This document shows positions 1 through 64,000 of a stretch of DNA of 64,000 nt, piece by piece. This DNA is from Terracidiphilus sp. (GTDB taxonomy: Bacteria > Acidobacteriota > Terriglobia > Terriglobales > Acidobacteriaceae). The DNA is taken from assembly GCA_035508975.1 (NCBI GenBank), contig DATJMC010000110.1, forward strand, positions 2,035 through 66,034, written 5' to 3'. Position numbers and translations under genes: made by a program. A model generated the notes under the pieces. It saw only the letters and a program-made list of their open reading frames with translations. It had not been told where the DNA came from and searched no databases. The stretch's first letter is position 1; every line of letters begins with the position of its first letter.

Positions 1-2
1 CA

Positions 3-218
3 CTCGCCGTTTGGCGCAAGAAAACCGACGAAGGCATTTCGCTGATCACCTTCGGTGGTTTCTGTCTGCTCCAGGTGATCGGCGTGGTGCACGGGTTTTA
101 TGAGCAGGACTACTCACTCGTGCTGGGCCTCGGCGCGAGTTTCTTGACCTGCGGAACCGCGACCGCGCTGACGATCTTCTATCGCCTGCGCCGCCTGCGC
201 GGCGAGCGAAGCTCCTGA
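3..218 (+). CDS. PQ-loop/SemiSWEET-like small membrane protein, 3' part (truncated by window start)
   Basis: Manual translation LAVWRKKTDEGISLITFGGFCLLQVIGVVHGFYEQDYSLVLGLGASFLTCGTATALTIFYRLRRLRGERSS*. The KxxxGIS followed by hydrophobic helices pattern matches the MtN3/PQ-loop family. Confidence 0.6.
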   Translation, partial: LAVWRKKTDEGISLITFGGFCLLQVIGVVHGFYEQDYSLVLGLGASFLTCGTATALTIFYRLRRLRGERSS

Positions 219-252
219 AGGGAACAGGACCGCATAAACGTGGTTTGGAAGG

Positions 253-273
253 GGCACGAGTTAAACTCGTGCC
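253..273. repeat. REP-like perfect inverted repeat between convergent genes
   Basis: GGCACGAGTT-A-AACTCGTGCC, 10-bp arms. Confidence 0.6.
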
Positions 274-392
274 GCTGAAGAGCGGAAAATTCAGACCGCT
301 GCAGCCGCACGGGGGACGTTTTCAAAGCCGTACAGTTTCTGTTTCTCTGTCTTCTATTTCCTCGTCCCCTGGTCTTTCTGTCTCGTCCGCGC

Positions 393-2000
393 TCACTTCT
401 TGCGGCGGAAATCCTGCGTGACCTTGTAGTGGCCGGGGCTGCCGATTACGGCGATAGGAATGACGGCGCCGGCGTTTTCCTTCTTGAAAAACGGGTCGAG
501 CGGCTTCAGCAGGAACGATTTGAATCCGGTGAAGGCATGCGAAATTCCCGCCTGCATCAGAAGGTTGCCGGTGAGGTGGACTGCCTGATCGTGAAAGCGG
601 AAAGTGCCTTGCAGCGTCGCCTGTGCGCCGGGAACCGCAAAGGTCAAATTGGGCGAAGAGACAACACCATCGCGAATCTGCGCCGGACCTTTGAGGGTGG
701 AGAGCGCGTCGCTGTTTGCAGCGGAAGGCTCGTCGTTGCGCGGGGATTTGCCGTCATGCGTTTGCACGCGCCGGCTGAAATCTGTGAGCGTCTTCTCCGT
801 TTTTGCATCGGTTGCGCGCTCCGTAGGCATATCGAATCCGCCGTCAACGCGCAAGCGCTTGAGGAAACCCACTCCGGGCTGCACCGGCTCGAGATGGACA
901 TGACCATGGAGCTGCACCGGGCCGGTGATCGGCACGGCGCCGTGCAGGAAGGGCCGCAACAGATCCTGCGCGCGGCCTTCGCTGATCGCGACATCAAGGT
1001 CGGTCACTTTGGGCGACCCGGTGACACCGCCACGAATTGCGATGATGGTGGCGTCACTCCGCACCTCGATGTGCTGCAGCGCGACCTCGCCCGTCTGGCC
1101 GTCGATGGCGCACTGCACACTGCCGCCCACGGGTGTCGGCGTGCCATCGTCCACCGCAAATTGCGGTGTATAGGAATCGGCTTCCGTGTTGATCGCTCGC
1201 AAGGATCCCCGAAAACGCCCATGGGATGCGAGCAGGCCGCTGATGTCGCCCACGTCGTGAAGGTTGACGGAAGAAAACGAGAAAGTTCCTGCGACCGGCG
1301 TCGCACCCAAATCGTCCGCGTTGAGCGGGCCGAAGCTACCCGAAGATACGATGTGCCCGCGCGGGATCGCATTCTCCATATCGACCATGTACTGGATCGC
1401 GCGACCCTTTTGAAAATCGCGGACGTCGAGCTCCTTGATGGGGAACGATAGTGCCTTCGTGCCCTGGCGCTCAATCTCGAGCAGCGAGTCGTGCACCTTG
1501 AGCCGCTCGATCAGCGTGTCGGGCCCGGCAAAATCTGATGCGCTGCCCGGCGGGAAGTCTTCGCGATTGGCGGGCGATCCGGGCGCCGGGATTACGATGT
1601 GGAGTTCTTGCAAATCCACCAGGCGCACCCGCGGCCGCAGGAGGAACAGGTCTCTCCAGTTGCCCTGTACGGCAAGCTGCCCCACGGTTCCCAGTGGCGC
1701 ATGCCTGGATGCTGATTTGCGCCGCAGGGTCAGGCCCTCTGCGACGAAACCCGGATGCGGAAAATACGTGCGATGATAATGCGCAATCTCAATCTGGCTC
1801 CCGAGCATGCCCTCGAGCATCGGCTTGACGATGCGGTAGCGATAGGGCCAGTGCGCATCGATCTGAAAAACTGCGAGAACTGCCAGGAGCACAAACGCGG
1901 CCCCCGGCGTCAGAAGCCAGAGGCGCGCACGGCGTCGGGTTGTGTTACCCACGGGCGCAGCCGCTAGGCGCGCTCCTGCAGGTGCGGGAGCATGGGCCAT
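393..2000 (-). CDS. AsmA-like envelope protein
   Basis: N-terminal TM anchor, long beta-rich body, C-terminal IRDGVVSSPNLTF..GTF..VHLTGNL..IPIAVIGSP pattern typical of AsmA-like C-termini. Confidence 0.7.
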   Translation of the reverse strand: MAHAPAPAGARLAAAPVGNTTRRRARLWLLTPGAAFVLLAVLAVFQIDAHWPYRYRIVKPMLEGMLGSQIEIAHYHRTYFPHPGFVAEGLTLRRKSASRHAPLGTVGQLAVQGNWRDLFLLRPRVRLVDLQELHIVIPAPGSPANREDFPPGSASDFAGPDTLIERLKVHDSLLEIERQGTKALSFPIKELDVRDFQKGRAIQYMVDMENAIPRGHIVSSGSFGPLNADDLGATPVAGTFSFSSVNLHDVGDISGLLASHGRFRGSLRAINTEADSYTPQFAVDDGTPTPVGGSVQCAIDGQTGEVALQHIEVRSDATIIAIRGGVTGSPKVTDLDVAISEGRAQDLLRPFLHGAVPITGPVQLHGHVHLEPVQPGVGFLKRLRVDGGFDMPTERATDAKTEKTLTDFSRRVQTHDGKSPRNDEPSAANSDALSTLKGPAQIRDGVVSSPNLTFAVPGAQATLQGTFRFHDQAVHLTGNLLMQAGISHAFTGFKSFLLKPLDPFFKKENAGAVIPIAVIGSPGHYKVTQDFRRKK

Positions 2001-2033
2001 CGATCGTTGCTCCGGACCCGGGTTGAAATACCG

Positions 2034-2822
2034 TTACGGAGCGGCGGCGCTCGCGTGGAACATCGACTCCGTCATCGGAATTCTGGAATTCTCCAGCGGC
2101 GATTCGTGGTGCGTGCGCACGCGGCCGCACGCTTCAGGGGTGTTCGCCATCTGCTTCAGAAAAGTTGAGTAACCGGGATAACCCGGGCGCAAGGTTGACC
2201 AGTAACTTGATCGCGTCAGCAGCGGCTTGCGCTGATTGACGAGTTGATTGTTGAGAATCTTTACCCCGCACAGAAGGTTGTTCCTCGGTTGCAGAATAGT
2301 TTTTTCCGGATCGTGCTCGGGCAGCAACTTGTCGGCGTCCCAGTCGAAATCGCAGCCATAGCGATCAGCGTCCTGGTAAGTGAGTTGTAAGAGGCCCTCG
2401 GCCCGCACCATGCGATGGGTCACCATGTCTACCACCGCCACTTCAGGCTCCGTGTGGCGCACATCGGCATTGGCGCGCAACCCTGCTTCGGCGCCCGCGA
2501 GGGCCTGAAAGAAATAAGCCCAGAAGGCGCGCTTGTCGGCCGGCGAGAGCGAGTTAAATCGCGGGCAGAAGTGTTTCACATCCTTTCCGACCCTTCGCGA
2601 AAGCAGATCGGAAGGAAGATTTTCTTCGATCATTAAGTCCCACGCGGGATCCCATGTGTCGTCATCGCCGAGTTCCGCCTTTTTCTCTGCCAGGGGCGTC
2701 GGAGGCGCCTGCTTCACAGCCGGCTCAAGGGGCGTGACGGGCGGCTGGGAATGATCCAGTTGGCCGCTCTGCGCAAAGAACAGCAGCGCCAGGCCAATCG
2801 ATAAACCCCATGTTTTCGTCAT
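2034..2822 (-). CDS. Secreted lytic transglycosylase (SLT/lysozyme-like) domain protein
   Basis: Signal-like N-terminus MTKTWGLSIGLALLFF. SLT-like motifs in order: ALAGAEAG (catalytic Glu position), GLLQL, ILQPRNNLLCGVKIL. Start chosen at ATG 2822 (2867 possible). Confidence 0.6.
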   Translation of the reverse strand: MTKTWGLSIGLALLFFAQSGQLDHSQPPVTPLEPAVKQAPPTPLAEKKAELGDDDTWDPAWDLMIEENLPSDLLSRRVGKDVKHFCPRFNSLSPADKRAFWAYFFQALAGAEAGLRANADVRHTEPEVAVVDMVTHRMVRAEGLLQLTYQDADRYGCDFDWDADKLLPEHDPEKTILQPRNNLLCGVKILNNQLVNQRKPLLTRSSYWSTLRPGYPGYSTFLKQMANTPEACGRVRTHHESPLENSRIPMTESMFHASAAAP

Positions 2823-2929
2823 CGTCGTTTTCACCTGCCTCGAAGTGTGATGCAGGTGAGAAACCATACGTGAACGATTGATAATGAATGAGTTAGAGTT
2901 CAAAAACCGAGGCAACCATTTTTGCCCAG

Positions 2930-2956
2930 TGTAAGAATTGCGCACTTCGCGCGTCA
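2930..2956 (+). promoter_or_regulatory. Candidate ECF-sigma promoter TGTAAG-N16-CGTCA
   Basis: TGTAAG 2930-2935, 16-nt spacer, CGTCA 2952-2956. It would start transcription just before the SD of the Cys-rich peptide. Confidence 0.5.
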
Positions 2957-2979
2957 GCAGATGCGAAAGGAGGAAAGCC

Positions 2980-3066
2980 ATGCAGACGGATGAAACCGTT
3001 TCTTGCCCCTGCGGCGACGAATGCCCGTGCGGCCCGGTGTGCCCCTGCCCGAAAAGCTGCGACTGA
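2980..3066 (+). CDS. 28-aa metallothionein-like peptide (7 Cys, three CPC motifs)
   Basis: AAGGAGG at 2967-2973, 6 nt before ATG 2980. Translation MQTDETVSCPCGDECPCGPVCPCPKSCD*. All Cys codons are TGC. No aromatic residues. Sits upstream of a Cys-rich ECF sigma factor. Confidence 0.8.
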   Translation: MQTDETVSCPCGDECPCGPVCPCPKSCD

Positions 3067-3082
3067 AACGAGCTCCGCTCAT

Positions 3083-3137
3083 CGAAAACAACAACAGCAG
3101 GCGAAAACAACAACAGGCAGGAGTGCGAGCTCCTGCC
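3083..3137 (+). repeat. 15-bp direct repeat plus 8-bp hairpin between the peptide gene and the sigma gene
   Basis: CGAAAACAACAACAG at 3083-3097 and 3102-3116. GGCAGGAG-tgcgag-CTCCTGCC at 3116-3137. Confidence 0.6.
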
Positions 3138-3150
3138 GCTCTTCTCACCC

Positions 3151-3705
3151 ATGCAAACCAGCACCTTGAATCCGCTGCTTGAGTTGCGCCGCCAGTTCCT
3201 GCGCTTTCTCGAGCGCCGCGTTCACGATCGCGCCGCGTCTGAAGATATTTTGCAGGCCGCCTACACACGCGCGCTCGAAAAGAGCGGCGCGCTGCGGGCC
3301 GAGGAGTCTTCCGTGGCGTGGTTCTATCGCATCTTGCGCAACGCCGTCATCGATCACTACCGTCGGCGTGCGATCGAAGACGCCGCGCTTGCGCGGTGGG
3401 CAATGGAACTGCAAACCGAAACCGCTCCGGAGCCGGCATTGGAGGAAACCGCCTGCCAGTGTATTGCCGGCGCCCTTGATGTGCTTGCGCCCGCCTACGC
3501 GGAACTACTGCGCGCCGTGGATCTGGGCGAAACTTCGCTCTCCGCCTACGCCAAGCAGCAGGGAATTACCGCCGGCAACGCCGCCGTTCGCGCCCACCGC
3601 GCCCGCGCCGCGTTGCGCAAGCAACTCATCCGCTGTTGCGGAACCTGCGCCGAGCACGGCTGCCTGGAATGCAGGTGCCGCGCACAGGTTACGGCGGTTT
3701 CGTAG
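3151..3705 (+). CDS. ECF sigma factor, CorE-like (linker CxC plus C-terminal cysteine-rich domain)
   Basis: sigma2 (SEDILQAAY..WFYRILRNAVIDHYR) and sigma4 (GITAGNAAVRAHRARAALR) regions. ACQC between them. C-terminal CCGTCAEHGCLECRC. Confidence 0.85.
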   Translation: MQTSTLNPLLELRRQFLRFLERRVHDRAASEDILQAAYTRALEKSGALRAEESSVAWFYRILRNAVIDHYRRRAIEDAALARWAMELQTETAPEPALEETACQCIAGALDVLAPAYAELLRAVDLGETSLSAYAKQQGITAGNAAVRAHRARAALRKQLIRCCGTCAEHGCLECRCRAQVTAVS

Positions 3706-3715
3706 ATTCCAGACC

Positions 3716-4948
3716 TCACCCCAGAAAAATCCCTGCGATCGAAGCGGAAATCAGGTTGGCCATCGTTCCTGCCAGCATCGCCCGCACGCCCAGCCGCGCC
3801 AAGTCGTTGCGCCGCTCCGGAACCAGTGCGCCGATCCCCCCGATCTGCATGCCGATCGATCCCAGATTCGCAAATCCGCACAGCGCGAAAGTCGCGATCG
3901 TGAAGGAGCGTGGGTCGAGCGTCGCCTTGTGCGCGCCCAGTGCGATGTAGGCGATCACTTCATTCAGCGCCATGCGCATGCCCAGCAGGTTGCCGATCAG
4001 CCCGCAGTCGTGCCACGGGACGCCGATAAGCCACGCGACCGGCGCAAAGACAAATCCGAGGATTTCGCCCAGGCTCCCGGGGATCCAGTGAAAGCCGTTG
4101 TGCATGTGGATCCAGGTGAGCAGCATGTCGAGCAGCGCAACCAGCGCCAGAAAGCTTATAAGCATGATGGCGACGTTAAGCGCAAGCTTGCCGCCATCGA
4201 TGGTGCCGCGAGCGATGGCCCCAATCAAGTTCTCGTCCTTGTGCTCCTCGGCCTCGGGGATTACTACGCGCCCCTCCGTCGCCGGGACCTCCGTTTCAGG
4301 CACCAGCATCTTCGCCATTAAAATCGTGCCCGGCGAGGTCATGATCACCGCCGACAGCAGGTGGCGCGCTTCAATGTGTTGCGCGATGTACATGGCCATG
4401 ATGCCGCCGGAGACGTGCGCCATGCCGCTGGTCATGATCGTCATCAGCTCGCTGCGCGTCGCCCGGGCAAGAAACGGCCGGATGGTGAGCGGCGCTTCCG
4501 TTTGCCCCATGAAGATCGAGGCTGCGACGTTCATGCTCTCCGCGCCCGAGATGCGCATCGTCTTCAGCATCACCCAGGCCAGCGCGCGAATGATGATCTG
4601 CATGACGCCGATGTGGTAGAGCACGGCGAAGAACGCCGAGATGAATATGATGGTCGGCAGAACCTGGAACGCGAAGATCGATCCAAGGGATGTGTCGGGC
4701 GTGCCCAGCGCTCCAAAAAGCACCTTGGTGCCCGCGGCGGTTGCGCCGAGCATGCTGTTCACCACGTCGCCGGCCCACGCCATCGCGCGCTGCCCAAAAT
4801 CGAAGCGCAGCACAAAATACGCGAAGAGCAGTTGCAGGCTGAGTCCCCACGCCACCGTGCGCCAACGGATGTGACGGCGATCCGTTGAGCCGAGCCACGC
4901 CGCCAAAAGGACAGCCAAGATTCCCAGGACGCCGGTGTATCGCGCCAA
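3716..4948 (-). CDS. nupC: NupC/CNT family nucleoside transporter
   Basis: FAFQVLPTIIF, ASIFMGQTEAPL, FALCGFANLGSIG motifs of concentrative nucleoside transporters. Confidence 0.92.
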   Translation of the reverse strand: MARYTGVLGILAVLLAAWLGSTDRRHIRWRTVAWGLSLQLLFAYFVLRFDFGQRAMAWAGDVVNSMLGATAAGTKVLFGALGTPDTSLGSIFAFQVLPTIIFISAFFAVLYHIGVMQIIIRALAWVMLKTMRISGAESMNVAASIFMGQTEAPLTIRPFLARATRSELMTIMTSGMAHVSGGIMAMYIAQHIEARHLLSAVIMTSPGTILMAKMLVPETEVPATEGRVVIPEAEEHKDENLIGAIARGTIDGGKLALNVAIMLISFLALVALLDMLLTWIHMHNGFHWIPGSLGEILGFVFAPVAWLIGVPWHDCGLIGNLLGMRMALNEVIAYIALGAHKATLDPRSFTIATFALCGFANLGSIGMQIGGIGALVPERRNDLARLGVRAMLAGTMANLISASIAGIFLG

Positions 4949-5035
4949 TCGACCTCTCCAAAAAGGCTTTGGACTACCTTATCGCATCCGGCCGCAAAGC
5001 CCGGCTATAATCTGCGCGTCTCCCCGGAGCATCGC

Positions 5036-5458
5036 ATGGACAAAACGGCTATGTATGCATTTCTTTGTCGGTCCCGCTATGGAGTCCTCTCCTATCTTTC
5101 GCCTGCGGGCACGCCGCGTTCAGCGCTCGTCGGCGTCGCAACCACGCATGAGTTCGAGATCGTCTTCGATACCGTCAAGACGTCGCGGAAGTATGGCGAT
5201 CTCCGGGAGCGTCCCTGCTGCTCGATTGTGCTATGGCCGGGAGGAGAACAGACCGTACAACTCGAGGGAACTGCCTTCGAACCCGAAGGCGCGGATCGGG
5301 AGGGGTATCGCGAAGCCTATTTCGCTGTCTGGCCCGACGGGCGTCATCGCCTCTCCTGGCCGGGCCTCACGCATTTTGTCGTGCGCCCCCGTTGGATACG
5401 GTGCGTCGATTACGACCGGTCGCCTCCGCTGATCGAAGAAGTCAGGTTTCCTGGATAA
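5036..5458 (+). CDS. Pyridoxamine 5'-phosphate oxidase-like FMN-binding split-barrel protein
   Basis: GVLSYLSPAGTPRSALVG..FDT..SRKYGDLRERP..VQLEG pattern. Confidence 0.75.
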   Translation: MDKTAMYAFLCRSRYGVLSYLSPAGTPRSALVGVATTHEFEIVFDTVKTSRKYGDLRERPCCSIVLWPGGEQTVQLEGTAFEPEGADREGYREAYFAVWPDGRHRLSWPGLTHFVVRPRWIRCVDYDRSPPLIEEVRFPG

Positions 5459-5466
5459 ACGGCTCG

Positions 5467-6573
5467 CTAGCTCACTTCGTAGACAGGAGCGGGATTCGCT
5501 TTCGCCTGGAGCTTCGAGACCCATTTGCGACCGAAGACCTGGATAGGCCGCTCGACGAGGAAATGCGAGGCGCTTCCGAGTCCAATGACGATCGCAAAAC
5601 ACTCCAGGTGGAATTTGTCGTGCCCGAGACGCTGAACCAGGGCAATGGCCACGAATCCCCACAGGTAGACGCTGTACGAAATCCGGCCAAGATACTCAGC
5701 GACGGGATTGTCCAGCAAACGCCATTCGTAGGTCGCCGCGTGCAGCACAACGATCGCGCAGAAAGGAATGCTGAGTGGAACGCCCCAGATCAATTGAGCT
5801 TCGCGCGGCAGTTGTCCGATGGCGAGAAGGGCGACCACTGCGACAGGCATCAAGGCCGGATGCAGAACCCAGCGGGGCAGCTTGCGCGGCCAATACCAGA
5901 GAAGCAGGGCCAGCGCGCATCCGATCAGAGCCGCGCAGGAAGCGCACTCCGTGGCCAGCTCTGCGTACACGGGATGGCCGCCGAATCCCACCCCGAGGCG
6001 CCATGCCAGCTCGATGCCTGCGGCGATCAGGCATCCTCGCAGGAGCTTCCGCCGGTTTTGGAAGAAGACGAAAACTTGCGGCCAGATCAAATAGAAATGC
6101 TCCTCAACAGCCAGCGACCAGATTTGTCCCAGGCTGCCAAGGCGGTCGTTGCCGAAGATGAGGGAGTAGTAGTTCGCAAAATAGAGCGCGGCTGCGACCG
6201 TCCCGTCCCTGGTCACCGGGGGAATTGTGGTGAGATTCTGCCAGACGAGGAGAAGGAGCAATCCGGGAAGGAGCCGAATTGCGCGCCTCCAATAGAATGC
6301 GGCACGGTTCACGCTGCCATCGCGCTCCTCTTCCTTGAGCAGGAGCCACGTGATGAGGAAGCCGGAGATCAGAAAAAAGATCTGCACTGACAACCGGCCT
6401 GCGAAGAAGCGTCCGAGGAAGTCTTGGCGGTTGATCAGCTGGTCGTGCATGCCCACGACGACGAGGGCCGCGATTCCGCGAACCCCATCGAGTCCGGGAA
6501 TCTTTTTCCGGCGCAGATTTGTGAGCAAGCGTTCGCGGGGATCAGCTTGGTCCCCAAAGCGGATGGCCACCAT
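5467..6573 (-). CDS. OafA/acyltransferase-3 family membrane O-acyltransferase
   Basis: LDGVRGIAAL, FFLISGFLIT, FYWRRAIRLLP, WSLAVEEHFY, LGRISYSVYL. Confidence 0.9.
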   Translation of the reverse strand: MVAIRFGDQADPRERLLTNLRRKKIPGLDGVRGIAALVVVGMHDQLINRQDFLGRFFAGRLSVQIFFLISGFLITWLLLKEEERDGSVNRAAFYWRRAIRLLPGLLLLLVWQNLTTIPPVTRDGTVAAALYFANYYSLIFGNDRLGSLGQIWSLAVEEHFYLIWPQVFVFFQNRRKLLRGCLIAAGIELAWRLGVGFGGHPVYAELATECASCAALIGCALALLLWYWPRKLPRWVLHPALMPVAVVALLAIGQLPREAQLIWGVPLSIPFCAIVVLHAATYEWRLLDNPVAEYLGRISYSVYLWGFVAIALVQRLGHDKFHLECFAIVIGLGSASHFLVERPIQVFGRKWVSKLQAKANPAPVYEVS

Positions 6574-6765
6574 GCAAGTCCTTTAGTGTTCTTTTAGGTT
6601 CTACAGATATAAGGGGATCGTCGTTGTATGTTTCTCTTTTTTAGCCCTGTAACGGATCCAATGCAAGCGAAGACGCGATAGAGCGCCTGCCCCAAAAGTG
6701 GGATCGACAAAGCAAGGGATGGGGCCTGTTGCCCGACCCTCGCGAATCGATCCGGCCCCGAGGCT

Positions 6766-8184
6766 TTAATCGCGCGCCGTAGCGGCTGCCAGATGCGACT
6801 CTGCCTCGGACCGGGTGAAGACCCGGCTGATCAGGGGCACTGCCGGTGGGGCCTCTGCGGACCATTGAATCGCATCGCGGATCAGATGCTCCGGTTCGTC
6901 AAGCAACTTCGCGCTGGTTGCGTAGAGGGTCGCGAAAGACGCCCCGCGCTTGACTCGCTCTCCTCGCTTGACGTGAAAGACGATGCCTGCGTGGGGATCG
7001 ACGGGCTCGCCGGCTTTCTCGCGGCCCGCGCCCAGACGCTGCACGGCCCAGCCCAGCGCGGTCGTGTCCATGGCGGCAACATAGCCGCTCGTCCATGCCG
7101 GCACCACCCTCGTTGCCCGCGGGCGATGGAATTTCTGCGGGTCGTCGAAAACGCGGATATCTCCTCCCTGCGCATCGACCATCTTCAGAAATCTAGCCAG
7201 GCCGGTTCCGTCAACCAGCGCCGCTTCCGCAAGCTGATAGCCCCTGGCCGGTGTCGTGGCTTTACCGCCGAGATGAATCATCCAGCCGGCAAGCTGCAAG
7301 GAGAGCTCGCGCAGATCCTCGCAGCCCGCCGGGCGCTCGCCGCGCAGCAACCCGACGCACTCGGCAATCTCGATCCAGTTGCCCGCCGCGCGGCCCAGGG
7401 GCTGGCTCATGTCGGTAAGCAGCGCGGCCGTCCGCGTCCCGGCCGCTTCAGCCGTTGCGACCATCAGCGCCGCAAGATACTCGGCATCCTCGCGCTTTTT
7501 CAGGAATGCGCCTGACCCGGTCTTCACGTCCAGCACCAGGGCATTCAATCCCGCCGCCAGTTTCTTGCTCAGGATCGACGCGCAGATCAACCCCGAATTC
7601 TCGACCGTTCCGGTGCGATCGCGCAGCGCGTACAAGACGCGGTCCGCCGGAACCAGTTTTGGTGTCTGGCTAACGATCGATGCCCCGCATCGCTTGAGGA
7701 CGCGCTCGAACTTGGCCAGCGTCAGTTCCGTCCGGTATCCCGGGATCGACTCCAGCTTGTCGAGCGTCCCGCCGGTGTGGCCCAGCGCCCGCCCGCTGAT
7801 CATGGGTACGGCGACACCGCAGGCCGCCGCCAGCGGGGCGACAAGAAAACTGGTCTTGTCGCCCACGCCGCCAGTCGAATGCTTGTCGACCGCCGTCTTG
7901 CGCAGCGGTTTGGGATCGAACTTCTCGCCCGAATCCCGCATGGCGAGGGTTAGCGCCCGGGTTTCTTGTAGAGAGAGCCCGCGAATCCACGCCGCCATCA
8001 GCCACGCGGCAAGCTGCTCGGCCGGGATCGACTCGCGGGCTGCGCCGCTTGCGATGCAGGCGAGCTCTCGCGCATCGAGCTCGACGCCGTCCCGCTTCTT
8101 GCGGATCAGGTCGATCATATGAATCGCAGCAACGTTTTCACTGCGCGCCTTTACGGTTTTTTTGCCGACTTTGCTTTTTGCCAC
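6766..8184 (-). CDS. pdp: Thymidine/pyrimidine-nucleoside phosphorylase
   Basis: DKHSTGGVGDK, SGRALGHTGGTLDKLESIPG, LDVKTGSGAF. Confidence 0.93.
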   Translation of the reverse strand: MAKSKVGKKTVKARSENVAAIHMIDLIRKKRDGVELDARELACIASGAARESIPAEQLAAWLMAAWIRGLSLQETRALTLAMRDSGEKFDPKPLRKTAVDKHSTGGVGDKTSFLVAPLAAACGVAVPMISGRALGHTGGTLDKLESIPGYRTELTLAKFERVLKRCGASIVSQTPKLVPADRVLYALRDRTGTVENSGLICASILSKKLAAGLNALVLDVKTGSGAFLKKREDAEYLAALMVATAEAAGTRTAALLTDMSQPLGRAAGNWIEIAECVGLLRGERPAGCEDLRELSLQLAGWMIHLGGKATTPARGYQLAEAALVDGTGLARFLKMVDAQGGDIRVFDDPQKFHRPRATRVVPAWTSGYVAAMDTTALGWAVQRLGAGREKAGEPVDPHAGIVFHVKRGERVKRGASFATLYATSAKLLDEPEHLIRDAIQWSAEAPPAVPLISRVFTRSEAESHLAAATARD

Positions 8185-8628
8185 TTACTCGCTCCGCGAA
8201 CCGCCTGTTGTCTTTTTTTTCAGTTGCATCTCGAAGGCCAGAGGCAGGACCTCGGAAAACGGCATCACCCGAATCCCGTCCCGCGCAGGAAAGGCAACCG
8301 GCGCATCGGGCTCGATAAACTCCGCCAAAACCTGCCGGCACGCTCCACAAGGTGGGCTGGCCGCGTTGTTCAGGTTCACGATGGCCGCGGCGGTGACACG
8401 GACCTTGGGTCCGAAACGCGAGATCGCCGTTCCCAGCGCTGCGCGCTCAGCACAGATCGTCAGGCCGTAGCTCACGTTCTCCACGTTGGTCCCGGTCACA
8501 ATCTCGCCGCTGGCGAGCCGCAGCGCGGCCCCGACTTTGAAACCCGAATAGGGCGAGTAGGATTTCCGCGCCGCGGAGCGCGCCAGTTTGAGCAGGACCT
8601 TAAGGTCTCGAGGGTGCGGATCGGTCAT
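8185..8628 (-). CDS. cdd: Cytidine deaminase
   Basis: YSPYSGFKVGAA, CAER, PCGACRQ zinc motifs. Confidence 0.95.
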   Translation of the reverse strand: MTDPHPRDLKVLLKLARSAARKSYSPYSGFKVGAALRLASGEIVTGTNVENVSYGLTICAERAALGTAISRFGPKVRVTAAAIVNLNNAASPPCGACRQVLAEFIEPDAPVAFPARDGIRVMPFSEVLPLAFEMQLKKKTTGGSRSE

Positions 8629-8725
8629 GAGTGGTTGCGCCTTGCGCGCATGAACGCGAAATTCGAGGCTAACCGATAACCTCGCCGCCTGTATAGAAGG
8701 TTCAAAACTGCGGGTCCCTCCTCTC

Positions 8726-8752
8726 TCAAGTTGTTTCCCGTCCCTCCGATAA
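8726..8752 (+). promoter_or_regulatory. sigma28 (FliA)-type promoter of the che operon
   Basis: TCAAGTTG-N11-TCCGATAA versus consensus TAAAGTTT-N11-GCCGATAA, about 60 nt upstream of cheA. Confidence 0.6.
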
Positions 8753-8813
8753 GTCTCTTGAGGAATCCCACGACGGTTGGGGCCGCGGGAATCGCCGCGA
8801 TGGGCAAGATGCG

Positions 8814-11075
8814 ATGGACGAATTGACGAGAGAGTTTCTGATCGAGAGTCAGGAAGGGCTGGACAGGATGGAGCGCTGCCTCACGGATCTGGAGGCGCGT
8901 CCTGCCGACGCGGCCCTTCTCGCGGAGATCTTTCGCTCGGTCCATACGATCAAAGGGACAACCGGCTTTCTTGGATTCAAGCGGCTGGAGAAGCTTGCCC
9001 ATGCCGGCGAGAACCTGCTTGGCCTTCTGCGCGACGGCAAGCTGGCGGCAAGCGCTCCTGTCATCACCGGACTGCTTCATCTGCTCGACGGGCTCCGTTC
9101 CATTCTTCGCGTCATTGAAGCCGAGGGCGGCGAAGGCGCGGGTGGGGGTGCCGACCCGGATGCTGAACTGATTCGCAGTCTCGGGATCCTTCAGCTTGCT
9201 GCGAGCGCTGAGGCTCCGGGCGCATCGCTCAAGGCGCCGGCGGCGCGCAAAGCGTCGCCGCGACCGCGGCGCTCGCTCAGGCCGTCCTCTGCGGCGGCGG
9301 AAGCCGGTCCTGCTCCGGCAGCCGCCGTTGCCTGTGTATCCGCTTCTGCGGAGCCTCCAGCGCCAACGCCCGCGGCCCCTGCGGCCGCTGACCCCTCCCA
9401 CTCCGCTGTCGAGAGCACCCTGCGCGTCGACGTCGCCCTGCTCAACCGGATGATGAACCTGGTGGGTGAATTGGTGCTGACACGCAATCAGATCCTGCAG
9501 GCGGCGTCTTCCGATCCCAAGATGACGCTGCTCTCGCGCCGTCTCGACATGGTGACCGCCGACCTGCGCGAGTCGGTCATGAAGGCGCGCATGCAGCCGG
9601 TCTCCAACGTCTTTTCCAAGATGCCGCGCATGGTGCGCGATCTCTCCCAGTCTCTGGACCGGCGGGTGCGGCTGGAGATGGAAGGCCAGGAGACGGAACT
9701 GGACAAGAGCCTTCTCGAGGCGATCAAAGACCCGCTGACGCACGCGGTCCGCAACGCTTTGGATCACGGCATCGAGCCGGCTGCGGTGCGCGCGTCCGCG
9801 GGCAAGAATCCGGAGGGAACGCTGCGCCTTCGCGCCGCGCAGGAGGGCAGTCATGTCGTTATCGAGGTCTCCGATGACGGCGCGGGGATCGACGTCGAAA
9901 GGGTTCGCGCCAAGGCAGTCGAGCGCGGCTTGATCTCGCGGGAGCGCGCCGCTGCTCAATCGGAGCGCGAGCTGCTCCAGCTCATCTTCCTGCCGGGATT
10001 TTCGACGGCTTCCTCGGTGACCAACGTAAGCGGGCGCGGCGTCGGCATGGACGTCGTGCGCACCAACGTGGAGAGAATCGGCGGCAAGGTGGAGATTGAT
10101 TCGCGGGCGGGCAAGGGAACCACGCTGCGCCTGCGCATTCCTCTCACTCTCGCGATTATTCCCGCGCTCATCGTTCGCAGCGTTCAGCAGAGCTTTGCGC
10201 TGCCTCAAGGCGCGCTCTCGGAACTGGTTCAGGTGCCGCCGGAGCAGGCTGGCTCGATGATCGAGTGGATCGAGGATGCGCCCCTTTACCGATTGCGCGG
10301 CAAGCTTCTGCCCCTGGTCTTCCTCGACCACCTGCTGGCTGCGGGAACTTCCCGTCGCCGTGCCGACGATGCGGAGAGCTTTATCGCAGTGCTTGACGCC
10401 GACGGCCGCCGTTTTGGCCTGGTGGTGGACGGGTTGGCGGATCCGGAAGAGATTGTCGTGAAGCCGCTCTCGGCTTCGCTCAAGGGCATCGGTCTCTATT
10501 CGGGGGCAACGGTGCTTGGCAGCGGCGATCTTGCCCTGATTCTCGATCCCGGGGCGATCGCTCTGAAAGCAGGGGTCACCCTGAGCGGCGAAGAGGAGGC
10601 AGCAGCACATGCCGCCGTCGAAACGGCGGAGTGCCTTGGCGGCAGCTCCGCAGAATATCTCCTGGTTGAGGTCGCCGGGCGTCGCGCCGCTGTTCCCCTC
10701 GGCGACGTGCTGCGCATCGAGCAGACCCCGGCCGCGCGCGTGGAATATGTCGGCAGCCAGCCGGTGATCAACTTCGACGGCCGCCTGCTGCCGATCGACG
10801 ATCCGGGAGGCAGGCTGGCGCAGAGCTCTCCCGACGAACAGATCATTGTGGTGGTTTGCCGTGACCGCAGCCGCCACGTCGGGATCGTCGTCTCTCATGT
10901 TCTCGACGTTTCCGGCGGCGCCGAGCTCATCGAAGCTGGAACCAGCGAGCGCACCAGCGGAGTCACGCTGCTGAAAGACTGCGTGACCGGGATCGTACGC
11001 CTGTCTGACATCGCTGTGCTTCCCGGGGCGAACGATGGGGCGCTCTCCGGGCAGTTTCTCGAGGTGCTGCAATGA
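8814..11075 (+). CDS. cheA: Chemotaxis histidine kinase CheA (two CheW-like domains)
   Basis: Hpt IFRSVHTIKG, HAVRNALDHGIE, SDDGAG, FLPGFST, SGRGVGMDVV. Confidence 0.96.
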   Translation: MDELTREFLIESQEGLDRMERCLTDLEARPADAALLAEIFRSVHTIKGTTGFLGFKRLEKLAHAGENLLGLLRDGKLAASAPVITGLLHLLDGLRSILRVIEAEGGEGAGGGADPDAELIRSLGILQLAASAEAPGASLKAPAARKASPRPRRSLRPSSAAAEAGPAPAAAVACVSASAEPPAPTPAAPAAADPSHSAVESTLRVDVALLNRMMNLVGELVLTRNQILQAASSDPKMTLLSRRLDMVTADLRESVMKARMQPVSNVFSKMPRMVRDLSQSLDRRVRLEMEGQETELDKSLLEAIKDPLTHAVRNALDHGIEPAAVRASAGKNPEGTLRLRAAQEGSHVVIEVSDDGAGIDVERVRAKAVERGLISRERAAAQSERELLQLIFLPGFSTASSVTNVSGRGVGMDVVRTNVERIGGKVEIDSRAGKGTTLRLRIPLTLAIIPALIVRSVQQSFALPQGALSELVQVPPEQAGSMIEWIEDAPLYRLRGKLLPLVFLDHLLAAGTSRRRADDAESFIAVLDADGRRFGLVVDGLADPEEIVVKPLSASLKGIGLYSGATVLGSGDLALILDPGAIALKAGVTLSGEEEAAAHAAVETAECLGGSSAEYLLVEVAGRRAAVPLGDVLRIEQTPAARVEYVGSQPVINFDGRLLPIDDPGGRLAQSSPDEQIIVVVCRDRSRHVGIVVSHVLDVSGGAELIEAGTSERTSGVTLLKDCVTGIVRLSDIAVLPGANDGALSGQFLEVLQ

Positions 11076-11557
11076 GCGAGTCGGTGGTCGCCTTCGAAGG
11101 GAAGGAAAAATGCGCGGCGGCTCTGGTCGAAGTCTGCTCGGTGCGCCTCGGCAAAGCTCTCTATGGGATCCCCATTCGCCACATTCTTGAGATTGTGGGA
11201 GGAGCCCGTCCTCAGCCCATTCCGCTGGCGCCGGGATTCGTGGGCGGCCTGGTCCATTACCGGGGTGATGTCCTGACTGCCGTGAGCCTGCGCCACCTGC
11301 TGCATCTGCCTCTGCTTGAAGGGCCGCAGGACATCCTCGTTCTGGAGAGTCCGGCAGGCTGCTACGGCTTGCTGGTGGATGCGGTAGGGGAGGTGCTCAC
11401 GGTTCCCGCCGCCGACTTCGAGCCCAATCCTTCCACTCTCGATGAAACGCGACGCGATCTGATTGCCGGAGCCTACAAGCTTCGCAATACGCTGCTGGTC
11501 ATGCTCGATGCGGAGCGCCTGGACCCGGTCCGGCTGAGCGCAACCGAGGCAGCTTAA
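11072..11557 (+). CDS. cheW: Chemotaxis coupling protein CheW
   Basis: IPLAPGFVGGLVHYRG..GLLVDAVGEV, overlaps the cheA stop. Confidence 0.92.
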   Translation: MSESVVAFEGKEKCAAALVEVCSVRLGKALYGIPIRHILEIVGGARPQPIPLAPGFVGGLVHYRGDVLTAVSLRHLLHLPLLEGPQDILVLESPAGCYGLLVDAVGEVLTVPAADFEPNPSTLDETRRDLIAGAYKLRNTLLVMLDAERLDPVRLSATEAA

Positions 11558-11573
11558 CCGTGCGGGGTGAGCT

Positions 11574-11942
11574 ATGCGTGCCTTGATCGTGGATGACTCG
11601 CGTTTCGTTCGCAACTTTGTGCGCGGACTTCTGGAGGAGAGGGGATTTGAGTGTCGGGAGGCCGACGACGGGAACTCCGGCATGGTGCGCATCGAGAAAG
11701 ACGGGCCCTTCGATCTGGCCCTCATTGACTGGAATATGCCCAACATGGATGGGCTCGAGATGCTGCAGCAGATGCGTGCCCGCGGATTCGCGCAGACCAA
11801 GGTCATGATGGTCACGACGGAGGCCGAAAATGAATCGATTGTGCGCGCCCTCGATGCCGGGGCCGATGAATATCTGATGAAGCCATTTGACCGGGAAGCG
11901 CTTGGGGAGAAGCTCGCCATCCTCGGCCTGGCGGAGTTTTAG
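11574..11942 (+). CDS. cheY: Chemotaxis response regulator CheY
   Basis: Stand-alone receiver: VDD, DWNMPNMDG, MVTT, KPF. Confidence 0.88.
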   Translation: MRALIVDDSRFVRNFVRGLLEERGFECREADDGNSGMVRIEKDGPFDLALIDWNMPNMDGLEMLQQMRARGFAQTKVMMVTTEAENESIVRALDAGADEYLMKPFDREALGEKLAILGLAEF

Positions 11943-11945
11943 GGC

Positions 11946-13067
11946 ATGGCACCGGAACGGCGCAAGCGCATCCTCACGGTCGACGACTCAGCGGTCATGC
12001 GCAGCCTGTTGCGCTCGGTGCTCGAGCCGGCTTTCGAAGTGGTCGGCAACGCGGCAGATGGGGAGAGCGCGCTCGCGGCCGTCGAGGCGCTGCGTCCCGA
12101 TCTGGTGGTGCTTGACGTGGAGATGCCGGTCATGGATGGTCTCGCGACGCTGCGCAAGCTTCGCAGCCTTGGTCATCGCCTGCCGGTGATTATGTGCAGC
12201 TCTCTTACGCGGCGAGGCGCGCGTGTCACCATCGAGGCCCTGGCATCGGGAGCGTCCGACTATGTTGCCAAGCCGGAGAGCCAATCCGGCCCGGCCGCGG
12301 CAAGGAGAGCGCTGGCCAGCGAGCTTCTGCCCAAGATCAGGGCGCTCACGGTTCCCGCGCAGCCCGTTTCTTCGCGCGCCTTGCGATCTTTGCCGCCTGC
12401 CGCAGAAATGGTCGCACCTGCAACTGCCGAATCGATCTCTTCGGCTCCCTCGGTGGTCGTGGTGGGCGTTTCCACCGGAGGTCCTGCGGCTCTCGATCTG
12501 CTGCTGCCGTCGTTCCCTCGGGATTTTCCTCTTCCTATTCTCGTGGTGCAGCACATGCCCGAACTGTTCACGCGGCTGCTTGCCGAGCGGCTCTCGCCGC
12601 GGTGCCTGATTCCGGTGAAGGAAGCTTTCGAGGGCGCGCCGGTTCGCCCCGGATGCATTGCGATTGCCCGCGGGAACTGGCACCTTGAAACCCGGAGTGC
12701 CGGGGGCGCAGGCCAGCCGCCCGTGCTCCACCTGACCCAGAATCCGCCGGAGAATCACTGCCGTCCCGCGGTCGATGTTCTCTTCCGTTCCGCCGCGGCG
12801 GTGTATGGGGCGGGCGTTCTTGCCGTGGTTCTTACCGGGATGGGTTCCGACGGACTGGACGGTGCGCAGCTCATTCGCGCGCAGGGCGGCACGGTACTGG
12901 CGCAGGACCAGGCGACGAGCGTGATCTGGGGGATGCCCGGAGCCGTGGTTCGCGCGGGGCTCGCGCAACGGGTTCTTCCCATCCAGGGCATCGTGCCGGA
13001 GATTCTGCGTCTCGTGAGCCGCGCGCGTGTCGAACACAAGCCGATGAGTGCGGCGGTGATGCTGTGA
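11946..13067 (+). CDS. cheB: Protein-glutamate methylesterase CheB
   Basis: Receiver domain plus GVSTGGP, QHMP, LTGMGSDG triad motifs. Confidence 0.95.
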   Translation: MAPERRKRILTVDDSAVMRSLLRSVLEPAFEVVGNAADGESALAAVEALRPDLVVLDVEMPVMDGLATLRKLRSLGHRLPVIMCSSLTRRGARVTIEALASGASDYVAKPESQSGPAAARRALASELLPKIRALTVPAQPVSSRALRSLPPAAEMVAPATAESISSAPSVVVVGVSTGGPAALDLLLPSFPRDFPLPILVVQHMPELFTRLLAERLSPRCLIPVKEAFEGAPVRPGCIAIARGNWHLETRSAGGAGQPPVLHLTQNPPENHCRPAVDVLFRSAAAVYGAGVLAVVLTGMGSDGLDGAQLIRAQGGTVLAQDQATSVIWGMPGAVVRAGLAQRVLPIQGIVPEILRLVSRARVEHKPMSAAVML

Positions 13068-13897
13068 CCGCGGCCTCGGAGGCAATCGACTTCGGCTTCC
13101 TGCGCCAGCTTGTCTTTCGCCTGTCGCGCAATGTGCTGGATCCTTCGCGCGATTACCTCTTTGAAACCCGTCTCTCTCGCCTGCTGCGCAATCATGGCAT
13201 GACGCATCTGGAGGAACTGGTCGAATACCTGCGGCTGCGCAAGAATCCATCCCTCGAACGCGCCATCGCCGAAGCGATGACCATCAACGAAACAAGCTTC
13301 TTTCGCGATGGCCGGCCCTTCGAGCTCCTGCGCACCGAATTGCTGCCGAAGCTGATCGAAGCGCGTCACCTGACGCGCAAGCTGCGCTTCTGGAGCGCGG
13401 CCTGTTCAACCGGCCAGGAAGCGTATTCGCTTGCCATGCTTCTGCGTGAATCGTTCCCGTCCCTGGTCGCGTGGAATCTGCGCGTCGAGGGCACGGATTT
13501 TGCAGCAGAAGTCGTTGAACGCGCTCGCCATGCTCTCTATCACCGCATCGAGATGAATCGCGGGCTGCCGGCGCGGTATGTTGTACGTTACTTCGATCGT
13601 GTCGGAGAGGACTGGATGGCCAAGCCCGAGATCCGCCAGCTCTGCGACTTCCGTCAAGCCAACCTTTCCCAGAAGCCGCTCCCTTTTCACGAGCGATTCG
13701 ACGTCATCTTTCTTCGCAACGTGATGCTCTACTTCTCCCATGAGACGCGGCTGGAACTGATGGCCGGCATTCATCAGTTACTTGCTCCCGACGGAGTGCT
13801 CTTTCTCGGCTCGGCAGAACAGCCTGCGGACTCATCGCTCTGGACAGCCGTTCTTGCCGGCGGCACGTGTCATTTTCGCCCGCGCAACTCGCTGTAA
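13064..13897 (+). CDS. cheR: Protein-glutamate methyltransferase CheR
   Basis: TINETSFFRD, WSAACSTGQEAYS, FLRNVMLYF. Confidence 0.95.
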   Translation: MTAASEAIDFGFLRQLVFRLSRNVLDPSRDYLFETRLSRLLRNHGMTHLEELVEYLRLRKNPSLERAIAEAMTINETSFFRDGRPFELLRTELLPKLIEARHLTRKLRFWSAACSTGQEAYSLAMLLRESFPSLVAWNLRVEGTDFAAEVVERARHALYHRIEMNRGLPARYVVRYFDRVGEDWMAKPEIRQLCDFRQANLSQKPLPFHERFDVIFLRNVMLYFSHETRLELMAGIHQLLAPDGVLFLGSAEQPADSSLWTAVLAGGTCHFRPRNSL

Positions 13898-14082
13898 ACG
13901 CGCCTGATGTGCCCAAAGTAACGCTCTTGTGACGCGCGGCATGCGCGCTTTCCGCTACAAAAGTGGGATTGACAGGAGTATGATCCAGCAATGGATAAGT
14001 CGTATCTCGGCCTTTTCCCCTCTCCCGGGGCCAGATCGACTTCGTTTTGCGGGTCCCGGTAACCCAGTCGGGGAGTTCCTGA

Positions 14083-15189
14083 ATGACTCTTGCAAGTAGC
14101 TCAGTACAAAAACATTTGCCGCCCGATCGCAGACGGAGCGAACGGCGCGCTTCACCCGATCTCGCTGCGTACCACTGGGTCGGCGCACTCGCCAAGCAGG
14201 CTCCTGTCCGCGATATCAGCTCGACGGGCGTTTACCTGCTGACGCAGGAGCGCTGGGCGCCGGGTGACACCGTTTCGTTGACTCTTCAGCGCAAAGGACC
14301 TCCGGAGGGAAACTTTGATCGCCGTGTTGTAGTGCAGGCTAAGGCAGTTCGAACCGGCGAGGACGGCATTGCCATGTCGTTCGTGTTGCCCGCGGGCATG
14401 GACCTCCGACTCTGGGAGAGCCCGCTCAAGAGCGCAGCCGAGCAGACCGCGCCGGAAGATATTCTCCGTGAGTTTCGCATGGCCGGCGCGCTTGCGTTTC
14501 TGCGTTCCATCTCTCCCACCGCCATCGACGATGTCGAGCGGCTGCTTCGCGAAGGGCTGAGCAACTTCCGCGTGGCCAGCGCAATGGAAATTGCGCTCAC
14601 AGCCGAGCGGATTCTTTCCTTTGGTCCGGTCCCGGAACGAATGCGTGCTCCCGCGTCCATCGTTCTGCGCATCCTCGAAGAGGGTTCGTGGGCGGACGCA
14701 GAGGCGACTCAGCACTTGTGGGCAGGACTGCTGGCCACATCGTGTTCGCTTTCCGGCACTGACGAGTCCAATCTCATCTTCGTCAACTTGCTCTGCCAGC
14801 TCACGTCTACGCACGTTCGCCTTCTGACTGCGGCATGTGCCAAGGCAACCAAGTTTGTGGCCGGTGTCGAGCGGATCTCTTCACGCCCGATCACCCTGAC
14901 CGCTCGCGACATGCTGCACATCACGGGATCGCGCGACCTGATCCGTATTCATCGCGATCTTGAGTATTTGTCGGATGTCGGTTTGCTGACGGCCGTGGTG
15001 AAAACCCAATCGTTTTCGCCGATCGAAGGGACTCAGATTGCACCGACAAGCCTCGGCATGCAACTCTTTGCGCGCTGCAACGGCTATCGGGGAGCGACGC
15101 AAGAGCCCCTCGATGTTCCTTCGTCACCCCTGTCGAACGGCACCCCAAAGCAGGAAGTTTTTGTGCCCGATGGCGCGCCGCGACACTAA
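14083..15189 (+). CDS. PilZ domain protein with C-terminal Abi-alpha/DUF4393-like region
   Basis: RSERR and DISSTG c-di-GMP motifs. C-terminal LWAGLLATS..FVNLLCQLT..RDLEYLSDVGLL..PTSLG. Paralog at 62114. Confidence 0.7.
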   Translation: MTLASSSVQKHLPPDRRRSERRASPDLAAYHWVGALAKQAPVRDISSTGVYLLTQERWAPGDTVSLTLQRKGPPEGNFDRRVVVQAKAVRTGEDGIAMSFVLPAGMDLRLWESPLKSAAEQTAPEDILREFRMAGALAFLRSISPTAIDDVERLLREGLSNFRVASAMEIALTAERILSFGPVPERMRAPASIVLRILEEGSWADAEATQHLWAGLLATSCSLSGTDESNLIFVNLLCQLTSTHVRLLTAACAKATKFVAGVERISSRPITLTARDMLHITGSRDLIRIHRDLEYLSDVGLLTAVVKTQSFSPIEGTQIAPTSLGMQLFARCNGYRGATQEPLDVPSSPLSNGTPKQEVFVPDGAPRH

Positions 15190-15240
15190 GCGGGAGCTTT
15201 CGGCAAAGCCGAAATTAACCTGATCTGATCATCGATCGAT

Positions 15241-15273
15241 GCGGCCATCACCAGAGATGGCCGTTTTGCTTTT
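15241..15273 (+). terminator. Rho-independent terminator
   Basis: GCGGCCATC-accaga-GATGGCCGT followed by TTTGCTTTT. Confidence 0.7.
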
Positions 15274-15302
15274 GTGCCCCACCTGGACCGAACCGGCCTC
15301 GG

Positions 15303-18029
15303 CTACTCGGCATTCAGCAGCTTCTCCACCGCGGCGTGAAGCATGGACGTGATCTCGGCCTCGCTCTGCGTGGCAGCGAATCGCATGGGCTTGCCCACGC
15401 GAATCTCGATCTTGCCGGACCGGAACCAGCCGCGCCCCTGGACCTTGAGCGCACCCAGACCGCGGATTGCCGCAGGCACAACCGCTGTCTGCGCCTGCTT
15501 TACCAGCAGCCCGATTCCCGGCCGGAAAGGCGCGAGCTGGCCGGCGGCCGACCGAGTGCCCTCGGGAAAGATCATCACGTTCATGCCGCGATCGAGGGCC
15601 TCGCCCGCATGCGCGAAGCTTCGTTGAAAATCTTTCGCGCGCGGCAACGGAAACACGTTGTAGAACGCCGTCACCAGAAGATAGGCGACGGGGCCGAAGA
15701 GCAGGAAACCCTTCCCATCCGGGTCGCGGAAGTGGCGGAAGTCTTCGAGCATCTCCCCCGACATGGCGATCGCCATGCGGCGGCGCATCTTGCCGGGCAG
15801 TGCGTACTCGATCAGCGGGCCATCGTAGGCTGTTATGTGATTGCCGATCACGAGGACGGGCTCATCGAGGTTGAGCGCGCCGGCTCGCGTGACGCGCGGC
15901 TTTGCAAGGAACCGGGTGAGGGGCCGCGCGATCAGTTCGAGAAAGACTGTGCGCACGAGCGAAATCGGCCAACTCCACGGCCAGTGAGGATAGAGATAGT
16001 TGCGCTTTGCCGCCGAAGACCCGCTGCCGGCAGCGCCCGCGGGTGGAATATCGATCGGAGCCGACGGTTCAGGAGGGCGTTGGTCTTGCAGCTTCTCGCC
16101 GGCCTGACCGCGGGTCGCGATTCCTGCGCGTTGGATCCAACTTTGCGACGCACGTTCCGCCGGTTTTGCCGTTGCTCCGTTGATCGAAGCTCCGTTGACA
16201 AAATGGCGCAACTCTCCAAGGGTCTGAACCGAATCCAACGAGTGCTCCGCCGACAGCTCTCCCAAGCGTTCTTCGAGCGCCGCAGTCAGTTGCACGCGCC
16301 CGAGGCTGTCCAGGTGGAAGTCGTCGTTCAGCCGCAACTCGTCGCCTCCGGCGGGACGTTCCCCCGCAACTTCGGAGACAAGCGTTCGCAGCCAGTCGCC
16401 TCGCTCTGAAGCTGAGGGCTTCTGCGGCTTTCCGTTTCTCGGTCCGTGAGACGCAGCCCACAGGGCCACAGCTTTTCTGCGCACTTTCCCGGTCGAGGTT
16501 CGGGGAAGATCGGGCTCTGGCCACACCACCCACCTGCGCACCCGTTGAAACTCCGCGAGCCGCGTGTTCGCAGCGTCGATCGCGGCCTGCGCCTGGGCTT
16601 CGCTTCCGCGTACGGCGAGCACCGCATAGGGTTCAGGACCGTTGGGCGTTTCCAGGGAAACAACCGCGCAGCCCTTCACGCCGGGTTCCTGCTCGATCGC
16701 CTCTTCCAGATCCTCGGGATGGACGTTCACCCCGGCCGCCGTCACGATCACTTCGCTCTTGCGCCCCAGGAAGCGCAGTTCGCCGGTTTCAGTCTTCTCC
16801 GCAAGATCGCCCGTGGCCAGCCACTCGTCCTCGGCATGCCGCAGTTGTCCGCCGGTCCAGGTCGCGTCAGAAATCATCGGCCCCCGCACCAGAACTTCGC
16901 CGTCGGGCCCGAGTTTCACCTCGCGCCCCGGCAATGGCTTTCCGATCGTCCCCCGCGCGACATGAAACGGATGGTTCAGCGTGATCAGCGCCGTGGTTTC
17001 CGTCATGCCGTAGCCTTGGACCACCACAAACCCGAGTGCGTTCCAGAACTGCTCGAGCGGACCGGGCAAAGCGCCGCCGCCCGAAATCAACGCCCAGAAC
17101 TTAAGACCCAATGCACGGTGTACGTCCCGGAATCTCCACCATCGCATCCATGGCGACAGATTGCGCGCAGCAGCCACGCGCTGTTTCAATCCGGGATGCG
17201 ATGCTTCAAGGTGCGTCTTCAACAAAGCCATCACGCGCGGCACCGAGGCCAGCACGCTGATTCGCTCCCGTTCGATCGTCTCCGCGAGACGGGGCGCAAC
17301 CAGTCGATTGTCGAAGTGCACTTCGGCGGCAATGATCGCGGGCACCCAGAGCCCCATCGTCTGCCCGAAGACGTGACTCAGAGGCAGCGTATGGAGAATG
17401 CGCAGGGGATGGAAGATTCGCTCGTAGCGCATGTACGGCTTCGCGCCTTGCTCAATCGGCGCCACGCTGGCCAGCACGTTGCCATGCGTGTGCACAATGC
17501 CTTTGGGCTCGCCGGTTGTGCCCGAGGTGAAGAGAATCTGCAGCGGTGTGTCGTGGTTGAGGCAGGCGATCGGGCCCGCTTCTCGCTCGGGAAGCGAACT
17601 CGCCCACTCCTCAAACGCCAGCTGTGGGCAGGCCTGCTCTTCGATCGCGGATTCCTGATCCCTGATCCCTGATTTTTCCAGTTTGCTCAGCAGGCTCGCA
17701 TCACCGACGACCAGCTTCGGCCTTACGTCGTCAACCACGCGCGCGGCGAACTCCGGGGTGCCATACGCATCCAGCGGAACCGCCAGTACGCCACGCAGCA
17801 TCATGCCGTAAAACGCCGCGATCCACTCGGCCCCATTTTCGGCCCAGAGAACGACCCGATCCCCCGTCCCGATTCCGCGCTGCTCGAGCAAGGCGGCAAA
17901 TCGGCCGGCGAGCCGCGCCAACTCGCCATATGTGGTCTCGCGCCGCCGCACTCCTTGGAAACGGACCACCGCCAGATCCCGATCGAAGCGTCGGAAGTCA
18001 TCCAGTAGTGTGGCCAGATTTGCGCGCAT
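15303..18029 (-). CDS. Acyl-CoA/acyl-ACP synthetase + ACP + PlsC-type acyltransferase fusion (Aas-like)
   Basis: FTSGTTGEPKG and YGMTE (adenylation), LDSLG (phosphopantetheine site), NHITAYD and FPEGTRS (acyltransferase). Confidence 0.88.
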   Translation of the reverse strand: MRANLATLLDDFRRFDRDLAVVRFQGVRRRETTYGELARLAGRFAALLEQRGIGTGDRVVLWAENGAEWIAAFYGMMLRGVLAVPLDAYGTPEFAARVVDDVRPKLVVGDASLLSKLEKSGIRDQESAIEEQACPQLAFEEWASSLPEREAGPIACLNHDTPLQILFTSGTTGEPKGIVHTHGNVLASVAPIEQGAKPYMRYERIFHPLRILHTLPLSHVFGQTMGLWVPAIIAAEVHFDNRLVAPRLAETIERERISVLASVPRVMALLKTHLEASHPGLKQRVAAARNLSPWMRWWRFRDVHRALGLKFWALISGGGALPGPLEQFWNALGFVVVQGYGMTETTALITLNHPFHVARGTIGKPLPGREVKLGPDGEVLVRGPMISDATWTGGQLRHAEDEWLATGDLAEKTETGELRFLGRKSEVIVTAAGVNVHPEDLEEAIEQEPGVKGCAVVSLETPNGPEPYAVLAVRGSEAQAQAAIDAANTRLAEFQRVRRWVVWPEPDLPRTSTGKVRRKAVALWAASHGPRNGKPQKPSASERGDWLRTLVSEVAGERPAGGDELRLNDDFHLDSLGRVQLTAALEERLGELSAEHSLDSVQTLGELRHFVNGASINGATAKPAERASQSWIQRAGIATRGQAGEKLQDQRPPEPSAPIDIPPAGAAGSGSSAAKRNYLYPHWPWSWPISLVRTVFLELIARPLTRFLAKPRVTRAGALNLDEPVLVIGNHITAYDGPLIEYALPGKMRRRMAIAMSGEMLEDFRHFRDPDGKGFLLFGPVAYLLVTAFYNVFPLPRAKDFQRSFAHAGEALDRGMNVMIFPEGTRSAAGQLAPFRPGIGLLVKQAQTAVVPAAIRGLGALKVQGRGWFRSGKIEIRVGKPMRFAATQSEAEITSMLHAAVEKLLNAE
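17654..17674. repeat. 3 x heptamer (CCTGATC) tandem repeat inside CDS
   Basis: cctgatc-cctgatc-cctgatt = 21 nt, frame-preserving, within the KSGIRDQE segment. Confidence 0.75.
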
Positions 18030-18128
18030 GCTCTTCCCGGCTCCCGTATCGTAACAGTGCTTTCCGGATCACTTCGGTGAAGCGTTATGCTGTGAAGAGA
18101 CCCGAGCCCGAAGAACAACTGATCGTGG

Positions 18129-18479
18129 ATGGAAACAAAAACTCTCTACCGTCCGGTCGGCAACAAGGAGCTCGCCTTGATCCGCGAAAGCGGGTGGCTC
18201 GAATTCCCGCCCCGACTGCCCGAACAGCCCATTTTTTATCCCGTCCTGAACGAGGAGTATGCCACTCAGATCGCCCGCGACTGGAACACAAAAGACGGGG
18301 GTACGGGGTACGTGCTTCGCTTTGCGGTCGATGCCGAGTACCTCGCCCAGTTTCCGATCAAGACCGCCGGAGCTCGCGTCCATCAAGAGTATTGGATTCC
18401 CGCCGAGGCGCTGAAGGACTTTAATCTTCACATCGTCGGCCTGATCGAGGTGGTGCGCGAATTTGGCGCGTCTGCGTAG
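18129..18479 (+). CDS. Conserved small protein (family often labelled ADP-ribosylation/crystallin J1-like)
   Basis: LYRPVGNKELALI..FPPRLPEQPIFYPVLNEEYATQIARDWN..EYWIPAE. Function not established. Confidence 0.65.
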   Translation: METKTLYRPVGNKELALIRESGWLEFPPRLPEQPIFYPVLNEEYATQIARDWNTKDGGTGYVLRFAVDAEYLAQFPIKTAGARVHQEYWIPAEALKDFNLHIVGLIEVVREFGASA

Positions 18480-18540
18480 TAGATGTTCGCCTTTTCTTTC
18501 CTCTCGCGCTGCACTATGCTCAGATTGCGTCAAAGTAAAA

Positions 18541-21500
18541 ATGTCCGACCTTCTCGTTCGTTCGACCTCCGATCCCTTTGCCTGCTTCCATCCGGTCACG
18601 GCGGAGTGGTTCCGTGCTGTGTTTGACGCGCCTACGGCTCCGCAGCGTATGGGGTGGCCCGTGATTGCCCGCGGCGAGAGCGCTCTGATCTTTGCGCCCA
18701 CGGGCACCGGCAAGACCCTGACAGCTTTCCTGTGGTGTCTCGATCGATTGATGCTCGGGGACCGGTCAGTCTCGAACCCCTCAGACCCGGTGCGAGCGGC
18801 ACGATACGGCACGCGCATCCTCTACGTTTCCCCGCTCAAGGCCCTCGCGGTTGACGTGGAGCGGAATCTTCGCTCGCCTTTGGCAGGCATCGCCAACATG
18901 GCTCGACGCCGTGGGGTTCCGTTCTACGAGCCCCTCATCAGCGTCAGGACAGGCGATACCTCTCAGCGCGAACGCGCACAATTCCGCCGCCAGCCGGCCG
19001 ACATCCTGATCACCACCCCGGAATCCCTCTACCTGCTGTTGACCTCACAGGCCGCCGAGGCGCTTCGCACTGTCGACACCGTCATTATTGATGAGATCCA
19101 CGCGCTGGTTCCGACCAAGCGCGGAGCCCATCTTGCGCTCTCACTGGAACGCCTCGAAGCGCTCGTTCAGGGTAGGTGGACGCCCGCGGACCGGCCCGCA
19201 TCGACGGGGTGGAGAAAGCCGCTTCAGCGCATCGGACTGTCGGCCACGCAGCGTCCTCTGGAGGAGGTTGCACACTTCCTCGGCGGTGTGGAAATCTCTG
19301 TGGAAAATCCGGTCTCTTCCGAAAGCTCCGACCCAAAGGACGGTCGTAAAAACGTAGGTTTGTCGACAGAACTTCAAGTGCAGGATGAGATCTATGGCGT
19401 GTCGCCCGCCGCACTTGACCTTGCTGAGCCGGAACCCCTGCGGTACCGCCCGGTCACCATAGTCAATGCCAGTGCTGTCAAGCAGTTAAAGCTACGCATC
19501 GAAGTGCCGGTTGAGGATATGGCGCGCCTCGGCGCACTGGAAGAATTGCCCAGCGGTCCCGCTTCGCAGGTGCCGCGCCGAGTTTCAATTTGGAACGCGA
19601 TCCATCCTCGTCTCCTCGAGCTGATTCAGGAGCGGAATTCCACAATCCTGTTTGTCAATGCACGCCAAACCGCCGAGCGTCTCGCTGGGGCCCTCAACGA
19701 TTTGGCCGGGGAGCCGATCTGCCGGGCACACCACGGCTCACTCGCCGCTTCCCAGCGGTCGGTGATTGAAGAACAGCTCAAGGCCGGACAGATCAAGGCC
19801 CTCTGCGCCACCTCGTCCCTTGAACTCGGCATCGACATGGGCGCGGTTGACCTGGTCATCCAGATCGAGTCGCCGCCTTCTGTTGCCAGCGGCATGCAGC
19901 GGATCGGCCGCGCCGGGCACTCGGTCGATGCCGTGAGCGAGGGCGTTCTGTTTCCGAAGTACCGGGCCGATCTGGTTGCCTGCGCGGCCGTCACCCGGGC
20001 GATGCACGAGGGCCATATTGAGTCGACCCGTTTCCCGCGCAACCCGCTGGACGTCCTGGCTCAGCAAATCGTGGCCATCGTGGCACGCCCGCCGGTCAAG
20101 ACAGAGAGCGGAAAAGCAGGGAACGAGGGGATAAGAGAACAAGGGAGCGCGCGCGCAAACGAGTCAGAAAATGAACCGAGCGCCTCATCCTTGCGGCCGC
20201 AGGGACACGAAAAGGCGGATGAGTCTTCTGACGCAGGCGCTTCGGCATCCGAGTCTGCGGCACCGCAGGTGCCTGTCGACGATCTCTACAACCTCGTCCG
20301 CCGCGCGGCGCCTTTCGGCGGCCTCACCCGACCCAGCTTCGAAGGCGTTCTCGACCTCCTCAGCGGCCGTTACCCTTCCGACGAATTTGCCGAGCTGCGC
20401 CCGCGCCTCAACTGGGACCGCATCCGCAATGTCGTCTCGGCCCGCGAAGGGGCTGGGCGCCTTGCGATTCTCAACGCCGGAACCATTCCCGACCGGGGCC
20501 TCTACGGCGTCTTTCTGGCGCATAGCGATGGCAAGTCCGTCCGCGTGGGCGAGCTTGATGAGGAGATGGTCTTCGAGTCGCACCCCAACGAGACCTTCAT
20601 CCTTGGCGCCTCCACCTGGAGGATCGAGGACATCACCTTCGACCGCGTCCTCGTCGTCCCTGCTCCCGGCGAGCCGGGCAAAATGCCTTTTTGGAAAGGC
20701 GACGGTCCCGGGCGCCCGCTTGAATTCGGCCGCCGCATCGGCGCCCTTGTCCGGGAATTGCGCGACTTGCCCAAGCCCGCTGCTCTCGCGCGCCTCGTCG
20801 CCGAACACGATCTTGATCCCAACGCCGCCGAAAACCTGCTGCAATTTCTTGCCGACCAGGAAGCCGCCACGGGGCAGGTTCCCGATGACCGGACAATCGT
20901 GATCGAAAGAGTTCGCGATGAGCTCGGCGACTGGCGCGTCTGTGTGCTCACACCCTTTGGCAGCCGCATCCATATTCCGTGGGCGATGGCGGTCAGCGCG
21001 CGCATTCGCGCCGCCGGCGGCCCCGAAGTCGAAGCTCTCTGGGGAGACGACGGCTTTGTCTTGCGCTTTCCCGACACCGACGCACCCCCTGATCCCGACT
21101 GGTTTCTGGTCGAGTCGGCCGAGGCCATGCAGCTGGTCCTGCGCCAGCTGGGATCGACGGCGTTATTCGCGGGCCGTTTCCGCGAAGCCGCAGGGCGGGC
21201 TCTGTTGCTTCCGCGCCGCTGGCCCAATCAGCGTTCGCCTCTCTGGCAACTCCGCAAGCGCTCTTACGATCTGCTGAGCGTCGCATCGCGCTATCCCTCG
21301 TTCCCGCTCCTGCTCGAGGCCTATCGTGAGTGCCTGCGCGACTACTTCGATATGCCTGCGCTGCTTGAAACCCTCCGCGCCATCGAACAGCGGCAGCTCA
21401 GGGTCCACACCGTCGAAACCCGCAAGCCTTCTCCATTCGCCTCGTCGCTGCTCTTCAGCTATGTCGCCAACTTTGTCTACGACGGCGACGCGCCCCTGGC

Positions 21501-23553
21501 CGAGCGCCGCGCGCAGGCTCTCACCATCGACCAGGACCAGCTGCGCGAGCTCTTAGGCGAAGCCGACCTTCGCGAGTTGCTCGACCCCGACGCCATCGCC
21601 GAGGTGGAAGAATCCGCGCAGTGCCTCGCCGAGAACCTGCGCGCGCGAACTCCCGACGGCCTTCATGATTTGTGCCTGCGCCTCGGCGACCTCTCGCCCG
21701 ATGAGATGGCTCGCCGTTCTGCCAATGCGACACTGCTTGAAGCCCTGCCGCGCATGGTCCGAGCCCGCCGTCTGCTCGAAGTGAAGATTGCCGGCGAGCG
21801 CCGCTTGGTTGCCGCCGAGGATGCGGCGCGTTATCGCGACGCACTTGGCATTCCCCTGCCGCCGGGTCTGCCCACCGCGCTGCTTGAACCCGTGGCACAG
21901 CCTGTGCTCGAACTGGTCCGCCGCTACGCCCGTACGCACGGTCCCTTCACGGTGCGCGACATCGCCGATCGTTTTGCACTCGACTCAGGCGTCGTGGAAA
22001 AGGAGCTTCATCTCCTGGCGCACGACGGGCGCGTTCTGGAAGGCGGATTTCGTCCCGCCGGTTTTCATCGAGAGTGGTGCGATGCAGAGATCCTGCGACA
22101 GATCCGGCGCAAATCGCTCGCCAGGCTGCGCCGCGAAGTTGAGCCCGTGGAGCAGCACACGCTGGCGCGCTTCTTCACGCATTGGCAAGGATTGCTCGCG
22201 CCGCGGCGCAGCGGCCCCGCCCATCTCGATTCGCTTCTCGACTGCGTCGAAAGCCTGCAGGGCGCGCCCATTCCCGCGTCGCTGCTCGAGACTTCGGTTC
22301 TGCCTTCGCGAGTCTCCGGTTACGAGCCCGCCGGTCTCGATACCCTCATCGCCGCCGGAGAAGTGGCATGGGCCGGCGTCGAGCCCATTGGCGAGCGCGA
22401 CGGCCGCATCGCTTTGTTTCTTGCCGACAAGCTGCCGCTCCTCGCGCAGCAGCGCCCGCAGAGCGAGCCCCTCAGCGAAAGGGAAGTGAAGTTGCTCGCA
22501 GTTCTGGAGTCCAACGGCGCGAGCTTTTTCGATCCTCTGCACCAGGCCGTCGGCGGAGGCTATCCCGGCGAGTCGATCGATGCGCTCTGGAGCCTGGTCT
22601 GGCGCGGACTCGTCACCAACGATTCGCTCCACGCACTGCGAGCCTACATCACTCGTCCTGAGAGCGCCCGCGCGCCGCGCCGCCTGCAAACAGGCATGGT
22701 CTTCCGCTCGCGCCGCACCACCCCGCCCAATGCGCAAGGACGCTGGGCCTTGTTGCCGGCGAAGAATTCCGGCGCGAAGGATGCGGGTGTTGGCCTCCGC
22801 AGCGGCGTAGCTCAGGAGTTGGCCGCAAAAAACGTCCCCACTGCGACTGAGTCCAGACATGCGCTCGCTTTGCAGCTTCTCAATCGCTACGGCGTTCTCA
22901 CCCGCGAATCCGTCGCTGCCGAAAACATCCCTGGGGGCTTTAGTGCCGTCTATGACGTGCTGAAAGCTCTGGAAGAGTCCGGCCGCATTCGCCGCGGCTA
23001 TTTTGTTGCCGGGCTCGGCGCGACACAGTTCGCGCTGCCCGCTGCGCTCGATCTCCTGCGCCAGCTCCGCACCGAGCCTCCGGCGGAAAGGCCTGAGTTC
23101 GTCCAGCTGGCCGCGTCCGATCCCGCCAATCCCTACGGCTCGGTCCTGCACTGGCCCGAACTGCCCCCTTTGGAGGAGGATTCGGATGCAGCTCCACGTG
23201 TGCTCACCCGCGCCGCTTACGCAGAGGTGATCCTGCGCAACGGCCGCCTCATCGCCTGGCTCCGCCGCAGCAATCCCAACTTGCTCGTTTTTCTCCCTGC
23301 CGACGAGCCGGAGCGCTCCCAGGTTGCGGCGGGCCTTGCGCATTTTCTCTGTGCCCGCGGCCAGGAGCGCATGCTGGGGGCGCGCCATCAAGGCGTGCTC
23401 ATTACCTCGATCAACGGCCAGCCGGTCGCCGCGCACTTCCTCGCGCGTTTTCTCATGGATGCCGGCTTCTACTCCGGCCCGCTCGGCATGCACCTGCGCC
23501 GCATCCCCATGCCCGTCGCTCATCACGACTCTTTCACCGGCGAGTTGCAATGA
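18541..23553 (+). CDS. lhr: Long Lhr-family SF2 helicase with C-terminal winged-helix extension
   Basis: APTGTGKT, SPLKALA, DEIH, SAT, LELGIDMG, QRIGRAGH. C-terminal RRGYFV..GATQFA..ASDPANPYG. ATG at 18541 preferred. Confidence 0.92.
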   Translation: MSDLLVRSTSDPFACFHPVTAEWFRAVFDAPTAPQRMGWPVIARGESALIFAPTGTGKTLTAFLWCLDRLMLGDRSVSNPSDPVRAARYGTRILYVSPLKALAVDVERNLRSPLAGIANMARRRGVPFYEPLISVRTGDTSQRERAQFRRQPADILITTPESLYLLLTSQAAEALRTVDTVIIDEIHALVPTKRGAHLALSLERLEALVQGRWTPADRPASTGWRKPLQRIGLSATQRPLEEVAHFLGGVEISVENPVSSESSDPKDGRKNVGLSTELQVQDEIYGVSPAALDLAEPEPLRYRPVTIVNASAVKQLKLRIEVPVEDMARLGALEELPSGPASQVPRRVSIWNAIHPRLLELIQERNSTILFVNARQTAERLAGALNDLAGEPICRAHHGSLAASQRSVIEEQLKAGQIKALCATSSLELGIDMGAVDLVIQIESPPSVASGMQRIGRAGHSVDAVSEGVLFPKYRADLVACAAVTRAMHEGHIESTRFPRNPLDVLAQQIVAIVARPPVKTESGKAGNEGIREQGSARANESENEPSASSLRPQGHEKADESSDAGASASESAAPQVPVDDLYNLVRRAAPFGGLTRPSFEGVLDLLSGRYPSDEFAELRPRLNWDRIRNVVSAREGAGRLAILNAGTIPDRGLYGVFLAHSDGKSVRVGELDEEMVFESHPNETFILGASTWRIEDITFDRVLVVPAPGEPGKMPFWKGDGPGRPLEFGRRIGALVRELRDLPKPAALARLVAEHDLDPNAAENLLQFLADQEAATGQVPDDRTIVIERVRDELGDWRVCVLTPFGSRIHIPWAMAVSARIRAAGGPEVEALWGDDGFVLRFPDTDAPPDPDWFLVESAEAMQLVLRQLGSTALFAGRFREAAGRALLLPRRWPNQRSPLWQLRKRSYDLLSVASRYPSFPLLLEAYRECLRDYFDMPALLETLRAIEQRQLRVHTVETRKPSPFASSLLFSYVANFVYDGDAPLAERRAQALTIDQDQLRELLGEADLRELLDPDAIAEVEESAQCLAENLRARTPDGLHDLCLRLGDLSPDEMARRSANATLLEALPRMVRARRLLEVKIAGERRLVAAEDAARYRDALGIPLPPGLPTALLEPVAQPVLELVRRYARTHGPFTVRDIADRFALDSGVVEKELHLLAHDGRVLEGGFRPAGFHREWCDAEILRQIRRKSLARLRREVEPVEQHTLARFFTHWQGLLAPRRSGPAHLDSLLDCVESLQGAPIPASLLETSVLPSRVSGYEPAGLDTLIAAGEVAWAGVEPIGERDGRIALFLADKLPLLAQQRPQSEPLSEREVKLLAVLESNGASFFDPLHQAVGGGYPGESIDALWSLVWRGLVTNDSLHALRAYITRPESARAPRRLQTGMVFRSRRTTPPNAQGRWALLPAKNSGAKDAGVGLRSGVAQELAAKNVPTATESRHALALQLLNRYGVLTRESVAAENIPGGFSAVYDVLKALEESGRIRRGYFVAGLGATQFALPAALDLLRQLRTEPPAERPEFVQLAASDPANPYGSVLHWPELPPLEEDSDAAPRVLTRAAYAEVILRNGRLIAWLRRSNPNLLVFLPADEPERSQVAAGLAHFLCARGQERMLGARHQGVLITSINGQPVAAHFLARFLMDAGFYSGPLGMHLRRIPMPVAHHDSFTGELQ

Positions 23554-23577
23554 TGGCAATGCATTCGATCCAGAAAA

Positions 23578-24435
23578 ATGCCTGAAGGCGATACCATCTT
23601 TCGCACCGCGCGTGCTCTCGGTCGCGCTCTGGTCGGCCATCCCATCACCGGCTTTCGTTCTAACTATCCGCTGCTGACGCGCGCTCACGACGATACCCCC
23701 GTGACCGGCCAGGTGGTCGAACGCGTCGAGTCCCGCGGCAAGTGGGTGCTGATTCATTTTTCGGCGGGAGGCATTCTCGCCACGCATATGCGCATGTCGG
23801 GCAGCTGGCACATCTACCGGCCCGGCGAGCGATGGCAGCAGCCCGGTCGCGACATGCGCATCGTGATCGAAAACAGCCGCTTCCAGGCAGTCGGATTCCG
23901 CATCCCGATCGCCGAGATGCATACCGCGCAATCGCTCCTGCGCGATCGCCGTATTCCGCATCCCGAGACTGACGTGCTCAGTCCGGCTTTCGATGTCGAC
24001 TTTGTCGCTGCCAGGATACGCGCATGCGCCGGCGAAGAGATCGGCGACGTGCTGCTGCACCAGGACGTGCTTGCCGGTGTCGGCAACGTTTTCAAGTCCG
24101 AAGTCTGTTTCGTCGCGGGCATCAATCCATTTCGCAAAGTTGGAGAGCTTCAGCCCATGGAGATCGATGCGTTGATCAGCTGCGCGCAACGCCTTCTTGC
24201 GGAGAATGTGCTCGAAGATTCCGGCAATTCCATCGTTACCTATCGCGGCCGCCGTCGCCGCACCACGCATCAAGCGGATCCTGGTGCCAGCCTCTGGGTG
24301 TACGGCCGCACCGGAACGGCCTGCCGTCGCTGCGGTGCGACCATTTGCAGCCGCGCGCAAGGTGTGGGGGTGCGCACCACTTTCTGGTGTCCGCAATGCC
24401 AGCCCGCATCCGGCAAACCCGGGTCTGACCGTTGA
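23578..24435 (+). CDS. nei: Fpg/Nei family DNA glycosylase (Nei2-like)
   Basis: N-terminal MPEG, HMRMSG, H2TH LLHQDVLAGVGNVFKSE, zinc finger CRRC..CPQC. Confidence 0.9.
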   Translation: MPEGDTIFRTARALGRALVGHPITGFRSNYPLLTRAHDDTPVTGQVVERVESRGKWVLIHFSAGGILATHMRMSGSWHIYRPGERWQQPGRDMRIVIENSRFQAVGFRIPIAEMHTAQSLLRDRRIPHPETDVLSPAFDVDFVAARIRACAGEEIGDVLLHQDVLAGVGNVFKSEVCFVAGINPFRKVGELQPMEIDALISCAQRLLAENVLEDSGNSIVTYRGRRRRTTHQADPGASLWVYGRTGTACRRCGATICSRAQGVGVRTTFWCPQCQPASGKPGSDR

Positions 24436-24477
24436 GTCTTGCCCGCGCGAAGCGCGTCCGCCTCGATGGCAGAATCC

Positions 24478-26913
24478 CTAGTTTCCAGGTTTGCCCAGGC
24501 CGAAGAGCTTCTGGAAGATGTTGCGATGATCGGGAGGATGATCGCACGTATCGGTCGGAGCGGTGCCGTCGAGAAATGCCGCGTCATAGGAATCCGGGCA
24601 TGCTGCGTCGCTGAGCAGGTTGCTCGCCTTGTCGAGGCTCACCACTTCGACGCCGTCGGGCGGCTCAAATTCGTGGGTATCGCTGTATTGCGGCAACTGC
24701 ACCGCTTTCTTCATGAAATTTGCCCAGATCGGTCCGGCTGCGTCGGCGCCTTCCAGCTTGATGTCGGAGTAGTCGTCGTTGCCCACCCACACCACGCAGA
24801 GCAAGTTGGTCGTGAATCCCGCAAACCATGCGTCGTGCGCCGTGCCAGTCTTGCCCGCGGCGGGCGATACAAATCCCATGTTGCGGACGCCGGCGCCGGT
24901 GCCGCAGAAGTCTCGCCCTCCAATCCGGCAGCCATCTTTCCCGTTCCCTTGCAGAACCGCTTCCATCAGGGAGGTCGTGAGAAACGCAACACGCGGATCG
25001 AGCACCTGCCGCGAAGCGGGGGTATAGTCCTGCATCACGTCGCCCTTGGGGGTGCGTACGCTGGCTAGCAGCCAGGGCTCCAGGTGCAGGCCGTTGTTGG
25101 CGAAGACTGTATACGCGCCCGCCATGTCCAGAGGAGTCGCGTCATAGGCCCCGATCGCCATCGCCGGAGTTCCGCGCGCGCTCTTGATGCCGGCGTCGCG
25201 TGCCAGCGCTGCCACGCGATCGAACCCCACCATCGACGCCAGCGCGATGGTCGCGTTGTTGTCTGAACGCTGCAGAGCATAGCGCGCCGTGACATCTCCG
25301 TAGTACTCACCTTTGTAGTTGCGCGGCGTGTATTCCTGGTTGGTGCCCAGGTCATAGGTGGTTTGCGCATCGCTCAGCAGCGTCACCGGAGAGAAAAGCT
25401 TGTCCTGCCCCGGAAGCAACGTGCCCTCGGCCGCGGTCACAAAGGCAGCCGCGTAGACGAACGGCTTGAAAATGGAGCCGGTCGGCCGATGCGCGACCGC
25501 GTGATTCACCTGGCTGGCTCCGTAGCTTCGGCCACCCACGAGGGCCAGCACCTGACCGGTGTGCGGATTCAACGCGACCAGCGCCACCTGAGGATAGATG
25601 TTGTCGAAGGGCAGTCCGCGTTTCTTGGCGCGCGCATGCAGACGATCAACCTGGGCATCCACCACCGGCATCGTCGACTCCACGGCCTCGGTCGCCAGCG
25701 TCTGCAGACCCGGATCCAGCGAAGTGTAGATCCGCAATCCCTCGGCGTTGAAGTCGCGATCGCCGAGCTTCTGCGTCAGCTCGTCGCGAACCAGGTCGAC
25801 AAAGTAGGGAGCCTCGCTCGCGTCCACGCTACCCGCGGTCAGATGCAGGGGCTGTTCCTTGGCCTGCTCGGCTTGTTCCTTGGTGATGGCGCCGGTCTCC
25901 ACCATCGAGTCGAGCACCAGGTTGCGGCGTTCCATCGCGCGTTCGGGATGCCGGAAGGGGCTCAGTCGGTTCGGGCTCTGGATGATGCCTGCCAGCAGCG
26001 CGCACTCCGGCAGATCCAGCTGCCGCACGTCTTTGCCGAAATAAGCCTGCGCCGCCTCGCCAAAACCGTTGATGGCGAAGCTGCCCCGCTGCCCGAGATT
26101 GATCTCGTTGGCGTACATGCCGAAGATCTGCTGCTTCGTAAAACGATGTTCCAGCTGGAAGGTGATGACGATTTCCTTCAGCTTGCGCTTGATGCGCCGC
26201 TCGGGGGTCAAGAAGAAGCCGCGTGCCAGCTGCATGGTCAGCGTCGATCCACCCTCCACGTAGCGGTGACCCGGCTTGAGATCGTTCACGATCGCGCCCA
26301 TCAGGCGGACGAAGTCCACGCCGCCGTGATCGAAGAAGCGCCGGTCCTCGATGGCGACCACGGCGTGCACCAGGTTCGGCGGCAATTCGTCATACGTCAC
26401 AATTCGCCGCTTGATGCGGTTGGCGTCGCTCAGCCCGGTGATGAGCAGCGGTTCCAGCTCGTAGCTGGCCAGGGGCTGCCCGTGCTCGTCGCTGATCGAT
26501 TGCACCTGGCCGCCGCTGATGTGAATCGTCGCCGAGTCTTCAGAGTGGTACGACTGCGGTCCGGGCCTGACCGTGATGCCGTCTCCCGCTTCGGTATACG
26601 TTCCCAGCGGAGAAGCCTTGGCCGCATCGTCGGTCGTGTACCCGGCCTCGCGCAGCTCCCGCGAAATGAGCGGAAGGCTGAGCTTCTGCCCGGGACGCAC
26701 CTCGCGCGGCGCCGCGTAGATCTTTGCTGTTTCCGCGAACAGCGGCTGCTTGAGCCGCGCATCCACGATCCCTTCGTACTTGTAGTAGTAGAAGGTGAAG
26801 ACGCCGACCATCGAGACGGTCAGGACCGCGACGCCCAAAAGCGCCACACGCAGAGCCAGCATCGTCCAGGGGTGATTGCCGGACGGCATCGCCAGTTTGA
26901 TCTTTAATGCCAT
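24478..26913 (-). CDS. mrcB: Class A penicillin-binding protein (PBP1B-like)
   Basis: EDRRFFDHGG, GGSTLTMQL, RKLKE (glycosyltransferase). GSIFKPF, SDN, KTG (transpeptidase). UB2H-like insert after the TM helix. Confidence 0.85.
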   Translation of the reverse strand: MALKIKLAMPSGNHPWTMLALRVALLGVAVLTVSMVGVFTFYYYKYEGIVDARLKQPLFAETAKIYAAPREVRPGQKLSLPLISRELREAGYTTDDAAKASPLGTYTEAGDGITVRPGPQSYHSEDSATIHISGGQVQSISDEHGQPLASYELEPLLITGLSDANRIKRRIVTYDELPPNLVHAVVAIEDRRFFDHGGVDFVRLMGAIVNDLKPGHRYVEGGSTLTMQLARGFFLTPERRIKRKLKEIVITFQLEHRFTKQQIFGMYANEINLGQRGSFAINGFGEAAQAYFGKDVRQLDLPECALLAGIIQSPNRLSPFRHPERAMERRNLVLDSMVETGAITKEQAEQAKEQPLHLTAGSVDASEAPYFVDLVRDELTQKLGDRDFNAEGLRIYTSLDPGLQTLATEAVESTMPVVDAQVDRLHARAKKRGLPFDNIYPQVALVALNPHTGQVLALVGGRSYGASQVNHAVAHRPTGSIFKPFVYAAAFVTAAEGTLLPGQDKLFSPVTLLSDAQTTYDLGTNQEYTPRNYKGEYYGDVTARYALQRSDNNATIALASMVGFDRVAALARDAGIKSARGTPAMAIGAYDATPLDMAGAYTVFANNGLHLEPWLLASVRTPKGDVMQDYTPASRQVLDPRVAFLTTSLMEAVLQGNGKDGCRIGGRDFCGTGAGVRNMGFVSPAAGKTGTAHDAWFAGFTTNLLCVVWVGNDDYSDIKLEGADAAGPIWANFMKKAVQLPQYSDTHEFEPPDGVEVVSLDKASNLLSDAACPDSYDAAFLDGTAPTDTCDHPPDHRNIFQKLFGLGKPGN

Positions 26914-26995
26914 CGTGACTCCTGATCGCCGCGCCGCGTGCTTGGCGCCCGGGCCCCGGTTGCGGCCCAGCGAAAGCGATCGCAAACGAATGCGT

Positions 26996-28807
26996 CTAGC
27001 CCTCTACCTCATTCAGCAGAACGTCTTCCTGCACCTGGCTCTTCAAATGTGCGGCCACCTCGCCAATTGCTATCTCCTGCTTGGCTCCGGTTGCGCGCGT
27101 CACGAACTCCACCATTCCATTCGCGACTCCCTTGCCCACCACAACGCGAAAGGGGATTCCCACCAGATCTGCATCTTTGAATTTGACGCCGGCGCGTTCA
27201 TCCCGGTCATCGAGCAGCACATCCATCCCCGCCGCTTCGAGCTCCGCCGCCAGCTTCTCGCCTGTCGTCTTCAGCTTCTCGTCGGTCATATTGGTTACGG
27301 TCACCACCACCGTGAAAGGCGCAATCGACTCAGGTAGCCAGAAGCCGTTCGCGTCGTTGGCCTGCTCGACGGCGGCGGTCAGGATGCGCTCGATGCCGAT
27401 GCCGTAGCAGCCCATGATCGGGGCGACCTCCTTGCCGTTCTCATCCAGCACCCGCGCGCCCATCGATTCCGTATATCTGTAGCCCAGCTTGAAGATGTGC
27501 CCAACTTCGACGGCCTTGCCCACCACCAGCTTTCCGCCGTTGGTGCCTTTCGCAACGCATCGGGCTGATGCGCAGGCTTCTCCCTCGTTCACGCTGCGGA
27601 TGTCCGCGCTCAGGGTCCACGTGAAGTCGCGGCCCGGCGTGACGTTGCGCAAGTGATAGTCGGCCTTGTTCGCGCCGCAGACCATGTTTTTGCGGCCTTC
27701 GAGAGATCGGTCGATCACCACGGTGAGTCCGTCGCCCAGAGGCTGATCCCCGTGTGTCAGCCCGACCGGTCCCAGATAGCCCGCCGGTCCGTTGAAATAC
27801 TGCGACAGCTCCTCGGCCTGCATGGTGCGGAGTTCCGCCCCTCCAATCACGCCCAGAAGCTTGGTCTCGTTCACCTGGTGGTCCCCGCGCAGGAAGGTCG
27901 CCACGCCATGCCACGTGTCCTTGGCTCCGCGCGCGCCGCGCTTGAGCGCCATGTAGGCCACGCACTTGATGTCGCTCGCCGGCGAAATTTTGAAGAACTC
28001 GGCTACATCGCTGATCGCCGCGCATCCCGGCGTATGGACCAGCTCGGGTTTGCCATCGCCGGTCGGCTCCATTTCGCTGACCGGATCGAGGCGCGAAATC
28101 GCCTTCTCAAGATTCGCCGCGTAGCCGCATACCGGGCAGCTTGCAATCAGGTCCTCGCCCGCGTCGGTGTAGACCATGAACTCCTGCGATTGCGACCCGC
28201 CCATCGCTCCCGAATCGGCTTCGACAGAAACAAACTTCAACCCGCAGCGCGTGAAGATCGCGCGATAGACCTTGTCGTGCAGATCGAAGCTCTTGTCGAG
28301 ACCGGCCTGGTTGAGATCGAAGGAGTACGCGTCCTTCATGATGAATTGGCGCACCCGCAGCAATCCGCCCTTGGGCCGCGGCTCATCGCGAAACTTGGTC
28401 TGGATCTGATACCAAATCTGCGGCAGCTGCTTATAGCTGCGCAACTCGTTGCGCGCGACTGCGGTCACGATCTCCTCGTGCGTCATGCCCAGGCACATCT
28501 CCGCACCTTTGCGGTCTTTCAGCCGGAACATGTTGTCGCCCATCGTCGCCCAGCGGCCGCTCTCGGCCCAGGGCTCTTTGGGCAGGATTCCCGGCAAGTA
28601 GAATTCCTGCCCGATCCTGTCCATCTCTTCGCGCACGATCGCAATGATCTTGTTCAGCGACCGCTGCCCGAGAAACAGGTAGTTGTAAAGGCCCGCACTC
28701 AGCTGCCGAATGTAGCCGGCTCGGAGGAGGAACTTGTGACTGGCCACTTCGGCGTCTGCCGGGGCCTCGCGAAGGGTAGGAATAAAAAGCTTCGACCAAC
28801 GGTGCAT
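26996..28807 (-). CDS. proS: Prolyl-tRNA synthetase
   Basis: [24 protein letters not shown], editing insertion, [20 protein letters not shown]. Start at MHRWSKLF. Confidence 0.96.
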
Positions 28808-28924
28808 AGTGAAAGAAGTCAAACGTGCTTTCCCGCCCGTCGTCTCCAGCCAACAGCCCTTTCGGGCCTGCCCGATTCGCGACGGACGCAAGGCGATCAA
28901 ACGAATCAGATTCCATTCTAAATG

Positions 28925-29030
28925 TTTGCGGAGTTGGACGGCTCCGCCTCGCGGTGTTCGCGGTTTTGGAGATGTCCGCCGTCTCCCCGCTCGCCTGTCC
29001 ATGTTTCCGGGCTCCTGCTGCTCCTTTGCG
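28925..29030 (-). ncRNA. Candidate GGA-rich small RNA or leader (Rsm/Csr-like)
   Basis: 7 GGA motifs in about 80 nt just downstream of a sigma54 motif, with a 3' hairpin at 28928-28947. Confidence 0.3.
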
Positions 29031-29040
29031 AAGACAGATG

Positions 29041-29056
29041 TGCAAGCGGGATGCCA
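29041..29056 (-). promoter_or_regulatory. sigma54 (-24/-12) promoter
   Basis: TGGCATCCCGCTTGCA on the minus strand, GG-N10-GC spacing, matches TGGCAC-N5-TTGCW with one mismatch. Confidence 0.65.
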
Positions 29057-29150
29057 TTTTCGGCAGATTGAAAACAAACCAGCTGCCGGTGAAAACGAAC
29101 CATGCGCCGTGTCACCGGCGCCACGGAGCGTGTGCGAGCTGACACGCCGC

Positions 29151-30017
29151 TCACGTCCTCTCGATTCCGCTGGCCTTCACGATCATTCCTTCAAACCAGC
29201 TCCACGGCAGGAATGTGCGCAGGGCCAGCGCCGACCAGGCGTCTGTGCCGAAGCTGTAGCGCAGACGCGGCTTGGGATTCGCAAGGATTCCGGCCAGAAA
29301 ATCCGCCACCAGTTGCGGATTCGGCCGTGACTTGCGGGCTTCGAGCTTCTTGCGCCATCGCGCGATCCGCGCGCCCTCCGGCGAATCGGGGTCCGCGCCC
29401 AAAGCCAGCGTCTTTTCGCTCACCAGCCCATTGCGCGTCCAGATATCGGTCTCGAACGCTCCCGGCTCCAGCAAAACGACGGGAACGCCGAAGGGTCTCA
29501 TCTCGAAGCGGAGCGTCTCCGCCCATCCTTCGAGTGCAAACTTCGACGCTGCGTAGCTGCCGACTCCCGGGAATCCCACCCGCCCCGAAAGCGAAGACAC
29601 CATCACAATGTGCCCGAACCCTTGCCGCTTCAGCTGCGGCAGGAACGCTCGGGTCACCGCCGCCGCGCCAAAGAAGTTCGTCTCAAATTGCTTCCGCAGC
29701 TCTGCGTCGCTGACATTCTCCGCAAAGCCGGCCATCGCGAATCCGGCATTGTTGACGAGCCCATGCAGAGGAACTGCGCGCTCAGCCACCGAATTGGCCA
29801 GGGTCCCGATGTGTTCATGATTGGTGACGTCGAGCTCGCGAATCTCGATCCGTTCGACAACATTTGCCTCTTTAGCCGCCTCGTCCAGCTTTTCGCGCCG
29901 CCCGAGATCGCGCATGGTTGCGATCACCTGCCATCCTCGCTTGGCCAGAGTGACCGCGCTCAACAGCCCGAAGCCGCTGGATGCGCCGGTGAGGAGGATT
30001 GTCTTTGCAGTGGCCAT
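29151..30017 (-). CDS. Short-chain dehydrogenase/reductase
   Basis: [17 protein letters not shown]. Confidence 0.92.
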
Positions 30018-30158
30018 AAAGTCGTCTTGAGATGGAATCCCGCTCCCCGGCCGTCCAAAGCCTCCCGGGAAGCTCATTCGCGGAGACGGAAAAGGGGCAT
30101 ACAAGCGAACTTGTATACCCCAGATCGTACCCGAAACTCGGCTGGATCCGTTGATCGA

Positions 30159-30410
30159 TCAGTGCGACCGGGCTGCCTGAACGGCCAGGTCAAGCTCGTG
30201 TTCGGCGGCGTGAAGGTGCTCCTCCGCCTTAGCGCCGTGGCCTTCCATGTCGTAGTGGTTGGCGGCACGGGCGCGATCCATCTCGCGGATGGCCTCAATG
30301 ACATGCCGGTGAATGGCGTCAAGGTCGTGCCAGTCGTGGGCCTGGGCAGACACCAAAACGCCTGCAGTGAACGCAAATGCGACAGCAATGACCGCAGTCA
30401 ATTTCTTCAT
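30159..30410 (-). CDS. Small secreted His-rich helical protein (possible metal binder)
   Basis: Signal peptide MKKLTAV..AQA, 10 His in a 59-aa mature chain, GGAG SD upstream. Confidence 0.7.
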   Translation of the reverse strand: MKKLTAVIAVAFAFTAGVLVSAQAHDWHDLDAIHRHVIEAIREMDRARAANHYDMEGHGAKAEEHLHAAEHELDLAVQAARSH

Positions 30411-30573
30411 GGTCCGTTCTCCTGTCTGATTTCTATTCGGGGGCAAACCCGCACCTAACCGTACCTCAACCGAGGGAAATCGGGAAAGTTACTTTTTGTA
30501 CAAACAACGACCGTCGATCACCGCGACTTTATTCGCTGGCGCCCCCATCCTTGATTAAAATCGTCGCCGGCGC

Positions 30574-31569
30574 CTAGATCAGCTCCACTCCCCACAGATC
30601 ATGCAGGTGGACCAGCCCTTCGACTCTTCCCGTTCCATCAACCACGACCAGCGATGTGATTTTGCGCTCTTCAAGAATCGCCAGCGCTTTGGCCGCAAGC
30701 TCGCTCGCGGCAATGGTCTTGGGATGCGCATTCATGGCCTCGCCGGCACTCTTGCTTAACGCGGCGCCGCCTTCGCGCTCCAGCAGACGGCGCAGGTCGC
30801 CATCGGATATCACCCCGCACAAATGGCCGTCGGCCTGCACCGTCGTGATGCCCAGCTTCTTTGACGACATCTCGAAGATGACGTCTGTCATTGGCGTGGA
30901 GGGTGTTACCACGGGTACCTTGTCGCCAGCGTGCATCAGGTCGCTTACCTTGGCGAGCTTCTTTCCCAGCTTGCCGCCCGGATGCAGTTCCGCGAAATCT
31001 TCGGCGCGAAACCCCTTCCGCAAACTCACCGCAACCGCCAACGCGTCGCCGAGCGCGAGCATCGCCGTGGTGCTTGCCGTTGGCGCGAGATTCAACCCGC
31101 ACGCCTCGCGCTCCACGCTGCAATCCAGGGAAACATCACTAGCCTGCGCCAGGGTCGATGTCCCGCAGCAGGTGAAACTTACCAGCGCATCGCCTTTGCG
31201 CTTCAGCGTTGCCAGCATGCGCAAGATTTCTTCTGTCTCTCCGCTGGCCGAAAGCGCAATCACCACGTCGCCCGGCATCAATACACCCAGGTCGCCGTGC
31301 ACTGCCTCGGCTGGATGCAGGAACAGCGCCGGGCTTCCCGTTGAGCTCAGGGTGGCGGCAATTTTCTGTGCAATGATGCCGCTCTTGCCCATGCCGGTCA
31401 CGATCACGCGACCATTGCCCTCGCCGCAGCGCAGAATCAATTCGACGGCGCGCTCGAAGGCAGCCGCCATTCCGCCTTCCAGCCGCGCCGCCAGGGCTTC
31501 CAACGCCGCTGCCTCGGTGCGCACCAGTTCCGACGGTGTCAGGCTGCCTTTATCCTTGTTTTGATTCAT
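30574..31569 (-). CDS. kdsD: KpsF/GutQ arabinose-5-phosphate isomerase
   Basis: TGMGKSG, HPAEAVHGDLG, APTASTT, HPGGKLG, CBS pair. Confidence 0.93.
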   Translation of the reverse strand: MNQNKDKGSLTPSELVRTEAAALEALAARLEGGMAAAFERAVELILRCGEGNGRVIVTGMGKSGIIAQKIAATLSSTGSPALFLHPAEAVHGDLGVLMPGDVVIALSASGETEEILRMLATLKRKGDALVSFTCCGTSTLAQASDVSLDCSVEREACGLNLAPTASTTAMLALGDALAVAVSLRKGFRAEDFAELHPGGKLGKKLAKVSDLMHAGDKVPVVTPSTPMTDVIFEMSSKKLGITTVQADGHLCGVISDGDLRRLLEREGGAALSKSAGEAMNAHPKTIAASELAAKALAILEERKITSLVVVDGTGRVEGLVHLHDLWGVELI

Positions 31570-31673
31570 CGGTTTCTGATGGTACCACCCTCCTTCGCAA
31601 CGCTCCCCGCCGGTGCCGTTTACTCGCTCGCCGCGCCTCCTCGTACAATTCCTTATGGGAGGTCGTCGTTTCC

Positions 31674-32312
31674 TTGAAACGCAATACCTTTGTTCTTTTC
31701 TCCGTCTTGTTTATTCTCGCCATCTTTGCCTGGGCAGGATGGGCAAACTGGGAATATCGCAAGCAGGCCGCCCAGAAGCGCGCCGCCATGGAGGCAAAAG
31801 CGGAATTGATCCCCGCCTCGTCTTCTCCCGATGCGATGCTCAATTCCTCGCCGCTGCTGGGAAAGACCGCGCCCGCATTTACGTTGCCCGACCTCAACGG
31901 CAAGAAGGTTTCGCTTTCGAACTACAAGGGCAGGGCGCTGATGATCAATTTCTGGGCGACCTGGTGCGGCCCCTGCAAGCTCGAAACTCCATGGCTGGTC
32001 GCATTGCGTAACGAGTACGCATCCAAAGGCTTTGAGATTCTCGGCATCTCGGCCGAAGCCGACGATCTCACCGACGATGACAAAGCTGCATGGGCCAAGG
32101 ACAAGGCCGCCATCGCCTCCTTCGTCCGCCAGGAACACATGCCCTATCCCGTCCTGATCAACGGCGACAGCATCAGCAAGGCCTATGGCGGGCTCGATGA
32201 CATGCCCACCTCATTTTTTGTCGATCGCGCGGGCAAGGTTGTTGCGGTGCAAGTGGGCATCACATCGAAAGACGATATGGCTGCCAAGATTCAGAAAGCG
32301 CTGGCCGAATGA
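31674..32312 (+). CDS. TlpA/ResA-like membrane-anchored thiol-disulfide oxidoreductase
   Basis: INFWATWCGPC, N-terminal TM helix. TTG start inferred. Confidence 0.88.
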   Translation: MKRNTFVLFSVLFILAIFAWAGWANWEYRKQAAQKRAAMEAKAELIPASSSPDAMLNSSPLLGKTAPAFTLPDLNGKKVSLSNYKGRALMINFWATWCGPCKLETPWLVALRNEYASKGFEILGISAEADDLTDDDKAAWAKDKAAIASFVRQEHMPYPVLINGDSISKAYGGLDDMPTSFFVDRAGKVVAVQVGITSKDDMAAKIQKALAE

Positions 32313-32827
32313 GAGCAGGGAAGTTTTTTCGTGGTTTGCCCATCTCCGGAGCCGCCTTGTGCGCCGTCGTCGCGAGCTTCGGCTCGCCTGCGCAATCTCC
32401 GCTGGCCGATTCCAATCGCCCGATGTTTCATGGGGCCATCGTCGAATATCTCTTTCCAGAGCAAGTCACCTTGCCCTCGGGCAAGCCGAGCACGGTCACG
32501 CTCCACTTTCGAGTCGCCGAAGGCTACCACATCAATTCGCACACGCCCAAGGACGAGTCGCAGATTCCGACGACCTTCTCGGTTCCTGAGAGCTACGGCG
32601 TTCGCCTCGAGTCGTCGAGCTATCCCCATGGCGAGGACTACACGCTTCCGCTCGATCCGGACACCAAGCTGAGTGTCTACGCGGGTGAATTCACGATCCA
32701 GACGCGGCTTATCGCCGAGCGTGGCAATCATCTTGTGGAAGCGAGACTGCGCTACCAGGCCTGCGATAAAAGCGCGTGTTATCCGCCGAAGACCATCAAG
32801 GTGCCCATCGACGTGATCGGGAAGTGA
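32309..32827 (+). CDS. Stand-alone DsbD N-terminal domain protein
   Basis: GYHINS..YQACDKSACYPP, signal peptide, overlaps the TlpA stop. Confidence 0.82.
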   Translation: MRAGKFFRGLPISGAALCAVVASFGSPAQSPLADSNRPMFHGAIVEYLFPEQVTLPSGKPSTVTLHFRVAEGYHINSHTPKDESQIPTTFSVPESYGVRLESSSYPHGEDYTLPLDPDTKLSVYAGEFTIQTRLIAERGNHLVEARLRYQACDKSACYPPKTIKVPIDVIGK

Positions 32828-32877
32828 AGACATCTGTCAGCCGTCAGCTGAATCCTGCGAGCTAGCGAGCCTCTGCT

Positions 32878-32916
32878 CCATGCAATGGCACCATGCAATG
32901 ACTCCATGCAATGGCG
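32878..32916. repeat. 3 x 13-bp tandem repeat in convergent intergenic region
   Basis: CCATGCAATGGCA-CCATGCAATGACT-CCATGCAATGGCG. Confidence 0.8.
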
Positions 32917-32917
32917 A

Positions 32918-34663
32918 TCAGCGAGCGCCCGCTCCATGCGGGGGGGCCTTCTTTTCGATCTTCGCCCACGAGTCTTTCAGCGGAAGCGTGCGATTGAAGA
33001 TCAGGCTGCCGGGAGTGGAGTCGGGATCGAGGCAGAAGTAACCCACGCGCTCAAATTGGAAGCGGTCTTCCACCTTCGCAGTTGCAAGCGATGGTTCGAG
33101 CTTCGCGTCGCCGACAACCTCGAGCGAGTTGGGATTGAGATTGTCGAAGAGATCGCCGCCTTCCGGGAAGTCGTAGGGATCGGGCTTGGTGAAGAGCCTG
33201 TCGTAGAGGCGCACTTCTGCCGATAGCGCGTGCGGCACCGAGACCCAGTGGATCGTCGACTTCACCTTGCGTCCGTCAGGCGAATTGCCACCGCGGCTCG
33301 CCGGGTCGTACGTGCAGTGCACCTCGGTGACGGCGCCGCTGGCGTCTTTGACCACGCTCTGCGCAGTTACGAAATAGGCATTGCGCAAACGCACTTCTTT
33401 GCCCGGGGACAGCCGGTAGTACTTGGGCGGCGGAACTTCGCGAAAATCATCGCGCTCGATGTAGATTTCGCGCGAGAACGGCACCTGGCGTGTCCCTGCC
33501 GCGGGATCTTCCGGGTTGTTCTGCACCTCGACCGTCTCCGACTGGCCTTGGGGATAGTTGTCGATGACCACCTTCAGCGGACGCAGCACGGCCATCGCGC
33601 GGCTCGCGCGGCGGTTCAGGTCGTCGCGCTGAAAGTGCTCGAGCAGTTCCAGGTCCTGCACGACATTCGTGCGCGATGCGCCCAGAGCAGTAACGAGGGC
33701 GCGCAGAGCCTCGGCCGTGAATCCGCGGCGGCGCAGGCCGGAGAGCGTGGGCATGCGCGGATCGTCCCAACCGGAAACGCGCTTCTCCTGCACCAGCTGC
33801 AGAAGTTTTCGCTTGGAAAGAATCGTGTAGGTGAAGTTGAGACGATCGAACTCGAATTGCTGCGAAGGAAAGATGCCGAGTTCGGCAATGAACCAGCGAT
33901 ACAGCGGCTGATGGTCGGCAAACTCCAGGCTACACATGGAGTGCGTCACCCGCTCGATCGAGTCCGACTGCCCGTGCGCGTAATCGTACATCGGATAGAT
34001 GCACCACTCGTCGCCGGTGCGATGATGGGTGGCGTGCAGGATGCGGTACATCACCGGATCGCGCATGTTCAGGTTCGGCGAGGCCATGTCGATCTTGGCG
34101 CGCAGCACGCGGCTCCCATCGGGAAATTCGCCGGCTTTCATTCTCTGGAAGAGATCGAGATTTTCTTCCACACTCCGGTTGCGATAGGGGCTCTCTGTCC
34201 CCGGTTCGGTCAGCGTGCCGCGGTGCTGGCGAATCTCTTCGGCGGAGAGATCGTCGACGTAGGCTTTGCCGGCCTTGATCAGCTGCAATGCCCACTCATA
34301 GAGCTGCCCGAAGTAGTCCGAAGCGAAGCAGAGGCGTTCCCAATTGAAGCCCAGCCAGCGAATGTCGTCCTGGATGGAATCGACGTACTCCTGCTCTTCT
34401 TTTTCGGGATTGGTATCGTCGAAGCGCAGGTTCGTCTTCCCGCCGAATTCATCAGCAAGGCTGAAGTTGATGGTGATTGCCTTGGCGTGGCCGATGTGAA
34501 GATAGCCGTTGGGCTCGGGCGGAAACCGCGTCTGGATCACGGCGTCGCCGTACTTCTTCGTGCGCACATCTTCGGCCATCTGCTCGCGCAGAAAATTGGA
34601 GGGCGTGCGGACCTCCGGGCTTTCCGGATTCGTCTGGCTCATGGCTGCTTTTGCGTCTGTCAT
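32918..34663 (-). CDS. glnS: Glutaminyl-tRNA synthetase
   Basis: [48 protein letters not shown]. Confidence 0.96.
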
Positions 34664-34680
34664 ATTCATCCTGATCGTGC

Positions 34681-36156
34681 TCAACCGAGCGCTGCGAGAT
34701 TTGTCACGGCCTGTCGAATGCGTGCAAGGCATACCTCGCGGCCAAGCACAACCATCGTCTCAAACAGCGGCGGAGCGTTCTTTCGTCCGCAAACCGCGAC
34801 GCGAATCGGCTGGAACATCGGGCCTGCCTTGAGGCCCAGCTCGGAAGCTGCCGCACGCAGCGCTTTGTCGAGCGAGTCGTGGTCGAAGGGGGTCTCGGCC
34901 AGAACTTGCAGCGCCTTTTCGAGTACGCGCTGGGCCGTGGCCGCATCGCCCTTCTGCGGAATTAACTCTGCCGGATCGTAGGGCGCGAGATCCTTCACAA
35001 AGAAGAAATCGGCCGCGGCAGGCGCTTCGCCGAGCAGCTTGATCCGCTCCCGGATCAGGGGCGTGACGGCGAGAAGCTTGTCGGCGGGAGCTTCGAGGCC
35101 CGCCTTCGCGAAGAAGGGCGCGAGCTGAGCAGACAGAGCTTCGACCGGCAGCGCGCGGATATGTTCCGCGTTGAGCCAGACGGCCTTCGCATCGAAGGGG
35201 TCTGCCTCTGTGAAATTGACCACGGCATTCGCGCGGTTGACGCCTTCCATGGTGAACAGGGAGGTAAGCTCATTGAGCGGCATAAACTCGCGATCGTTCT
35301 TCGGCGACCAGCCCAGCAGACAGAGAAAGTTGATGAATGCCTGTGGCAAAAAGCCTGCATCGCGATAGGTCGTCACGCTCACCACAGGTCCGTGCTTGCG
35401 CTTCGACAGCTTTGTTCCGTCCGGCGCGACCAGCAGCGGCAGATGGGCAAATTGCGGCGCCGCAACGTCAAGCCCTTCGAAGATCAGCAGGTGCTTGAAG
35501 GTGTTGGTTAGGTGATCCTGGCCGCGAATGATGTGGCTGATGCCGAGATCGGCATCGTCCACGCACGAAGCCAGATGATAGGTGGGATTTCCATCCGACC
35601 GCAGAAGCGCGAAGTCCTCGACCTCGTCGGCAAGCTTCGACTGCGCCCCATATACGCCGTCAATAAATTGCAGTGTCCGGTCCAGCCCCCGCGGCACGCG
35701 GTAGCGCAGGGCGAAGGGCTCACCGGCAGCGGCGCGCCGAGCGCTCTCTTCGCGCGACATCTCGCGCATTCCCGGATTGAAGAGCCAGGCGCCTTGCGCC
35801 GACGACGCTTCCCCCTCGGCTGCATGCGCGGGCGTGAAATCCCGGTATGCGAGTCCCTTTTCGAGAATCTCCTGAGCTGCCTTCCGATGCAGGGCCAGCC
35901 GCTCCGACTGTTTGTACTCCTCGTCCCAGCCGAGACCCAGCCAGCGCAAACCATCAAAGATGGATTGGACACTAGCCTCAGTATTGCGCTCCACATCCGT
36001 ATCGTCGAGGCGCAGCACCATCGTGCCCTGGTTATGCCGCGCGTAGAGCCAGTTAAAGATGAAGGTGCGCGCGCTGCCGACGTGCAGAAAGCCGGTGGGC
36101 GAAGGGGCAAATCGAACCCGGAGAGCCGTGGAATGGGAGAGATTTTCTTCAGCCAT
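34681..36156 (-). CDS. gltX: Glutamyl-tRNA synthetase
   Basis: [25 protein letters not shown]. Confidence 0.95.
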
Positions 36157-36195
36157 CGATGAAGATTGTTCCTCTTCGATGGTAGCAGTTGCGCG

Positions 36196-36498
36196 CTACG
36201 CTGGCGGCGGTGGTGCAGGCGGATACGGATATCCCATGATCGGCGGAGCAACCGGGGCCACCTTCCAATCGGCAAACGCGAGTACGTAGAGCAGGATCAG
36301 ATTGCCCGCCGGAACGATATTCAGCAGCGAGAGCCACGGCGAAAAGCCGGCTTTCTTGCAGATGAACCAGCAGGGCACGATGACGATTGTGAGTGCAACG
36401 AGAATAAAAATCGGCATGATCGCCAGGAAAGTCATCGCGATCTTCCGGGCCTGCTCGGGATCAATAGGACTTTGCTGCAGCAAAAGGGCGAGGTACAT
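36196..36498 (-). CDS. Small membrane protein of unknown function
   Basis: WFICKKAGFSPWLSLLNIVP pattern, Pro-rich tail, GGGAG SD. Confidence 0.7.
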   Translation of the reverse strand: MYLALLLQQSPIDPEQARKIAMTFLAIMPIFILVALTIVIVPCWFICKKAGFSPWLSLLNIVPAGNLILLYVLAFADWKVAPVAPPIMGYPYPPAPPPPA

Positions 36499-36630
36499 GG
36501 CAGTTCTCCCTCGTGAAGGATGGAAACTCAGGTCACAGTAAGTCCAATCCCCTGAAACTGCAATGAAATTCTTGGCCTGGGTAACTCGGCCCGCATCCCT
36601 TCGCCCCAAGGCAAGGTCTGTTAACGGCAT

Positions 36631-37248
36631 CTAGGTAATGTCTTCGGTGTCGTAGACCGGCGTAATGGTTTTCTTCTTCGGTACGCCATGCACCGACGAC
36701 AGCAGGTCGTCGACCACGTCTTCGAGCTGGCGCTGGCTCTCGATTACCGCGCTCATGCTCTTCAGCTCATCGGCATCGGCTGAACGCTCTACCAGGGCAA
36801 TGGCGTGACACTGCGCCAGGTGATCGAGCCCCAGTCCCTCGGGCGTCTTGGCCTTGATGCTTACCTGCTCCAGCTCCAGGCCGAGCAAGTCAGCGACACG
36901 GGCGCGCATCTCTCCGGCGATGGGCGAAATCTTCGGCGCCGCCAGCACCAGCGTCGTATCCACATTCACGATGCGGTAGCCCGCGTTGTGGACCTCCTCG
37001 ATGGCCAGCTTCAGGAAAATCGCGGAGTCCGCATCCTTCCACCGCGCGTCGCCCGGCGGGAAAAAACTGCCAATGTCGCCCGCCGCCACAGCGCCCAGCA
37101 GCGCATCGGTGACTGCGTGCAAAAGCACGTCCCCATCGGAGTGCCCAGCCAGGCCCTCGGGATGATCCAGCGTCATGCCTCCAAGGTGCAGAGGCACGCC
37201 CGCCTTGAACGCATGAGAATCCCACCCAAAGCCAATTCTTGTGTCCAT
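36631..37248 (-). CDS. ispF: MECDP synthase
   Basis: RIGFGWDSH, GHSDGDVLLHA, GDIG, IKAKT, plus an acidic C-terminal extension. Confidence 0.94.
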   Translation of the reverse strand: MDTRIGFGWDSHAFKAGVPLHLGGMTLDHPEGLAGHSDGDVLLHAVTDALLGAVAAGDIGSFFPPGDARWKDADSAIFLKLAIEEVHNAGYRIVNVDTTLVLAAPKISPIAGEMRARVADLLGLELEQVSIKAKTPEGLGLDHLAQCHAIALVERSADADELKSMSAVIESQRQLEDVVDDLLSSVHGVPKKKTITPVYDTEDIT

Positions 37249-37305
37249 CGTCCAGTGCTCTCAGGATGCTTTGCCCCTCGTGAAAGGGGCCGGCGCTTGT
37301 CGGGC

Positions 37306-38007
37306 TCAGTGGGCGCGCTGGCGCAGGTAGAAGGCAGCCAATTCCAGATCACCCGGTTGCGTAATCTTCAGATTAACCTGAGAACCGGGTACAACGGCTA
37401 CTGGAAGACCGGCCCGTTCCACTACCGAAGCTTCATCGGTACCTATGAAGCCATCCGCCGTAGCCTCGGCAAAGGCCCGGCGCAGCAGGTCAAACCGGAA
37501 TCCCTGCGGGGTCTGCGCTTGCACAATGAATTCCCTCGGAATGGTGGAGGTAATCAGCGCTCCATGGGCCGTCCGCTCCACCTGCTTGATCGTGTCCACG
37601 GCCGGTAACCCCACAATCGCCGCTCCATGCTCGACTACGGCGTCGATCGTCCGATCAATGGTCGCGGCATCAATGAGCGGCCGCACGGCATCGTGGACCA
37701 GCACCACGTCCTCGGACCCCGCCGGCAAAGCAGCCAGCGCATGAGCAACGGATTCCTGACGGTTGTCGCCGCCTTCCACCACGTGGACATTGCCGCTGAA
37801 GCCGTATTCCGATACCTGCGCTTCCACCCGCTCCAGTTCGGTCTTGCGCACCGCAACATAGATGGCCGTAACTCTCGGTACTGCCGCAAAGGCTCGCAGC
37901 GAGTGAATCAAAATCGGAACCCCGTCAAGGGCCAGAAACTGCTTGGGTTGCGGTCCCGCCATCCTGGTGCCCAGGCCCGCCGCCGGAAGAATCGCAAACA
38001 CCTGCAT
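37306..38007 (-). CDS. ispD: MEP cytidylyltransferase
   Basis: PAAGLGTRM..PKQFL, LVHDAVRP, AQTPQGF, NLKIT. Confidence 0.95.
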   Translation of the reverse strand: MQVFAILPAAGLGTRMAGPQPKQFLALDGVPILIHSLRAFAAVPRVTAIYVAVRKTELERVEAQVSEYGFSGNVHVVEGGDNRQESVAHALAALPAGSEDVVLVHDAVRPLIDAATIDRTIDAVVEHGAAIVGLPAVDTIKQVERTAHGALITSTIPREFIVQAQTPQGFRFDLLRRAFAEATADGFIGTDEASVVERAGLPVAVVPGSQVNLKITQPGDLELAAFYLRQRAH

Positions 38008-38046
38008 AACTCGCCGAGTATACATGGCTGGGTGCAGCGTCGCGCA

Positions 38047-38514
38047 CTATGGCCCTTCGCGCCGTACGTGCATCATCTCGTTCGAGATGCAAAATCCCAG
38101 CTGCGCATAGAGCGGACGGCCCGCCTCCGAGGCATGCAGCGTGACCACCCGGATCTTGCGCCGCTCCGCCTCGCGCAGGCAAAGCTCTACGAGCGCGCGC
38201 GCCAGCCCGCGCCGCCGGTAGGCCGGCTCGACATACACATTCAGCAGATGCGCTCGCTGCACACCCTTGGGGTCGAGTGGATGCGGAGGCATATCGAGGA
38301 TCAGCAGGCCCGCGGAAGCTACCGGCCGTTTGCCCTGCGCAATGATCCAGCCAAGGTACGTGCCTTCGCGGATCTTCTGCTCCGTCCAACCCGTCGAAGC
38401 GCGTTCCAACGTGTCGAGGACAGGTGCGTTGGCCGCCCCCATCTCCGCGAACATGGCTCGTCGGTGCGCCGCGATCAGCGAAGCATCGTCGGGAGTTGCG
38501 GCTCGAGTCTTCAT
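38047..38514 (-). CDS. GNAT family N-acetyltransferase
   Basis: NVYVEPAYRRRGLA, LHASEAGRPLYAQLGF. Confidence 0.88.
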   Translation of the reverse strand: MKTRAATPDDASLIAAHRRAMFAEMGAANAPVLDTLERASTGWTEQKIREGTYLGWIIAQGKRPVASAGLLILDMPPHPLDPKGVQRAHLLNVYVEPAYRRRGLARALVELCLREAERRKIRVVTLHASEAGRPLYAQLGFCISNEMMHVRREGP

Positions 38515-38566
38515 CCACTGCAGTATAGGAGCCGTGTCGCTGGGCAGCGGCCGTATCATCGTTGGG

Positions 38567-40021
38567 GTGCGACCTCCCCAATCGAAAGCGCTTCCGCTCG
38601 ATGCCACCCATCTCCGGCCCGGCATGCGCCTTGGCATCGCTGTTTCCGGCGGCTCGGACTCGGTCGCGCTCCTGCGGGTCCTCCACGAAAAGAGCAGGGA
38701 ATTGGGGCTCGTCGTTTTCGTGGCCCATCTACACCACGGCCTGCGCGGCCAAGAAGCGGACTGCGACCTCGAATTTGTACGCAACCTGGCTGCCAGCCTC
38801 AATTTGCCCTTGATCCACGACCGCGTCGACACCGCGGCCGAGGCGAAGGCAAACCCGACCTCCGGCAAAGGCGCTGAGAGCATCGAAGAAGCCGCGCGCC
38901 GCCTGCGGTATTCCTGGTTCCGCGAACTGATGTCCGAGACTTCGCGCGAAGCAACGGCGCTTCACGCGGTGGCGACGGCCCATACGCTTGACGATCAGGC
39001 CGAAACCGTACTGGCCAAATTCCTGCGCGGCGCCTGGACTGAAGGGCTCTCCGGCATCCATCCCGTGCTCGAATTTCCAGAAGGCAATATCCTGCGTCCT
39101 CTGCTCGCCGTGAAGCGCGCCGCAATCGAGGCGTACTTGCGCTCCATTGGACAAAGCTGGCGCGAGGATTCCACCAACCGCCAACTCACCTTCACCCGCA
39201 ATCGCATTCGCCACGAGCTGCTTCCCCTTCTCGAATCGTGGAATCCGCGCCTGCGCGAACACCTCACGCAGATGGCGTCGCTCGCTCGGGAAGAAGAGGC
39301 CGCCTGGCAGGTCGAGCTGGAACGCATCGCCCCGCAAATCCTTCTCCGTGGCCGTCCGGTACGCGGAGGCGGTCGGGCTTCCGCCGAGGGCCTGGCGATC
39401 GACCTCGGCGGCCTTGCCGGCTTGCCGGTCGCTTTGCAACGGCGCATCCTTCGCTATGCCGCCGGCTCTCTCTCCGCAAGCCTTGACTTTGATTCGACTG
39501 AATCGATGCGCGCCCTCGCCCTGGGGGGTCGCGCCGGACAGAAACTCGAGCTTGCCCAGGGCCTCCGTGCGGAGCGCTCTCACCGGGAAGTGCGCCTGAC
39601 TGCGCGCCCTTCAGGTTCTTTGTCTGCAAACAGTACCAAAGTTGCACCCGAGATCCTTGTTCCCGTTCCGGGATACGCCGATGCGCCGCAGTTCGGATTG
39701 CGTATTCGCATCGAAGTCTCGCCTGATCCCACCGGCCCTGCTGAGCCTTCGGGATCCGCCCTGCTGCGCTCGTGGAGACCCGGCGACCGGGTGCGGATCG
39801 CGCACTCAAGCCGCTTCCACAAGGTCAAGGAAGTGCTTGAACGCATGAAGGTTACAGGAACTTCTCGAGCCGCTTGGCCGGTGATCGAGTGGGCCGGCAA
39901 AATCATCTGGATGCGTGCCATTCAGCTCGAGCCCGACTCCCGCATCCATGTGATCGCGACCGAACTTGATTCCCAGCCGGCAGATCAGTCTACGGCTTCC
40001 CGCCGCCCGGTCGAAGGCTAG
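38567..40021 (+). CDS. tilS: tRNA(Ile)-lysidine synthetase
   Basis: AVSGGSDS, EEAARRLRY, TAHTLDDQAET, RPLL, RNRIRH. Start uncertain (GTG 38567 or ATG 38624). Confidence 0.93.
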   Translation: MRPPQSKALPLDATHLRPGMRLGIAVSGGSDSVALLRVLHEKSRELGLVVFVAHLHHGLRGQEADCDLEFVRNLAASLNLPLIHDRVDTAAEAKANPTSGKGAESIEEAARRLRYSWFRELMSETSREATALHAVATAHTLDDQAETVLAKFLRGAWTEGLSGIHPVLEFPEGNILRPLLAVKRAAIEAYLRSIGQSWREDSTNRQLTFTRNRIRHELLPLLESWNPRLREHLTQMASLAREEEAAWQVELERIAPQILLRGRPVRGGGRASAEGLAIDLGGLAGLPVALQRRILRYAAGSLSASLDFDSTESMRALALGGRAGQKLELAQGLRAERSHREVRLTARPSGSLSANSTKVAPEILVPVPGYADAPQFGLRIRIEVSPDPTGPAEPSGSALLRSWRPGDRVRIAHSSRFHKVKEVLERMKVTGTSRAAWPVIEWAGKIIWMRAIQLEPDSRIHVIATELDSQPADQSTASRRPVEG

Positions 40022-40171
40022 CTATTTGTCGGGCAGAAACCAATTCCCGTCGCGCACATCTTCCACCGTTCAGAGGCGCCGCTTTTTTGTAGCTTCGGAG
40101 TACAATCTAGGCTACTGCTCATCCCGGCAGATACTGTTCGTGTCTGCGGAGTCGGTCGTCAACACTTTCTG

Positions 40172-40199
40172 TGACTTGTAGGAAAGCGTCGGCGTCTAA
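40172..40199 (+). promoter_or_regulatory. Candidate sigmaE-like ECF promoter of ftsH
   Basis: TGACTT-N17-TCTAA versus GAACTT-N16/17-TCTAA. Confidence 0.4.
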
Positions 40200-40270
40200 A
40201 TAGGGATGGAGTGGGCGGTGACGGAGGTCGTCTTCAGCGGCTTCTCCCCCGCCGGGAAAGAGGAATCCTG

Positions 40271-42196
<1,926 letters not shown>

Positions 42197-42234
42197 CCAC
42201 CTGCGGTCGGGCTTGCGCCGCAGACCGACTCAAG

Positions 42235-42262
42235 AAAAGGCCGCTCATCGGAGCGGCCTTTT
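42235..42262. terminator. Bidirectional rho-independent terminator
   Basis: AAAAGGCCGCTC-atcg-GAGCGGCCTTTT between convergent genes. Confidence 0.85.
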
Positions 42263-42352
42263 GATTTGGAAGACGCGAAAGCGCACCAATCAAGGAAGAA
42301 TGAGATTGTGCGCAATTTCATCGGTCGGAAAGCGCGAACGCAGCTTCCTAGG

Positions 42353-42787
42353 TTATCGGTCCGTTGACGGTCTCGAACCTCCTTGGGTGTCCTCGACCAC
42401 CGTCCCCTGGTGGAATACAAGCTTCCACTCCCCGCCTTCACGCCGCCACACTGTCGCCCGTCGCGTGATTCGCCCCTGCTGGTCCAGCGTGTAGGTCAGC
42501 AGATACGTCGCGGGTGCGAGCTGCTGGACCCTGAATTCAGAGCACTTCCAGCCTGCGGCTTCCGCATTCTCCGGCGGATGCGCTTCCAGATGCTTCAAGA
42601 TAAAGGCGCGGTCATACCGTCGGCCCGATGCTCCCACTTCCCAATACTCCGCTGTCATTCTCCGCGCGAACTCTTCCGCCGTGTTGCCGAATGCCATGCG
42701 ATGAAAAATGGGCTCCAGCTCCATCAAATCGTTCAAGACCGGCTCAAGCTCGTACCCCGCATGCTCATCCCGTGAATCGTCCACCAT
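42353..42787 (-). CDS. NTF2-like/DUF4440 family protein
   Basis: YWEVGASGRRY..TRRATVWR..WKLVFHQGT. Confidence 0.8.
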   Translation of the reverse strand: MVDDSRDEHAGYELEPVLNDLMELEPIFHRMAFGNTAEEFARRMTAEYWEVGASGRRYDRAFILKHLEAHPPENAEAAGWKCSEFRVQQLAPATYLLTYTLDQQGRITRRATVWRREGGEWKLVFHQGTVVEDTQGGSRPSTDR

Positions 42788-42845
42788 GCAGCGATTCTAT
42801 GGCTTGTCCGATGTCGCGGTCTGCGTCGACATCTAGAATCCAAGC

Positions 42846-43619
42846 ATGGACAAGGCCGCGCACCAGGCTGAGATTCTCGACCAGTTCACCCGGCAGGCCG
42901 ACCCGTTCCTCAAGCGGCATGCACAGGGGCACGACGCCTTGCTCGCTCTCATGGCCCACTGCGCTGCAACGCGCGCCGAAGACCGGATCCTTGACGTTGC
43001 TTGCGGTCCCGGCATCGTCTCCTGCTTTTTCGCTGCGCATGCTCGTCATGTCACCGGACTCGACATGGTCCCGGCAATGCTTGAGCGCGCCCGGCGCCTG
43101 CAAGCCGAACGCTGCCTGCAGAACGTCACTTGGCAACTTGGCGAAAGCACGCGACTGCCTTTTCTCGACGAGAGCTTTGACCAGGTGGTGACGCGTTTTT
43201 CGTTTCACCACTTCCTCGATCCACTCGCCGCTCTCTGTGAGATGAAGCGGGTGTGCCGGCCGGCTGGAACCGTGCTGGTCTCCGACGTGACTCCAGGCAA
43301 AGAATCGCAGGCTCGCTTCAACGAATGGGAAACCCTCCGCGATCCCTCGCATACGCGCGCACTCACCGTCGCCGAGTTTCGATCTCTCGGACAAGAGGCA
43401 GGCCTGAACCTGGGTCGCGAAGAGCCGTTTGCGATGGAGATGAATCTCGATGATCTTCTAAAGGGTTCGTTCCCCAAGCCCGGAGATGACGAGCGCATTC
43501 GCGCCCTCTTCGACAATGAGATTCGCACCGGATCGGAAACCCTCGGCGTCATAGCCCGCCGCACCGAGGCCGGCATCGTCATCACCTATCCCGTCTCGGT
43601 CCTGGCCTGGACCCGCTGA
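42846..43619 (+). CDS. Class I SAM-dependent methyltransferase
   Basis: ILDVACGPG, LPFLDESFD, FSFHH, RDPSH. Confidence 0.88.
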   Translation: MDKAAHQAEILDQFTRQADPFLKRHAQGHDALLALMAHCAATRAEDRILDVACGPGIVSCFFAAHARHVTGLDMVPAMLERARRLQAERCLQNVTWQLGESTRLPFLDESFDQVVTRFSFHHFLDPLAALCEMKRVCRPAGTVLVSDVTPGKESQARFNEWETLRDPSHTRALTVAEFRSLGQEAGLNLGREEPFAMEMNLDDLLKGSFPKPGDDERIRALFDNEIRTGSETLGVIARRTEAGIVITYPVSVLAWTR

Positions 43620-43639
43620 GGTCGGCGCGTCTCACGCAC

Positions 43640-43672
43640 AAAAGCAAAGCCCCCGCGTCGGGACGCGAGGGC
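43640..43672 (-). terminator. Rho-independent terminator of the beta-barrel gene
   Basis: GC-rich stem (GCCCTCGCGTC/GACGCGGGGGC) followed by TTTGCTTTT on the minus strand. Confidence 0.65.
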
Positions 43673-43690
43673 CGTTGCCGACTGCCTTGC

Positions 43691-44254
43691 TTAGAAGATG
43701 GTGTAGGCCAATCCCACGCTGCCGCCATAGGGCTTCAGCGTCCCGTTGATCCAGTTCGGCCAGAGCTGGTACTCGAAGTCGGCCGCGCGCACCGTGAAAT
43801 GCCGGTTCAACGGCATATCCACCCCGCCGCCCAGCGCCAGGTCAGTGAAGTGGCCGTAGGCGAAGTTGTATTGGAAGTTCATCTTTCCCCAGCCCACCAG
43901 CGCCTTGGCATAGGGCTTGAACCGCCGCGTCTCGTGGATCGGCACCCGCGGCCCGATCAGATAATTGTCTTCGTAGATGTTCTCAAACTGATTGAAGCGC
44001 AGCCAGCGGCCTTCCGCCTCAAACTGCACCCAGTGCCGCAAGCGCAGATCGACATAGGTGCCAATTCCAACCAAGGGTGTCGATGACTGCTGCGGAACAC
44101 CGGTTCCGTCGTAGTCGGGTTCGAAGACCGACCCCATGCCGCCCACTGACAACGAGATCGGCGATCGGGTGGCGGATTCCACAACCTGTGCGCGGGCTTG
44201 CGTTGCCCAGACGAAGATCAAGCAGCAAACAAAAAGAACGACGATTTTCTTCAT
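43691..44254 (-). CDS. Small outer-membrane beta-barrel protein
   Basis: Signal peptide, amphipathic strands, C-terminal GLAYTIF. Confidence 0.85.
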   Translation of the reverse strand: MKKIVVLFVCCLIFVWATQARAQVVESATRSPISLSVGGMGSVFEPDYDGTGVPQQSSTPLVGIGTYVDLRLRHWVQFEAEGRWLRFNQFENIYEDNYLIGPRVPIHETRRFKPYAKALVGWGKMNFQYNFAYGHFTDLALGGGVDMPLNRHFTVRAADFEYQLWPNWINGTLKPYGGSVGLAYTIF

Positions 44255-44380
44255 GCTCGAGGTCTATCCAATTCTGGTGAAGCACTTAAAAACAACTCGG
44301 CTTCGTTTCAAAATCCAGCGGTTTCAGTTGCAGCCGGGCAGCGATCGTAGGCTGCCTGGCCCATGGATTCAACAGCAGGC

Positions 44381-46240
44381 CTATTGCGGAGTGGGCGCCG
44401 GCGCATTCGCCGTGGGCTGTGGCGCTGTCTGTTGGGGGTCAGCATTCGCAGGAGCCGCCTGGTTCGGCGGGGGAGTCGCCGCAGGCTGGTCTGTTCCGGT
44501 TTGCGCCGCAGGGGCCGCTCCCGGAGCTGCCGGTGGATTCGCGTTCGCCGCCTCATAGCGTTGCAGCTTGAAGTAGATCGGCGTCACTTCCAACGGCATC
44601 TTGTCACGTGCATTCAACGGTGCATAAATCTTGGCGTTCAGCATATGCACCCGGTCGTCCCAGGGATCGGTCTTCAGCCAGCTTCCCAGCGGCGAAGCCG
44701 GAATCTGCGCTAAATCGTCCCAGTTGATCTTCGGCGCCTGCGCGGCCAAGTCCGACATCCAGGGCGTTCCGTCAGCCTTCAGAAGCGAGTCGCCCAGCAT
44801 CGGTGTGTTCAGTGCTTTCAACTGATGGCCGCGATCGGCCAGTTGCTCCCAGAACAATCCCGCATCCGGAAGCTTGTCTTTGTACATCGAAGCCTGCAAG
44901 TACTCCATCCCCTTCTTTGCGGCCGTCGCATCATCGATATCGCTGTGGTTCATGTCGATGCGGCGGAAGGTCGCTTCATCGGGAAAGAGAAGGCGGTCGT
45001 TGAAGGCATAGCGCGTGTCGATGTGGTGTCCCATCGCGATGTGCGCCAGCTCAATCGCAATCACAGAGGCAATCGCCGATTCGCTGGAACTGCTGCGCGG
45101 CAAGCTGTCAATCAATCCCTTGCTCAGCAGGATCGTGTTCCCCACCGTGGTCGCTTCCACAGTCGTCGTCAACAACACCCGGCAATGCACCGGGCTCGAA
45201 AGCGCGATGTTGCTGGGCACGGCCAGGTTGATCACAATCTGGTCAAGCACTGTTGTCTCAAAGCCGTTCGGCGTCAGCGGCGCCACAAGTCCCGCTTCCT
45301 CCAGGCGGTCGATCACGTTATTCTCGGCCTGCGTCAGCCAGTCGCGAGACGCCTGCAACGGGCTCACGTCCTGCGAGTCGTCGCTCTTGTCTACCGCGTC
45401 TTCAATCTTCATGCTCACGTTTTCGCTGTCGCGTGTGGGAAGCTTCAACGAGTAGCCCCAGAAGTGTGTCTGCGCCTTCAGTCCGATCTGCTTGTCGCTG
45501 TCGCCGCGGTTCGTCTCCTCCACATAGATCGCCACCGGCAGCCAGACTCCCGGCTGCACGTTCATGCGCCAGCTGTCAAAGTGGAAGTAGTACCGCGAAT
45601 CGTCTTCAGACGATGGCCCGGTGTAAGTGCCGTTGAAGCGCACCACGTTGCCATCCTGGTCTTCGATCCAGATGCGGCCGTAAAAGCGGCCCATTCCCGC
45701 AACCTTCGGGTGCACGTCGAAAACCCAGGTGCGCACCTGGCCCAGAAACTCGCGCCGCACATAGCTGAAGACGTAGTGCTGCTGGTCGAATCCCGTCGGG
45801 TCAAGGAACATCATTTGCATGAAGCCCGTCGGGTTGTATGTAAACCGCTTGTCGAGTCCCAGAGACTTGGTCAGTCCCGTAATCGCTGAAAGCGATCCCT
45901 TGAAGAATCCATGCTTGTTATTGGCGTTTTTCGGTTCGTAGGTCTTGTCAAAAAATCCCTTTCCAAAATCCACGCGGCTCAGGGTGTATTGGTCGTCGAT
46001 GGGAACTTCATATAGCTTTACGTCGGGCCGGGTGTCCTGGATGTAGGTTTCCACCAGGGGCGTGCGCTCCTGAATTTCCTTGATCAGCACCTTCTCCTGG
46101 CCGATGGCCTTCTCCACAAGCGCGTTCTGCTCGGGAGTGAGCTGGTGTGCCTGCTCGTACTTCGGCGCTTTCTTGGCTTCCGCGCTCATCGCGCCCAACG
46201 CCAGCATGAGCAAGGTCAGTTGTATCTTCCGAAACGTCAT
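44381..46240 (-). CDS. Secreted protein with degenerate M48 peptidase-like C-terminal domain
   Basis: Signal peptide. GNTILLSKGLI..IASVIAIELAH aligns by eye with the M48 HExxH region, but the first His is replaced. Confidence 0.65.
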   Translation of the reverse strand: MTFRKIQLTLLMLALGAMSAEAKKAPKYEQAHQLTPEQNALVEKAIGQEKVLIKEIQERTPLVETYIQDTRPDVKLYEVPIDDQYTLSRVDFGKGFFDKTYEPKNANNKHGFFKGSLSAITGLTKSLGLDKRFTYNPTGFMQMMFLDPTGFDQQHYVFSYVRREFLGQVRTWVFDVHPKVAGMGRFYGRIWIEDQDGNVVRFNGTYTGPSSEDDSRYYFHFDSWRMNVQPGVWLPVAIYVEETNRGDSDKQIGLKAQTHFWGYSLKLPTRDSENVSMKIEDAVDKSDDSQDVSPLQASRDWLTQAENNVIDRLEEAGLVAPLTPNGFETTVLDQIVINLAVPSNIALSSPVHCRVLLTTTVEATTVGNTILLSKGLIDSLPRSSSSESAIASVIAIELAHIAMGHHIDTRYAFNDRLLFPDEATFRRIDMNHSDIDDATAAKKGMEYLQASMYKDKLPDAGLFWEQLADRGHQLKALNTPMLGDSLLKADGTPWMSDLAAQAPKINWDDLAQIPASPLGSWLKTDPWDDRVHMLNAKIYAPLNARDKMPLEVTPIYFKLQRYEAANANPPAAPGAAPAAQTGTDQPAATPPPNQAAPANADPQQTAPQPTANAPAPTPQ

Positions 46241-46341
46241 TTCAAGCTCCTGGTGTCCGTGTTGCTGTTTTTATGGCCTCTGGCATCGTGCGGCGATCCT
46301 GGGGGAAGCCTTGGCCAACTCAAAAAGTCCAAGTCCTGCTT

Positions 46342-47382
46342 CTATGCCAACTGGAACGTGATGGTGATATTCGTCGTCAAATCCACTGCCTGCCCGTTCC
46401 GTGTGGCGGGACGAAAACGGATCTGCTCGGCGACGCGGCGCGCTTCCTCATCCAACCCATGTCCCAGCCCGTGCACCACCCCGTCGACTACCACGTGTCC
46501 CGCAGCCGTGAACGTGACCCTCAGGATCACGTCGCCCTGCACCTTCAGCTGCCGGGCCTCCGCGGTGTATTGCACCGCCGGCTTCGAGATCACTTCAAGA
46601 TTGGTTGACGCCGGAGTCGCCTTCATCATCGCTGGTGGCGTTGCCGCGGTCATCTGCGGAATTCCCGCTGAACCAACTTTGCCCGTGAAGGTTCCCTGGG
46701 CCGTGGAATTGCTCGGTAGTCCGGCGGAAGCGACCTTGCCGGCCATTCCCGCATTCGAACCGGAAACCGTTCCGCCCATCCCGGTCGACCCCACCACGCC
46801 GTGCGGAGCAACTGCCGCGCCCTGCATGCCTCCATAGGGGTTCCCGATCGCCGCGACCGTCGCCGCTTTCACCGCGTTCGGATTCGGAGTGACGCCCTGC
46901 ATGTCGCCAAAGTGGACAGCCGCCGTGGAGGGATGTTGCTGGGGCGTCTCCGCCGGCGCCGCCGCGGCCAGAGCCGCCTTCGGTTGTGGCGCAAGCGTGA
47001 TCGCCGGCTTCACCAGCTTGATCTCCGGCATCTTCAGCTTCGCTTCCATCTCGATCGGCTTTTCTGCCGGCTTCACGATCTTGGGAAGATTGATCTTCGG
47101 CGCTTCCAGCTTTACGACTTCAGGCTTCGGCGGCTCAGGAAGCTTGGGCGGCGGCGTGACCTTCACCTTCACTTGAGGGGGCGGAGGTGTAGTGGGAAAG
47201 ATCAGCTCCGTTTGTTCAAAGCGATGGGCCTGGATGACATGCCGCGCCATTAAACCGATATAGAGCACGCTCGCCAGGATCATCAGGTTGATGACTGCGC
47301 TGGTGACGAAAGATGCCGACCTGCCCTCCGGCTCCGGGAGCAGGCCAAAACTCATACGACCTGAATATGTGTCTATCGGCAT
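46342..47382 (-). CDS. tonB: TonB family energy transducer
   Basis: TM helix, Pro/Lys-rich linker, TonB_C domain (YTAEARQLKVQGDVIL..GLGHGLDEEA..FRPA). Confidence 0.85.
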   Translation of the reverse strand: MPIDTYSGRMSFGLLPEPEGRSASFVTSAVINLMILASVLYIGLMARHVIQAHRFEQTELIFPTTPPPPQVKVKVTPPPKLPEPPKPEVVKLEAPKINLPKIVKPAEKPIEMEAKLKMPEIKLVKPAITLAPQPKAALAAAAPAETPQQHPSTAAVHFGDMQGVTPNPNAVKAATVAAIGNPYGGMQGAAVAPHGVVGSTGMGGTVSGSNAGMAGKVASAGLPSNSTAQGTFTGKVGSAGIPQMTAATPPAMMKATPASTNLEVISKPAVQYTAEARQLKVQGDVILRVTFTAAGHVVVDGVVHGLGHGLDEEARRVAEQIRFRPATRNGQAVDLTTNITITFQLA

Positions 47383-47469
47383 ATCTCAAAATCCTCGAAG
47401 TATGATGGCCTAGGGTGTAAGGAGCAGCTCGCGCATCCTGGGGTCGGCAGATCTGCCGCAAACGACATC

Positions 47470-47830
47470 ACGCAAGACTAACCCACATCTCATTCGTCAT
47501 CCGTGACCAAACTTCCAAATCCTTAATTCTCCAGAAAGAGCCTCCGCTCTCCCCGTTTCCAGCCTCATGAACCTTGGATGGTTTACCCCTCCCGGAAAGC
47601 AGCTCTCTGGCGGCATCCGTGCTGCACTTACGGCTGAATTCGGCTCCAGCTTGTGCGTCTTCTTGATTGCTTGTAGGGGGGACTGAGACCGACCCAACCT
47701 GGCGTCCTCGCCATGCAGACCTCTGAAACCAGCAGGAAGGCATGGCTTCCGACCTCGCTGGGTGAGATACTTCTTCTCTCACCGTCACCCTGGACATCCA
47801 ATTGACTCCGATCCGTGTCCAAGGCAACAG
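47470..47830 (-). ncRNA. Candidate CsrB-like structured RNA or long leader
   Basis: 16 GGA in 47500-47820 on the minus strand versus 5 on the plus strand. Several lie in hairpin loops, e.g. GTCA-CGGA-TGAC. Confidence 0.4.
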
Positions 47831-48061
47831 AACTGCTCAAACGCAAACTATCCCTTTAGATGAAGGGAAATCTGGCTCTAGTTGACCTCGGCTTCGCGTC
47901 TGTAAGAGGATTCGCTCAACGCATCGGGGAGGTCAGGGCAAATATGGCCCAGGGCCTGCCGCATGTTCGCGGTCTCTGGGCGGTTTCACCCGCCATTCCA
48001 GCCCTGCCTAGTGTAATAGACTTACCCTAAACCAAAGTGCTCACGAAAGGACAGTATTTTT

Positions 48062-49063
48062 GTGAAGATCCTGGTTACCGGCGGTGCCGGATACGTCGGC
48101 GGAACGGTCGCCGCACTGCTCGCCGCCAAGGGCCACAATCCCATCATATTGGATAACTTGAGTCACGGTCGCCGCGACCTCCTCCCTCCAGGCGTCGAAT
48201 TCGTCGAAGCAGAATTGGCGGATCGATCTGTCCTCGAAAACCTCTTCGCTTCCGCCGCGAAATCCGGCTCCGCTTTCGACGCCGTTCTCCACTTTGCCGC
48301 CCTCATTGAAGCCGGCGAATCCATGCAGAAACCGGAGATCTACTTCCGCAACAACACAGCCTCGACCTTGAGCCTTCTTGAGGCCATGCTCGCCTGCGGT
48401 CCGAGGCGTCTCGTCTTCTCGTCCACGGCAGCCGTCTACGGCGAGCCGGATTCGGTTCCAATCCCTGAAACCGCCCAGCTTCATCCCACAAATGTCTACG
48501 GCGAGTCCAAGCTGCTGGTCGAGACCATGCTCTCCTGGTTCAACCAGATTCATGGCCTGCGGTACGCGTCTTTGCGTTACTTCAATGTGGCTGGGGCGCC
48601 GGAAGGCCCCGAAGGCATCACGCGCGGCGAAGCCCACGAGCCCGAATCCCACTTGATCCCCCTCATTCTCGACGTCGCCCTCGGCCGGCGTGCCTCCATC
48701 CGTATCTATGGCGACGACTACGCGACACCCGACGGCACCTGCGTCCGCGACTATATCCACGTTTCCGACCTGGCCGATGCCCATCTGCTCGCTCTCGATG
48801 CCCTCCAAAAGCACAGCAAGCTCATCTTCAATCTCGGCAATGGACATGGATTCAGCGTGCGTGAAGTCATCGAGTCAGCCCGCCGCGTGACCGGCCGGCC
48901 CATTCCTGCCGAGATCCATCCCCGGCGTCCGGGCGACCCCGCAGTCCTGGTTGCCAGCTCCGACAAGGCGATCCGCGAGCTGGGCTGGAAACCCCGCTAC
49001 ACCCTGCTGGACGACATCCTTCGCACTGCATGGACCTGGCACCAGAAACGCTACGCGAATTAG
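48062..49063 (+). CDS. galE: UDP-glucose 4-epimerase
   Basis: TGGAGYVG, HFAA, FSSTAAVYG, YGESK, LRYFN, DGTCVRDYIHV. Confidence 0.95.
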   Translation: MKILVTGGAGYVGGTVAALLAAKGHNPIILDNLSHGRRDLLPPGVEFVEAELADRSVLENLFASAAKSGSAFDAVLHFAALIEAGESMQKPEIYFRNNTASTLSLLEAMLACGPRRLVFSSTAAVYGEPDSVPIPETAQLHPTNVYGESKLLVETMLSWFNQIHGLRYASLRYFNVAGAPEGPEGITRGEAHEPESHLIPLILDVALGRRASIRIYGDDYATPDGTCVRDYIHVSDLADAHLLALDALQKHSKLIFNLGNGHGFSVREVIESARRVTGRPIPAEIHPRRPGDPAVLVASSDKAIRELGWKPRYTLLDDILRTAWTWHQKRYAN

Positions 49064-49107
49064 AGTCGGCCGGGCGCCATCCCTGCCCCCGCGACTCCAA
49101 CAAACCT

Positions 49108-49929
49108 TCAGTTCTGGGGTCCCGTCTTCTGCTGTGTCCCACTCTGCTGGTTCGCCGGTTTTTGCGTCGACTTCGCCGGCGTAGATGCCTGAGGCTTTGC
49201 ACCCGCCGGCGGTGCCGTCGAAGATGGCTTCTGCTGGTTGGTTCCTGGCTTGGCTGCCGGCCTTCTCCTCACAGATCGCTTTGCCGGCGTCTGCGGGCAT
49301 GCCGGGGGCGGCGGAGGGGCGGGGCACTTGAACGCCGCCTGCTTTTCCACCGTGACTCGCAGTTCGGAAACCTGTTTCTCCTGCGCGGTGGCCGTGTCTT
49401 GCATGCGGTCGTCGAGCGCCAGACGGGCAGTGCTGAGACTGCTCAATGCCTGGCGCAACTGGGTGGCCTGTTCATCCGGCGCTGCCATCCGCGCCGCCTC
49501 GACCACCCGCAGCAGCACGTCATAGAGCGCATCCACGTGCTTGGCCAGCGGCAGCATCTTGCTTAGGGATCCAGGACCGCCGTCGGCCTCCTTCAACAGC
49601 GGCGGCATGTTCGTTTGCATGTCGCTGACGATTGAATGGATATCGTCGCTGGCCTCATCGCGCACCGAGCCGCGCTTCCATTTCTCTACCCGCAGGGAGT
49701 CGAGCGTTTGCTGCACGGTGTTGAGCGAACCCTGCAGAAGGCTCGAAGGCGGAGGCAGCGGTGGGGTTGCAGGCGCCGGGGGCGCCGCAGGCGGCGATGT
49801 CGCCGGAGCTGTCGCAGGTGCCGCCGTGGATGTCTGGCGAGCACCGATGGGCGTAACCTGCGCCAAGCTTCCAAGCGGCAGAGCACCCAGAACCGAAACC
49901 ATGAGAGCGGCAGTCGTAATGCGCATCAT
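49108..49929 (-). CDS. Secreted helical/coiled-coil hypothetical protein
   Basis: Signal peptide, Pro-rich linkers, helical core. Confidence 0.7.
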   Translation of the reverse strand: MMRITTAALMVSVLGALPLGSLAQVTPIGARQTSTAAPATAPATSPPAAPPAPATPPLPPPSSLLQGSLNTVQQTLDSLRVEKWKRGSVRDEASDDIHSIVSDMQTNMPPLLKEADGGPGSLSKMLPLAKHVDALYDVLLRVVEAARMAAPDEQATQLRQALSSLSTARLALDDRMQDTATAQEKQVSELRVTVEKQAAFKCPAPPPPPACPQTPAKRSVRRRPAAKPGTNQQKPSSTAPPAGAKPQASTPAKSTQKPANQQSGTQQKTGPQN

Positions 49930-50283
49930 GTGCTTTGTGTTTCCCTTATACCGTCCCTGCAGGATAGCCGAAGACTCCTCGTGCCTTCCAGGGGGCGCTC
50001 TCTGCAGTTCAATCCGCCCTGCTGCTTTCTTTTTGCGTTGGATGCAAACAGGACTTGGCGTGCATCGGATTCCGGAGCATACTGCCTTCAGAGCCGGTCG
50101 TCTCTCGCACGCGATCTCCCTTGATGCAAGTTTCGCGTGTCGTCATCGTCCAGCTGCGAAAAGAACAGCCAGGGATGGAATTGTGGGCGGTACGCAATCC
50201 CGGGTTCCCTGAACCGAAACGCCTTTTTGCGCGTCTACTCACTACGCGCCTTGGTCGGTCGACGGTTTTACCAGGAGATATCG

Positions 50284-51810
50284 ATGCCAGCATCCCTTCC
50301 CCAAACCCTGGGGGAATTGCGCACCAGCACTCATTTTGCCGAAGCCTGTCTGAAACATCGCACCGTCAAAGACGAAATGCGGCGCAACCTGATCGCGCGG
50401 CTGCGTTCGCGCCAAACGCTCTTTCCCGGCATCGTCGGCTACGACGATACGGTGGTGCCGCAGATCGTCAACGCCGTCCTGTCGAAGCAGAACTTCATCC
50501 TGCTTGGGCTGCGCGGCCAGGCCAAGAGCCGCATCCTGCGTGCCCTCACGGCGCTGCTCGACGAATGGCTGCCCTACGTGGCCGGATGCGAGATTCGCGA
50601 CAACCCCTACCTGCCGCTGTGCAAGCGCTGCCGCGACCTGATCGCCGAGCGGGGCGATGCGACCCCGATTGCGTATCTCGATCGCGACGCTCGCTACGTC
50701 GAAAAGCTTGCCACGCCCGATGTCACCGTCGCCGACCTTGTGGGCGACCTCGATCCCATCAAAGCTGCCCGCGGTTCGCAGGATCTTTCGAGCGAGCTGA
50801 CGATGCATTACGGGCTGCTGCCCCGCGCCAATCGCGGCATCTTTGCCATCAACGAGCTGCCTGACCTCGCCGGCAAAATCCAGGTTGCGCTGTTCAACAT
50901 CATGCAGGAAGGCGACGTGCAGATTAAGGGCTATCCCGTGCGCCTCGCCCTCGATGTCGCCCTGGTCTTCAGCGCCAATCCCGAGGACTATACCGCGCGC
51001 GGCAAAATCGTGACGCCGCTCAAAGACCGCATGGGCTCCGAGATTCGTACCCATTACCCCGAAACCCTCGAAGAGGGAATCGCGATCACCGCCCAGGAAG
51101 CCTGGTCGAATCGCGGCGCCGCCCCCATCGAAATTCCACAGTACATTCGCGAAGTGGTCGAGCAGGTCGCCTTTTCGGCGCGCGCCGACAAGAAGGTAGA
51201 CAAGCGCAGCGGCGTCAGCCAGCGCCTGCCTATCTCCACGATGGAACTGATGATCTCGAGCGCCGAGCGCCGCGCCCTGCTCAACAACGAGCCCGTGGTG
51301 CTGCCGCGCATCAGCGATCTCTTCGCAGCGCTCCCCGGAATTACCGGCAAGCTCGAGCTCGAATACGAAGGCGAGATGCGCGGCGCTGATACGGTTGTTC
51401 GAGAGCTCATCCACAGCGCGGTCGGCAAGATCTACGACCGCTACTTTTCCGGCGCCGAAACCCAGCAGATCGAGCAGTGGTTCAACCTGGGTGGCACCGT
51501 CAAGCTCGACGACAATCAATCCACCGAGGCCGCCTTTGCCGACCTCCAGCAGATTCACGGCCTCTTCGACAAACTCGACCCGCTGGGAACGCACTCGTCC
51601 GATTCGCCCCACGCAGGGGTGGTGGCGGGCGCGGAGTTTTTCCTTGAGGGACTGGTCGCGCATCGAAAGATCAGCCGCAGCGAGGAGCGCGTCTTCAAGG
51701 CACAGGACAAAACCGGCCGCTCGCAGGAGCGGGTCGATGTGGAGCGCGAGTTTGAAGAGTGGGAACGCGGCCGCCGCAGCCGCTCGACGGGGCGCGGAGG
51801 CTATAACTGA
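50284..51810 (+). CDS. Magnesium-chelatase-like AAA+ ATPase (Rv0958-like)
   Basis: Walker A-like GLRGQAKS, RANRGIFAINELPDL, SANPEDYT, LKDR. Confidence 0.85.
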   Translation: MPASLPQTLGELRTSTHFAEACLKHRTVKDEMRRNLIARLRSRQTLFPGIVGYDDTVVPQIVNAVLSKQNFILLGLRGQAKSRILRALTALLDEWLPYVAGCEIRDNPYLPLCKRCRDLIAERGDATPIAYLDRDARYVEKLATPDVTVADLVGDLDPIKAARGSQDLSSELTMHYGLLPRANRGIFAINELPDLAGKIQVALFNIMQEGDVQIKGYPVRLALDVALVFSANPEDYTARGKIVTPLKDRMGSEIRTHYPETLEEGIAITAQEAWSNRGAAPIEIPQYIREVVEQVAFSARADKKVDKRSGVSQRLPISTMELMISSAERRALLNNEPVVLPRISDLFAALPGITGKLELEYEGEMRGADTVVRELIHSAVGKIYDRYFSGAETQQIEQWFNLGGTVKLDDNQSTEAAFADLQQIHGLFDKLDPLGTHSSDSPHAGVVAGAEFFLEGLVAHRKISRSEERVFKAQDKTGRSQERVDVEREFEEWERGRRSRSTGRGGYN

Positions 51811-51837
51811 TGCTGCTTGCAGCGTCTTGAGGCTCCC

Positions 51838-53073
51838 ATGAAGGGCGTTCGCTACACCAAGTACAACGGCGACCTGGCCAGCGAGATCGATCTCGAAGGC
51901 TTGCTCGACGCGCTCTCGGATTTTTTCCTCGACTCGGGCTTCAACGACCCTTATGGCGGCTTTCAGGAGATGGACAACTCCATGGAAGCGCTGCGGGAGG
52001 CGTTGCGCAGCATCCTTGAGTCGGGCGAGTCCTTCGACGAAGACACGCAGCGGCAGATCGACGAGATGTCGGCCCAAGGCAAGCTCGACGAACTGATCGA
52101 CAAGCTGATCCAGCGCATGGAGCAGGAGAGCTATATCTCTTCGTCCGAGCGGATGGACCCCAATCAAACCTCGCCAGGCGGCGGCCACATCGGCGACGTC
52201 GAAGGCGAAGTGCGCTTCGAAGTCACCGACAAGAGCCTCGACTTTCTCGGCTTCAAAACGCTGCGCGACCTGCTCGGCTCGCTCGGCAAATCGAGCTTCG
52301 GCCGCCACGACACGCGCCACTGGGCCACAGGCATCGAGGCCAGCGGAGCGCCGCGCCGCTACGAATTCGGCGACACGCTCAACCTTGACACCAACACCAC
52401 GCTCAGCTCGGCGATCGCGCGCGAAGGCATCGGGCTGCCGCTGAATCTTGAGTACGACGACCTGCACGTGCATCAGTGCGAGTATCAGAGCTCCTGCGCC
52501 ACCGTGGTGATGCTCGACTGCTCCCACTCGATGATCCTCTACGGCGAAGACCGCTTCACGCCCGCGAAGAAGGTCGCCATGGCGCTCTCGCACCTCATCC
52601 GCACCCAGTATCCCGGCGACTCGCTCTCTCTGGTACTCTTCCACGACTCGGCCGAAGAACTGCCCGTGTCGCAGCTCGCGCGCGTCAAGGTCGGACCCTA
52701 TTACACCAACACGCGCGAAGGCCTGCGCGTGGCCCAGCGCATCCTTGCCCGCCAGCGCAAAGACATGAAGCAGATCGTGATGATTACCGACGGAAAGCCT
52801 TCGGCGCTCACAATGCCCGACGGCCGCATCTATAAAAACGCCTACGGCCTCGACCCGCTCGTCGTCAGCGAGACGCTCGAAGAGGTCGCGCGCTGCAAGC
52901 GCTCCAACATCCTGATCAACACCTTCATGCTGACCAACGAATATTCCCTCGTCCAGTTTGTGCACAAGGTCAGCGAGATGTGCCGCGGCAAAGCCTACTT
53001 CACGACGCCCCAGAACCTCGGCGAATACCTGCTCATGGACTACATGCAGCGCAAGTCGAGGATGATTCATTAG
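51838..53073 (+). CDS. VWA domain protein, partner of the AAA+ ATPase
   Basis: MIDAS motif DCSHS, TN, ITDG. Confidence 0.85.
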
Positions 53074-53165
53074 GGCAGGAACGCTGCCTTCGTCGCGCCG
53101 GATGCCCTTCAGCTCTGAGCTATCCACTTCCAATCTGGTCGAGCTCGGGAAGGAACGGGCCAATT

Positions 53166-53181
53166 TGTGACGCCCGTCACG
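53166..53181. promoter_or_regulatory. CRP/FNR-family-like box
   Basis: TGTGA-cgcccg-TCACG, 9/10 match to TGTGA-N6-TCACA. Confidence 0.5.
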
Positions 53182-53210
53182 AACCAGAGGGGGCCTCGTT
53201 TCAAAAACCT

Positions 53211-53237
53211 GAAAGGCGCAGCCGAACCTGCCGATAG
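53211..53237 (+). promoter_or_regulatory. Candidate sigma28 promoter
   Basis: GAAAG-N14-GCCGATAG, same spacing as the che promoter. Confidence 0.45.
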
Positions 53238-53278
53238 GGTCTCTTGATTGTCTCTGCACAGGCGACAACCGAAAGATT

Positions 53279-54178
53279 GTGACCACACGACGACAATTCG
53301 CGACGACCCTGGCTGCCTTAACTGCGGGTGCCATCGTCGGCGGCCGCAGCCGGGCCTATGCGGAGGGTCCCTTGCGTATGGCCTTCAGCATCGATTCGCT
53401 GGCGGGCGTGAACGTGAACGATGCCCGCGCCGCATACAAGGTGTGGGAGTCTGAGGTCATTGAAAAATTCGGGCTGAAGAACATGGAGTTCTACTCCGAC
53501 ATTTTTTATCCCTCGGCGCAAATCCTGCAGATGATCCGGTCCAGGCAGATCGAGTGTTTCACGCTCACTACGCTGGAATACGCCAGCATCCTCAATTTCG
53601 CTAATCCAGAGGAGATGGTGCTGGTTTCAGAGGTTGCCAACGGGGTCGACTACCTTCTACTCGTCCACCAGGACAGCCGCTTTCATACGATTGAAGACCT
53701 GAAGTCCGCAAAGTTGCTGATGCATCATCACCGCGACACCACTCTCCTGAAAACATGGCTCAACGTAAAGCTGGCCGAGATGGGGCAACGCGGGATCGAT
53801 CAATTTTTTGCCTCCGCGGAGATGCGGGACAAGCTGAATGAAGTCATCCTCCCGGTTTTCTTTCGCAACGCCGACGCGGGAGCTATTTCGCGGCGAGTCT
53901 TCGATATCGCTGTCGAACTGAACCCCCAGCTTGGTCGGCAACTGCGCATCGTGGCCACGTCGCCCAAAGTCATTCCGGTTGGAATCTGGTTCCTGAAAGA
54001 CTGCGATCCCGAAACCATGCGCGAGGTGATGAATGTCGTGACGAAATTCGGCAGCATCCCCGCGGGAAGGCAGATCCTCGCGCTCTACCAGTCGTCCCGG
54101 CTGGTGCAGTGCCCATGTTCGGTCATGTCCGATTCGCTGAAACTGGTGCGCCAGAGCGAGCGGCTTCACCAGGCGTGA
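53279..54178 (+). CDS. Orphan PhnD/SsuA-like periplasmic binding protein with Tat signal
   Basis: TRRQFA Tat motif, LLLVHQDSRFHTIEDLK, ILPVFFRNADA, ELNPQLGRQLRIVATSP. Confidence 0.75.
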   Translation: MTTRRQFATTLAALTAGAIVGGRSRAYAEGPLRMAFSIDSLAGVNVNDARAAYKVWESEVIEKFGLKNMEFYSDIFYPSAQILQMIRSRQIECFTLTTLEYASILNFANPEEMVLVSEVANGVDYLLLVHQDSRFHTIEDLKSAKLLMHHHRDTTLLKTWLNVKLAEMGQRGIDQFFASAEMRDKLNEVILPVFFRNADAGAISRRVFDIAVELNPQLGRQLRIVATSPKVIPVGIWFLKDCDPETMREVMNVVTKFGSIPAGRQILALYQSSRLVQCPCSVMSDSLKLVRQSERLHQA

Positions 54179-54211
54179 GGCGACTTCCAGATCTTCGCGG
54201 GGTTCTCTGCC

Positions 54212-55591
54212 TTACACGTGCTGCACCGCCTGGGCCAAATGGCTCAGGCTGGACTTGGCGTCGCCATACAACATCGACGTGCACGTCTTGAAAAACAGCG
54301 GGTTCTCGAGGCCCGAGAAGCCGCGCCCTTGTCCGCGCTTGAGCACGATCACGCTCTTGGCGCGGTCGACTTCGAGAATCGGCATTCCCGCGATCAGCGA
54401 CTTGGGATTATCGCGCGCATCGGGATTCACCACATCGTTGGCGCCGATGACGACGGCGACATCCGTCGAAGGAAACTCCGGGTTGATCTGCTCCATTTCA
54501 TACAGCGAGGAATAGGGAACGTTGGCTTCGGCGAGCAGCACGTTCATGTGGCCCGGCATGCGTCCCGCGACGGGATGAATCGCGTACTTGACCGTGACGC
54601 CGCGGCCTTCGAGAAGTTCGGCGAGCTCGCGGACGGCGTGCTGTGCCTGGGCGGTGGCGAGTCCGTAGCCGGGAACAAAGACAACCCGGCTGGCGAAGGC
54701 AAGCTGCATGGCCGCGTCGTCGAGGGTGATCTCGCGCATCACCCCGCCGGTTTGTGCCGCCGACTCAGCAACCACAGCGCCGAAGCCGCCAAACAAGACA
54801 TTCGTGATCGACCGGTTCATGGCCTTGCACATCAGCACCGAGAGGATGAACCCCGAGAAGCCATCGAGGGTGCCGGCAATAATCAGCACGTTGTTGCCGA
54901 GCACGAAGCCGGTCGCCGCCGAAGCCAGGCCCGCGTAGGAATTCAACAACGACATCACCACCGGCATGTCAGCCGAGCCGATGGGGATGACGAGGAGCAC
55001 GCCGAAGACAAAGGCCACGCCGAGCATGGAGTAGAAAACCGTCGACGCATCCGGGTGCATCCAGAAGAAGGCCGCGCAGCCCACCATCACGAGGAAGGTG
55101 CCGAGGTTGACGATGTTCTGACCGCGGAACTGGACCGGCTTGCCGTAGATGATGCCCTGCAGCTTGCCGGCGGCGATCAGCGAGCCGGTCGTAGTGAGTG
55201 AGCCGAGCATGATCTCGAAGCCAAGGGCGCCGCGGGTGACCGCGCTCATCTCCTGGCCATGGACGACGAATTCGCCAATCCCCACCAGCGCGGCGGCGAG
55301 CGCGCCGAAGGCGTGCGAGAGCGCAGTTCGCTGCGGCATGGCGGTCATGGGCACCCAGATGGCCATCCATGCGCCCAGGATGGAACCAACCGCGAGACCT
55401 GCGATGATCCACACCCAGGTAACGATGTGCGCGCCAATGAGCGTGCCGACGATGGCCGCGAACATGCCGCCCTCGGCCAGAAACATGCCGCGGCGCGCGG
55501 TCTCGGGATGCGACATGCCCTTGAGCGCGAAGATGAAAAGGATGGAAGCGACGAGGTACGTGGCTTCCATGAAGTAGGAGGTGAGCGTCAC
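54212..55591 (-). CDS. pntB: NAD(P) transhydrogenase beta subunit
   Basis: ADMPVVMSLLNSYAG, PGYG, IHPVAGRMPGHMNVLLAEA, GANDVVNP. Confidence 0.96.
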   Translation of the reverse strand: MTLTSYFMEATYLVASILFIFALKGMSHPETARRGMFLAEGGMFAAIVGTLIGAHIVTWVWIIAGLAVGSILGAWMAIWVPMTAMPQRTALSHAFGALAAALVGIGEFVVHGQEMSAVTRGALGFEIMLGSLTTTGSLIAAGKLQGIIYGKPVQFRGQNIVNLGTFLVMVGCAAFFWMHPDASTVFYSMLGVAFVFGVLLVIPIGSADMPVVMSLLNSYAGLASAATGFVLGNNVLIIAGTLDGFSGFILSVLMCKAMNRSITNVLFGGFGAVVAESAAQTGGVMREITLDDAAMQLAFASRVVFVPGYGLATAQAQHAVRELAELLEGRGVTVKYAIHPVAGRMPGHMNVLLAEANVPYSSLYEMEQINPEFPSTDVAVVIGANDVVNPDARDNPKSLIAGMPILEVDRAKSVIVLKRGQGRGFSGLENPLFFKTCTSMLYGDAKSSLSHLAQAVQHV

Positions 55592-55899
55592 TTGGCTTCC
55601 TCCTTCTTCGCGGTGCGGCTCTTGAACATCTTCAGCATGCGGTCGGTGAGGCCGAAGCCCCCGACCACGTTAATGGTTGCAGTGGTGACGGCGACGAAAC
55701 CCAGAATGTGTGCGGGCAGCGGGTAGCCCTTGGCGCCGGCCAGGACCAGCGATCCGATGAGCGAGATCCCGGAGATGGCGTTGGTGGCCGACATCAGCGG
55801 CGTGTGCAGCAGGGGAGGCACACGGCTGATCACCTGGTAGCCGAGAAATGCCGCGAGTGCGAATACGTAGACCGAAGCGATAAGAACTGCTGGAATCAT
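55588..55899 (-). CDS. pntAb: NAD(P) transhydrogenase alpha-2 (membrane) subunit
   Basis: LHTPLMSATNAISG, NVVGGF..TDRMLKMF. Confidence 0.94.
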   Translation of the reverse strand: MIPAVLIASVYVFALAAFLGYQVISRVPPLLHTPLMSATNAISGISLIGSLVLAGAKGYPLPAHILGFVAVTTATINVVGGFGLTDRMLKMFKSRTAKKEEAK

Positions 55900-55952
55900 T
55901 GCCTGCCTTCCAGGGGTGCGGAATTAGCGGCGCGTTGCGCCGGTTCGCGGTG

Positions 55953-57104
55953 CTAGCTCACCGGTTGAGGTACCTCGAGCAGCCTGGCGACCCGCGGATT
56001 CACCGGCTTGCCCTCGTGCGCCACGCAGGCTCCGGCCAGGACCTCGTCCTGGAGATCGACCAGCAGCTCGCCTTTTTTAACGAGCAGGCCAAGAAGGTTG
56101 ACGATGTTGCGCGCGTAGAGCTTGCTTGCGTCGACAGCCACAGTGGCGGGCAGGTTGAGCGGGGCCATCAGGGTCACGCCGCCGATCACTTGTGTCATGC
56201 CGGGCCTCGTCAGCTCGCAGTTGCCGCCCGCCGACGCTGCCAGGTCGACAAGAACGGAGCCCGTCGGCATGGCTTCGACGGCGGCGCGGCGGACCAGACG
56301 CGGCGCGGGCCGTCCGGGAACCTGCGCGGTGGTGACAATCACGTCGGAGTGCGCGGCGGTGCGCGTGATGAGGTCGCGGCCGCGGTCAAGGGCTTCTTCG
56401 GTAAGTTCGGCTGCGTAGCCTCCGCCGCCTTCGGTGTTGATGCCGCCGAGATCGACGTCGAGAAACTTTGCGCCGAGAGAACGCACCTGTTCACCGGCTG
56501 CGGCGCGCACGTCGTAGGCTTCAACCACGGCGCCCAACCGGCGTGCGGTGGCGATAGCCTGCAGACCGGCAACACCAGCTCCAATAACGAAGACCCGTGC
56601 CGGCGGAACCGTGCCCGCCGCGGTCATCATGAGCGGAAACATCCGCGGTAGCAGGGCCGCCGCGTCGACGACAGCCTTGTAACCGGCGACGGTGGCCATC
56701 GACGAGAGCGCGTCCATCGATTGAGCGCGGCTGATGCGCGGCACCAGCTCCATGCTGAAGAGCGTTGCAGGGCGCGCGATAGCTGCGGCCAGATCGCCCG
56801 GGGCGTCCAGAGGCTTCAGGAAGCCCAAAACGATGGCGCCTGGTTTGAGTCGCGCCTGCTCTGAAGCCGCCGGCGCGTTGACTACCGGAAGAATGTCGCA
56901 GTTGGCGAGGATTGCAGCGCGGTCGGCGGTAACGGTCGCGCCTGCATCTCGGTAATTGGCATCGCTTGCCCCGGCCGCCGTGCCTGCGCCGCTCTCGACC
57001 CGCACGTCCACCCCTTGGATCGCCTTGAGACTCTCGGGCAGCAAAGCCACACGAGTTTCGCCGGCAGTTGCTTCTTTCAGGATGCCCAAAAGCAATTTGG
57101 CCAA
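55953..57104 (-). CDS. pntAa: NAD(P) transhydrogenase alpha-1 subunit
   Basis: PRISRAQSMDALSS, GAGVAG, GGGYA, GGNCE. TTG start after a GAGGAGG SD. Confidence 0.94.
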   Translation of the reverse strand: MAKLLLGILKEATAGETRVALLPESLKAIQGVDVRVESGAGTAAGASDANYRDAGATVTADRAAILANCDILPVVNAPAASEQARLKPGAIVLGFLKPLDAPGDLAAAIARPATLFSMELVPRISRAQSMDALSSMATVAGYKAVVDAAALLPRMFPLMMTAAGTVPPARVFVIGAGVAGLQAIATARRLGAVVEAYDVRAAAGEQVRSLGAKFLDVDLGGINTEGGGGYAAELTEEALDRGRDLITRTAAHSDVIVTTAQVPGRPAPRLVRRAAVEAMPTGSVLVDLAASAGGNCELTRPGMTQVIGGVTLMAPLNLPATVAVDASKLYARNIVNLLGLLVKKGELLVDLQDEVLAGACVAHEGKPVNPRVARLLEVPQPVS

Positions 57105-57404
57105 GCTGTCCTCCTCGCAAACATGCCGCACCCACGGGCGTGGGGATTTCTGCGATCTGTCTTCAGAGATTGCCCAGAGTATATCTGCCGGTAAATGGGG
57201 TTGGGTGTGATCTTCCGCACTTATTCCGCGCGGAATTGACGCAACAACCGCGCCGCACAGGACCGCGACCGGCGACAAGGCTCGCGAATTCCCTTGACAC
57301 CCGGCGTCGCCGGCAAGCATGGTGAAGGCCTGACTTAGAGGCTCCAAAGCGTCGCAGCCTCTTGCGTTCTTAGCAAGTGACTCACTTCGCGAGGTTGCGC
57401 GGCG

Positions 57405-58880
57405 ATGGCAGGCTCTTCGATGTCCCCTGGTCCTCAGCAGCAGCCGGTGAGTCTCGCCAAGGTGATCTTCGCGGCTTCGACCGGGACGCTGATCGAGTGG
57501 TACGACTTCTTCATCTTCGGCTCGCTCACCACAATCCTTGCCGTCAAGTTTTACCCGCCGGACAACCAGACCTTCGCCCTGGTCGCGTATCTGGCGACGT
57601 TCGCCGTCGGGTTCCTGGTGCGGCCGTTTGGAGCGCTGGTGTTTGGCCGCATCGGCGATTTTCTTGGGCGGCGCATCGCCTTCATCGTCACGCTGACCAT
57701 CATGGGATTCGCGACCGCCTCCATCGGGCTGCTGCCGACCTACAAAACCGCGGGTTGGTTTTCACCAGTGATTCTGATTGTGATTCGCGTGCTGCAAGGC
57801 CTGGCCCTGGGTGGGGAATACGGAGGCGCCGCGGTCTTTGTTGCCGAGCATGTCGCCGACCGCCGGCGCGGGTTCTACACCAGCTTCATCCAGCTCACCG
57901 CGAGCCTGGGCTTCGTGCTGTCGCTGGGGGCAATTCTCGCCACGCAGCAGAGTATGCCTCCCGCGGCCTTTGAAGCATGGGGCTGGCGGCTGCCTTTCCT
58001 GTTGTCGATCGTGCTGGTTGCCATCTCGCTCTATGTGCGCGTGCGCATGAAGGAGTCGCCGATCTTCCAGCACTTGAAGGCGAACGGCATGCGTTCAACC
58101 AAGCCGCTGACCGAGGCCTTTGCCAACCGGGCCAACCTCAAGCAGGTGCTCGTCTCCCTCTTTGGCGCAACGGCCGGCCAGGGAGTCATCTGGTATACGG
58201 GCTCGTTCTACGCGCTCTTCTACCTGCAGACAGTGCTCAAGCTCGATACCCACTCCGCGCACATCGTCGTTGCCATCGCGACGCTCCTGGCAATTCCGTT
58301 TTATGCGGTCTTTGGAGCGCTGTCGGATCGCGTGGGACGCAAAAAGCTGATGATGGGTGCGATGGTGCTCGGCGCGGTCTTCTACGTGCCGATCTACCAC
58401 GGGATGCAGGCCGCCGCAGGCAACAACGTGGTCACCGTGAGTTCGGGAAAGGATCGGGTGACGGGAGCGATCCGCCTGACGCCGGAGACGGTGGATGCAA
58501 ACGGCAAGCTGGTTCCGGCGGCGGACGCGGCGAATGCAAACCTGGCGGCGCTGGTCTTTTATGTATGGATCCAGGTGGTGCTGGGTTGCCTGGTCTATGG
58601 TCCCATCGCCGCGTATCTCGTCGAGGCATTTCCCGCCAGGGTGCGCTACACGTCGCTGTCGCTGCCCTATCACCTCGGCAACGGCGTCTTCGGCGGGCTG
58701 CTGCCCCTTACCGGGCTCAGCCTCTGCGCCTCGACGGGGAATATCTACGCGGGCCTCTACTATCCCATCGCGGTGTGCGCATTCTGTTTTGTGTGCGGGG
58801 CGTGGTATCTGCGCGAGACCCACGGCACACTGATCTGGAGCGAAGTGGGTGTAGCGGAGGCGTCGACTGAGGTGGCGTGA
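57405..58880 (+). CDS. MFS metabolite:H+ symporter (MHS family)
   Basis: GTLIEWYDF, RPFGALVFGRIGD, LALGGEYGGA, WGWRLPF, ESP. Confidence 0.9.
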   Translation: MAGSSMSPGPQQQPVSLAKVIFAASTGTLIEWYDFFIFGSLTTILAVKFYPPDNQTFALVAYLATFAVGFLVRPFGALVFGRIGDFLGRRIAFIVTLTIMGFATASIGLLPTYKTAGWFSPVILIVIRVLQGLALGGEYGGAAVFVAEHVADRRRGFYTSFIQLTASLGFVLSLGAILATQQSMPPAAFEAWGWRLPFLLSIVLVAISLYVRVRMKESPIFQHLKANGMRSTKPLTEAFANRANLKQVLVSLFGATAGQGVIWYTGSFYALFYLQTVLKLDTHSAHIVVAIATLLAIPFYAVFGALSDRVGRKKLMMGAMVLGAVFYVPIYHGMQAAAGNNVVTVSSGKDRVTGAIRLTPETVDANGKLVPAADAANANLAALVFYVWIQVVLGCLVYGPIAAYLVEAFPARVRYTSLSLPYHLGNGVFGGLLPLTGLSLCASTGNIYAGLYYPIAVCAFCFVCGAWYLRETHGTLIWSEVGVAEASTEVA

Positions 58881-59009
58881 GCGCGCGGGATTTGTTGTGG
58901 CAGGCCTGGCCTGAGACTTTCGGGCGCTGGTCAAGTTTGGGAACTTGACCGCTGCCAACTCCGCCGCCCCGAGCAACCCATCCCCTCGCTGCGCCATAAT
59001 TGAAGATGA

Positions 59010-59810
59010 GTGCCTTTTACCATTTCTCACGCTGCAGCAGCATATCCCTTCCGGCGCACACGGCTCGTCCTCTCCGCGCTGATCATCGGCACGTTTGCTC
59101 CTGACCTTGAGTTCTTTGTGCGCTTTGCGCCCAAGGGCCCCTTCGGCCACACCGAGCGCGGGGTCTTCCTCTTCGCGCTGCCGGCAGCGTTCATGATGTT
59201 CTGGCTTTACGAAGAGGTGGTGAAGCAGCCGCTTGCGGCCCTGCTCCCGCTCTCGTTTCGCCGGCGGCTCTCCGCCGAGCCCTACCACATCTCGCTGGGC
59301 CGTCCCCGCCAGCTCGCGCTCGTCGTCGCCTCGCTGCTCATCGGAGTGGCAACCCACATTGTGTGGGACTCGTTTACCCACGAGCGCTCCTGGCCTTGGC
59401 ACGCCCCGCCCGTACTGCTTCACACCATGACGCTGCCCTGGCTGGGGCCTGTGCATTACTACCGCCTGCTGCAATACTTCAGCTCGGTCTTCGGGCTGCT
59501 CTTTGTGTTTTTCTGGATCTGGCAGTGGCGGCGCACGGCTCCGCTGCAGCCGAGGTGGGCGGGAAGCTCGGTCCCCGCGTCGCAGGTACGGCTGGCACGG
59601 GTCTGGGTTCCTGTCACGGCGGTTGGCCTGGCGTTTCTGCGCGCCTTCTTCGGCACAGGGCACCACGTCGAGTCGCCGCGCGGTTTCGAATACTGGACGG
59701 CCGAGTTTGTCGTTACCCTGATTTCTATCGTCTGGCTCGAATTGATGATCTGGGGGTTCACGCTCCCGCACCCCAAACTTGCTCCCGCGGCCCCCGGCTC
59801 GATAAAGTGA
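59010..59810 (+). CDS. DUF4184-like membrane protein
   Basis: MPFTISHAAA, GTFAPDL, THIVWDSFTH. Confidence 0.8.
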   Translation: MPFTISHAAAAYPFRRTRLVLSALIIGTFAPDLEFFVRFAPKGPFGHTERGVFLFALPAAFMMFWLYEEVVKQPLAALLPLSFRRRLSAEPYHISLGRPRQLALVVASLLIGVATHIVWDSFTHERSWPWHAPPVLLHTMTLPWLGPVHYYRLLQYFSSVFGLLFVFFWIWQWRRTAPLQPRWAGSSVPASQVRLARVWVPVTAVGLAFLRAFFGTGHHVESPRGFEYWTAEFVVTLISIVWLELMIWGFTLPHPKLAPAAPGSIK

Positions 59811-59881
59811 CAGCCACGCCGGCTTCGTGCGTCGCCACCCCTGCCCGCGCCCGCTCGCGGCTGTTTCTCTAAAGGAACTCC

Positions 59882-61873
59882 ATGTCTTCGATTCCCGTTT
59901 CTTCGCTCGCCAGCCAGGATCTCGACTCCATTCTTCGCGAAAATCGCGTGTTTCCGCCGTCGCCGGAGTTCAGCGCCAAGGCCCACATCAAGAGCCTCGA
60001 AGAGTACGAGGCGCTCTACAAGAAGTCGATCGAGGATCCCGAGGCGTTCTGGGCAGGCGTGGCCAAAGAGCTCCACTGGTTCAAGCCTTGGAACAAGGTG
60101 CTGGAATGGGATCTGCCGTGGGCTAAATGGTTTGTGGGTGGCAAGCTCAACCTGAGCTTCAACTGTCTTGATCGGCAGGTTTCTGGGGGCCGCGCCGGCA
60201 AGACCGCGATTATCTGGGAGGGCGAACCGGGTGAAATCCGCCGCCTGAGCTACGCCGAGCTGCACACCGAAGTTCAGAAGTTCGCCAATGCCCTGAAGGC
60301 TCTCGGCATCAAGAAAGGGGATCGGATCGCCGTTTACATGGGCATGACGCCCGAGCTGGCGATCGCTCTGCTGGCCTGCGCGCGCATCGGCGCGGTGCAC
60401 TCGGTGATCTTCGGCGGATTCGCGGCCAACGCGATTGCCGACCGAGTCAACGACGCCGGTTGCGTCGCCATCCTGACCCAGGACACCAGCTACCGTCGCG
60501 GGACGGAAATCCAGCTGAAGCGTACGGTGGACGAAGCGCTGCCGGTTTGCCCGTCGGTCGAGCACGTCATCGTCTACAAGCGCACCGGATCGCCGGTACA
60601 CATGGTCACCGGGCGCGACCGCTGGTGGCACGACCTGGTTGCCAATGCGCCCACGGAATGCCCGGCCGAGCCCCTCGACTCGGAAGACCCGCTTTACATC
60701 CTCTACACCTCGGGCACGACCGGGAAACCCAAGGGGCTGGTGCATACCACCGGAGGCTACGCGGTCGGCACCTATCTCACTTCGAAGTACGTCTTCGATC
60801 TGCGCGACGACGATGTCTACTGGTGCACGGCCGATATCGGCTGGGTCACGGGGCACTCCTACGTGGTGTACGGGCCGCTGCAGAACGGCTCGACCGTGCT
60901 GATGTATGAAGGCGCGCCCAACTATCCCGATTTTTCGCGCTTCTGGAAGATTGTGGACGACCACAAGGTGACGGTCTTCTACACGGCTCCGACGGCGATT
61001 CGCGCGTTTATCAAGTGGGGCGACGAGCACGTGGAAAAGCACGATCTCGGATCGCTGCGCCTTCTTGGAACGGTCGGCGAGCCCATCAACCCCGAGGCGT
61101 GGATGTGGTACCGCGAGAAGATCGGCCACAACCGCTGCCCGATTGTGGACACGTGGTGGCAGACGGAGACGGGCGCGATCATGATCGCGCCGATTCCCGG
61201 CGCGGTGCCGACCAAGCCTGGCTCGGCGACGCGGCCGTTCTTCGGCATCCAGCCCGAAGTCGTCACCCGGCCCGACGCAAATGGCAATTTCCATACGGTT
61301 CCCCAAGGCTCGGGCGGACTGCTGGTGATTCGCAAGCCGTGGCCGTCGATGGCGCGCACGGTGTATGGCGATCCCGAGCGCTTCAAAAAGACTTACTGGT
61401 CCGATGTGCCCGGCTGCTACTTCACCGGCGATGGCGCCCGCCAGGACGCCGACGGATATTTCTGGCTCATGGGACGCGTAGATGATGTGATCAACGTCAG
61501 CGGGCACCGCCTGGGGACCATGGAAGTGGAGTCGGCGCTGGTTGCGCACTCCAAGGTTGCCGAAGCTGCGGTGGTTGGCCGACCCGACGAGCTGAAGGGC
61601 CAGGCGATCGCCGCATTTGTGACCCTCGAGTCGGGCAACCCGCCCTCGGATGCCCTGAAGGACGAGCTGAAGAAGTGGGTCGCCAAAGAGATTGGGGCAC
61701 TGGCGCGTCCCGACGACATTCGTTTTACCGAAGCCCTGCCCAAAACCCGCAGCGGCAAGATCATGCGGCGACTGTTGCGCGAGCTCGCCACCCATGGCGA
61801 GATCAAGGGCGACGTGACCACGCTCGAAGACTTCACTGTGATCGCCAAGCTGAGGGAAGCCGACGAGGGCTGA
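59882..61873 (+). CDS. acs: Acetyl-CoA synthetase
   Basis: [45 protein letters not shown]. Confidence 0.97.
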
Positions 61874-61899
61874 TCCGCGCGCCCTCTCACATTTTTAAA

Positions 61900-61926
61900 A
61901 AACTTTGCGATCTTCGATCCATCTAA
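61900..61926 (+). promoter_or_regulatory. Candidate sigmaE-like ECF promoter
   Basis: AAACTT-N16-TCTAA upstream of the second PilZ gene. Confidence 0.4.
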
Positions 61927-62113
61927 TGGGTGGTATTGCGATCGAACCGCCGAACAGGAGCTCCCGTGCCCCGCATGTCGGCAGAGCCTCCTGTCATTCT
62001 GGGTACTTTGGACGGAACACCCAGCCGGTCGGCCGGCTCGCACCGGTCGTCCCCTCGCTACAATCAGGGCATCCGGGGCCTTCGCGCGAGGATCCGGTTA
62101 TGGCGGAGGCACG

Positions 62114-63088
62114 ATGAGCATTCGCAAAGGCTGGTTTGAGAGGCTGCTCGCACCCGAGCGCGCCGACCGCCGCTCTGCCGGGCACTTCGCTGCTTATCGT
62201 CTGAAAGGCGAAGCGCTGATCCAGGAAGGCGTCCGCGACGTGAGCACCACGGGAGCTTACCTCGTGACCGAGGATCGCCTTCCGCAAAACACCCTGGTCT
62301 TTCTCACCATGCAGCAGGGGAGCGCAGTTGAGCTCAACCCCTCGCGCCGGATCACGGCCTTGTCCCGCGTCGCGCGTCACGGCGAGGACGGCGTGGGGGT
62401 CGAGTTTGTCCTTCCCGCCGATGCCGACGCCCGCGAGTGGGCCAACCTCGTCGAGAGCCTCATCCAGCAGACCCGGCCCAACGAGATGCTGGCGCTGCTC
62501 CGCATCTGCACGGCAATCCACTTTTTGAGCCGTATCTGCCCCAAGGCGACCTTCGAGATGGAGCAGCTCTTCCGCGGGCGCCTCAGCAACCACAAGATCG
62601 CCAACGCGGTGAGTATTGCGAACAAAGCCGAACAGCTGCTTGGCTCGCAAGCGAACCCCGCCGACCCCGAGCTCACCATTCGCTTGCTTGAAGCGGGCGC
62701 CTGTTCCGACGAAGAATGGCTGCGCAACCAATGGGCCGGCTTGCTGGCCTCCTGTTGCAGGTCGAACCGCAACTACGAAGCCAACCTCAGCTTCGTCGAT
62801 CTCTTCAGCCAGCTCACCGCCGCGCAAACGCGCATCATGAACCTGGTGTGTTCTCGGGCCGGCGCGAAAGAGGGCGCCACCTCGACCTTCAGGACCGACG
62901 ACCTTGCCTTCGGCATCAGCCTGCGCGAGGCGCAGATCGAACGCGACCTCGAGATTCTGTGCGACCACGGTCTGCTCAAGAAGGGATTCTCTGATTCGCG
63001 TGCGCTGCTGTTCACCGATACGGTCGAGCTTGCACCCACGCGGCTTGCGCTCGAACTGCATGCGCGTCTTCAAACAGGCACGGCGTAG
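62114..63088 (+). CDS. PilZ domain protein with C-terminal Abi-alpha/DUF4393-like region (paralog of 14083)
   Basis: RADRR and DVSTTG. C-terminal QWAGLLASC..FVDLFSQLT..RDLEILCDHGLL..PTRLA. Confidence 0.7.
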   Translation: MSIRKGWFERLLAPERADRRSAGHFAAYRLKGEALIQEGVRDVSTTGAYLVTEDRLPQNTLVFLTMQQGSAVELNPSRRITALSRVARHGEDGVGVEFVLPADADAREWANLVESLIQQTRPNEMLALLRICTAIHFLSRICPKATFEMEQLFRGRLSNHKIANAVSIANKAEQLLGSQANPADPELTIRLLEAGACSDEEWLRNQWAGLLASCCRSNRNYEANLSFVDLFSQLTAAQTRIMNLVCSRAGAKEGATSTFRTDDLAFGISLREAQIERDLEILCDHGLLKKGFSDSRALLFTDTVELAPTRLALELHARLQTGTA

Positions 63089-63123
63089 AGCAGGGCTTCA
63101 TCCAATGAGAAAACTGCCGGCTC

Positions 63124-63999
63124 TTACCCGGTTTGCGCCTGGGAGTTTTGCGCGTTGGGAGAGCTGCGCTTGGTGAGGCCGCCGCGAATCTGGTTCACAG
63201 TCACGATCCACGGAACCGCGAGGGAAAAAACCAGCCGCGCCAGCAGCACCTGCGGCTTGAGCGTACGCGGGAAGAGCCAGTCCTGGTGAAAGGCGAAATG
63301 AAGCGCCAGAACGGCGACGACCGCCAGCGGAATCCACGTCCAGGGCAGCGCGGCCACAGCGGCCACTTCGCCTAGGCAGCGTCCAGCGTTGCGGAATAGG
63401 CGGTTCCTCCGCGCGCCCAGAATTCCATCGCTCACCGCATAGCGGGCGAGTTGCGCGCACGCCGACTTGAAGGTGTTTTGCGGGCGGTAGATTGCCTTCG
63501 CATTCTGCACAAAGGCCGGTTGCGTGGCGCGGCGAGCCTCCAGGTCAAACAACGTGTCTTCGCCGTAGAAGACCGTTTCCGGAAATCCGCCGAGCCGCTG
63601 CCATAGCTCCCGTGTAAAGGCCATGGAGCGCGCGGTGCACGACTTGGTGGGCGCCGAGGGTGAGAACTTCACACCGAAAAATGGCGCCGAGGCAAGATCC
63701 CACACCGTGGGGTCGGTCATGTCGAGGCACGATCCGCCCAAAGCGTATTCGGCTTCACCGCGAGCGAGCGGCGCAGTCAGTTCCGCCAGCCAGTTGGGCG
63801 CGTACGTGCAACCGGCGTCCACGCAGGCGATCAGGTTTGAGGTAGCGGCGGCGATGGCGACGTTGCGTCCCTTGGAGATGGGTCCCGGCGTGAGTCGCAG
63901 ATTGCACGTTTCGTCGCGAATCGGCCTGAGCGCGCAATGCTCTCGCGCCGCTTCGGTGAGCCACTCCCAGGTGCCATCGCTGGACCCGCCATCGACGAT
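63124..63999 (-). CDS. Glycosyltransferase family 2 (5' truncated by window end)
   Basis: The frame is open to the window edge: IVDGGSSDGT..ISKGRNVAI..ACVDAG..LGGFPE..GEDT. Confidence 0.88.
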   Translation of the reverse strand: MVDGGSSDGTWEWLTEAAREHCALRPIRDETCNLRLTPGPISKGRNVAIAAATSNLIACVDAGCTYAPNWLAELTAPLARGEAEYALGGSCLDMTDPTVWDLASAPFFGVKFSPSAPTKSCTARSMAFTRELWQRLGGFPETVFYGEDTLFDLEARRATQPAFVQNAKAIYRPQNTFKSACAQLARYAVSDGILGARRNRLFRNAGRCLGEVAAVAALPWTWIPLAVVAVLALHFAFHQDWLFPRTLKPQVLLARLVFSLAVPWIVTVNQIRGGLTKRSSPNAQNSQAQTG

Positions 64000-64000
64000 G

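Follow-up and report, generated by a model that had tools for sequence, protein, structure and literature searches.

A cysteine-rich reading frame upstream of a sigma factor gene

The window analysed here, a 64,000-nt stretch of the Terracidiphilus sp. contig DATJMC010000110.1, carries on its plus strand a compact arrangement of a predicted promoter, a short open reading frame (sORF), a hairpin and a sigma factor gene. The sORF (2980..3066) covers 87 nt, from the ATG at 2980 to the TGA ending at 3066, and encodes MQTDETVSCPCGDECPCGPVCPCPKSCD, a peptide of 28 residues of which 7 (25%) are cysteines, at positions 9, 11, 15, 17, 21, 23 and 27, with three copies of a CPC unit at a period of 6 and not a single F, W, Y or H. 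Re-reading of the sequence bears out the first-pass annotation of this DNA, which had claimed a hidden 87-nt frame with seven cysteines in a six-residue repeat, free of aromatic residues, and a perfect Shine-Dalgarno sequence before it; the latter, AAGGAGG, occupies 2967..2973 on the plus strand and ends 6 nt 5' of the start codon, and sites of the (A)AGGAG type precede the start in nearly all related loci. In composition the peptide displays all the traits of metallothioneins, namely small size, a high cysteine content arranged in CxC or CxxC motifs, and aromatic residues that are scarce or absent. The 28-codon gene is missed by gene finders. A minus-strand ORF that runs over it (2034-3164) was rejected as a gene in that region because homology of the 262-aa protein encoded there begins at its own residue 1, that is, at the ATG at 2822.

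The sigma factor gene (3151..3705, plus strand, 184 aa) begins 84 nt downstream of the sORF stop codon and lacks a recognisable Shine-Dalgarno sequence. Residues 12-74 of its product match Pfam Sigma70_r2 with 38.1 bits (cut-off 24), residues 103-155 match Sigma70_r4_2 with 22.5 bits, just under the cut-off of 25.7, and the NCBIfam model sigma70-ECF scores 62 bits (cut-off 42.9), so that the protein has the ECF architecture, which is made up of just two domains, sigma-2 and sigma-4.2. The linker between the domains holds a CxC motif (C102-Q-C104) that nearly all of the examined homologues also have in this position, and the tail contributes six further cysteines in the order C162 C163 GT C166 AEHG C171 LE C174 R C176, a pattern retained across the homologues as C(C)GxCxxHxCxxCxC. 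Upstream, on the minus strand and in divergent orientation, lies the gene for the 262-aa protein (2034-2822), which has a signal-peptide-like N-terminus and belongs to no Pfam family; downstream, convergent and likewise on the minus strand, lies nupC (3716-4948). Both flanking genes are conserved only in the closest relatives, and a Pfam and NCBIfam check of these two adjacent genes found no anti-sigma-like gene next to the sigma. The earlier description of an ECF sigma gene 84 nt downstream, with a linker CxC and a cysteine-rich tail in the layout of CorE and CorE2 and with no adjacent anti-sigma gene, therefore agrees in every point with the domains, the cysteine positions and the neighbours found.

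Judged by its sequence, the protein carries every feature that defines the CorE-like (ECF44) factors (PMC4937300). This group, now placed within ECF238, includes CorE and CorE2 of Myxococcus xanthus, the only two members characterised experimentally, and its members have been seen as one-protein systems (PMC6851896, PMC8999054). In both CorE and CorE2 the CxC and the cysteine-rich domain are essential to metal sensing (PMC4937300). With these two the window's sigma shares the restriction to sigma-2 and sigma-4.2, the linker CxC, the six-cysteine C-terminal domain and, as far as the adjacent genes show, the lack of an anti-sigma. Its best NCBIfam match is TIGR02959 (E=1.8e-27), the model for SigZ of Bacillus subtilis in ECF238 subgroup 9, but at 96 bits it falls far under the equivalog cut-off of 169, and SigZ has just two C-terminal cysteines (PMC7826278).

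Between the two genes, 50 nt after the sORF stop and 13 nt 5' of the sigma ATG, the plus strand can fold into a GC-rich hairpin, GGCAGGAG-TGCGAG-CTCCTGCC (3116..3137), without a U-tract; in the minimum free energy (MFE) fold its arms pair solely with each other. In 42 of 45 loci a hairpin of -14 kcal/mol or lower falls within the first 70 nt past the sORF stop, as against 56 of 225 control pieces. The hairpin sequence is kept inside the window's clade and differs between clades; since the stem is almost invariant in the former, covariation there is uninformative, and the support comes instead from other clades, in which differing sequences form hairpins at this position. The element may be a partial terminator or an RNA-stabilising stem. 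The first-pass annotation contained neither this hairpin nor the promoter motif described below.

Conservation of the peptide gene and its relation to known families

Of 66 related loci, 43-45 have a cysteine-rich sORF with a ribosome-binding site directly 5' of the sigma gene, where chance would give about 0.01, although counts and p-values overstate independence because the sigma loci are kin to one another. The lower figure (43/66) refers to frames on the same strand that end at most 450 nt upstream of the sigma, and the background amounts to about 0.004-0.011 such frames per equal-sized window elsewhere in the same loci. The relatives' peptides measure 20-50 aa, contain 6-14 cysteines and start with ATG; the distance from sORF end to sigma is 14-160 nt in all loci but one (L046, 310 nt). 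In two further loci the sORF is fused to the sigma frame, and in another two (L029, L039) it is divergent from the sigma and is preceded by a promoter copy of its own. Cultured carriers of the module include Acidicapsa dinghuensis 4GSKX (L016), Bryocella elongata DSM 22489 (L037), Terriglobus sp. ADX1 (L033) and Acidobacteriaceae bacterium ZG23-2 (L017). A search of sequencing runs returned DNA runs only, from wetland and soil metagenomes. The upstream sORF and the promoter motif are also present in 10 of 24 sigma loci of Myxococcota, sampled as an even draw of 200 genomes. The test that the first-pass annotation had proposed, namely conservation of such frames near CorE-like sigmas, thus comes out positive in both Acidobacteriota and Myxococcota.

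The ratio dN/dS lies below 1 in every sORF pair for which it could be computed (20 of 21), and the invariant cysteines undergo synonymous TGC/TGT changes among relatives. The alignment yields a conserved core, C-P-C-x3-C-x-C-G-P-x-C-x-C-P-K, with six invariant cysteines; the earlier account of a seven-cysteine peptide is accurate for the window, but only six of the seven are conserved, as C27 is restricted to the window and locus L008. This comparative evidence shows the sORF to be a genuine gene subject to purifying selection, and its pairing with the sigma gene persists across Acidobacteriota and reaches into Myxococcota.

Membership of the peptide in a described family finds no such backing. 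Searches of Pfam and NCBIfam with the window's peptide and seven relatives gave no family match at E values up to 10, one 45-aa relative aligned with Metallothio_Euk at a non-significant E=3.5, and a profile of the longer relatives retrieved one match from 5.8 billion proteins. The peptide consequently falls outside the metallothionein families described in Pfam and NCBIfam, including SmtA and the eukaryotic ones. A search of the whole PDB gave metallothioneins as the top matches for each of the two peptide profiles (wheat Ec-1, 2kak, E=0.028; 1qjl, E=2.3), weak matches that may reflect composition alone. With wheat Ec-1 and the mammalian beta-domain the peptide has in common its size, a cysteine content of about 25%, CxC units 2-4 residues apart and the absence of aromatics, and the Cu-metallothionein of Neurospora crassa presumably presents the same size, cysteine share, CxC spacing and lack of aromatics. 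The likeness to the Neurospora protein that had been proposed before holds for size and cysteine spacing but does not extend to demonstrable homology with any metallothionein family, and no significant sequence homology links the peptide to the small eukaryotic Cu-thioneins and metallothionein domains; convergence driven by composition may account for the similarity.

Our literature search found no description of a CorE-like or ECF sigma paired with a cysteine-rich peptide, and none is described as a partner of CorE or CorE2 in PMC3107203, PMC4937300, PMC6851896 or PMC8999054.

The shared promoter and the likely metal

Upstream of the sORF the plus strand holds a predicted ECF-type promoter (2930..2955) composed of a -35 element TGTAAG (2930-2935), a 16-nt spacer and a -10 element CGTC (2952-2955). 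All 45 sORF-bearing loci have this bipartite motif 33-81 nt 5' of the sORF start codon, with a spacer of 16 nt except for two loci with 17 nt. A weight matrix trained without the window's site scores that site at 35.2 bits, well above the lowest training site (21.9), and the runner-up in the 4.0-Mb assembly reaches 16.3 bits; the scan thus found no further target above the latter value, a statement which covers the assembled part of the genome because the assembly is 81% complete. The assembly contains a single YHS-domain gene, on contig C6, which has no such site. Within the assembled sequence the predicted regulon has the peptide as its only recognisable non-regulatory product. A sigma-70-type promoter match at 2856-2885 was discarded, for it is not conserved and chance yields a mean of 0.3 such matches per region.

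The published outline of CorE-dependent promoters comprises a -35 element with AAC and, 16-18 nt away, a -10 element with a conserved G (PMC3107203), and the motif found here fits that outline. The AAC itself appears only in the TGTAAC variants of Myxococcota, the window and the acidobacterial loci having TGTAAG or TGTAAT. From the co-occurrence of motif and gene we infer that the sigma itself uses the TGTAAG-N16-CGTC promoter; the earlier suggestion that it transcribes its own operon accords well with a conserved ECF-type promoter that precedes every sORF and occurs once in this assembly. In having the peptide-sigma operon as its sole predicted target, the window's sigma would differ from CorE2 of M. 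xanthus, which does not regulate its own gene (PMC4937300).

The sister loci without an sORF carry the same promoter motif just 3' of the sigma gene, and the genes behind it encode either 60-aa YHS-domain proteins (PF04945) or P1B ATPases. Four complete ATPases were tested, and all of them score as copper-type, with 562-614 bits for TIGR01511 (cut-off 397) as against 394-417 bits for the Cd family; control of Cu P1B ATPases is likewise a property of CorE, which the sigmas of the sister loci appear to resemble in this respect. Since the promoter that drives YHS proteins and copper-type ATPases in the sister loci precedes the peptide gene here, a self-regulated module of the copper type, with the peptide as its effector, is the most likely reading. 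The metal itself is most likely of the copper type (Cu/Ag), a judgement that draws on the neighbours in sister clades and not on this locus.

A putative self-limiting metal response

The interpretation that we consider probable is that promoter, peptide gene, hairpin and sigma gene constitute a two-gene metal-response module that limits itself, the peptide acting as metal buffer. The sigma would use its linker CxC and its cysteine-rich C-terminal domain to sense a thiophilic metal directly, with Cu or Ag favoured and Zn or Cd possible, and in its metal-active state would promote transcription from the TGTAAG-N16-CGTC site before the sORF, thereby yielding peptide and more sigma. We propose that the peptide is strongly translated because of its perfect Shine-Dalgarno sequence, and that less sigma is produced, owing to the conserved hairpin just before its gene and to the lack of a Shine-Dalgarno sequence. 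The peptide, with its six conserved cysteines, would serve as a metallothionein-like buffer of cytoplasmic metal and, by lowering free metal, would switch the sigma off again, so that the response takes the form of a self-limiting pulse. Metal binding by the peptide, the identity of the metal and the feedback are the parts of this scheme that we infer.

A different role for the peptide, which we hold to be unlikely, is that of a direct partner of the sigma in place of a bulk buffer. It would be either a tiny chaperone that donates or withdraws metal or an inhibitor resembling an anti-sigma, joined to the sigma's CxC and cysteine-rich domain in a common metal-thiolate cluster, and its main task would be to set sigma activity. 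Such a role would suit the persistent adjacency of the two genes, the peptide classes that track sigma clades in the tree, the CxC motifs present in both products and the absence of any known anti-sigma for sigmas of the CorE type (PMC4937300, PMC8999054). Co-inheritance in one operon suffices, however, to produce the tree pattern, and whole sigma clades are peptide-free, the shared promoter being followed there by genes for YHS proteins or ATPases instead, which means that the peptide is not an obligatory partner. Its length and cysteine number vary widely (20-50 aa, 6-14 Cys) and fit a sponge better than a specific interface, while the strong ribosome-binding site of the peptide gene, as opposed to none on the sigma gene, suggests that the peptide is in excess. 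Nor can a His-free peptide of 28 aa make an anti-sigma domain of the ZAS type, which takes about 80-90 aa and an HxxxCxxC motif; the peptide lacks CxxC as well. Quite unlikely, too, is the same circuit tuned to another ligand, be it Zn/Cd as in CorE2, arsenite or antimonite, or thiol and redox stress. CorE2 does respond to Cd/Zn, and one cysteine can switch its specificity from Cd to Cu (PMC4937300); six cysteines in the peptide could moreover hold a cluster of the M(II)2Cys6 type. Yet the genes behind the same promoter in the examined loci encode YHS proteins and ATPases whose highest scores are for the Cu type, and an unsystematic look at the flanks of the acidobacterial modules showed no arsenic or CDF genes beside them.

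Two further explanations ascribe other roles to the sORF, and we regard each as highly improbable. The sORF might be a cis-acting leader (uORF) whose translation, for instance through stalling at cysteine codons when Cys-tRNA is scarce, gates read-through of the hairpin and hence the sigma, the peptide itself being functionless; its position 5' of the sigma with a hairpin in between and its run of cysteine codons would be as expected. In two loci, though, the sORF is divergent and has its own promoter copy, which makes a leader role impossible there, and selection reaches beyond the cysteine codons, given that G, P and K positions are conserved and the spacing is fixed, whereas the peptide of an attenuation leader is unconstrained and its RNA forms competing structures. 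In the window the stop codon precedes the hairpin by 50 nt and the MFE fold contains no competing pairing to the hairpin arms, and elsewhere ordinary effector genes occupy the place behind the same promoter. Alternatively, the peptide's small size and cysteine richness would suit the precursor of something modified or exported, for instance a RiPP, a chalkophore that chelates copper, or a ranthipeptide/SCIFF-like compound, and copper-binding RiPPs are indeed known, methanobactins among them. Against this stand the absence of adjacent genes for a maturase, a radical-SAM enzyme or a transporter, the flanks being a secreted protein without known function and nupC, and the peptide's lack of a leader/core architecture, of a match to any NCBIfam precursor family and of a signal peptide.

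Close counterparts of the locus are SmtB-SmtA in Synechococcus and RicR-MymT in Mycobacterium tuberculosis, in which a dedicated metal sensor controls the gene of a metallothionein; here, too, a sensor goes with a small cysteine-rich protein, whose sequestering role is predicted in the present case. MymT, too, was a non-annotated small ORF (PMC7558416, PMC10141476). SmtB and RicR are nevertheless repressors of the ArsR and CsoR families, in contrast to the sensor in the window, a predicted sigma encoded on the same transcript as the peptide, and the latter is about half the size of SmtA and MymT and matches neither family model.

Bacterial metallothioneins are regarded as rare and essentially limited to the SmtA/BmtA family and MymT (PMC7558416). 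We suggest tentatively, and with a confidence somewhat below even, that several phyla possess a large and almost never annotated family of metallothionein-like peptides of 20-60 aa, each hard-wired to its own CorE-type sigma by a shared promoter, and that the pair operates as an autonomous pulse generator with positive feedback via the sigma and negative feedback via chelation by the peptide, which in some genomes, including this one, would be the sigma's entire output. If this is true, bacterial metallothioneins would be common and not rare, and a chelator would functionally replace the anti-sigma for some ECF sigma factors. With this module the CorE-type group gains a conserved peptide partner that gene callers have overlooked, together with a defined predicted promoter and a minimal predicted regulon, and metal-homeostasis inventories built on annotation systematically overlook the peptide component. 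The module points to a simple circuit whose sensor and putative chelator issue from one transcript, a circuit with possible use as a compact metal biosensor and sponge.

The peptide gene and its sigma factor

The layout described in the first-pass annotation was re-read exactly in the window, feature by feature. The 87-nt small gene (2980-3066, plus strand), whose product MQTDETVSCPCGDECPCGPVCPCPKSCD contains seven cysteines, three CPC motifs at 6-residue spacing and no aromatic residues, is preceded by the plus-strand Shine-Dalgarno sequence AAGGAGG (2967-2973), 6 nt 5' of its ATG; the ECF sigma gene (3151-3705, plus strand, 184 aa) begins 84 nt past its stop codon, and no Shine-Dalgarno sequence was found before this second gene. 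The divergent neighbour (2034-2822, minus strand) encodes a 262-aa protein with a signal-peptide-like N-terminus and the convergent neighbour of the sigma gene is nupC; neither shows any likeness to an anti-sigma factor, which upholds the earlier claim that none lies adjacent. A long minus-strand ORF running across the small gene was rejected as coding at that place, since the 262-aa protein is homologous to its relatives only from the ATG at 2822 onwards. Neither this protein nor the 535-aa product of the next gene (393-2000, minus strand) belongs to a Pfam or NCBIfam family, and the synteny of both genes with the module is confined to its closest relatives.

The sigma factor matches Sigma70_r2 and Sigma70_r4_2 in Pfam, and its top NCBIfam match, SigZ, scores below the cut-off. 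It carries the linker CxC (C102-x-C104) and six tail cysteines (162, 163, 166, 171, 174 and 176), and displays every sequence trait by which CorE-like (ECF44) factors are defined (PMC4937300, PMC6851896), i.e. two domains only, the linker CxC, a Cys-rich C-terminal domain and no anti-sigma factor, so that its proposed assignment to this group is borne out. In sequence, the layout is that of CorE and CorE2 of Myxococcus xanthus, and the linker and C-terminal motifs are retained across the sigma homologues. Since linkage to a peptide gene occurs in both deep halves of the sigma tree and peptide classes track sigma clades, the data fit a long co-inheritance of peptide and sigma factor.

Conservation and selection

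Conservation of the small gene was assessed at 66 loci with relatives of the sigma factor in species-representative genomes, mostly Acidobacteriaceae and including cultured Acidicapsa, Bryocella and Terriglobus. A Cys-rich ORF (20-50 codons, 6-14 Cys) lies upstream on the same strand at 43-45 of them, ending 14-160 nt from the sigma gene (310 nt at one locus, L046) and starting in nearly all cases with ATG behind an AAGGAG-type ribosome-binding site; the same criterion applied to both strands of the rest of these loci yields 0.004-0.011 matches per equal-sized window. In an independent check on a second phylum, where 200 Myxococcota genomes were sampled and 19 held a sigma homologue, 10 of 24 sigma loci have such an ORF immediately upstream on the same strand, and the conservation anticipated for the pairing thus extends to both groups. 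Within the window's clade, dN/dS is below 1 in all computable pairs (20/21, with dS near saturation), six cysteines are invariant under TGC/TGT interchange, and the peptide core reads C-P-C-x3-C-x-C-G-P-x-C-x-C-P-K; conservation does not extend to the seventh cysteine encoded in the window. An assembly-wide scan by the same criterion returned 33 matches in 8 Mb of strand, and among these only the module's own ORF and a single Cys-rich protein, a secreted one, seem to be true genes. The peptide-sigma feature is thus confirmed as real and conserved, and its occurrence is strongly non-random.

Several individual loci deserve mention. The secreted candidate, the sole other convincing Cys-rich small gene of the assembly, lies outside the window (contig C36, 27486-27659, minus strand) and encodes 57 aa behind a strong AAGGAG site, with a signal peptide and then a tail (…GCCTNCCQDKCGDRCCQGGCTAACCQGK) containing many CC pairs; the protein is apparently exported. 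At two MAG loci beyond the 43-45 (L030, 2887-3537; L043, 2854-3800) the small ORF is in frame with the sigma gene, in L030 via an apparent frameshift, and these joins either exist in nature or stem from faulty assembly; at two more (L029, L039) the ORF is divergent from the sigma gene. In a Nannocystaceae MAG (L048, 2823-2960, the same site as L079) the ORF lacks a Shine-Dalgarno sequence and CGTC stands only ~12 nt before its ATG, which suggests a leaderless mRNA. Modules near-identical to the acidobacterial ones on short contigs of Acetobacteraceae-labelled MAGs (L024, L031) are likely binning errors, transfer being possible.

A shared predicted promoter and its alternative outputs

The motif TGTAA[G/T]-N16-CGT[C/G/T] occurs 33-81 nt before the peptide ATG at 45/45 peptide-bearing loci (with a 17-nt spacer in two), and this predicted promoter is laid out like those of ECF factors. 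In the window, the -35 element TGTAAG (2930-2935) and the -10 element CGTC (2952-2955), both on the plus strand, score 35.2 bits under a weight matrix built without this site; the runner-up across all 4.0 Mb of the assembly, which is 81% complete, reaches 16.3 bits, less than any training site (minimum 21.9). In outline, the motif corresponds to published CorE-dependent promoters, which have AAC in the -35, a conserved G in the -10 and 16-18 nt between them (PMC3107203); AAC itself, however, appears only in the TGTAAC variants frequent among Myxococcota loci, whereas the acidobacterial -35 is TGTAAG or TGTAAT. Directly upstream of the -35, a small hairpin GGCAACCATTTTTGCC (2910-2927) could serve to bind a second regulator, to act like an UP element or to terminate antisense transcription; the stretch GCAACCAAA is kept in five clade relatives (L010-L013, L043), has one mismatch in the window, L014 and L015, is absent from L008 and L009, and is not conserved in the other clades.

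At loci without an upstream peptide gene, the promoter motif directly follows the sigma gene. One output behind it is a 60-62-aa YHS-domain protein (PF04945, E=1e-16) starting with MCCC, found at eight loci of one sigma clade, none with an upstream peptide (seven are in the tree, L068 having been left out for its truncated sigma frame); they include L047 (3576-3758), L052, L054, L058, L059, L063 and L068. The other is a P1B ATPase that carries YHS and HMBD domains at its N-terminus; of these, four complete ones were tested, and for each the copper-translocating family gives the highest score (TIGR01511, 562-614 bits, cut-off 397; cadmium family 394-417). One acidobacterial genome (G006) combines three paralogous CorE-like modules (L003, L005, L007), each with a promoter copy, whose outputs are one Cys-rich peptide and two YHS-ATPases. 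The small YHS proteins share their MCCC start with two YHS-ATPases, those of L041 and L003, and ~1.5 kb from the CorE-like sigma gene of L041, which has such an ATPase, lies a 72-aa ORF (1285-1500, minus strand) with 12 Cys, a GDCCVFC motif and no Pfam match. Cys-rich peptides, YHS proteins and copper ATPases are in effect interchangeable outputs of this sigma group, which is our main argument for regarding the peptide as a metal-handling effector and also speaks for copper-type metals as the likeliest signal.

Between the two genes of the window, a strong GC-rich hairpin of 8-9 bp (3116-3137) without a U-tract ends 13 nt before the sigma ATG. Hairpins of -14 kcal/mol or below occur within 70 nt past the peptide stop at 42/45 loci and in 56/225 control pieces from the same loci, whose relatedness inflates the statistical significance of the difference. 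The stem sequence is very different in other clades and conserved inside the window's own, so that there is no covariation to count. We infer that hairpin and weak start may keep the sigma factor at a lower level than the peptide, candidate means being partial termination or stabilisation of a short peptide mRNA.

A putative self-regulated metal circuit

The best reading is a self-regulated peptide-sigma module, in which metal would activate the sigma factor, the active factor would transcribe the peptide-sigma operon, and abundant peptide would bind the metal, letting the response decay. The circuit first proposed is thus plausible and now much better anchored, metal binding, induction and feedback being its inferred steps. 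That the peptide instead partners the sigma factor directly is unlikely, and so is a different ligand, be it Zn/Cd, a metalloid or redox stress. A leader peptide and a RiPP precursor are both highly improbable, being contradicted by divergent ORFs with promoters of their own (L029, L039), selection on positions other than Cys and a lack of maturase neighbours.

No Pfam or NCBIfam model matches the window's peptide or eight relatives. In profile searches of the PDB with the short and long classes the top matches are metallothioneins (wheat Ec-1 2kak, E=0.028; 1qjl, E=2.3), but the scores fall short of significance and could stem from composition. The long-class profile retrieved one protein among 5.8 billion predicted proteins, and genes of this family are therefore practically never called. 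The papers on CorE and CorE2, the ECF reviews and the reclassification paper mention no Cys-rich peptide partner, and full-text searches of a collection that includes only a minority of subscription journals yielded nothing relevant on a metallothionein paired with an ECF sigma factor. In bacteria, metallothioneins count as rare (PMC7558416). Pairs of a metal sensor and a metallothionein-like sequestering peptide are known; judged by its genes, the present pair is a putative variant of them, with a CorE-type sigma factor as sensor and a peptide from an apparently undescribed, almost never annotated family.
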